Positions 1 to 29,845 of a stretch of DNA of 29,845 nucleotides are shown here, piece by piece. Position numbers and translations under genes: made by a program. Positions within the stretch are counted from its first letter, which is position 1, and the number at the start of each line of letters is the position of its first letter. This stretch comes from a virus: IMG/VR virus record IMGVR_UViG_3300028925_001894. One strand, written 5' to 3'. Under the pieces are notes generated by a model. The model had not been told where the DNA came from, did not search any database, and saw only the letters and a list, made by a program, of their open reading frames with translations.

Positions 1-99
1 TCTTGCATAATGCCAATGAACTATCTGGCTTTCTAATTCCATCATTTTCGTAATACCGAGAAAGCGGCTGGATTCCGAAGGCTCTTGATATATAGGCTT
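1..99. repeat. 99-bp exact direct repeat of the window end (29747..29845), i.e. a circular-closure overlap
   Basis: Bases 1-99 read identical to 29747-29845. The repeat lies inside an ORF, so the contig closes on itself with a unique length of 29746 bp. Confidence 0.9.
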
Positions 100-297
100 A
101 GCTTCAGATGAAACTACTTCTATAAATTCTTCCGAATCAAAATGATAGCTGCAAGCCTTCATAAATGTTTGAAATTCTTCAAGCAGTTCATTCCTTGTAT
201 AAACTTCATCGTGTAAGGTCATTTCAACAGTCGGCGACGAATAGCCAGACTCTCCCATAACGCCGTAATTTTTGAAAACCATCTTTGGTGTGTTCAT
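1..297 (-). CDS. N-terminal part of an ORF that runs off the left edge and continues in frame, via the circular junction, into the MazG-like ORF
   Basis: The ATG at 297..295 overlaps the stop of the upstream ORF (ATGA). The frame stays open to base 1, reading MNTPKMVFKNYG...SRFLGITKMMELESQIVHWHYAR, which is the start of the 29483..29791 ORF. Confidence 0.6.
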   Translation of the reverse strand, partial: MNTPKMVFKNYGVMGESGYSSPTVEMTLHDEVYTRNELLEEFQTFMKACSYHFDSEEFIEVVSSEAKPIYQEPSESSRFLGITKMMELESQIVHWHYAR

Positions 298-452
298 TTT
301 GATACCAACTTAATCATTTTACCGTCTAAATCATATCCTGCATCTTCAAGGAAATCTTGAAACTCTACAATTACTTCTTGCAGCGTAATTTGCTCTTTAT
401 GGATTACAACACTAACTTTCTTTTCTGTATCATTGAACTCAAACTTTGTCAT
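294..452 (-). CDS. hypothetical 52-aa protein (MTKFEFNDTEKK...), a paralog of the N-terminal extension of the MazG ORF
   Basis: ATG at 452..450 and TGA at 296..294. It shares the pattern H-x-E-x-x-T-x-x-E-[VL]-[IL]-x-EFQ-x-F-[LM]-x4-Y-x-[LF]-D with the ORF starting at 297. Confidence 0.5.
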   Translation of the reverse strand: MTKFEFNDTEKKVSVVIHKEQITLQEVIVEFQDFLEDAGYDLDGKMIKLVSK

Positions 453-588
453 CTTGATTTCCTTTTTTATAAAGTTGTTTTTTTCGGTTTCTTTCGTTAT
501 ATAAAGCCTGTTTATAGGCTAAGTGGTATCCGCTGCCGAACAAACAGCCGCCGACACATAAAACTATAATCATATCCCAAGAAATCAT
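439..588 (-). CDS. 49-aa single-pass membrane peptide (MISWDMIIVLCVGGCLFGSGYHLAY... with a basic tail)
   Basis: Hand-translated small ORF absent from the 60-aa track. Its ATG overlaps the upstream stop (TGATG), and it has a hydrophobic N-terminal segment. Confidence 0.4.
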   Translation of the reverse strand: MISWDMIIVLCVGGCLFGSGYHLAYKQALYNERNRKKQLYKKGNQDDKV

Positions 589-743
589 CAGCACACCCCC
601 TGCAAACAATCGTTGAAAGACATCGTAGAAACTATTGCAAACAGCGCAAACAAGGCAAAGCCAAGTGTAATAAACTGTCTAGTTTGTGCGCGGCGCTGTT
701 TTGCCGCACGAATTCTAGCGTATCTGTAAGGAAAGTTAATCAT
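588..743 (-). CDS. 51-aa membrane peptide (basic N-terminus, then ITLGFALFALFAIVSTM)
   Basis: Hand-translated. The ATG at 743..741 overlaps the TGA of the upstream ORF (TGATG) and the stop is at 590..588. Confidence 0.4.
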   Translation of the reverse strand: MINFPYRYARIRAAKQRRAQTRQFITLGFALFALFAIVSTMSFNDCLQGVC

Positions 744-1093
744 CAGTTATTGCTCCCGTAAAAACTTAGCTCATCTTGCCCGCCAAACTCATCATTGTAA
801 TGGTCTTGGATTCTGTCTCTGAGGGATGTTTCTAGTTCAAGGTAGATAGCATCTTTAAGCATCAGGCTTGCCTTGTCTGAGCCTTGCAGATATAGAGTAT
901 CTAAATAAGCAAGTTGATTGACAGTGCCAGTAATTGCTGCTGGCAAACAGTCATCCATCCAAGTCGGCTTGGCTCGTAACCACTCATAACATAGAACATC
1001 TTTTTTTGCATCGCAAAGGTCGATAATATCACCGCACCACTTAGCATCTGAATTAACAAACTCTTCAATTAACCATTTAATTTCTTGCTTCAT
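743..1093 (-). CDS. hypothetical 116-aa protein, first gene behind promoter copy 2
   Basis: The ORF track gives 743..1126. The ATG at 1093 (MKQEIKW...) sits directly after the conserved leader ...CAGGGCTGGAC-ATG, and the longer start would lie inside that leader. Confidence 0.6.
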   Translation of the reverse strand: MKQEIKWLIEEFVNSDAKWCGDIIDLCDAKKDVLCYEWLRAKPTWMDDCLPAAITGTVNQLAYLDTLYLQGSDKASLMLKDAIYLELETSLRDRIQDHYNDEFGGQDELSFYGSNN

Positions 1094-1125
1094 GTCCAGC
1101 CCTGCTTGTTTTTGAATGTGCGCCA

Positions 1126-1154
1126 ACTTTGCCTGATGTTTACATTACTGTCAA
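1126..1154 (-). promoter_or_regulatory. sigma70-like promoter, copy 2 of a three-copy promoter/leader cassette
   Basis: On the minus strand: TTGACA, 17 bp (gtAATGTAAAcatCAGG), CAAAGT, then leader ACATTCAAAAACAAGCAGGGCT (1098..1120). It aligns colinearly with the copies at 22161 and 7416. The -35 overlaps the NinG stop codon. Confidence 0.6.
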
Positions 1155-1618
1155 CAGCTTATTTCACCAATTCGCCATTCCTCTACTTTAATCTGTTCTT
1201 TAAGGTCTCGAGCAAAAGCAATTACTTCTTCTCTGTCGTACCGCTTTGCCGTACGCCAAGCCATACGCTCCATCGCCTTAACGCGCCTTTCTCCATAAGT
1301 GTCAACCATCCACTGTCTGTAGCGTAAAACGTAGTGAGCCTGTTTCATACCCCAGCAATTGCAATGAGGGCACTGTGGGTTTATGTTGAATTCCGCTAGC
1401 TTGAAGATGGTTCTGTGGCGGGGTATAAAGTGGCCGCCTTGAAGGTTTTTATAGTGGTCTACCTTGTCGCAGGTAACGCACTGGGCGTAGCCGTTATCAT
1501 CTGCTGCCTTTAACCGGACTAGCCGCTGCAACAACTTAGCGGCTTTCTCCATTTCTTGGGCAACGGTTGGCTTCTTTTTAGGTTTACGTGCTGTAACCTT
1601 TTTAGGGTTTTTCGCCAT
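1151..1618 (-). CDS. ninG: NinG/Rap-like recombination endonuclease
   Basis: Basic N-terminus, then C-x2-C...GGHFIPR...NINPQCPHCN, the Cys/His pattern typical of lambda NinG family proteins. It sits in a nin-like neighbourhood with NinB. Confidence 0.7.
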   Translation of the reverse strand: MAKNPKKVTARKPKKKPTVAQEMEKAAKLLQRLVRLKAADDNGYAQCVTCDKVDHYKNLQGGHFIPRHRTIFKLAEFNINPQCPHCNCWGMKQAHYVLRYRQWMVDTYGERRVKAMERMAWRTAKRYDREEVIAFARDLKEQIKVEEWRIGEISC

Positions 1619-1814
1619 ATTCTAACTCTAATAATAGTTCGCAGTAGTGGATAGCCTTCCGTATATCCTCAGCACCATTCTTTTTGCCATGCCTAGTAAT
1701 ATACTTGACTACATTTCCCTCACAGTAGTCTAAGCTGTTTTTGAAGATGTATTCTATAGGCTGGATAGATAGATTGTAATGACTTCCGCCCTGCTGCTTA
1801 TCTAGTGCGCTCAA
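1602..1814 (-). CDS. DUF3310 (SaV-like) family phage protein
   Basis: Motifs KQQGGSHY...QPIEYI...GNVVKYITRHGKK.G.EDIRKAIHY match the DUF3310 signature. TTG start coupled to the upstream stop (TTGA), with GAGGAG 8 nt upstream. Confidence 0.7.
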   Translation of the reverse strand: MSALDKQQGGSHYNLSIQPIEYIFKNSLDYCEGNVVKYITRHGKKNGAEDIRKAIHYCELLLELEYGEKP

Positions 1815-1993
1815 TGTTCTGTCTCCTCAGTGCCAAGCTCAATTTCATCAACCTCTTGCAAATCGCAGCGACTGCATAAACCATAAGCATTGTCATCGTT
1901 GCCAAGCCAATAAGACAGAGGGATACCACATTCCTCGCAATATAATTTATTAAGCGTAATTTTCTTCTTAAAAAGTTCAACAATTTTACTCAC
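1811..1993 (-). CDS. small Zn-ribbon protein
   Basis: CEEC...CSRC pair of CxxC motifs in 60 aa. The GTG start overlaps the upstream stop (GTGA). The alternative frame 1798..1983 has no motif. Confidence 0.5.
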   Translation of the reverse strand: MSKIVELFKKKITLNKLYCEECGIPLSYWLGNDDNAYGLCSRCDLQEVDEIELGTEETEH

Positions 1994-3159
1994 CCTTCCA
2001 CCTTGATTTTTACCCGCGAATCTTCACCGCTGTCTTTGTGGTAAACCACTGCTGTCATAGAACGCTCCGCACCGTAGCCTGAGTCGCTATGCCATTGGTC
2101 AGTAGCAGTAAGGCTACCCCAATGCTCGAAATGCATAGAACCTACTTCTCTGGCGGTATGGTGGTGGATATGCCCAAGGTGACAGTAGCGGTTCTTAGAC
2201 TCCGCCCATTCGTCGTCAAGGTTCTTAATTACAGTCTGTAGAATCTGCTCATGCTTGATGCGGTCGCCATGATGAAAAACAAAGAGGTTGTTATGCCATT
2301 GGTAAGATATAAACTTGCTGTAGTTCTGGACAATCTCAACCCTTGGCTCTTTGCTATAAAGCAGCTCTAAGCAGCTTGAAAGGTGACAGGCCATATCATA
2401 GTCATGGTTGCCCCTAACATTAACCACAACAACTTTCTCATGGGTCTGAAGCATCTTATCTATCAAGATGTTGAACAGCCTTCCTGCCAGTTTAAAGGTC
2501 TTTCCAATGCGAGTGTCTACGTCTACTGGCGTTCCCTTGGTGGTAGTGTTAAAACTACTATCAGCATGAAAGAAATCACCCACGTTAAGTAGAACGCCTG
2601 TCTTTGCATTGCCTACACGATTGGCTAGTCGGTCAGTAGCATCTATCAAAACTTCTGTGGCAATCTTAATGTCCCAGTCGTCATCATCAACCTTTGATTC
2701 TGAGTCAGCCAGCATTCCAAAATGGTGGTCTCCAATCATATACATGGCTAGATAATCATCCGAGACTAAAGCGGGCGCTGGAGCTGGTGGTTTAAAGCCG
2801 TCTAAATCTTCTTTCACGCCTTCAATCATCAGGTCTAGCCGTTGCTTCATGCTGACCTTTTCAGGCTCTTGGATAACCCATTGCAAAGCCACACTGCCAT
2901 CATCTTTGTATGCAGTAGAAATTCGTTTTGCGGCAAATCCTTCAGCGGTTTGTTTTGTTAAATCTCTGTGAGGTGCTACACCTTTTGATGCCGCTTTATG
3001 CTCTAAGCGCTTAACAATTTTATCTATTGTTTGCCTAGTGCATCCCAAGAAAAAAGCTGCTTTCCTGTGAGAGCCTTCTGATATTACCGCGTCTAAAACT
3101 TCATGGTGTCGCGTGCTTGTTGCAAATTCTTTTAAAATCCTTGGGTCTATCTTTTCCAT
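1990..3159 (-). CDS. HTH domain fused to a calcineurin-like metallophosphoesterase
   Basis: N-terminal part reads ...HRKAAFFLGCTRQTIDKIVKRL (HTH-like). The C-terminal part carries the ordered motifs GDHHFG, GDFFHAD, RGNHD, HHGD and GHIHH of the metallophosphoesterase superfamily. Confidence 0.7.
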   Translation of the reverse strand: MEKIDPRILKEFATSTRHHEVLDAVISEGSHRKAAFFLGCTRQTIDKIVKRLEHKAASKGVAPHRDLTKQTAEGFAAKRISTAYKDDGSVALQWVIQEPEKVSMKQRLDLMIEGVKEDLDGFKPPAPAPALVSDDYLAMYMIGDHHFGMLADSESKVDDDDWDIKIATEVLIDATDRLANRVGNAKTGVLLNVGDFFHADSSFNTTTKGTPVDVDTRIGKTFKLAGRLFNILIDKMLQTHEKVVVVNVRGNHDYDMACHLSSCLELLYSKEPRVEIVQNYSKFISYQWHNNLFVFHHGDRIKHEQILQTVIKNLDDEWAESKNRYCHLGHIHHHTAREVGSMHFEHWGSLTATDQWHSDSGYGAERSMTAVVYHKDSGEDSRVKIKVEG

Positions 3160-3623
3160 TATTCCACCTGTTTATTTTTTAGTTTGCTGTATTCGCTCTG
3201 AGGGTCATAGTAAAGGTTAAACCCTAAATCAAATGCCCAGTTGTAAACCTTATTCAAGAAATCAAGCATTTCGCCAACATCAAGTGTTGCTGTGTGCCTG
3301 AGCTGGTCTTTAACTATTGTCTTGCCAACTTTAATGTCTTCAACACCAAGAAACAACTGCTTCAATAATAGCTTAACATTTTCAGGAGTGTAGCTGGGGT
3401 CTCTTTTAATTACCCATTCAGATAGCTGTTTACACCAAGAATGAAACATAGCGTTCTGCGAGATTGAACGAGGGTTAGAATACGGCTTCAAGGTGATAGA
3501 ACAAGGTCTGGAATAATCCCAAACCTTTAGCCTGTCTGATAGAAACTTTAAGCGCTTTTCAATATCGCTTTCATGGCTAACTATCACCTTGTCAGCACTC
3601 AAATTATAGCCCGCCCGAGCCAT
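3159..3623 (-). CDS. ninB: NinB/Orf-family recombination mediator
   Basis: NPRSISQNAMFHSWCKQLS parallels lambda NinB NRSLDQNRKLWACLGDVS. The later HTATLDVGEMLDFL parallels TSRMRVGEFAELL. Confidence 0.6.
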   Translation of the reverse strand: MARAGYNLSADKVIVSHESDIEKRLKFLSDRLKVWDYSRPCSITLKPYSNPRSISQNAMFHSWCKQLSEWVIKRDPSYTPENVKLLLKQLFLGVEDIKVGKTIVKDQLRHTATLDVGEMLDFLNKVYNWAFDLGFNLYYDPQSEYSKLKNKQVE

Positions 3624-3895
3624 TCCTGACTTATCATTGAGTTGACTGTATCCAGCCGAGATTCAAAAGGCTTGTCTTCATTACAATTTCCGTTGGATGC
3701 AATCCGCAAATCATAATCAGTAACAATCTTACACTGTTTAGCTCTTATCCTGCTGTGCATGGTTTTGGTGTTTACGCCTGATATTTCAGCATACTTAAGT
3801 AAACTGTATTTATTGCCAAGAATAAGCCCTGCTTTTTTGCCAGCATAAGAATATAGCTTAGCGTTTTTTCCTGAGTTTGGATGCTTTTCACGCAT
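3599..3895 (-). CDS. hypothetical protein with a possible HTH (LLKYAEISGVNTKTMHSRI)
   Basis: ORF with an ATG start overlapping the upstream gene end. The HTH-like segment was read by eye only. Confidence 0.35.
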   Translation of the reverse strand: MREKHPNSGKNAKLYSYAGKKAGLILGNKYSLLKYAEISGVNTKTMHSRIRAKQCKIVTDYDLRIASNGNCNEDKPFESRLDTVNSMISQEWLGRAII

Positions 3896-4295
3896 ATTTT
3901 AGCTCTCCTGTACCGTCATAGTAATAGCCGTTTTTAGCTAAATAATATTGCTTTTGTATTTCACGCATTTCACCATCTAAAAAACTAATGTCAGTCAAGC
4001 CCTTCTGTAACGACCTACCCCGCAACACTTCATCAGGATTAGATGCCGACTGGTTAGAAGGCTTAGTGTGCTGGTTAGCATAAGGTGATACACCCCCAGT
4101 TGTTTTCGTTCTTGCAAGCCAGCTATTGATAAACTTAGGCATACCAGCTTTAGTTTTACGCTTGGCTTTGTTTGTGTATAGCCACATCCGCATCGCCTCA
4201 ACTTCCTGCTCAACCATTGATTCGCCGTATGCACCAACTAAAGCCACATAAAGGTCATCAGGTATTACGTAATCTTCGCCTGTTTTTAGATGCAT
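3888..4295 (-). CDS. hypothetical protein (135 aa)
   Basis: The ATG at 4295 (MHLKTGEDY) has GGAG 7 nt upstream. The longer start at 4322 would overlap the upstream gene by 37 nt. Contains WLYTNKAKRKTKAGMPKFINSWLAR. I did not recognise a family securely. Confidence 0.5.
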   Translation of the reverse strand: MHLKTGEDYVIPDDLYVALVGAYGESMVEQEVEAMRMWLYTNKAKRKTKAGMPKFINSWLARTKTTGGVSPYANQHTKPSNQSASNPDEVLRGRSLQKGLTDISFLDGEMREIQKQYYLAKNGYYYDGTGELKYA

Positions 4296-4498
4296 GGTAG
4301 GCTCCACTTGGCTACTGTGCATGGCTCACCATGGCGGTTGGTCACTGTAACGCTTTCTTTTAGCAGGTGGTGGCCGTCTTTCTTTAGGTTATACACTACA
4401 GCAGAGATTCTAGTGATACCTAAATCATAGAAGGCATCTAAGCTAGTGATTGTTTGGTGTGTTTCTAAGTAATCTAAGACTCTTTGTTTCTGGCTCAT
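4286..4498 (-). CDS. small winged-helix DNA-binding protein (HTH_39-like)
   Basis: The ATG at 4498 (MSQKQRVLDYL...) is preceded by AAGGAG. The pattern VLDYLETHQ.ITSLDAFYDLGITRISAVVYNLKKDGH resembles the phage winged-HTH family. Confidence 0.55.
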   Translation of the reverse strand: MSQKQRVLDYLETHQTITSLDAFYDLGITRISAVVYNLKKDGHHLLKESVTVTNRHGEPCTVAKWSLPCI

Positions 4499-4828
4499 TT
4501 TGAACTCCTTTGGCTTGGCTACGCCGCGCCCGATTGTGTTTATGAAGGTTTTTATTAAATAATATTTAACAGGCATTTTTAACCCTTTCACTAGCAAGCT
4601 AGTAAAATTGGTGTAACAGAGGACTGTAAGTGACTCTGCGGTTTAATCGTGTTCGTTTCGAATATCCAATCTATCCACTAACAGCAACCGAGCTGTCTAT
4701 GGGGCTATGTCTGGAGGGTCAACCACGCTCTGAAGTTTAATTTAAGGATTTCTTCAGCCTCTAGCCCGAACACTTTTTACATTAAAACATACTTTTTACT
4801 GTTGTGTAACCAGCAATTGAACAATGTT

Positions 4829-5038
4829 TTATTTACCTAATCTAAAAAAGTCTAAAACATCAATCTCCAATACTTGGCATACATCCTGCATAGTGTGCAG
4901 CTTCATATTAAACTGATTTCTCCAGCGGATTACCTGCTGGGGTGAAGTGTTAGCTATACGGGCGAACTCAGCGTTGGAAATGCCTTTACTAGCTTGTGCG
5001 GCCTTTACTGCTTTACCTGCGTCTATATGCTTTGCCAT
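4829..5038 (-). CDS. Cro/XRE-type HTH regulator
   Basis: GISNAEFARIANTSPQQVIRWRN is a classic XRE helix-turn-helix. The protein is 69 aa. Confidence 0.7.
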   Translation of the reverse strand: MAKHIDAGKAVKAAQASKGISNAEFARIANTSPQQVIRWRNQFNMKLHTMQDVCQVLEIDVLDFFRLGK

Positions 5039-5097
5039 TTGATTGTCCAGTTGTTATATTGTTGGTGAGCGGCTGGCGCTGCTCTTGAGTAATACAG

Positions 5098-5116
5098 CCC
5101 CCCCTTTCGGGGGGGG
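5098..5116 (-). promoter_or_regulatory. G/C homopolymer hairpin just after the ssb stop codon
   Basis: The plus strand reads C7-TTTC-G8. The minus-strand RNA would be C8-GAAA-G7 (GNRA loop). Downstream is only weakly U-rich (CUGUAUUACU). Confidence 0.5.
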
Positions 5117-5122
5117 ATTTAC

Positions 5123-5524
5123 CTAGAATGGAATATCATCATCTAACATTATGCTTGATGCTTCTTGAACAGGCTTCTTAATAACTGGAGCAGGAGCTGA
5201 ATCATTACTGTTTCCTGACTTGCCTAGCTGCAAACCATTCACAATCATTACAGCAGTTTGGCGCTTCACGCCGTCTTTTTCCCATTCTTCAAGAACAAAT
5301 TCACCTTGAACAGTAACTGGAGTCCCCTTTGTAACGTAAGGAGCCAGCTTTTCAGCGCGTTCCCCAAACATCTTGCAGACTACCCAGCTTGTCTTCTTAT
5401 TGTCGCCCCAGCCCTGCGTGACAGGAACTGAGAAGGAGCCGATTGACTTACCATTTTTTGTTGTTCTAACTTCCATATCGCGCCCTACGTTTCCAGTCGC
5501 GACCATCAGATTAATGTTGCTCAT
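5123..5524 (-). CDS. ssb: single-stranded DNA-binding protein
   Basis: OB-fold N-terminus (NLMVATGNVGRDMEVRTTKNGKS...WVVCKMFGERAE), a low-complexity linker and the acidic C-terminal tip DDDIPF. Confidence 0.9.
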   Translation of the reverse strand: MSNINLMVATGNVGRDMEVRTTKNGKSIGSFSVPVTQGWGDNKKTSWVVCKMFGERAEKLAPYVTKGTPVTVQGEFVLEEWEKDGVKRQTAVMIVNGLQLGKSGNSNDSAPAPVIKKPVQEASSIMLDDDIPF

Positions 5525-6129
5525 TTTCTTTTCTCCACTTCAGTTTTGATTGTAGTTACAGCCTTATCAACTTCAACGGCTAGTTTTTTAATAAATTCAT
5601 TATCTCTTTCTACTCTAATCCACACATGGGCAAGCTCTGGATGCCATGCAAAAGCGTCCCACCAATCCCGACCAGTTACCCATAAACAGCCTTGTATCTG
5701 CTGGAAATAGTCATTAACTAACTTCTGCGGGTCTCTTTGATATCTCACCATGTTAGTGGTCAAAGGACATTTGATTTCTAGCCCGCCCGCACTATCTGAG
5801 CAATCAATTAAGCCGTCAGGTGAGCAGCCATAATCTTGGTCGTCATTCAAGATAAAACCTACTTCCTTAACGGCCATTTCATAGATAAACGAATATTCAT
5901 CGCGGGCTTCTGGCTCTAGTGTATTGCCCCGCTCCATTGCTTCGGATTTAAAGCCTTGCTCAGCTTTACCTGTTAGCTTTTCACCAATCAGTTTATTGAT
6001 GTATTTATCAGCCGATGCACTGGGCTTACCAGTTCTAGTAATCAACTGAGAAAAGCAACTTGCAGAAGGTTTGCCAAGGCGCGATTCTAGCCACGCCTCA
6101 GTCCCTTGCTCATCCTGCTTGACTATCAT
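5521..6129 (-). CDS. YqaJ-like (lambda Exo-type) recombination exonuclease
   Basis: N-terminal QGTEAWLESRLGKPSAS plus ...GCSPDGL...GGLEIKCP, PD-(D/E)xK-like motifs typical of YqaJ. It is adjacent to Erf. Confidence 0.8.
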   Translation of the reverse strand: MIVKQDEQGTEAWLESRLGKPSASCFSQLITRTGKPSASADKYINKLIGEKLTGKAEQGFKSEAMERGNTLEPEARDEYSFIYEMAVKEVGFILNDDQDYGCSPDGLIDCSDSAGGLEIKCPLTTNMVRYQRDPQKLVNDYFQQIQGCLWVTGRDWWDAFAWHPELAHVWIRVERDNEFIKKLAVEVDKAVTTIKTEVEKRK

Positions 6130-6695
6130 CTTTTAGACTTCGCTTCTAAAGCTGACATTGCTCTGTCGTAGTGTATATCTAACAAAGAGGCTGTTGTTTT
6201 ACACTTAAAGGCTTGGCAAAACTTTTCATGGTCGCTGCTGGTTGACTCTAGCAATGCTAGGATGTTGGCAAGCTGCTCCCCGTTAATGATTCGCTTATCA
6301 TCGCCGCGTAACATTGCCGACTCTGCATCGTCATCTACTTGCGGGATTCCAGCCATAGCCGCTAGGGCGTAACGTCTTGCGTATGTAATACAAGAACCGC
6401 CAGCTTGAGGGTCATTTTTAACCATTGGCAAGAAAAACTTTTGTTCTAACCATTGGCCGGATGTATGCATTAGTCTGGTAGTTACGCCCACGCTACTCTC
6501 AGTACTAGCTGGGAACTGCACATAACTGAGGCCATTTTCTGCAAAGGGTTCTTTTATAACTTGCATAATGTCCGCTAAGTCAGCGTACTTTGATTTAAAG
6601 AACGGGTTCGCAGATCCGCGAACAGCCCCACCCATAACGGCTTGTGCTTTACATAAAGCTGTAGCTAGTTTTTCTATTGTTTCACTTTGACGCAT
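6126..6695 (-). CDS. erf: ERF-family single-strand annealing protein
   Basis: NPFFKSKYADLADIM and CITYARRYALAAMAGI are hallmark ERF motifs. Start set to the ATG at 6695, which has AGGAG 8 nt upstream (the track used a GTG at 6704). Confidence 0.85.
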   Translation of the reverse strand: MRQSETIEKLATALCKAQAVMGGAVRGSANPFFKSKYADLADIMQVIKEPFAENGLSYVQFPASTESSVGVTTRLMHTSGQWLEQKFFLPMVKNDPQAGGSCITYARRYALAAMAGIPQVDDDAESAMLRGDDKRIINGEQLANILALLESTSSDHEKFCQAFKCKTTASLLDIHYDRAMSALEAKSKR

Positions 6696-6730
6696 TGTGT
6701 TCACTCCTATTGGTTTATGTGTAAATTATA

Positions 6731-6922
6731 CTAAAAAGTTAATGCTGCGGTAACATTTTTGTGAGGGTCAGAACTGTTAGCGGTAGCGCATTCACCTGCG
6801 GCATATAGTGCCCCAAAGGCTAGGTAGTATTCCTCTGGCATATCTGCGCGCTCGTTGTTCCCAAGCGCGTAGTCTTTTTCGGCCAGCTCGTAAAAGTAAT
6901 TATTGAAATTTGCGGTAAACAT
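6731..6922 (-). CDS. hypothetical 63-aa protein
   Basis: ORF with an ATG start, tightly packed in the early operon. No motif recognised. Confidence 0.45.
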   Translation of the reverse strand: MFTANFNNYFYELAEKDYALGNNERADMPEEYYLAFGALYAAGECATANSSDPHKNVTAALTF

Positions 6923-6931
6923 ATTCTTTCC

Positions 6932-7171
6932 CTATTGCTCTGCGCGTTTAACAAATAGCTCAACAGCATCTTCAATCTTCATGCCGTTAGATGTTATTGA
7001 TTTAACTTCGTCGCCAGTCATATCAGCCTTCGGAAAGATGATTCTCCAGCGCTCCGCCATGCCTCTCCTAAGGTGGCCGGTGGTCTTTTTGTTTAGAACT
7101 GACACAACCGCGCCCGAGCCTACTCGCTCAATCTTAAAAGTGTCACCCTTGCTGTTTTTCTTGGTGTGCAT
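6932..7171 (-). CDS. hypothetical 79-aa protein (MHTKKNSKGDTFKIERVG...)
   Basis: The ATG at 7171 is preceded by AGGAGG. The longer start at 7207 would read through the GCCCC-UACG-GGGGC hairpin. Confidence 0.55.
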   Translation of the reverse strand: MHTKKNSKGDTFKIERVGSGAVVSVLNKKTTGHLRRGMAERWRIIFPKADMTGDEVKSITSNGMKIEDAVELFVKRAEQ

Positions 7172-7185
7172 ATTGCCTCCTGAAT

Positions 7186-7199
7186 GCCCCCGTAGGGGC
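7186..7199 (-). promoter_or_regulatory. intercistronic C(UACG)G tetraloop hairpin
   Basis: On the minus strand: TAATGCAAAC-GCCCC-TACG-GGGGC-attcAGGAGGcaatATGCACACC. This is homologous to the junction at 22544..22590. Confidence 0.65.
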
Positions 7200-7206
7200 G
7201 TTTGCA

Positions 7207-7353
7207 TTAAGATTGTCTAGCGGCTTCTTTTTCTTCGAAGTATGTAAGGTCGCTTTCAAACTGCGCTCCAAATCTGGCGTGTTCCGCTGGGGTCATCTTT
7301 GCCAAAACTGCTTTGATTTCGTTAATTTTTTCTTCGTAAGTAGAAATGAACAT
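7207..7353 (-). CDS. hypothetical 48-aa protein, first gene of the early recombination operon
   Basis: The ATG at 7353 (MFISTYEEK...) follows the conserved leader. The track start at 7389 would lie inside the -10 element. Confidence 0.5.
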   Translation of the reverse strand: MFISTYEEKINEIKAVLAKMTPAEHARFGAQFESDLTYFEEKEAARQS

Positions 7354-7387
7354 GTGCGTAGCCCTGTTGTTTTTTGAATGTAGGTAC

Positions 7388-7416
7388 ATTATCTATTATG
7401 TTTACTTAAATGTAAA
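7388..7416 (-). promoter_or_regulatory. sigma70-like early promoter, copy 1 of the cassette
   Basis: On the minus strand: ATAGTGTT-TTTACA, 17 bp, GATAAT, then a 25-nt leader CCTACATTCAAAAAACAACAGGGCT (7360..7384) identical to 22193..22217. Confidence 0.7.
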
Positions 7417-7426
7417 CACTATAGGC

Positions 7427-7452
7427 AATAAAAAGCCCAAGTTAATGGGCTT
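7427..7452 (-). terminator. rho-independent terminator closing the late/lysis transcription unit
   Basis: On the minus strand: AAGCCCA-TTAACT-TGGGCTT followed by TTTTATT, located 58 nt after the endolysin stop. Confidence 0.7.
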
Positions 7453-7509
7453 GGTTTACTATCCGGCTACTTTAAGTAGTTTAACGCCTTATATCCGGCC
7501 ATTTATAAA

Positions 7510-7893
7510 CTAATATGTCCAGATAGCAGGGCAAGTAAAGCCGTCTTCTTCAGTGCAGCCATCAAGGTGGATAAACCTTGTGCGACCTTTCTGCTTTACA
7601 CCGATGCGCTGGATACCATGCTTCTGAGCCACTCTAATCAATTCTAACGCCTTTTCTCCACTAACCAATATATCTACCGCCTTTCCAGTTGAATGCGCTC
7701 CTGCCTTCTCTTTGCGCTGTTCTATGGGGTGTTGGGGGCTACGATAAGCACTGCTGATAGGAAAGCCAAAATCACACTCTTTCCGAATCTTAATCAGCAA
7801 TTTAACAAAGTCTGCATCCATGCCATTCTCGCCGCTATGCTTACAGGCCAGTTCCTTATCTGTGAAATAAACTACTTTCTTTTTAGCTGTCAT
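7510..7893 (-). CDS. endolysin, peptidase M15 (D-Ala-D-Ala carboxypeptidase-like) family
   Basis: SSAYRSPQHPIE...GAHSTGKAVDI...FIHLD gives the H-x-D...H zinc-ligand layout of M15 peptidases. It sits next to the holin with an ATGA overlap. Confidence 0.8.
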   Translation of the reverse strand: MTAKKKVVYFTDKELACKHSGENGMDADFVKLLIKIRKECDFGFPISSAYRSPQHPIEQRKEKAGAHSTGKAVDILVSGEKALELIRVAQKHGIQRIGVKQKGRTRFIHLDGCTEEDGFTCPAIWTY

Positions 7894-8252
7894 TTCTTAA
7901 TCCTCTCGTATGTTCTTAGACCGCCTAGCCCTAGCATACCCATCAATACGGGTAGCATTGTAGCGGTATCTGCTTGCGGTATAAGCACACCGAATCCAGC
8001 CGCTAAAGGCGATATAAGAAAGTTTACGGCAAAGCCTAAGACACAAACCCACCCTGTAGCTGGTCGCCATCCTGCTTGGAACCAGTTGCCTTTTGCTTCT
8101 TCTCGGTTGACTGCAATTTGAGCAAGAGCGATTTCCTGCGCGTGTCGCTCTGACATCGTTGCAAGTTCATGGGCGATTTTCTGCTTTGTATCCGCATCAG
8201 GTATCCATTTATCTAGTAGGCCAGTAATAGGAACAATAAGGGATTGAATCAA
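7890..8252 (-). CDS. holin, GTA-type 3-TM family (DUF3154-like)
   Basis: An N-terminal amphipathic part is followed by WFQAGWRPATGWVCVLGFAVNFLISPL... and two further hydrophobic segments. It lies immediately upstream of the endolysin. Confidence 0.7.
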   Translation of the reverse strand: MIQSLIVPITGLLDKWIPDADTKQKIAHELATMSERHAQEIALAQIAVNREEAKGNWFQAGWRPATGWVCVLGFAVNFLISPLAAGFGVLIPQADTATMLPVLMGMLGLGGLRTYERIKK

Positions 8253-8431
8253 AAGAACTTACCCACTACAAACAAGCCAATTATTAGCGGGTAAATACCC
8301 CACAAAGCTGTCTGTAATTTTGCGAACTTTTGCTGCCCTTCATCAAGGCGGCGCTCTATGTTCTGGTAGCGCACTGTGCATTCACGCTCATGCCCTTCTA
8401 GCTTCAAAAGAGCTTCTTTAACTGTTGCCAT
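8249..8431 (-). CDS. 60-aa C-terminally anchored membrane protein, probably lysis-associated
   Basis: A soluble charged N-terminal half precedes a single C-terminal TM (LWGIYPLIIGLFVVGKFF). It is translationally coupled to the holin. Confidence 0.45.
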   Translation of the reverse strand: MATVKEALLKLEGHERECTVRYQNIERRLDEGQQKFAKLQTALWGIYPLIIGLFVVGKFF

Positions 8432-8673
8432 TATGACTCAGCCGCCGCTTCAAAAGCTGCTACCACTTCTGGAGTATGCACTAAGGCGCATATTGCCTTA
8501 ACTTCAAGGCTTTCGCCTGAGTAGTCTTGCCCTGCTGTGATAACCTTACGGCTGAAAGCTGAAGAAATCTCTACACCATCATCGTGGATTGCCGTTTTAG
8601 TGCGAATTTGAACAGCCTTAAACTCACCAACAATTTCAATTTTATCTTCTGTTATTACTTTTTCTAGTGTCAT
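8431..8673 (-). CDS. hypothetical 80-aa protein
   Basis: The ATG at 8673 (MTLEKV) has AGGA upstream. The track start at 8700 lies inside the GCCCAG/CTGGGC hairpin (8692..8709). Confidence 0.45.
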   Translation of the reverse strand: MTLEKVITEDKIEIVGEFKAVQIRTKTAIHDDGVEISSAFSRKVITAGQDYSGESLEVKAICALVHTPEVVAAFEAAAES

Positions 8674-8718
8674 TACTTTATTCCTGTCTATGCCCAGCAT
8701 CCACTGGGCGTATGGTTA

Positions 8719-10020
8719 TTAAATGATATAGGTTAAATCAAAAATAATTGTGCTATTGTCAGAGCTGTTTAATTTAGATACATCAACACTGTGTGCGCTG
8801 TCATTATTTTTATTATATTTTAACTGAGCTGTCTGCGAGTTATGCAAGCCCTGAATATAATAATCTGGTGCGTTTGAATCCACAAAATTATTTATCTGGC
8901 AAGCTCCATGCCCTCTAGATGAGCTTGCTGAATTTAATACAAAAGGCAACCCAGTGATTCTCAAAGCTCCGCTGCTAAGGGCGTCATTATTAATATTATT
9001 CATATTAACGCTAACGTGAACAAGACGGCCAACCTTGGTGTATTGCCCAGTTCTAGTTGTGCTAGATGTTTGGTCTCCTGCGGCATTAGAAATTCCGCAA
9101 GTCCAACTACCCTCTTCATAGTCGTCTAATTCATTGCTGGCACCTGTTCCGCCTAAGAAAACGCCACCAGAAAGATAGAGGTCTTTGAATCGGTTGGTAC
9201 CTGCGCCAAGATTTATAGCGTTATCGTTAGAGTTGAATCCTGATAGTGTCGGTATTAGCTTGGTATTACTTATTCTAACGCCGCCTGTGTCATTCTTAAG
9301 GTACAAGTCATCAACACTATTTACGCCTAAAGTGGCCTTTTCTACGCCGTCAAGCTGCATTTGTACTAATGCGCCAGTACTGCTAGTTCGGTTAATCTCT
9401 AAGGGTCTGCCATTTGCAAGAGTTGATGTTAACTTTTTACACTTTGCTTCCCCGTTTACATCTAGCTTCGCTGTTGGCGCGTCTGTACCGATTCCAACTC
9501 TGCTTGAACTGGCTTGCGTGAATATTAAAGAGTCGTCTGCTTGGCTTTTAACCCTAAAGTCAATGTCACCACTAGCTGCATTTAAAACTGTTTCGGCTTG
9601 GCCGTCTAAAGTCCAAAGCGTAAGGTAAGTCTTTAGAACTCCTTCTGTTCTTGCCTGCAAATCTACTCGACCAGCCTCATCACCATCAGCTACATTCACT
9701 ATTTCTGTAAAAAACTGAGCGTATAGAGTATCTTCATCTGCATTATTGTTGCCCTGAAATTGAATCACTCCCATGTTATCGCCATTAGCGGGCGATACAG
9801 AGTCGCGCTGCATCAAGATTGTGGGACCATTACTCCCGCCAGAGCTAGTGCCAATGGCATGAAAATTTGGAGCGGTTCCTGTTGAAGTAGCCACCACTTT
9901 TACAAAATTTGGAGAATCTCCAGACTGGTACTTGTCGGCGTTTAAGTTTGTAAAGTTCGCGTCCACTTCCGTATTGGTAAGCGGTGAACCTTTTCCTGCT
10001 CTTGTTACGATAGTAGACAT
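8719..10020 (-). CDS. tail fibre protein
   Basis: The N-terminus TRAGKGSPLTNTEVDANFTNLN is a widely conserved phage fibre motif. The body is Gly/Ser/Asn/Thr-rich. It lies distal to the J-like gene. Confidence 0.75.
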   Translation of the reverse strand: MSTIVTRAGKGSPLTNTEVDANFTNLNADKYQSGDSPNFVKVVATSTGTAPNFHAIGTSSGGSNGPTILMQRDSVSPANGDNMGVIQFQGNNNADEDTLYAQFFTEIVNVADGDEAGRVDLQARTEGVLKTYLTLWTLDGQAETVLNAASGDIDFRVKSQADDSLIFTQASSSRVGIGTDAPTAKLDVNGEAKCKKLTSTLANGRPLEINRTSSTGALVQMQLDGVEKATLGVNSVDDLYLKNDTGGVRISNTKLIPTLSGFNSNDNAINLGAGTNRFKDLYLSGGVFLGGTGASNELDDYEEGSWTCGISNAAGDQTSSTTRTGQYTKVGRLVHVSVNMNNINNDALSSGALRITGLPFVLNSASSSRGHGACQINNFVDSNAPDYYIQGLHNSQTAQLKYNKNNDSAHSVDVSKLNSSDNSTIIFDLTYII

Positions 10021-10030
10021 TTCGAACCTC

Positions 10031-10477
10031 TTAAGAAATCGTAATAACCCATGATACAGCTAGAGTATCGCTTGCGGATTTATTTACAGTGCTGAATGTT
10101 GTACGACAAAGCATTGTGCCGCCAGATGCTGCATTAAATATACCTGCTTCAGTCACCGCGCCAGTAGCATCGCCTGCTTCAAAACTAGAGCTGTAAATCA
10201 CAACGCCTGATGCTGGGTTAGATGAAGCGTCTAATATCTCTCTTGTGCCAAGCAATGATTCCAATGCGGTATTACCGAGAGCCGGCGCTGTTGCTCCAGA
10301 ACCTAAAGCCATATGCGACATAACGGCTGGGGATGCCCCGACCATTCTGTTAGAAATAAAACCTTTTCCAGCAGTGACTACAAGGTTTTCTATATCTCTT
10401 TTCTCTTTTAAAGCGCCGTCTTTATCGTATAGGCGCAGCGATACCTTGCCGGTAATGTCTAGTTTATCATTTATCAT
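10031..10477 (-). CDS. putative fibre-associated or receptor-binding structural protein
   Basis: 148 aa with NLVVTAGKGFI...HMALGSGATAP..GNTALES, a pattern seen in small phage structural proteins. The call rests mainly on position in the fibre module. Confidence 0.35.
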   Translation of the reverse strand: MINDKLDITGKVSLRLYDKDGALKEKRDIENLVVTAGKGFISNRMVGASPAVMSHMALGSGATAPALGNTALESLLGTREILDASSNPASGVVIYSSSFEAGDATGAVTEAGIFNAASGGTMLCRTTFSTVNKSASDTLAVSWVITIS

Positions 10478-10488
10478 TTTTCAACCTG

Positions 10489-10752
10489 TTAAAAAGTTAG
10501 GCTTAAGCCAACATAGTCGTCAGCAAAGTAATCAATAGCACAATAGTTCTGCATTTTTAAAGAACCTGCATCGGTAGCACCTATTGTATCAGCAAAGGTT
10601 TTTCCTATCGACATAAAGGTGTCGTCAGTAACGCTTACAGAGTCGTTGAATTCCTTGTATATGATGAAAACTCCAGTACTTATAGCGGCTACTGCTTTCT
10701 TGTAGTCTATTTTTGCCAGTGCCTTCTTATAGTCTACCTTTACATTAGGCAT
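10489..10752 (-). CDS. hypothetical virion-module protein (87 aa)
   Basis: ORF in the fibre module with an internal duplicated VDYKKALAK/IDYKKAVAA. Confidence 0.4.
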   Translation of the reverse strand: MPNVKVDYKKALAKIDYKKAVAAISTGVFIIYKEFNDSVSVTDDTFMSIGKTFADTIGATDAGSLKMQNYCAIDYFADDYVGLSLTF

Positions 10753-11083
10753 TAAAGTCTTCCCTAAGTTGAAAGTTTAAGACCTCAAACATAGTTTCAA
10801 CGGCTCCAGACTGGTAAGTTATTTCAATCTCACCTTCATAAAATCCAGCTGCCAAAGTTGTTAGGCTGTCAGAGGCAAAGTTAAATAATGCAATACCATT
10901 AGAAAAATTTGCGCCCGCATTAATAGCGTTAAGGGTAAAAAGTGTAACGGTTTTTCCTTTAGCCCTAAAGCGTAATCTGCCGGAGCCTCCAGAAAAGTCT
11001 ACAACTGAGCCGTCATCTTCGCGGGTAATTGTAGCTTTAATTTGTGGGGCGGTATCGCCTTGCACTAGCGGGTAAACTGTCAT
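10745..11083 (-). CDS. Ig-like virion protein (BppU-N/DUF2479-like pattern)
   Basis: LVQGDTAPQIKATITREDDGSVVDFSGG..RLRF resembles the N-terminal Ig-like domains of baseplate and fibre proteins. Confidence 0.4.
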   Translation of the reverse strand: MTVYPLVQGDTAPQIKATITREDDGSVVDFSGGSGRLRFRAKGKTVTLFTLNAINAGANFSNGIALFNFASDSLTTLAAGFYEGEIEITYQSGAVETMFEVLNFQLREDFNA

Positions 11084-11086
11084 TTT

Positions 11087-11287
11087 TCAATCCTCAATTG
11101 GGTTCATATACCCATAGCGAACCAGACCTTGACCGAAATCGGACTGGATAAAAAGCGTGTGTATGTCATCCCTATCGGCTAATGCATCGCGTAAATCATA
11201 AATCGCTGCATTAGACTCATCAGGGTTAGGGTATTCGCCAGAAACATTTTCTTCTCCAGCGGTTGTTATATAGCCTATCTGTATCAC
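11087..11287 (-). CDS. hypothetical 66-aa acidic protein
   Basis: The ATG start overlaps the J-like gene stop. No motif recognised. Confidence 0.4.
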   Translation of the reverse strand: MIQIGYITTAGEENVSGEYPNPDESNAAIYDLRDALADRDDIHTLFIQSDFGQGLVRYGYMNPIED

Positions 11288-14200
11288 GATACTAGCTCCA
11301 TAGTTCCTTTGTAGCCCCGCGCAATTGTCTGCACATCTGAATGAACCACTGTAACTTTTGCAACAATTCTAAACTTAGTGCTAGTAGTGGTTTCACCGTA
11401 TGTTTCGTTTATTGGTATTCTTACACTACCGCCACCAGATGCTGCGTCCAAAACAACAGTCACTCCCTCCGCAAAAGCTGGCGCAATAAATGCACCAACC
11501 GCTGCAAATCTATAAGGGCTAAAGAAAAGTGTTTCGCCATCACTGAACACTGTAGTTGCCTGACCTACCAGCAAATAAGTTCTGTTGTTTGCACTATCAT
11601 ACCATACACCCTCAACACTGCCGAACCCTGTTCCAGATGCGTTATCTGCAACGCCACCAGTATTGTCTAAAGCTGCTAAATGATTACCTGCAAGGTATAT
11701 GCGCTGTTTAAACGTGTTAGGAAAGCCATCTGTTACAACGCCATTAGTCGCTCCAACTTGCACACCTGTCGCGCTTTTACTAGCTATCTGTAGTGATTGC
11801 TGGATGTTTACTGACCTACGAACGCCGCCGCCAGTGTTATTTTTGCTAAAAACGTACTTAGAAACTAAATCAACTCTTTGCCTTTTGCTAATTCCTAGCT
11901 GTGGCGCTGGCATATCAAACTGCTGCAAATTACTCAGGCTGGTTGATAGGGTAATATTCGCATAAGAGGAAACAGGGAAAAGCTCCGAAACATCACCCGA
12001 TAGCTTGTTGGCTGTAATAGTCTCTGCTTTTATCTCGTTACCAGTAATAGAACCAGCAACAACCAAGTCACCACTTATAAAGTTATCATCTTGCGCCCAA
12101 GCTGTGCCAGATAAATTGTACGTCCAAGCGTGCGTTTGCACTGGGCTGGTAGATGTGTCAGTGGTTATAACCGCATCAGCATTTTTAGGGTTCCTGCTTG
12201 CCGCAGTTAAAAACTCGGCAGTAGTTGGCGCTGCATTGCCAGACTTGCTAATTCTATAAATGCTAGGAACATCAGGCACAAAGTCTGCTTCTGTGGTTCT
12301 GTTAGCTGTTATTGTTGTAGATTCAAAGCCTAGTTCATTAACCGCAGCCACAACGATAGTGTATTGAGTCGACGGTAAAAGATTAGGAATCTTAAAGTAA
12401 AAACTTTTGGTTAAATACTGAATAGTATTCCCGCCAGCGGTAGGCTTAACCCTAACAACGTAATGGGTCAGGAAAGGGTCAGGGGATGCCGTCCAAATTG
12501 TTGTTATATTATTTTCTTTTGTACCATCAGAAAGGCTATCAGCGCTTATGTATGCAAGCAAACTAGTTGGTGGAGCAACATCTTTGCCGTTGAATAGTGT
12601 CACCTCAGCAGCATTAAGAAAGTCTTTCTGGTCACTTGTTGCCCAATCATAAATCGCAGACGCTGTTTCTACAGCACTTACATCCACATTTATAGTCCCG
12701 TCACTGTTCGCGTGCAACTTATAGCTAAGCACCTCAAAGACTTTTGACACCCAACCCATCTTAGCGTTAGAGACCATAATGTTATCGCCAGCCTTAAACC
12801 TTAACGCTGCTAGATTACAAGGAATGGTAACAGTTGTTCCTTTTCTAGATGTAAGCATAGCGATTTTAGCAAGTCGCTGCGCTTGCGTATTGCCAGTCAC
12901 AAAAGGCAAAGCCATATCTAAAAACAACTCCCCGCCATCTGCTGTGGCAAAGCTGGCGCTTTTCTGTGCTGGGTAGTCTGCAACAATGTAATTCTTTTCT
13001 TTACTAATAAAGCTGCCTTTCACAGCGTTATAGAGCTGTCTTCTGCTCTGCCTAGTCTGTATCTGCATTTCACCAGTTAATAAAGTTTCATCAATAGTGA
13101 CTGTAGGTGCAACATAATTAGCAGCGTTTATAAAATACTGTGCGCCTGAATAGACTAACTTCCCGCCCATGCTGGTAAGCATATCTTCAATGTTAGCTTT
13201 GCGGCTTTTGCCAGTGTCTAGCAATCCGTTTATGGTGTAACGCTTTTCTGTCCCACCAGCTTCAAGGGTGATAGTTTCATTGCAAGAATTTACGGCGGTA
13301 GTTAAAGCATCAATATCAATTGTAGATGCATCTTCTCCCATTCCGTACCTTGTATCGGTCATATAGTCTCTAATGCAAAGAGCAGGGTTGTCGCTGTATT
13401 CTACTGTGCCGCTTAAGTTTGCTACTTTCTTGCCTTTAATTGTTGCCGATATATTAGGCATTCCAGACCGAAAGACCTCAGCATCATAGTTAAGTTTAAC
13501 GTATAGGTAGGCAGTTCCCTGCAAGATACAATTAGTATTCCAAATTGTTGAAAATGCAACTAACTGAGAATTCGCTGCTGTTTGCGTCCCATCATAAAAA
13601 TATATTTGGTAATGGTCGCCCCAAGCAATATTCCTTTCACTAAGATAGCCAAGCTGAACGACATTAAAAGTTCCACCTGAAAACCCTGCGTTAGACGTTG
13701 CATTGCTAGATACTTCAAATTCAAACCATTTTCCAAAAGCTGGGTCTGTAGCAGTAATAGTGAACACGCCATTCGGGTTTATACCGCCAACATTACTAGC
13801 GTTTGAAATTGTAATTTGATTACCTGCATAAAAAAGGTAATCTGTAGAATTCTGCCCTGCGCCTGTTGACATCGTTACCCTAACGGTTTTACTTCCCGAT
13901 GTTGTGCCAATTTTATTGATAAACTCAAAGTCTGTAGAACCCCAGATTTTATTCTCACCACCCCAAACGCTTACATATTCCTCAATTCCATGTCCAGCAA
14001 AAGCAATAACTAAATGTAGATTTTCATTGTCTCCGTCCCCGCTGGTTGTATCCATAAAAACGATAGCGCCGCCAACTCTAGTTTCACCGTAAATTAACTT
14101 TCGGTTTGTAATCGCGTCCCTTTGTGAAGCAGTAGTTCCCCCGTCAATTGCCCCAGTAGTGCTTGAGCTAATGCTAGGCATTAAGGCTCTTGAAAGCATA

Positions 14201-14304
14201 GATAAGCCAGCGCCTAAAGCAAAAGCCCCCCAAGACCAAGCAGCAAGACCTCCTGTGATAATAGCGGGGGCGGCGGCCATAATACCTGCGATAGCTGCAA
14301 ACAT
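11284..14304 (-). CDS. central tail fibre / host-specificity protein (lambda gpJ or GTA g15-like)
   Basis: 1006 aa. A Gly/Ala-rich hydrophobic N-terminus (gpI-like) is followed by NRKLIYGETRVGGAIVF...LHLVIAFAGHGIEEY (Phage-tail_3-like) and an FN3-like segment (...THYVVRVKP...LLPSTQYTIVVAAVNELG). Confidence 0.8.
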   Translation of the reverse strand: MFAAIAGIMAAAPAIITGGLAAWSWGAFALGAGLSMLSRALMPSISSSTTGAIDGGTTASQRDAITNRKLIYGETRVGGAIVFMDTTSGDGDNENLHLVIAFAGHGIEEYVSVWGGENKIWGSTDFEFINKIGTTSGSKTVRVTMSTGAGQNSTDYLFYAGNQITISNASNVGGINPNGVFTITATDPAFGKWFEFEVSSNATSNAGFSGGTFNVVQLGYLSERNIAWGDHYQIYFYDGTQTAANSQLVAFSTIWNTNCILQGTAYLYVKLNYDAEVFRSGMPNISATIKGKKVANLSGTVEYSDNPALCIRDYMTDTRYGMGEDASTIDIDALTTAVNSCNETITLEAGGTEKRYTINGLLDTGKSRKANIEDMLTSMGGKLVYSGAQYFINAANYVAPTVTIDETLLTGEMQIQTRQSRRQLYNAVKGSFISKEKNYIVADYPAQKSASFATADGGELFLDMALPFVTGNTQAQRLAKIAMLTSRKGTTVTIPCNLAALRFKAGDNIMVSNAKMGWVSKVFEVLSYKLHANSDGTINVDVSAVETASAIYDWATSDQKDFLNAAEVTLFNGKDVAPPTSLLAYISADSLSDGTKENNITTIWTASPDPFLTHYVVRVKPTAGGNTIQYLTKSFYFKIPNLLPSTQYTIVVAAVNELGFESTTITANRTTEADFVPDVPSIYRISKSGNAAPTTAEFLTAASRNPKNADAVITTDTSTSPVQTHAWTYNLSGTAWAQDDNFISGDLVVAGSITGNEIKAETITANKLSGDVSELFPVSSYANITLSTSLSNLQQFDMPAPQLGISKRQRVDLVSKYVFSKNNTGGGVRRSVNIQQSLQIASKSATGVQVGATNGVVTDGFPNTFKQRIYLAGNHLAALDNTGGVADNASGTGFGSVEGVWYDSANNRTYLLVGQATTVFSDGETLFFSPYRFAAVGAFIAPAFAEGVTVVLDAASGGGSVRIPINETYGETTTSTKFRIVAKVTVVHSDVQTIARGYKGTMELVS

Positions 14305-14763
14305 TTATTTATTCCTTAAAAATTTAGAATATACGCGCTCAATTAATTCAAAGCCCATGTGTACCATTAGTTTATCAAAAGGAATGTGAACTTTGGTATT
14401 TAAAGTCATTACTGAAACGCCGGCTTCCTTGCAGTAATCTTCAGCATATTTAATTAACTTGAAACCTGTAGCTCCAGCCCTGCTATCAGGCTTTACAAAG
14501 ATAACGTCATTAACGGCAAACAAGTGGTCACTGTAGTGGATGCTTTTAGCAACAGTTAAAACAAAATAGCCCACTAAAACGCCATTATCTCTAGCAGTGA
14601 ATATCTTTAAAACGCCTGCGGCATCTAATCTGGCGTACTCTTCATAATCAGGGTTTAATTTAATAGCGCCTTGGTTTAATGCGACCAACTCCCAATGCTC
14701 ATCAAGCAAAGGTTTAATGTCTTTTTTTACGTTAGTCATTGATTCAAGTTGTATCTTAATCAT
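14305..14763 (-). CDS. GNAT-family N-acetyltransferase
   Basis: 152 aa. VLVGYFVL...VIFVKPDSRAGATGFKLIKYAEDYCKEAGV...MGFELIE fits the GNAT beta4-alpha3 acetyl-CoA loop layout. Confidence 0.6.
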   Translation of the reverse strand: MIKIQLESMTNVKKDIKPLLDEHWELVALNQGAIKLNPDYEEYARLDAAGVLKIFTARDNGVLVGYFVLTVAKSIHYSDHLFAVNDVIFVKPDSRAGATGFKLIKYAEDYCKEAGVSVMTLNTKVHIPFDKLMVHMGFELIERVYSKFLRNK

Positions 14764-15749
14764 CTGCCGCCTCCGAATCCGCCGCCTGTGCTTACACTGT
14801 CAAAGGCTGGAGTCACCTGCCCCCAGTAGAAATCCTTTTCCTGAATTGATGTTACAAAAAAGAACCCTTGGTCGTTTGGGTAGTCAATTCGCTGGTCTCC
14901 ATCTGTATTCCTGCGCCTGTTTGAACGCTCAAAGGCAATCAGTTTATTTTCGCATGTCAGGTTAATGGTGGAATATTCGCCGCCATCGTTAATGGTCATA
15001 ACGTCCATAAATCCAGTAAATAAAATAGCAGGCGTAGCAATTACATCAGCAGTTTCATTCATTGCACCTATGGCAATGGTCATTTTTCTACCTTGGTAAT
15101 CTTCATCCCTAGCTGTCTGAATTAAAGATGTGTTCAACCCTGTGAGGGTTACACTAGCGCCATTGGCTTTCAGGTCTGCGCTTTCTTCAATTTCACTAAT
15201 CGAAAGTAAATCACCTGCGCCCACATAATCTTCTAGCTCATAAAGATTAACATTGTCTAAAGTTGCAGTTCCTGAAATCTGATTTCTAAGTTCAATTCTA
15301 GTTAAAACAGATACTGCGGTAAACTCATGGTAATTCACTCCAGCGTCATAACCTAGAGGGGGTGCAATATTGGTTGCTCCCACATTATCCCTTGCAACTA
15401 TATGAACTCTTGCATTGTTTTCAAATCCAACCCTGTACTTCCTGCCGCTGACTGTTGTGAAAGCCTGCCTTACACCCGCCCTGTTGCTAAAGTTTTCTGC
15501 ATAAAGTTGAACCGCATTAGCTACATGGGTGACAGTGCCATTGTTAATTTGTGACGTAGCCCACCCGACTAATCCGTTACTGAAGTCGCCATTGGTTATG
15601 AGAGTGCTTCCTAAAGGAGAATTAAGGATTCCACTACCAGACCATAGCCGCACATCACCGCTAGGGAAATCCATATCAATTAAGTAGATAGGTCTAACCA
15701 CTTTAGCATCTGCTACAGCCTGCATCTCAGCGCTTAAAACCCTAGACAT
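14760..15749 (-). CDS. tail-tip/hub protein (gpL or GTA g13-like) with an inserted CBM-like domain
   Basis: The N-terminus VRPIYLIDMDFPSGDVRLWSG and a C-terminal ...FYWGQ core flank an insertion reading NGDFSNGLVGW...ATLDNVNLYEL. Confidence 0.5.
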   Translation of the reverse strand: MSRVLSAEMQAVADAKVVRPIYLIDMDFPSGDVRLWSGSGILNSPLGSTLITNGDFSNGLVGWATSQINNGTVTHVANAVQLYAENFSNRAGVRQAFTTVSGRKYRVGFENNARVHIVARDNVGATNIAPPLGYDAGVNYHEFTAVSVLTRIELRNQISGTATLDNVNLYELEDYVGAGDLLSISEIEESADLKANGASVTLTGLNTSLIQTARDEDYQGRKMTIAIGAMNETADVIATPAILFTGFMDVMTINDGGEYSTINLTCENKLIAFERSNRRRNTDGDQRIDYPNDQGFFFVTSIQEKDFYWGQVTPAFDSVSTGGGFGGGR

Positions 15750-16312
15750 TAAAGAGCCTCCACAAAAGCAAAAGTAAAACCGTACATTGCGGCGGTATCT
15801 GTTGACCAGCTAATATCATTTGAAGCCATGCGCCAAAGGCTTTTTGGTAGAGTAAAATCCAACGCCGTACCTGAGCTAATCGCTTCCCTTAGTGGCGGCT
15901 CAAAACCTAATAAATTATTCCCCGCCGCTTTGTCTGTTGTAGCTAAATAAAGATAATCTCCAAGCTGGAAATAAGTTCCCGCACTTACCGCTGTGGAACC
16001 ACCTCCGCCTAATAGAGTTGTTGCCCTAATAGCGGCATTAGCAGAAAGCCCGACAGAAAGCCCAGCTGTATTATGCAAAGGATGCCCGAAGGTAAACGTG
16101 CCTGATTGCCCTTTAAGGGCGACTACAAAAGCCTCTACCGAACGTGCCTCGGCGTAGGTTAAAGGCGGTAGAGTTACCTCACATTCCCATCTAGCGCCCT
16201 GATGAACATATGTCTGCGTGTCATAAGAAAAAGGCGATTCACTCACTGCAACCGCCCTCTTCAATCTCATTTGTATGTTTTGAATCCCAACGCTGGGGAA
16301 TGCTAATGGCAT
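15749..16312 (-). CDS. distal tail / minor tail protein
   Basis: 187 aa, immediately downstream of the tape measure. The call rests on position. Confidence 0.45.
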   Translation of the reverse strand: MPLAFPSVGIQNIQMRLKRAVAVSESPFSYDTQTYVHQGARWECEVTLPPLTYAEARSVEAFVVALKGQSGTFTFGHPLHNTAGLSVGLSANAAIRATTLLGGGGSTAVSAGTYFQLGDYLYLATTDKAAGNNLLGFEPPLREAISSGTALDFTLPKSLWRMASNDISWSTDTAAMYGFTFAFVEAL

Positions 16313-16313
16313 T

Positions 16314-18221
16314 TTATGCTCCGATTAGTGCTTGACTGTATCCACCGCCGCGCTGTCTTGCGTCTGCTACTGCGCCTTTTGCCGCCGCTGCTATCTGGGG
16401 CATCATGTTTGCAACCTCTGCCCGAACAGTCTGTGCAACGCCGGTTGATATATTGATGGTCTGATTTACAACAACATTGCTACCGCCACCGACTTTGCTG
16501 TTAGGTATTATAGAGCCTGATTGATTAGGTACAAACATCTCTTGCCCACGTTCGCCCACCATGTAAGGTTGACCAGCTTGAACAGAACCGCCGATTGCTT
16601 TGCCGCTAAACATTCCAGATGAACCGCTGCCAAAACCGCCAGCGGTTACAGATTGATTGTTCATTGTACTCATTGAGCCAGTAACAGGAGTAGTTCCAGT
16701 CCCACCCGTAAACGCACCAGTGATAGCACCAAAAGCAGCATCAACAATATACTTCTGAATCAGCATTTTAATAAGGCTATCGACAACGCTTTTAGCCATC
16801 GACTTCATAGCGTCTTTAAAGTTAGCCGCGCCAGTGACAGCAGCAGTAAGAGAATCAGTCAAACCGTCTAAGCCTTGGGTCGTGAGGCTTTTCATATTCT
16901 CTTCCATTGAGGGTAATGAATCACTCCAAGCCTGATAGCCAAGTTTGGCGGAACCCATAGCTTCAGTGAAAGCGTTAGTGCTTTCCGTTAAAGGTGCAAA
17001 TGCGGCTGGGGCGGTCTCGCCTATCTTACCTATAGATTCTATAAGTGCATCAAAAGTAGAGTTCACGGCATCAAGGTCTATCAAACCGCCTAGACTTGTG
17101 CCAAACGATGCCGCTTCTTCTTTGCCCGCAGACAATTCAGATTGCAATACTGTCAAAGTATTAACTAGCTCGCCAATCTCTGCTTGTACCTTTTCAGCCC
17201 CAGCATTGCCTTTGCCGTACATCATGTAATCAACTAAGCCAATATCACCACCTGAAAGCATTGCCGCCTGTAGGTCTTGTAAGTCAGATAGCTTGTCATG
17301 TAGGTGGTCAAATCTGCTTCGCTTAGCATTTTGCTCGAACTTGTTAAAGAATTCGCCTGCCGCAAGGCTGACCGAATCCATAGTATTGGCTAATTTATCT
17401 AAACCAATAAGTGCGCTCCGCACACCCTCCAAAAACCCAACCGCCATTGTTCTTGCGAACTTTGCAATACCGCCTTCAGCTTTGCTAGTTTTTAAGAAAA
17501 AGTCAGTAAGCATGGTGGCAACGTGTTCAATAGCTGGGGCAAGCGCTGCACTGAACTGGTCTTTCAGTCCCTTAACTATAGAGAATAGGTCAGAAAGCGC
17601 ATTGTTTGCTTTCTCAGCTCCTGCCGCTGCTTCGCTAGACATTACAATACCTAAAGCCTGCGCCTTGCCAAACAGTTCATCCAGCCCGCTAGAGCCAAGT
17701 GCCAAAGTATTAACAAGCGCAGCACCTTCACTGTCAAATAGCTTAAAGGCTATTCTTAGCTTGTCAGCATCACTTTCAACATTAGCAAAAGCGCCTGCCA
17801 GCTTCTTCATCTGCACATCAAGCGGTAGCTGCTGTAGTTTTCTAGCGTCTAATCCAAGCTCTTTAATTGCTCCCTTAGCTTCACCAGTTCCTTTTGCGGC
17901 TTCAGCAGTTCTTCGCGTAAATCTCTGCATTGCCATGTTTAAGGTGTTGGTTTCTACGCCCGTTATTTGTGCTGCATATTGCAGTTTAGAAAGTGATTCG
18001 GTGGTTGTGCCTATCTTAGCTGCGGTCTTAGCTAGTGCATCAGCAGAGTTTAAAGAGGTCTTAACAAGAAAGCCAAAGCCACCAACGCCAGCCACACCGA
18101 TAAGAGCAGTTTTCATGCTAAAGATTGACTTTGTTATACGCCCTAAACCTGCACCAACAGACTTAAAGCCCTTGCTGGTTCTGTCTATTGCGGATATTAC
18201 AATGCGGGTATCTTCAGCCAT
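16314..18221 (-). CDS. tail tape measure protein
   Basis: 635 aa, Ala/Gly/Leu-rich and largely helical-looking. Follows the G/GT chaperone pair. The C-terminal part reads GQPYMVGERGQEMFVP. Confidence 0.85.
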   Translation of the reverse strand: MAEDTRIVISAIDRTSKGFKSVGAGLGRITKSIFSMKTALIGVAGVGGFGFLVKTSLNSADALAKTAAKIGTTTESLSKLQYAAQITGVETNTLNMAMQRFTRRTAEAAKGTGEAKGAIKELGLDARKLQQLPLDVQMKKLAGAFANVESDADKLRIAFKLFDSEGAALVNTLALGSSGLDELFGKAQALGIVMSSEAAAGAEKANNALSDLFSIVKGLKDQFSAALAPAIEHVATMLTDFFLKTSKAEGGIAKFARTMAVGFLEGVRSALIGLDKLANTMDSVSLAAGEFFNKFEQNAKRSRFDHLHDKLSDLQDLQAAMLSGGDIGLVDYMMYGKGNAGAEKVQAEIGELVNTLTVLQSELSAGKEEAASFGTSLGGLIDLDAVNSTFDALIESIGKIGETAPAAFAPLTESTNAFTEAMGSAKLGYQAWSDSLPSMEENMKSLTTQGLDGLTDSLTAAVTGAANFKDAMKSMAKSVVDSLIKMLIQKYIVDAAFGAITGAFTGGTGTTPVTGSMSTMNNQSVTAGGFGSGSSGMFSGKAIGGSVQAGQPYMVGERGQEMFVPNQSGSIIPNSKVGGGSNVVVNQTINISTGVAQTVRAEVANMMPQIAAAAKGAVADARQRGGGYSQALIGA

Positions 18222-18707
18222 CTTTCTTCTCGCTCAGTAGGTGAAAGTAAGCAAGCCATTCATTAAATTCTGAAAGGCTCATCTGCTCTGCTTCTGCTAT
18301 AGGTATGTGAAGCCTCTCAGCCAAGGCAATAACATTCATCCTTAACTGAGAGGTTTCTAGTTTTTTATTGCTGTTTCAACCGACTCAATAGTGCTAAACA
18401 TCTGGTCTGCAATTGTACTAATTACAGAGGTTTCTTCGCCCATCAGGTCAATTCTGTCTTCAGCACTTGTAAACAATTTACTGCCGCCTTCGTCCTCAGC
18501 TTTCAGAACAATCAAATCAACCATTGCACCGATAGTTGGGGCTTCCATAATCTGCGGGTGTTTCTTCTGTAGCTCATTAATATCGTAACAAGTAATAGGG
18601 CGGCAAAACATTGTAAACGCTTTACCATCCCCATCAGCCCATGCCTCAACACTAACTTCACGCGCCTTAATTACGCGCCTGTTTCTTAACTCTTTAGCTA
18701 AACCCAT
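18214..18707 (-). CDS. tail assembly chaperone GT fusion made by a -1 frameshift at 18366..18360
   Basis: After A_AAA_AAC the -1 frame is open for 48 codons (LETSQLRMNVIALAERL...EWLAYFHLLSEKKDG). It ends at a TGA at 18216..18214, overlapping the tape-measure ATG. Confidence 0.65.
18357..18707 (-). CDS. tail assembly chaperone (gpG-like)
   Basis: 116-aa acidic protein between the tail tube and tape measure genes. It ends ...AIKN-TAG right on a slippery heptamer. Confidence 0.7.
   Translation of the reverse strand: MGLAKELRNRRVIKAREVSVEAWADGDGKAFTMFCRPITCYDINELQKKHPQIMEAPTIGAMVDLIVLKAEDEGGSKLFTSAEDRIDLMGEETSVISTIADQMFSTIESVETAIKN
18360..18366 (-). promoter_or_regulatory. slippery heptamer A_AAA_AAC for a -1 programmed frameshift
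   Basis: The zero frame reads ATA AAA AAC TAG. The X_XXY_YYZ heptamer sits directly before the stop codon. Confidence 0.65.
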
Positions 18708-18732
18708 GTTACTTCCTCCTAGTTGAATTAAA

Positions 18733-19134
18733 TTATGCTGTTGCTTCTGTCACTGCACCGCTTACCTGAATGGCAAAACTAGCTTCTACCATACCATCAA
18801 AAGCCGCTGTGATTGACTTAGATGTGACGTTACCTGCGCCTGTGTAGTATTTCTCACCAGTACCAGTGCCAGTAGGGTAAATTTCGAAAATAATGGCGGC
18901 GCGTGCATCTAGTACAAGCTGTTGCGCGTCTGTGTCATCCCAGTAGCATTCCAGAGAAAGCGTACTAGCTTCTAAGCCGGCTTTGTAAGTACGGGCAGCA
19001 TCGCCCATAATGCTGTCTTCAATAGTGTCAGCACTCGTTTCAATAGTGTAAGAACGCACTTCACCAACAACAGCTTCAGTACCGCCCGCCACTGCTAATT
19101 TCACTACGCCTGTTGAGCCTGTATGTGTAGCCAT
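18733..19134 (-). CDS. major tail tube protein
   Basis: 133 aa, upstream of the G/GT pair and tape measure. No sheath gene is present. Its composition resembles small siphovirus tube proteins. Confidence 0.6.
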   Translation of the reverse strand: MATHTGSTGVVKLAVAGGTEAVVGEVRSYTIETSADTIEDSIMGDAARTYKAGLEASTLSLECYWDDTDAQQLVLDARAAIIFEIYPTGTGTGEKYYTGAGNVTSKSITAAFDGMVEASFAIQVSGAVTEATA

Positions 19135-19151
19135 TTAAATCACCTTTTACT

Positions 19152-19589
19152 TTAAGTTGTGCCGCGTGTGTATTCGTATATCACGCGAACGGTTAGAATT
19201 ACACCGCCGACAGGGGCAATAGAACCCTCATCGACTTCAATATTAATTAGCTGGGTATCCAGCGCAAAACCGCCTCTAGTGCGGTCTTGTTCAAGCCCTT
19301 CTTCAATGGCTTCTATTATGTTGTTTCTAGCTTGGTCAATAACCCCAGCCTTAACAAAGCAGACCAGCTCATAGTTAATACTAGCCATGCGCTTTCCCAT
19401 TGTTCCAGCAATAGAGCTATCTTCGCGGCTTTCGCCAGCAGTCCTAACCAATGCGGCTGGGAACTGCGCGTTTGATAACTTCTGGAAATCAAAAGGCTCC
19501 CTTGTGGCGTAGCTAATGCGCGTTGGCAATATGACGCTATCCCGCAAGGTATCGACTATATTATTAGCAATGCTTTCTCTAACGCTCAT
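19152..19589 (-). CDS. tail terminator or tail completion protein
   Basis: 145 aa, directly upstream of the tube gene. Positional call. Confidence 0.45.
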   Translation of the reverse strand: MSVRESIANNIVDTLRDSVILPTRISYATREPFDFQKLSNAQFPAALVRTAGESREDSSIAGTMGKRMASINYELVCFVKAGVIDQARNNIIEAIEEGLEQDRTRGGFALDTQLINIEVDEGSIAPVGGVILTVRVIYEYTRGTT

Positions 19590-20008
19590 CTTATAAACCT
19601 TCCAAATGCTTTAGCGAGTCGCTTTTCTTCATCGCGGTTGAAGCCGAAAAATGGCCTTGTTTTATTATTGCCAGATGCCTTGCCTGATTCAGTAGCACCA
19701 CGAAAGAATATTTCAGCTTGCTTGTGGTTAGCCCTGCTGGTCATAGCCGCCATCATATTTCCGCTATAGTTTAACCTTGGAAAAGTGTCCCGATTCTTCT
19801 CGACCAAGAATGCCGCGTACTTTTCGCTATATGGCTTAAACTTGCCGTCCTTAAAGCCTACTCCGCTTTTTGTTCTGTCCTGAATGATATTAATACCAAT
19901 CTGGGCAACACGCCAAAGAGCAGTCTTATACTTAGCCTTTAACTCTGCTGACATCTTCTTAGGGATGCCGCCGAAGTTTCTAGGACTGGTCTTTATGTTT
20001 ACATTCAT
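19586..20008 (-). CDS. head closure / tail-joining protein (HK97 gp10 or Mu G-like)
   Basis: 140 aa. The call rests on position plus the segment ...YSGNMMAAMTSRAN...RPFFGF. Confidence 0.4.
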   Translation of the reverse strand: MNVNIKTSPRNFGGIPKKMSAELKAKYKTALWRVAQIGINIIQDRTKSGVGFKDGKFKPYSEKYAAFLVEKNRDTFPRLNYSGNMMAAMTSRANHKQAEIFFRGATESGKASGNNKTRPFFGFNRDEEKRLAKAFGRFIR

Positions 20009-20427
20009 TATCTAACCAAGCGCCCATGGTTAATTGGGGTCTTCTCGCCATCAGTTAAATTGCCATCACCATCAGCGTCATATTCTACGCCGTCTTGGAA
20101 TACAGCTTCAATTTCTTCACTATATCGCGACTTGTAAAAGTCAATCATGCCCATAAAGCGGTCATTGTCCACCCAGTTAGTCAACTTAGGTAGCGCGTAC
20201 TTCCATAGAACAAGGTAAGCACTTGCGTCAGTCCACTGGGCATCTGTGAGGTAAGCTGCCTTAAGTTCCCCAGCATAGCCTCTTTTGTCCCACCATTCGG
20301 CGCGTATCTTGCGCTCAATATCGGCTTGAGCTTTTGCGTGTTCTTGGCTGAAAGAATCAATGCCCAGATTTAAAATGTCTGGGATAATTGCCATCAGGTC
20401 TGCGTCTGTACTAAATGCCATTACCAC
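20008..20427 (-). CDS. head-tail adaptor (gp6-like connector)
   Basis: 139 aa and the first gene after the capsid gene. Positional call. Confidence 0.45.
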   Translation of the reverse strand: MVMAFSTDADLMAIIPDILNLGIDSFSQEHAKAQADIERKIRAEWWDKRGYAGELKAAYLTDAQWTDASAYLVLWKYALPKLTNWVDNDRFMGMIDFYKSRYSEEIEAVFQDGVEYDADGDGNLTDGEKTPINHGRLVR

Positions 20428-20445
20428 TTCACCTTATATGCCCTA

Positions 20446-20474
20446 GTAAAAACCCACCCCCCGAAAGAGGTGGG
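20446..20474 (-). terminator. rho-independent terminator or attenuator after the capsid gene
   Basis: On the minus strand: CCCACCTC-TTTCGG-GGGGTGGG followed by TTTTTAC, 16 nt after the capsid stop. Confidence 0.65.
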
Positions 20475-20489
20475 CTTAGTCTTACTTAC

Positions 20490-21323
20490 TTACAGTGCAG
20501 AATCAAAAGTCAGCTTAACGCCAAAGCTGTCATCAAGCTCGGCTACACCATAAGCGGCTGTAGCATTAAGCTCGAAGGCACGCAAAGATGCATCACGCTG
20601 TGACTCAATACCGAAGTCTCGCTTGAGTGCCATTGCCAATGCTTCCGGTGCGAATACCGCGCCGATAGAATCGCCAGCACCATCAATAGCAACATTCGCA
20701 GACTCATAAACGTCAATGCCAGCAATGCTACCGACATAGCCATTAATCATAGCGGTGTTTTGAGCATCACCACCATTCGGGTTAGCGAAGGTGTTAGTCA
20801 GGTTAGCTTTAAGCTGATAGGCTTGGAACGGGTGCAGAACCGCAGCAATATTGCCAGTCACTTTAGCAGCTCGAAGAGTCGCCTGTGCTTTGAACAAATC
20901 AGCAACAGTAATTTCTGTGCCAGCTCCGCCAAGGCCAGTGCTGAAGCCAGTGAACAGACCGATAAGGTCAGTGTCCATCTTAGTGGCGATAGCATTACCA
21001 AGTACAGTACCAAGCTCAACAGCAGGGTTACCAGCGCCAAAAGCGGCCATATCAGTAAGAACAACCTGTGCGCCAACTTCGCCAACTGTAACAGTTACAG
21101 AGCTAGTTGAAACAGTGGTTGAGGTCATGTCCGAACCTTCAGTAAGGTCGGTCGCGGCAATTGCTGGGTACTTAGGAATCTGGACAGTCTTGCCAGCTTC
21201 GTTTGCAATGTTGTACTGAGTAACCAAGCCCATCATCAGAGATTGTTCTTCAGCGGTGAATCGTGCCTGTGCGATAATATTCGCAAACAGGTCGTCTAGT
21301 GTAGCGCTAGTAGTAGCAGCCAT
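20490..21323 (-). CDS. major capsid protein
   Basis: 277 aa, directly downstream of the scaffold gene and followed by a hairpin terminator. Ala/Gly/Thr-rich composition. Confidence 0.75.
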   Translation of the reverse strand: MAATTSATLDDLFANIIAQARFTAEEQSLMMGLVTQYNIANEAGKTVQIPKYPAIAATDLTEGSDMTSTTVSTSSVTVTVGEVGAQVVLTDMAAFGAGNPAVELGTVLGNAIATKMDTDLIGLFTGFSTGLGGAGTEITVADLFKAQATLRAAKVTGNIAAVLHPFQAYQLKANLTNTFANPNGGDAQNTAMINGYVGSIAGIDVYESANVAIDGAGDSIGAVFAPEALAMALKRDFGIESQRDASLRAFELNATAAYGVAELDDSFGVKLTFDSAL

Positions 21324-21350
21324 CAGTGTATCCTCAAAAATTAGTTTAGG

Positions 21351-22028
21351 TTATTTTGGTTTCTTCATCATAGCGCGATAGGCTTCACGCCCACCATCGT
21401 TCCAATTAGCAACCATTTCAACCGCAGATTGAGGCTTCTGCGTAGAGCCACCAGCGTTGCCCTTACTTCCTGTTCCGCCTTGTCCAGCGCGCACGAAGTG
21501 AGGATTAGCCGTTAAGAATTCTGTCACCATTTCATTAACTGATAACAAATCACCGCTATCATTGTAACGCGGCGTTCCGTTGTTGTCTAACACTTCAACA
21601 GTGCCGTCGTCAGAAAGCCGCGTAGTCCCTTTTAAGAGCGTTGAAACTTGCTCTGGGCTGACTGCATTGTTGGCGCTTGCGCTTTGCAGTAGAGCGCCAT
21701 CTACAAGCGTTGACTGTAGCTTAGACTTGTAACTGTTAATCTCTTGGTCTTTCTTCTCAACAGTAGACTTTAGAATGCTTTCAAATTCGCCTCTTTCTTT
21801 TTGCTGTTCAATCTGTGATTTTTCTTTTTCAGCCATTAGCTGTTTTGCTTCATCAAGGTTTACACCTGATAGCTGCTTTTCAAACTTGCGCTGCTCGCGT
21901 GCTACTCGGTCAGCAACAATCTTATCTAAATCTTGTTGAGTAAATGTTTTAGTCTGCGCTGCTGCTGCCGCTGCTGCTTCTGCTGCCGCTGCTGCTTCTG
22001 CTTCTGTTCCCACGATGCCTTCGCTCAT
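21351..22028 (-). CDS. capsid scaffolding protein (DUF4355-like)
   Basis: The ATG at 22028 (MSEGIVG) has GAGG upstream. Features are an Ala-rich tract, then FTQQDLDKIVADRVAREQRKFEK and a charged, coiled-coil-like body. Confidence 0.7.
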   Translation of the reverse strand: MSEGIVGTEAEAAAAAEAAAAAAAQTKTFTQQDLDKIVADRVAREQRKFEKQLSGVNLDEAKQLMAEKEKSQIEQQKERGEFESILKSTVEKKDQEINSYKSKLQSTLVDGALLQSASANNAVSPEQVSTLLKGTTRLSDDGTVEVLDNNGTPRYNDSGDLLSVNEMVTEFLTANPHFVRAGQGGTGSKGNAGGSTQKPQSAVEMVANWNDGGREAYRAMMKKPK

Positions 22029-22066
22029 GTGACGATGCCTCAAATTGAGTGTGTTGGTGAGGCTTG

Positions 22067-22094
22067 AGTTTACCATAAGGCCAACTGTTCGCAA
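22067..22094 (-). promoter_or_regulatory. candidate extended -10 promoter for the scaffold/capsid unit
   Basis: On the minus strand: TTGCGA, 16 bp, TGG-TAAACT. Identified by eye only, and it is not part of the three-copy cassette. Confidence 0.3.
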
Positions 22095-22160
22095 ATATCA
22101 ACCTATATATGTACGATTGTTACCAAAAAATCTACATATGCATATACTTTTACGATAGTG

Positions 22161-22189
22161 TTGACATAAATGTAAATAACAGGCAAGAT
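22161..22189 (+). promoter_or_regulatory. sigma70-like promoter, copy 3 of the cassette, driving the plus-strand island
   Basis: ATAGTGTT-TTGACA, 17 bp (tAAATGTAAAtaaCAGG), CAAGAT, then the leader CCTACATTCAAAAAACAACAGGGCT (22193..22217) and the ATG at 22223. Confidence 0.7.
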
Positions 22190-22222
22190 GCTCCTACATT
22201 CAAAAAACAACAGGGCTTTCCC

Positions 22223-22546
22223 ATGAACATTATTCTTTCGCTACAGAGCAGAATCTCTAAAAGACTTGAAGAAACTAAGTCGCCATGCAAAACATATAAG
22301 ACAATAGAAGCCGCCGCAAAGGTAGCGGATAAGACAGCGCAGAAAGCAGCCGCTTACTTTGATGTTGAGTATCAATCTGGCAACAGAGAGCTTGATAGTG
22401 TAATGCCAGCTAGATACGTTATCTTTCATATTGCAAAGCTAGACAGATACGCAATAGGATTCGACCAGACTGAGATTATGAGCAGAAAAGATTTTGCTGG
22501 CGGCTATATGGGCATGTTGGCACACGAAGGTCACTACACTTACTAA
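22223..22546 (+). CDS. hypothetical 107-aa protein (island gene 1)
   Basis: The ATG at 22223 (MNIILSLQSR...) follows the leader. The track start at 22109 would begin upstream of the promoter. Confidence 0.55.
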   Translation: MNIILSLQSRISKRLEETKSPCKTYKTIEAAAKVADKTAQKAAAYFDVEYQSGNRELDSVMPARYVIFHIAKLDRYAIGFDQTEIMSRKDFAGGYMGMLAHEGHYTY

Positions 22547-22553
22547 TTCAAAT

Positions 22554-22567
22554 GCCCCTTCGGGGGC
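22554..22567 (+). promoter_or_regulatory. intercistronic C(UUCG)G tetraloop hairpin
   Basis: TAATTCAAAT-GCCCC-TTCG-GGGGC-tacccttGGAGGGGattATGCATACT. This is homologous to the junction at 7166..7209 on the minus strand. Confidence 0.65.
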
Positions 22568-22584
22568 TACCCTTGGAGGGGATT

Positions 22585-22923
22585 ATGCATACTTTAAAAC
22601 CAGACACGCAAACGCTAGACCAAGCCCACGACCATTACTGTGAAGATAATCACTTGGGTAGCTTCAAGATGCTAACTCAGCGCGAGTACGACGAAGTGCG
22701 TAGGCAAGAGAAAGCCAGAGGCTTAATTATATTTGAGGGCGATTATGTAACGCTGACAGGCGAACCAGAATGGCTTAAGGTTGTTGATATTATTATCGTA
22801 AACAGTAACCCCGACTGCAATATGCTGAAGCTGTCAGATGGCTATATAGTACCAGCACCAGTTGAGCGTTATGTAGACAAAGTGGCCGCTTATGAAAGCT
22901 TAAGAATTATGGAGGCTAATTAG
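22585..22923 (+). CDS. hypothetical 112-aa protein (island gene 2)
   Basis: The ATG at 22585 (MHTLKPD...) has GGAGGGG upstream. The longer start at 22552 would read through the hairpin. Confidence 0.55.
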   Translation: MHTLKPDTQTLDQAHDHYCEDNHLGSFKMLTQREYDEVRRQEKARGLIIFEGDYVTLTGEPEWLKVVDIIIVNSNPDCNMLKLSDGYIVPAPVERYVDKVAAYESLRIMEAN

Positions 22924-22924
22924 A

Positions 22925-23251
22925 ATGGCTGATTGTAAGTTTTGCGGTCAACACGTAGCTGATAACGATGAAGCGGGTCAGGATGATAACTGGAACCTTT
23001 TTCATCCTGAATGCAGCCCCACCATTTCCGTTAAGTGGGTGTCTGAGCTATTGCCTAATGGCTGGCTTCTTTATAAAACACACAACACTTTATTCTTCTG
23101 GCATAGAGCCGACTTGAGGGCGCTTGTAATGGATGCTATGCGGGCGCACGAAGTTGCTCACCTAAACCAAGAACAATGGTTAATGGAGTTTAATAGCCAA
23201 ATAGAACAAGCCTCTCATGTCTATAAAACCCCTATAGCCCAGCTTATTTAG
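22925..23251 (+). CDS. hypothetical 108-aa protein with an N-terminal CxxC...HPEC putative zinc site (island gene 3)
   Basis: The ORF starts 1 nt after the previous stop. MADCKFCGQH...FHPEC is the putative zinc site. Confidence 0.5.
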   Translation: MADCKFCGQHVADNDEAGQDDNWNLFHPECSPTISVKWVSELLPNGWLLYKTHNTLFFWHRADLRALVMDAMRAHEVAHLNQEQWLMEFNSQIEQASHVYKTPIAQLI

Positions 23252-23265
23252 TGGGCTTTTTTTTC
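23236..23265 (+). terminator. strong rho-independent terminator, possibly bidirectional
   Basis: AGCCCA-GCTTATTTAG-TGGGCT followed by T8 and a long pyrimidine tract. The stem overlaps the island gene 3 stop. The minus-strand version is followed by ATAGGGGTTTTAT. Confidence 0.7.
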
Positions 23266-23299
23266 TTCTTCTTTTTCTTTTTTCCGATACCGTATGCCA

Positions 23300-23497
23300 T
23301 CAATCTTCATCCTCAATTTCTTCTTCAGTTAATTCGTTTAACCGCAATTCAGCGGCTTCATATAGCCAGCCAAAGTTCTCTTTGTCTTGTGCGTCAGCAT
23401 CTTCAAAAAGCTCATCAAGCAGCTCAATCAAGTTGTCTGGTATTTGCTCTAACTTTACTAGCTCTAATCCCTTGTCCAGCTCTTTAGCCACGTTCAT
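23300..23497 (-). CDS. 65-aa extremely acidic protein
   Basis: The ATG at 23497 (MNVAKELDKG...) has GGAG upstream and overlaps the MuF gene end by 14 nt. By hand count it has 23 Asp/Glu and 5 Lys/Arg. Confidence 0.55.
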   Translation of the reverse strand: MNVAKELDKGLELVKLEQIPDNLIELLDELFEDADAQDKENFGWLYEAAELRLNELTEEEIEDED

Positions 23498-25496
23498 ATT
23501 CTCCTGTTTCAAAGTTAAAGCCTTTGTGTACTTTCAGGCGTCCTTTAGACTTTACCATGGCATCAAGTAAATCTTTAATGTCTGAATCTACTAAATCCTT
23601 CCTTCCCATGTTGTAGAGGGCAAAGTTTTCAGCAAACCATTCTTGGGGGTTCACTTCAGAATACTTTGTGGGGTAAAAAGACTTATTTGTGAATTTACTT
23701 TTTAGCCATTTCTCCATCGGCGGATTTCTAAGGTTCTGTCTCGTTGCGAAATACTGCTGGTGTACGTTATGCCCAAACTCATGGAATATCGTTGTCTTGC
23801 CAAGGTCTGAATTCTTAGCAAAGTAGTCACCTGAATTGAAAGGTCTTTTAGCCTTATCCCCGCCCCTTTTGTATGGATTGGCAATTTTTGGCTGTGAGGC
23901 GGCAACAGCGTCATCAAGTTTCTTTCTTGTAGCGGCTGCGGTTTTTATTGTTTTATTGTAAGCCTGAATTGAAGCGTCCAGCTCTGTGAATTTATTTACT
24001 TTGTCATTGCCAGAGGCCATTGCTTTCCATTCAGCTTTTGTAGCAAGGTAAGTCTCATATTGCGAAACAGATAAACCGTTAAGCTCTTGCAACTTAGCGT
24101 TTAGCTTTAGCTCATCAACAAGTAAGCTGGCCTCACTTGTGTAGGCTTTCTTTCCATATCCGTTATAGATAGACTTATTTAACCCCAGAACACCATCACC
24201 CATGTCAGCAACAGCTTTTTGCTTGGTTGGAACAATGGTTCTAATTCTTGGGACACCAAAAGCCTTAGCCATTTTATCAGTCTCAGCAATAATGGGCTGA
24301 ACAAGTGACAAGGTTTCAGAGGTAAAGTCTTGCAGGTTGTTGTTGCTTACTATTTTTTGGTTGTAGTCCTGATAACTAAGAGTCCTTTGGCGTGAAGCTC
24401 CATGATTAAACCTAGTAGCATAGTTGCCATCAGATGTAAGGACATATCCGGTACTGCTGCTCTGTGTTGAATTTGCAGAGCCTTTAAGGTTTGCTTGTTT
24501 TGTGCGCTCGTCAAAACTCTGCTGAATCTCTTTCTTCTTTCTGATCGGTGGCAATCCAACGGGTATTGATAGGCTTGGCTTGGGCGGCTCTACAATTTCA
24601 GGCTCTGAAACAATATCTTCTTCGTCAAAGACTGGTCGCCAGTGGTGACGGCAATTATAACCACCGCGAACAATAAACGGGTCGCCAGATGATTTACCCT
24701 GCCAGCTTCCAGCCCACGTTTCATCTATTTCTTCATCAGTGAACACCTGCCCAGAGTGTTGCCTACAGAATGGCCTGCTGTCCCTAATAACATCGCCATA
24801 ATACTTCCACTTGGTAGCACCTGTAGACTTACCGATAGCAGTGTTAATGCTGGCGTCAAACTGCATCAGGCTGTCTTGTGCCATCTGGGTACTGTAGCGT
24901 CTAAGGTTATTACCTGCCCTGTCTCTAGCGAACTTGGTGCGTAGCTGTTCAGCCGCTTCCTTTGACGCTGTAGCAGTGCCGTTGTTTACAATATCAACCA
25001 GTCGTTGAGCCTCTACATCATCGCTCTGGATATAAACGCCGTTGATTGTCTGCCGTAGGTTCTTAACAGTATCATTGAAAGACCTGCCAGTTAGCGTTGA
25101 TTGATAAACCTCATTTGCTAGAACATCAAGGTATTCATTCGCAACAGATTCAAAGCCCTGAAAGGATAAAGTCTGTAGCTGATTAATAACGCTAGGGTCT
25201 AGCTTTGTGAAGTCACCATACTGGCCGAGCATATCTTGCGCATCAGTAGCTACCCCGCCATAGCCGCGAACAACTGCGTCAACCTCTGACAAGTAAGCAT
25301 CATCCATAGCTTCCCTCAACTGAGGTCTTGCATTTATAGCCCATTCGGTATCAAACAGCTTCCCACCTTTAAGCGGAGCGTCAGCCATAACATCGGCTAC
25401 GCGCTCCTCTAAGGTCACTAGGGCATCGGATAGGCGTTGCTGGTGTGTATCAGCAAGCTTATCCAATATCTCATCGTACTGGTTATCTGTGGGCAT
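23484..25496 (-). CDS. MuF/SPP1 gp7-type minor head protein with a C-terminal HEFGH gluzincin-like extension
   Basis: aa 240-290 read RPFCRQHSGQVF...GGYNCRHHWRPV (MuF motif). A Pro-rich linker spans aa 297-323. HEFGH is at aa 572-576 and NPQEWFAENFALY at aa 616-628. Confidence 0.75.
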   Translation of the reverse strand: MPTDNQYDEILDKLADTHQQRLSDALVTLEERVADVMADAPLKGGKLFDTEWAINARPQLREAMDDAYLSEVDAVVRGYGGVATDAQDMLGQYGDFTKLDPSVINQLQTLSFQGFESVANEYLDVLANEVYQSTLTGRSFNDTVKNLRQTINGVYIQSDDVEAQRLVDIVNNGTATASKEAAEQLRTKFARDRAGNNLRRYSTQMAQDSLMQFDASINTAIGKSTGATKWKYYGDVIRDSRPFCRQHSGQVFTDEEIDETWAGSWQGKSSGDPFIVRGGYNCRHHWRPVFDEEDIVSEPEIVEPPKPSLSIPVGLPPIRKKKEIQQSFDERTKQANLKGSANSTQSSSTGYVLTSDGNYATRFNHGASRQRTLSYQDYNQKIVSNNNLQDFTSETLSLVQPIIAETDKMAKAFGVPRIRTIVPTKQKAVADMGDGVLGLNKSIYNGYGKKAYTSEASLLVDELKLNAKLQELNGLSVSQYETYLATKAEWKAMASGNDKVNKFTELDASIQAYNKTIKTAAATRKKLDDAVAASQPKIANPYKRGGDKAKRPFNSGDYFAKNSDLGKTTIFHEFGHNVHQQYFATRQNLRNPPMEKWLKSKFTNKSFYPTKYSEVNPQEWFAENFALYNMGRKDLVDSDIKDLLDAMVKSKGRLKVHKGFNFETGEYERG

Positions 25497-26872
25497 TATT
25501 CAGCCTCGTCGTTGAACTGCCCCAATACCTGAGAACCCTGCTCAATCTCTAAATGTGCTTTGGCTAGGTTCTCATCGTCTAATGCTAGGTCAGCAATCGC
25601 TTTATCTATCTCTTGCATTAGGGTCACTGACTTAACGCCGGTAGAACGCATCTGCTGAAGGAATACCAGCTCTTTATCCATGTCACGAACATCAAACGAA
25701 TCAGGGTAGAAGATTTCAACGTCTGGGGTCAGGTCTTGGTAGTCGCACCAAAGGTTCCAAATCTGCTCTTCAGCCAGTTCAAGTATGTCGGCCTTCTCAG
25801 ATAGCTTGGCATTTAACATCTGGAATTCAGTTTGCATTGCTACGCCAGACTGTGTGATTGCCTCTGTACCACGTACAGCGCCCATGTGAGACATTCGGTT
25901 AATGTATTCAACCTTGTCATTAATAGATGCCCTTACTGAGTCTAGGTTCTGACCGCTGGGCTGTATTTGATAGGGCTTCATCGCCGCATCCATATCATCA
26001 GGCATATTAATTACTGCACCTGCTCCAGCACTCGCATCAGTTTCGTAAGTCTTAACCAGTGTGGGGTGGTTACTGATACGGATAAGCTGTTCAATTTCTG
26101 ACAGCTCCTGATAGATAGCACGCTGCATATAGGCCGCATCTGACAGGTCACTGATACCAATAGCCCGAACCACCGAACGGTTAGCAGGTAGAAATACAGC
26201 AGGGATTCTGCCCAGCGGGTTTGGCTCAGTTCTTATGTGCGTTTCCTGTTCATTGATGCTTTTGAATAGCTGAACTTCGTCCTTTGTCCAAATGCGGTAA
26301 TAAACCTCTTTTTCAGTGTCGCTGATTTCCATAATGGATTCACGGACCTTGAAGTAACAAAGCTCATATCGACCAGACGGCATTCTCTCGTATTCCCAGT
26401 CTAGGACGTTCTCAGGCGTAAACATATTTACATATGGGCGAATGTCCTGTCCAAGCTCCTCAGCCTTTGTGCGGGCATTAGACTCGGGCTTATCTACCAT
26501 TATCCAGACATTGCCGTATACGCTCGACCAGACACCAGCTTCCCGCATGAAAGCGTTAAAGCTCCGACCATCTAAGTCAGCATCTTTCAAGAAAGGTGTA
26601 AGAGCGTAGTTACCTGCGGCAGATTGGAATGAACGTGTCGGGGCTTGTCGCCATAAAAAGCTACTGTAAATGTGGACAATGTTCTTGCAGTGGTTATCCA
26701 GTGGCGTTAGGTCAATCCGCCGTCTGTACTCATCTTGGTCTTCATTAATGTACTTGGTCAGGTAGTTGCCATCTTTGTAGTCTTCACCGCCCATATAAGA
26801 GCGAAGATAAAACTCCCAGCGATTTTTGTTATTGTCATATTCTGGGTGTGTATATTCTAGGTCTTTACTCAT
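25496..26872 (-). CDS. portal protein
   Basis: 458 aa between terL and MuF. The ATG at 26872 has GGTGGAG upstream and a TAATG overlap with the terL stop (the track used a GTG at 26881). Confidence 0.75.
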   Translation of the reverse strand: MSKDLEYTHPEYDNNKNRWEFYLRSYMGGEDYKDGNYLTKYINEDQDEYRRRIDLTPLDNHCKNIVHIYSSFLWRQAPTRSFQSAAGNYALTPFLKDADLDGRSFNAFMREAGVWSSVYGNVWIMVDKPESNARTKAEELGQDIRPYVNMFTPENVLDWEYERMPSGRYELCYFKVRESIMEISDTEKEVYYRIWTKDEVQLFKSINEQETHIRTEPNPLGRIPAVFLPANRSVVRAIGISDLSDAAYMQRAIYQELSEIEQLIRISNHPTLVKTYETDASAGAGAVINMPDDMDAAMKPYQIQPSGQNLDSVRASINDKVEYINRMSHMGAVRGTEAITQSGVAMQTEFQMLNAKLSEKADILELAEEQIWNLWCDYQDLTPDVEIFYPDSFDVRDMDKELVFLQQMRSTGVKSVTLMQEIDKAIADLALDDENLAKAHLEIEQGSQVLGQFNDEAE

Positions 26873-28083
26873 TAACTCCACCTTTGTGGTTGGGGTGCTA
26901 TGCGGTCAGTTCTAACTGGGAATAAGTATTCAACCAGATAACCAAGCGCATCGTTCATATGGTCAAAGCCATCCTTATTAGGAACGCTAGTTCCTTCCTT
27001 GTAGGTCTGGCGCTCTAAGGATTCTATTGTTTGTTTACACTTAGGGTCTATCAACAAGTTCCGCTGCCCATCACTGGAAAGCAATCTGGAATTGACCGCG
27101 TTTATTCTATCCCTAACCAGTGCGTGTCTGGTTTTCGCTTTAACTTCAAAGCCTGCGTTCTGTAGTATGCTTAAATCTGTGCGCCCACCTGCGCTAGTCT
27201 TGCGTTGGCGTGAGGCTGGGTCAGGGTAGATGATAACATGTTTGTCGGGATAGCGCGTTCTGATTTCCTGCGCCATCTCTTGCGTGTTACTACCAAACAT
27301 TACTATCTCATCAACAGCAATCAGGGTGTCATGGTGGCGGATACAAACCACCGCACTCATGGGGTCAATGTTAAAGTCCATTCCAATATGCAAAGTGTTG
27401 CAGTCTAGCTCTATCTTGCGCACTGAGGCTTCACGACTAAAGCCGTAGTATATTAGTCCTGAATAGTTTACGAACTGTGCTTGGTATTCCTGCTGAAAGG
27501 TGCGTTCATCAAGGTCAGCTTTAGCAGATTCAATCTCAGCCGCTGGAACATTGCCGCCCTGAATCGTTGTATATTGAAAGCTGTCCCAATCTTCATCACC
27601 GTCTAGCCCTTTGGTGTAGAGGTCATAGAAATGGTTACGCCCTTTAGGTGTGCCGATAAACAGAGCTGAGCCTAGCCTGTCAGATAGGGATGGTCTTATA
27701 ACCTCATACCAAGCCTCTGGGCGCATATCTGCAAACTCGTCAAGGACAACAAAGTCCAAAGCTCGTCCGCGTAGATTGTTTGGCTTCTCGGCTCCTTTAA
27801 GGCTAATGGTGCTGCCGTTAATCAGGCGCATCGTCAGACTGCTTTCGTTTGTCTTGGTCAGGTACTCTGGCGGGATAGTCTGTATTAGCATATCCCAAGC
27901 AATCTCTTTAGCGGAGCCGTAGGTTGGCGCTACGTACCAGCAGTTCTTATTCTTACCACTGATAGCGGCTCGCAGTATCTCCCCAGTAGACAGAAAGGTC
28001 TTGCCGAATCTACGCCCAGCAACAACAGCACGAAAGCGGCTACTGCTAGTGAATATCTCACTCTGAGGTAGTGTCAGTAACAC
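26872..28083 (-). CDS. terL: terminase large subunit
   Basis: Walker A AGRRFGKT, Walker B FVVLDEF, and a C-terminal nuclease-like part (IGMDFN...DHMNDALGY). GTG start, and the exact start is uncertain. Confidence 0.85.
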   Translation of the reverse strand: MLLTLPQSEIFTSSSRFRAVVAGRRFGKTFLSTGEILRAAISGKNKNCWYVAPTYGSAKEIAWDMLIQTIPPEYLTKTNESSLTMRLINGSTISLKGAEKPNNLRGRALDFVVLDEFADMRPEAWYEVIRPSLSDRLGSALFIGTPKGRNHFYDLYTKGLDGDEDWDSFQYTTIQGGNVPAAEIESAKADLDERTFQQEYQAQFVNYSGLIYYGFSREASVRKIELDCNTLHIGMDFNIDPMSAVVCIRHHDTLIAVDEIVMFGSNTQEMAQEIRTRYPDKHVIIYPDPASRQRKTSAGGRTDLSILQNAGFEVKAKTRHALVRDRINAVNSRLLSSDGQRNLLIDPKCKQTIESLERQTYKEGTSVPNKDGFDHMNDALGYLVEYLFPVRTDRIAPQPQRWS

Positions 28084-28531
28084 GACTATCCAAAATAATA
28101 TTGATAGGGGGTATCTCTTGAACCTCAGCTTCTGTTTCTTTCCAGCCTGCCTGAGTCTTTAAATAGAAGATATTGGCGGCAACATTTCCGTCCCTTGCAA
28201 GTTGTATTAGATTATTGCCCATACTCGCGCACTGGCTTACCCTGCCCCTTTTATAAGCCTCAGAAACCTCGGGCTGTCTTTTTTCAGCAGCTCGCAAAGT
28301 GTTCTCACATATACCGAAATAATCAGCTACTTGACCTTTAGTTAATACAGCAGCTAATGCCCCTAACTCAATCAACTGGTCAGGGCTAAAAACAAAGGGC
28401 GGCCTTCCGCCTTCATCTGGATTTACAATATTATCTTGCAAGCTAGAACCTATTTTTATGTTGGGGTGGATTAATTGTAAAGTGTGTTGCTCTGGTTGTC
28501 TATTAAAGGTCTTGCAGGGCAACAAGGCCAA
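28058..28531 (-). CDS. terS: terminase small subunit (HTH type)
   Basis: GGRPPFVFSPDQLIELGALAAVLTKGQVADYFGICENTLR...AANIFYLKTQAGW is a typical small-terminase HTH pattern. The TTG start has no clear SD, so the start is uncertain. Confidence 0.7.
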   Translation of the reverse strand: MALLPCKTFNRQPEQHTLQLIHPNIKIGSSLQDNIVNPDEGGRPPFVFSPDQLIELGALAAVLTKGQVADYFGICENTLRAAEKRQPEVSEAYKRGRVSQCASMGNNLIQLARDGNVAANIFYLKTQAGWKETEAEVQEIPPINIILDSRVTDTTSE

Positions 28532-28727
28532 GGGCTAGGAGGATAAAGGCAATCATATATAGCATGGCGCGGGCTTCTGGTTGGTAAGTTCGCGGGCATT
28601 TTAATAGCTATCATAGATGATTAGAAATGTTGTTTGATGATGCTTTATATATCACTAAAGATATAGGTGGCTCGTTGCGACTACTGGGGAGCCAGACCAG
28701 CTTCAAAGGTCAGGAGGAAACCTTAGT

Positions 28728-28910
28728 CTAAAACCATAACAGCAAAGCTATCAGGATTAATTCGAGTATAACGCACCCTCTGTTCATTGTCACAAAGTCC
28801 TTCTTGAGCCATGCAATAACAGCTTTTCGCTTACTAGGTGAAATAGCTTCATCCGCATACTTGTTAGCCTTATCAATCATCGCCTGCGCCTCTTCTTTAT
28901 TTACTGGCAT
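28728..28910 (-). CDS. 60-aa C-terminally anchored membrane protein
   Basis: The ATG at 28910 (MPVNKEEAQ...) overlaps the upstream gene end. A soluble N-terminal part is followed by the C-terminal TM CVILELILIALLLWF. Confidence 0.45.
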   Translation of the reverse strand: MPVNKEEAQAMIDKANKYADEAISPSKRKAVIAWLKKDFVTMNRGCVILELILIALLLWF

Positions 28911-29260
28911 CTGGTTGTCCCCCATGTATCGGTCTTGCAGCTTGTCCCGTTACTGTGGCGCGTGGTTCCCCAAGCATCGGTCTTTGAAGTTGAGCCGTCA
29001 TTGTATCGGGTAGTTCCCCAACTATCAGTTTTCCAGCTAGTCCCATCAGAGCCGCGTGTAGTTCCCCAAGTATCTGTTTTGTAGGTTGTTCCAGTACGTG
29101 AGTCTCTAGTGTTTCCCCAGCTGTCAGTAGTCATAGTGCCGCTAGTGCCGCCGCAGTTGTAGCGGGTATTGCCCCAGCTATCGGTTTTAGATGTGCAAGT
29201 AGCGTTAGCGCCTGCGGAAATAAAGCAAGCCGTTAATCCAATCAAAATAAATTTATTCAT
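28901..29260 (-). CDS. secreted repeat protein with a signal peptide and six TDxWGxTR repeats
   Basis: The ATG at 29260 has GGAG 9 nt upstream. The signal is MNKFILIGLTACFISAGANA. TD(S/T/A)WG(N/T)TR recurs at aa 26, 45, 62, 78, 94 and 110. The mature part has 4 Cys. Confidence 0.6.
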   Translation of the reverse strand: MNKFILIGLTACFISAGANATCTSKTDSWGNTRYNCGGTSGTMTTDSWGNTRDSRTGTTYKTDTWGTTRGSDGTSWKTDSWGTTRYNDGSTSKTDAWGTTRHSNGTSCKTDTWGTTRCQ

Positions 29261-29351
29261 CGTTGTCATCTCCAAAGTGTGAAGTTGCGTTTAAAACATA
29301 TAAGACATTAAGTAAGACTATTAAGCCAATTAAGCAGTAAGTGAAAATCAT
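29253..29351 (-). CDS. 32-aa membrane peptide (MIFTYCLIGLIVLLNVLYVLN...)
   Basis: Hand-translated small ORF with a hydrophobic core. It overlaps the start of the repeat-protein gene. Confidence 0.3.
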   Translation of the reverse strand: MIFTYCLIGLIVLLNVLYVLNATSHFGDDNDE

Positions 29352-29372
29352 ATTATTCCCCCGATTCTATAT

Positions 29373-29483
29373 TTAGACATTACAAGCCTCTATTATCCCT
29401 GCTAATTCTAGAATACCAGCTACAAATACAAAGCAGCAGCCAAATACCCACAATGTAACCATAAGGCGCCCGAAAGTATCCAT
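29373..29483 (-). CDS. 36-aa membrane peptide (MDTFGRLMVTLWVFGCCFVFVAGILELAGII...)
   Basis: Hand-translated. The ATG overlaps the MazG stop (TAATG). Confidence 0.35.
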   Translation of the reverse strand: MDTFGRLMVTLWVFGCCFVFVAGILELAGIIEACNV

Positions 29484-29791
29484 TAAGAATCATCCTCGAA
29501 ATCAGATTCTTTAACAAAGATGCCGTCAATCATCTTACCCTTGCGGTCTTTTATGTCGTTATAGGCGTGTTCCATGCAATCGCTAAGGGACAGAGCATTC
29601 CTTTCTGCTATGTTAGTTAGAACCACTATAATGTCGCCAATGTCATCAATTACAGAGTTCCCTTGCTTTATGCTTGCCGATAGCTCTGCAACCTCTTCAA
29701 CAAGTTTTTTAAATTGCTGCTTATCTGTCGAGCCTTCAATCAAATTTCTTGCATAATGCCAATGAACTATCTGGCTTTCTAATTCCATCAT
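29483..29791 (-). CDS. mazG: MazG-like nucleoside triphosphate pyrophosphohydrolase, possibly with an 84-aa N-terminal extension
   Basis: KLVEEVAELSASI...DDIGDIIVVLTNIAERNALSL..CMEHAYNDIKDRKGKMIDGIFVKE matches the phage MazG pattern. The frame stays open upstream through 29845 and, by circularity, to the ATG at 297. Confidence 0.8.
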   Translation of the reverse strand: MMELESQIVHWHYARNLIEGSTDKQQFKKLVEEVAELSASIKQGNSVIDDIGDIIVVLTNIAERNALSLSDCMEHAYNDIKDRKGKMIDGIFVKESDFEDDS

Positions 29792-29845
29792 TTTCGTAAT
29801 ACCGAGAAAGCGGCTGGATTCCGAAGGCTCTTGATATATAGGCTT
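29747..29845. repeat. second copy of the 99-bp terminal overlap
   Basis: Identical to 1..99. Confidence 0.9.

What the first reader, a model, noticed from the sequence alone, without database searches (positions are those of the whole stretch)
22155..22222. Three-copy promoter plus leader cassette defining a phage early regulon
Plus strand 22155..22225 reads ATAGTGTTGACAtaaatgtaaataacaggCAAGATgctCCTACATTCAAAAAACAACAGGGCTttcccATG. The minus-strand copy at 7422..7351 has the same length, -35/-10 spacing of 17, and an identical 25-nt block CCTACATTCAAAAAACAACAGGGCT running from just after the -10 to the SD region. A third, more diverged copy is at 1156..1091. All three precede unrelated first genes. 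Conservation continues well beyond what RNA polymerase needs, through the spacer word AATGTAAA/AAGTAAA and the whole 5' leader. That points to a shared operator or a leader-RNA element for translational or antisense control. No regulator was assigned; candidates are the Cro-like protein (4829..5038), the wHTH protein (4286..4498) and the HTH-phosphoesterase.
Basis: seen in the sequence. Interest (0 to 1): 0.7.

Follow-up and report, generated by a model that had tools for sequence, protein, structure and literature searches.

The report
Phage promoter-leader cassettes with cargo slots
Three near-identical promoter-plus-leader sequences in this ~29.7-kb phage genome are real and conserved start signals for its three operons, and in related phages the small gene just behind each one is swapped freely, so they behave like plug-in sockets for unknown genes.

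Summary
Three cassettes (A + 22155-22225, B - 7422-7351, C - 1156-1091) are the two longest inverted repeats of the window, and A and B share an exact 25-mer (0 expected by chance).

The window is a complete circular siphovirus-like genome. It has no RNA polymerase or sigma gene among about 50 ORFs scanned.

Related IMG/VR contigs keep the cassette at the same three positions:
- after the lysis-module terminator;
- overlapping the NinG stop codon;
- on the opposite strand, next to the scaffold gene.

Invariant parts are the -35, a GT in the spacer, A2 and T6 of the -10, and ACATTCAAAAAA at the predicted +1. The 5' half of the leader is more conserved than the -10, and a variant of it occurs across a wider phage group. 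The leader RNA is unstructured.

New here:
- The gene behind each cassette is hypervariable (16 families among 49 junctions), and some families occur at two or three positions.
- These cargo genes end in a GC hairpin in 35 of 36 cases, against 0 of 12 for the core gene.
- Homology between copies in different slots runs from the leader to that hairpin.

I read this as sigma-70 promoters with a standard 5'UTR that also serve as recombination boundaries. That is a new variant of T4 PeSL or moron logic. A shared operator is plausible; "early regulon" is unproven.

The parts
22155..22225 (+). Cassette A. -35 TTGACA 22161-22166; palindrome about 22158-22179; -10 CAAGAT 22184-22189; predicted +1 at A22196; leader core ACATTCAAAAAACAA 22196-22210; SD-like AGGG 22212-22215; ATG 22223.
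   Evidence: the +1 is inferred from the geometry
22223..22546 (+). Slot A cargo gene (107 aa, phrog_3633, unknown function). Relatives carry one of six other gene families here.
22554..22567 (+). 3' boundary hairpin of the A cargo, GCCCC-UUCG-GGGGC. It is followed by CCCTTGGAGGGGATT and the ATG (22585) of the conserved second gene.
7433..7452 (-). Intrinsic terminator (AAGCCCATTAACTTGGGCTTTTTATT) ending the lysis module, immediately upstream of cassette B. Conserved in relatives.
7351..7422 (-). Cassette B. -35 TTTACA 7416-7411; -10 GATAAT 7393-7388; predicted +1 at A7381; the same 25-mer at 7384-7360; ATG 7353.
7207..7353 (-). Slot B cargo gene (48 aa, no family match). Relatives carry one of seven other gene families here.
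7186..7199 (-). 3' boundary hairpin of the B cargo, GCCCC-UACG-GGGGC. It is followed by ATTCAGGAGGCAAT and the ATG (7171) of the conserved second gene (79 aa).
1091..1156 (-). Cassette C. -35 TTGACA 1154-1149, which contains the NinG stop codon TGA 1153-1151; -10 CAAAGT 1131-1126; predicted +1 at A1119; leader ACATTCAAAAACAAGCAGGGCT; ATG 1093. In this phage the slot is empty: the core gene (116 aa, 1093-743) follows directly.
4829..5038 (-). Cro/C1-type HTH protein (69 aa), the best candidate to bind the palindrome. Its HTH region is conserved in relatives.
   Evidence: binding is inferred and was not tested

Best explanation
The three cassettes are host-RNA-polymerase (sigma-70-type) promoters fused to a standard, unstructured, G-poor 5' leader. 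Each heads one of the phage's three recognisable transcription units:
- B leads the recombination/early genes.
- C leads small genes, MazG and then packaging.
- A leads a short opposite-strand operon set inside the head module.

Transcription is predicted to start at the A of ACATTC. The first ~13 nt of the mRNA (ACAUUCAAAAAAC) are under strong selection across the family. The most likely reason is that they give any gene placed behind them an open ribosome-loading leader, possibly also an efficient promoter-escape sequence.

The same conserved stretch is the 5' boundary of a promoter-proximal cargo slot. A small gene of unknown function, followed by a GC-rich tetraloop hairpin, sits between the leader and the conserved operon. 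Recombination within these conserved boundaries moves such genes between phages and among the three slots.

In this clade a 20-22-bp palindrome over the -35 and spacer probably also lets one dimeric repressor, possibly the Cro-like protein, turn all three promoters down together.

Shown here: the sequence conservation, the geometry, the slot variability and the junction positions. Inferred: the start sites, the leader's function, the recombination mechanism and the repressor.
For: Promoter:
- -35 GTTKAC, a 17-nt spacer and -10 A2/T6 are invariant in 46 distinct cassettes.
- TTGACA always goes with a 3-of-6 -10, and TTTACA with a 5-of-6 -10.
- No phage RNA polymerase or sigma was found in about 50 ORFs.

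Position:
- Seven contigs including the window carry copies at all three homologous positions.

Leader:
- ACATTCAAAAAA is invariant, while the spacer and -10 vary.
- Of 80 loci found through the endolysin protein alone, 68 have TTKACN-N29-[ATC]CA[AT]T[CTA]AA. I estimate about 0.3 by chance.
- More distant relatives keep the same -35/17/-10/6 geometry with ACATTCAATAAA or TCAATCAATAAA.
- The leader is unpaired in the minimum-energy fold of all three mRNAs.
- A fourth promoter that drives a structured non-coding RNA lacks the leader. This links the leader to translated mRNAs.

Cargo slot:
- 16 first-gene families occur among 49 distinct junctions, followed by conserved second genes.
- Four families occur at two or three positions.
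- 35 of 36 cargo genes are followed by the hairpin, against 0 of 12 core first genes.
- Alignments of the same cargo in different slots show homology starting at ACATTC and ending at the hairpin. One pair is about 98% identical inside the gene while its promoter alleles are unrelated.

Palindrome.
Against: - There are no transcript 5' ends, no host and no cultured member. Pelagiphage HTVC111P lacks the motif.
- A need for an 'open' leader does not by itself explain why the exact word ACATTC is fixed, so a specific binding partner may exist.
- The -10 hexamers of A and C are weak (3 of 6), so these promoters may need an activator.
- Part of the relatives set was retrieved with patterns that contain the leader. 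The protein-anchored sets reduce this bias but are smaller at positions A and C.
- The promoter alleles are few and phylogenetically linked, so the -35/-10 compensation statistic overstates independence.
- An empty slot has only the 5' homology arm, so insertion needs a further step that I could not show.
Confidence: 0.6

Rival explanations
1. The extra conservation is chiefly an operator. A dimeric phage repressor, the Cro-like HTH (4829-5038) or the wHTH protein, binds the palindrome over the -35 and spacer, and perhaps the ACATT half-site repeated at +1. It shuts down all three promoters together. This could hold alongside the main explanation.
For: - The palindrome TGTTKACA-N4-TGTAAACA is present in all three copies; 9 hits at <=2 mismatches against 1.9 expected.
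- Its centre is fixed 2 nt after the -35. It averages 6.9 of 10 pairs in 48 distinct sequences, against a background of 2.8 +/- 1.0.
- The GT of the right half-site is invariant inside an otherwise variable spacer.
- The Cro-like gene and its HTH region are conserved in relatives.
- ACATT occurs both in the left half-site and at +1, 32 bp apart (read).
Against: - The palindrome is absent in the wider family, which still keeps the leader. It therefore cannot explain the leader's conservation.
- The leader core is not palindromic.
- Allele 3 at position A (TTTACATTAAGGTTAAT) has a degraded right half-site.
- No binding data exist.
- No CI-type repressor or integrase was found.
Confidence: 0.4
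2. The leader is a specific RNA target. A phage or host RNA-binding protein, or a small RNA, recognises ACAUUCAAAAAAC on all three mRNAs and controls their translation or stability together.
For: - The exact word, not merely the base composition, is fixed in 46 distinct cassettes.
- It is retained in variant form across a wider family.
- A leader-like CCATTCAAAGAAAC lies well inside a long untranslated region, about 45 nt before the wHTH start codon, in relatives. This hints at a function in RNA rather than at the DNA start site.
- A-rich (ARN)n runs are typical Hfq and S1 ligands (general knowledge).
Against: - No conserved structure.
- No complementary sequence elsewhere in the genome.
- No Rfam family.
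- No candidate RNA-binding protein was identified.
- I found no obvious complementarity to the leader in the exposed loops of the newly seen structured RNA (read by eye; not computed).
Confidence: 0.2
3. The cassette is a Q-type antiterminator loading site like lambda pR'-qut. It would have a factor-binding element between the -35 and -10 and a -10-like pause signal (TACATT) at -1 to +5. Polymerase would then be modified to read through the long operons.
For: - Copy C sits directly after ninG, where lambdoid phages place Q and pR' (general knowledge).
- TACATT in copies A and B matches TATAAT at 4 of 6 positions, including A2 and T6.
- Conservation covers both the spacer and the initial transcribed region.
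- The operons are long, and there is no terminator at the convergent junction 23484/23487.
Against: - No Q-like gene was detected.
- The -10-like hexamer is not conserved: relatives have CACATT, TCATTC or TCAATC.
- All three promoters carry the element, including the early one.
Confidence: 0.05
4. The similarity is only a trace of recent duplication or gene conversion between promoters, with no function beyond ordinary promoter activity.
For: - The 3' part of the 25-mer (CAACAGGGCT) is shared by A and B in the window. In relatives it differs at the orthologous A position, for example CAACAAGGGTTAC.
- This suggests an exchange between the A and B leaders within this lineage.
Against: - The 5' leader core and the -35 block are conserved in dozens of diverged contigs at all three positions.
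- They are also conserved in protein-anchored, pattern-independent samples whose flanking proteins are only 65-75% identical.
Confidence: 0.05

Closest known systems
PeSL (promoter-early stem-loop) cassettes of T4-type phages (Arbiol et al. 2010, PMC2839356; Comeau et al. 2014, PMC4122927)
   Same: - Repeated composite regulatory motifs built on a strong sigma-70-like promoter, ending in an SD and a start codon.
- They sit just upstream of genes of unknown function in variable regions.
- They are associated with GC-rich stem-loops.
- They serve as homology patches for insertion, deletion and replacement of the flanked genes (searches compared).
   Different: - Three copies per 30-kb siphovirus-like genome instead of about 50 per T4-like genome.
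- The copies occupy fixed, syntenic operon heads rather than hyperplastic regions.
- The stem-loop is not inside or next to the promoter. It lies at the 3' end of the cargo gene and lacks a U tract; only copy B has a true terminator upstream.
- The invariant element here is the transcribed leader, which is not a defined PeSL component.
- No mini-circle evidence.
Morons of lambdoid phages (promoter-gene-terminator insertions; recalled from general knowledge, Juhala et al. 2000)
   Same: Single extra genes of unknown function inserted between conserved genes. They are bounded by regulatory sequences and present or absent among close relatives. Slot C is empty in the window and occupied in relatives.
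   Different: The cargo has no promoter of its own. It is placed directly behind a resident operon promoter and ends in a hairpin without a U tract. The same gene is found in three alternative sockets.
Lambda-type OL/OR operator sets bound by Cro/CI
   Same: Several promoters in one genome share a roughly 18-22-bp imperfect palindrome overlapping the -35, and the genome encodes a small Cro/C1-type HTH protein.
   Different: There is one site per promoter rather than tripartite operators. No divergent repressor gene, CI or integrase was found. Binding is untested. The palindrome is specific to this clade, whereas the leader is family-wide.
Conserved transcribed regions of strong coliphage early promoters (T5 PN25 'downstream region') and intercistronic C(UUCG)G hairpins of T4 (both recalled from memory, not checked here)
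   Same: Information downstream of +1 contributes to the conserved promoter signature. Very stable UUCG or GNRA tetraloop hairpins separate cistrons without terminating.
   Different: Here the +1 to +13 word is more conserved than the -10 and is tied to mRNAs only. Its role in promoter escape is untested.
Integron gene-cassette platforms (Pc promoter, attI/attC)
   Same: A resident promoter is followed by exchangeable promoterless single-gene cassettes, each ending in a hairpin-forming element.
   Different: No integrase was detected. The boundaries look like short homology arms used by general recombination (Erf, exonuclease, SSB, NinB and NinG are encoded). There is one cassette per slot in nearly all cases.

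Membership tests
Sigma-70-type bacterial promoter | -35 hexamer close to TTGACA | tested here: met
   TTGACA (A, C) and TTTACA (B). GTTKAC is invariant in 46 distinct cassettes.
Sigma-70-type bacterial promoter | Spacer of 16-18 bp and a -10 hexamer with A at position 2 and T at position 6 | tested here: met
   The spacer is 17 bp in all copies. The -10 hexamers are CAAGAT, GATAAT and CAAAGT. A2 and T6 are invariant in relatives, but A and C match the consensus at only 3 of 6 positions.
Sigma-70-type bacterial promoter | Transcription actually starts 6-8 nt after the -10 | not testable with these tools
   The start sites at 22196, 7381 and 1119 are predicted from geometry only.
PeSL (T4-type promoter-early stem-loop) | Sigma-70-like early promoter with an AT-rich upstream region, ending in the SD and start codon of an ORFan | tested here: met
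   compared with the definition read.
PeSL (T4-type promoter-early stem-loop) | A stem-loop terminator or attenuator is an integral part of the motif, within or beside the promoter | tested here: not met
   Only B has an adjacent upstream terminator. A and C have none. The conserved hairpin lies after the cargo gene.
PeSL (T4-type promoter-early stem-loop) | Many copies clustered in hyperplastic regions of T4-like myovirus genomes | tested here: not met
   Three copies in a 29.7-kb genome with tape-measure and major-tail genes.
PeSL (T4-type promoter-early stem-loop) | Indel and replacement breakpoints between relatives coincide with the motif | tested here: met
Lambda-like operator/Cro regulon | Shared palindromic site overlapping the core promoter elements at several promoters | tested here: met
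   (this clade only).
Lambda-like operator/Cro regulon | A phage-encoded HTH protein binds those sites | not testable with these tools
   Candidates exist (HTH_26 at 4829-5038; HTH_39 at 4292-4498).
Structured cis-regulatory leader RNA (riboswitch, put/nut-type antitermination RNA) | Conserved secondary structure in the leader | tested here: not met
   The leader is unpaired in the minimum-energy folds, with z-scores of -0.8 to +1.1. No Rfam hit.
Single-subunit phage RNA polymerase promoter (T7-like) | The phage encodes its own RNA polymerase | tested here: not met
   No RNA polymerase or sigma family appeared in the PHROGs or Pfam scans of the ORFs. The 1006-aa ORF is a tail fibre J-like protein.
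Integron | Tyrosine-recombinase integrase next to the platform | tested here: not met
   No integrase among the scanned ORFs.

The most novel reading that the evidence does not exclude
The invariant 13-nt mRNA start (ACAUUCAAAAAAC) is the recognition site of a dedicated trans-acting factor. This could be a host or phage RNA-binding protein, or the newly seen 127-nt structured RNA encoded in the early operon. The factor would control expression of the first gene of every operon together. With the 3' hairpin, the leader would define an integron-like, recombinase-independent platform through which a widespread clade of uncultured aquatic phages trades promoterless counter-defence or host-takeover genes among three sockets.
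Probability: 0.15. Interest if true: 0.75.

Novelty: new variant of a known kind. Interest (0 to 1): 0.55.

Why it matters
It gives a compact transcription map, with three promoters and one strong terminator, for a large uncultured phage group distantly related to HTVC111P-type pelagiphages.

It identifies a transcribed 13-nt word that is more conserved than the -10 hexamer. That is unusual and can be tested directly with reporters.

It also shows that small genes of unknown function are expressed from three promoter-proximal sockets and exchanged among them through conserved boundaries. This is where one would look for anti-defence or host-takeover genes, and it extends PeSL-type modular shuffling from large T4-like myoviruses to small siphovirus-like genomes.

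The leader-plus-hairpin frame is a ready-made search key for harvesting such cargo genes from metagenomes.

Tried and rejected
- Coding explanation. The conserved block is in three different frames relative to the downstream ATGs, so it is not a shared N-terminal extension or upstream ORF.
- Host or prophage origin. A scan of 185,579 species genomes with the 22-mer gave only three hits, in unrelated taxa (Oliverpabstia, Methanoregula, Mucilaginibacter). These match the leader word alone with no promoter part, so I treat them as chance.
- Known phages. No megablast match in INPHARED. The closest isolates share only structural proteins (TerL about 52%, MCP about 46%). HTVC111P and DSL-LC06 lack the cassette.
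- Sigma-54 reading of CAGGCAC...GCC. The spacing is wrong and it is absent from other alleles.
- IHF and CsrA consensus matches in the leader. The key positions mismatch or are not conserved in relatives.
- Tandem second promoter (TGTAAA-N18-TACATT). The -35 is poor and the -10-like hexamer is not conserved.
- Long alternative hairpin that would sequester the second-gene SD in slot A. It is not compatible with the GAAA-loop allele in relatives.
- Fourth cassette copy. The weak palindrome hit at 4794-4811 proved to be a different promoter without the leader, driving a structured RNA.
- Function of cargo proteins. No Pfam hits, and only unknown-function PHROGs.

Full report
**1. The observation**

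- The 25-mer CCTACATTCAAAAAACAACAGGGCT occurs exactly twice, at 22193-22217 (+) and 7384-7360 (-). None of 100 dinucleotide-preserving shuffles gave a match with up to three mismatches.
- The A/B pair (63 nt, 78%) and the A/C pair (59 nt, 76%) are the two longest inverted repeats in the window.
- Copy C differs from A and B at three positions of the 22-nt leader without any gap.
- All three copies share the same geometry: -35 hexamer, 17-nt spacer, -10 hexamer, 6 nt, then ACATTC.
- With the usual spacing, transcription would start at A22196, A7381 and A1119. This is an inference.
- The conserved block lies in a different reading frame relative to each downstream ATG, so it is not coding.
- The three first proteins (107, 48 and 116 aa) are unrelated.
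- Two HMMs, one built from close cassettes and one from the wider family, find only these three copies in the window.
- Small corrections: B is 1 nt longer than A between the SD and the ATG, and the -10 hexamers of A and C are weak (CAAGAT, CAAAGT).

**2. Context**

Bases 1-99 equal 29747-29845, so the window is a circularly assembled genome of about 29,746 bp, with about 44% GC.

The gene order on the minus strand is as follows.

| Start signal | Genes that follow |
|---|---|
| Cassette C | 116-aa gene, three small genes, a MazG-like fusion that spans the window ends, a lipoprotein-like repeat protein, TerS, TerL, portal, a 670-aa protein |
| Cassette A (plus strand, 22223-23487) | short opposite-strand operon |
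| (no start signal recognised) | scaffold, major capsid, tail genes (tape measure, J-like fibre), holin, endolysin, then a strong terminator at 7452-7433 |
| Cassette B | 48-aa gene, 79-aa gene, 63-aa gene, Erf, exonuclease, SSB, Cro/C1-type HTH, a 330-nt non-coding gap, wHTH (HTH_39), NinB, metallophosphoesterase, NinG |

The TGA stop codon of NinG lies inside the -35 hexamer of cassette C.

No RNA polymerase, sigma factor, integrase or CI-type repressor was detected, so the phage must use host polymerase. The closest isolates are the HTVC111P-type pelagiphages and phage DSL-LC06. They share only structural proteins (about 52% TerL, about 46% capsid) and do not carry the cassette. There is no nucleotide match to any deposited phage.

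**3. Relatives**

- A scan of IMG/VR with the 22-nt leader gave 7 loci.
- A looser pattern (TGTTKACA-N29-ACATTCAAAAA) gave 54 loci.
- Protein-anchored searches, which do not depend on the motif, used NinG, the endolysin and the scaffold protein. They gave 49, 80 and 80 loci.
- nhmmer found 92 cassette copies followed by an ATG. They comprise 46 distinct cassette sequences and 49 distinct cassette-gene junctions.
- Relatives keep the three homologous positions: after the lysis terminator (B), over the NinG stop codon (C), and on the opposite strand next to the scaffold gene (A). Seven contigs including the window show all three.
- The three hits in bacterial and archaeal genomes match the leader word only and are chance. 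No host or prophage copy was found.

**4. What is conserved**

Invariant or nearly invariant positions are GTTKAC (-35), a GT six nucleotides into the spacer, A2 and T6 of the -10, and A[CT]ATTCAAAAAA from +1. The rest of the spacer, the other -10 positions, the discriminator and the 3' half of the leader all vary.

Promoter alleles fall into a few types tied to position:

- TTGACA always comes with a -10 matching 3 of 6.
- TTTACA always comes with a -10 matching 5 of 6 (GATAAT, TTTAAT).

This looks like compensation towards a set promoter strength, although the alleles are few and phylogenetically linked.

In the endolysin-anchored sample, 68 of 80 loci have TTKACN-N29-[ATC]CA[AT]T[CTA]AA just after the terminator. 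My estimate of the chance expectation is about 0.3 loci. In relatives whose endolysin is only 65-75% identical, the spacers are unrelated. The geometry is the same, and the transcript still begins ACATTCAATAAA or TCAATCAATAAA, followed by an A-rich run and AAGG/AGGG.

The 5' leader core is therefore under family-wide selection. It is not just a product of recent conversion.

By contrast, the last 10 nt of the window's 25-mer (CAACAGGGCT) follow the downstream gene in relatives. At the orthologous A position they read CAACAAGGGTTAC and similar. The A/B identity over that part in this genome therefore looks like a local exchange between the two leaders.

**5. The leader as RNA**

- Folding +1 to +60 of each mRNA leaves the first 17 or more nucleotides unpaired. 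The energies are no better than shuffles (z = -0.8, -0.5 and +1.1).
- Rfam has no match.
- The 15-mer core has no further copy or complement in the genome.
- The first 17 nt of the leader contain no G and are A/C-rich. It ends in a weak SD (AGGG) 6-8 nt before the ATG.

A structured element or a phage-encoded antisense partner is therefore unlikely. An open ribosome-loading leader is the simplest reading. The fixed word ACATTC leaves room for a specific binding partner.

A fourth sigma-70-like promoter in the Cro/wHTH gap drives a structured non-coding RNA and lacks this leader (section 9). That fits a role for the leader in translated messages rather than in promoter function as such.

**6. 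The palindrome**

All three copies contain TGTTKACA-N4-TGTAAACA.

- The pattern gives 9 hits at up to 2 mismatches against 1.9 expected. Six of them are the three cassettes read on both strands.
- Across 48 distinct sequences of this clade, dyad symmetry peaks sharply 2 nt after the -35: 6.9 of 10 pairs against a background of 2.8 +/- 1.0.
- The peak is absent in the wider family.

This is what an operator for a dimeric HTH protein looks like. The Cro/C1-type protein is conserved in relatives, including its HTH region.

**7. The cargo slots (new)**

Comparing gene order behind each cassette gives this picture:

- At A, the first gene belongs to one of seven families and is followed by a conserved gene.
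- At B, the first gene belongs to one of eight families, followed by conserved genes and Erf.
- At C, either the conserved 116-aa gene follows directly, as in the window (an empty slot), or one extra gene from five families precedes it.
- In all, there are 16 first-gene families among 49 distinct junctions.
- Four families occur at two or three of the positions.

Each cargo gene ends with a GC-rich hairpin carrying a stable tetraloop (GCCCC-UUCG-GGGGC, GCCCCC-GAAA-GGGGGC and variants) and no U tract. A slot-specific SD follows. This hairpin is present after 35 of 36 cargo genes and after 0 of 12 core first genes.

In the window the hairpins are at 22554-22567 (slot A) and 7199-7186 (slot B).

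Alignments of the same cargo in different slots show homology beginning at ACATTC and ending with the hairpin. One family is about 98% identical between a B slot and an A slot whose promoter alleles are unrelated.

The movable unit is therefore leader 3' half + ORF + hairpin, and the conserved leader and hairpin are where the exchanges happen. The phage encodes Erf, an exonuclease, SSB, NinB and NinG, which could carry out recombination on short homologies. This is an inference.

The cargo proteins have no Pfam family and only unknown-function PHROGs.

**8. Is it an early regulon?**

- B clearly heads early-type genes.
- C is followed, with no evident terminator, by packaging genes.
- B transcripts would run straight into C.
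- The only strong minus-strand terminator is the one upstream of B.
- The A operon converges on the 670-aa gene, with overlapping ends and no terminator.
- I found no separate late promoter.

The three copies may be the phage's whole recognisable promoter set rather than an early subset. The timing remains open.

**9. Comparison with known systems**

The nearest analogue is the PeSL of T4-type phages. PeSLs are repeated sigma-70 promoter/stem-loop cassettes placed before ORFans, and they mediate modular shuffling (PMC2839356 and PMC4122927).

- Shared features: the promoter, the ORFan association and breakpoints at the motif.
- Not shared: the integral stem-loop, the high copy number, the hyperplastic-region setting and the T4-like host genome.

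So this works like a PeSL but is not a member of that family.

It also resembles morons and, formally, integron cassettes, but the cargo has no promoter of its own and there is no integrase. The palindrome plus the Cro-like gene resembles lambda-type operators.

I rate it a new variant of a known kind.

**10. Verdict**

- The finding is real and functional-looking, and it is richer than described.
- Its most unusual feature is a transcribed 13-nt word that is more conserved than the -10 hexamer. Together with a hairpin, it frames exchangeable first-gene slots.
- The mechanism of the leader is not settled.
- Interest is 0.55.

Noticed in passing
window 4645-4775 (-), with a promoter-like site at 4810-4781: A conserved structured RNA of about 127 nt lies between the Cro-like and wHTH genes. 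It begins exactly at the predicted +1 (G4773) of a fourth sigma-70-like promoter: GTTACA, 18 nt, TTTAAT in the window; GTGTTTACA-N17-AATACT in relatives. A covariance model found 18 copies (12 distinct) in relatives. Of the cells, 96.7% form pairs, against about 40% when partners are slid. Fifteen of 34 pairs have compensatory double changes, and 0 of 500 shuffles reach this. There is no Rfam, tRNA or tmRNA match. One hairpin loop shows an invariant anti-SD-like CCCUC. It could be an sRNA or the 5'UTR of the wHTH gene.
   Followed up: partly
window 1-99 and 29747-29845: The two ends are identical over 99 nt, so the window is a circularly closed assembly of about 29,746 bp. A 186-aa MazG-like ORF (start 297, end 29483) spans the junction.
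   Followed up: yes
window 5098-5115 (-): A third GC hairpin (CCCCCCC-GAAA-GGGGGGG) sits right after the SSB gene and before the Cro-like gene. It is conserved in relatives. Between Erf and the Cro-like gene the window and L049 carry an exonuclease gene that most relatives lack, so such hairpins may mark other mosaic junctions.
   Followed up: partly
window 28901-29269 (-), repeats at 28909-29088: A 122-aa ORF has a signal- or lipoprotein-like N-terminus (MTTMNKFILIGLTACFISAGANATC...) and at least three 48-nt (16-aa) tandem repeats. It lies between MazG and TerS and may be a moron or exclusion protein.
   Followed up: no
window 23484-23487: The plus-strand A operon and the minus-strand 670-aa gene converge. 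Their ends overlap by 4 nt, and there is no hairpin or terminator within 300 nt. Transcription from A and late minus-strand transcription should collide, which may act as a timing device.
   Followed up: partly
window 1149-1154: The stop codon TGA of NinG is embedded in the -35 hexamer TTGACA of cassette C. No terminator can therefore separate the B and C units. The overlap is conserved in relatives.
   Followed up: yes
L001, L007, L033, L046 (relatives): about 45 nt upstream of the wHTH start codon; window about 4545-4532: A leader-like word (AACATTCAAAAAC, CCATTCAAAGAAAC) occurs inside the long untranslated region before the wHTH gene. It is followed by a GCGC-TTTA-GCGC hairpin and GGAG, and I could recognise no promoter at the right distance. 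In the window it has diverged to ACCTTCATAAACAC.
   Followed up: no
L059 (IMGVR_UViG_3300025860_000786): In this relative the genes normally found in the opposite-strand A operon (cargo family 31 plus the conserved second gene) follow NinG directly at position C. This suggests that a whole operon head moved between cassettes.
   Followed up: no
window 23484-25496 (-): The 670-aa protein after the portal has weak C-terminal matches to zinc metallopeptidase and anthrax lethal-factor-like domains (E = 3e-4 and 3e-3, both below the Pfam cut-offs) and no PHROG match.
   Followed up: no
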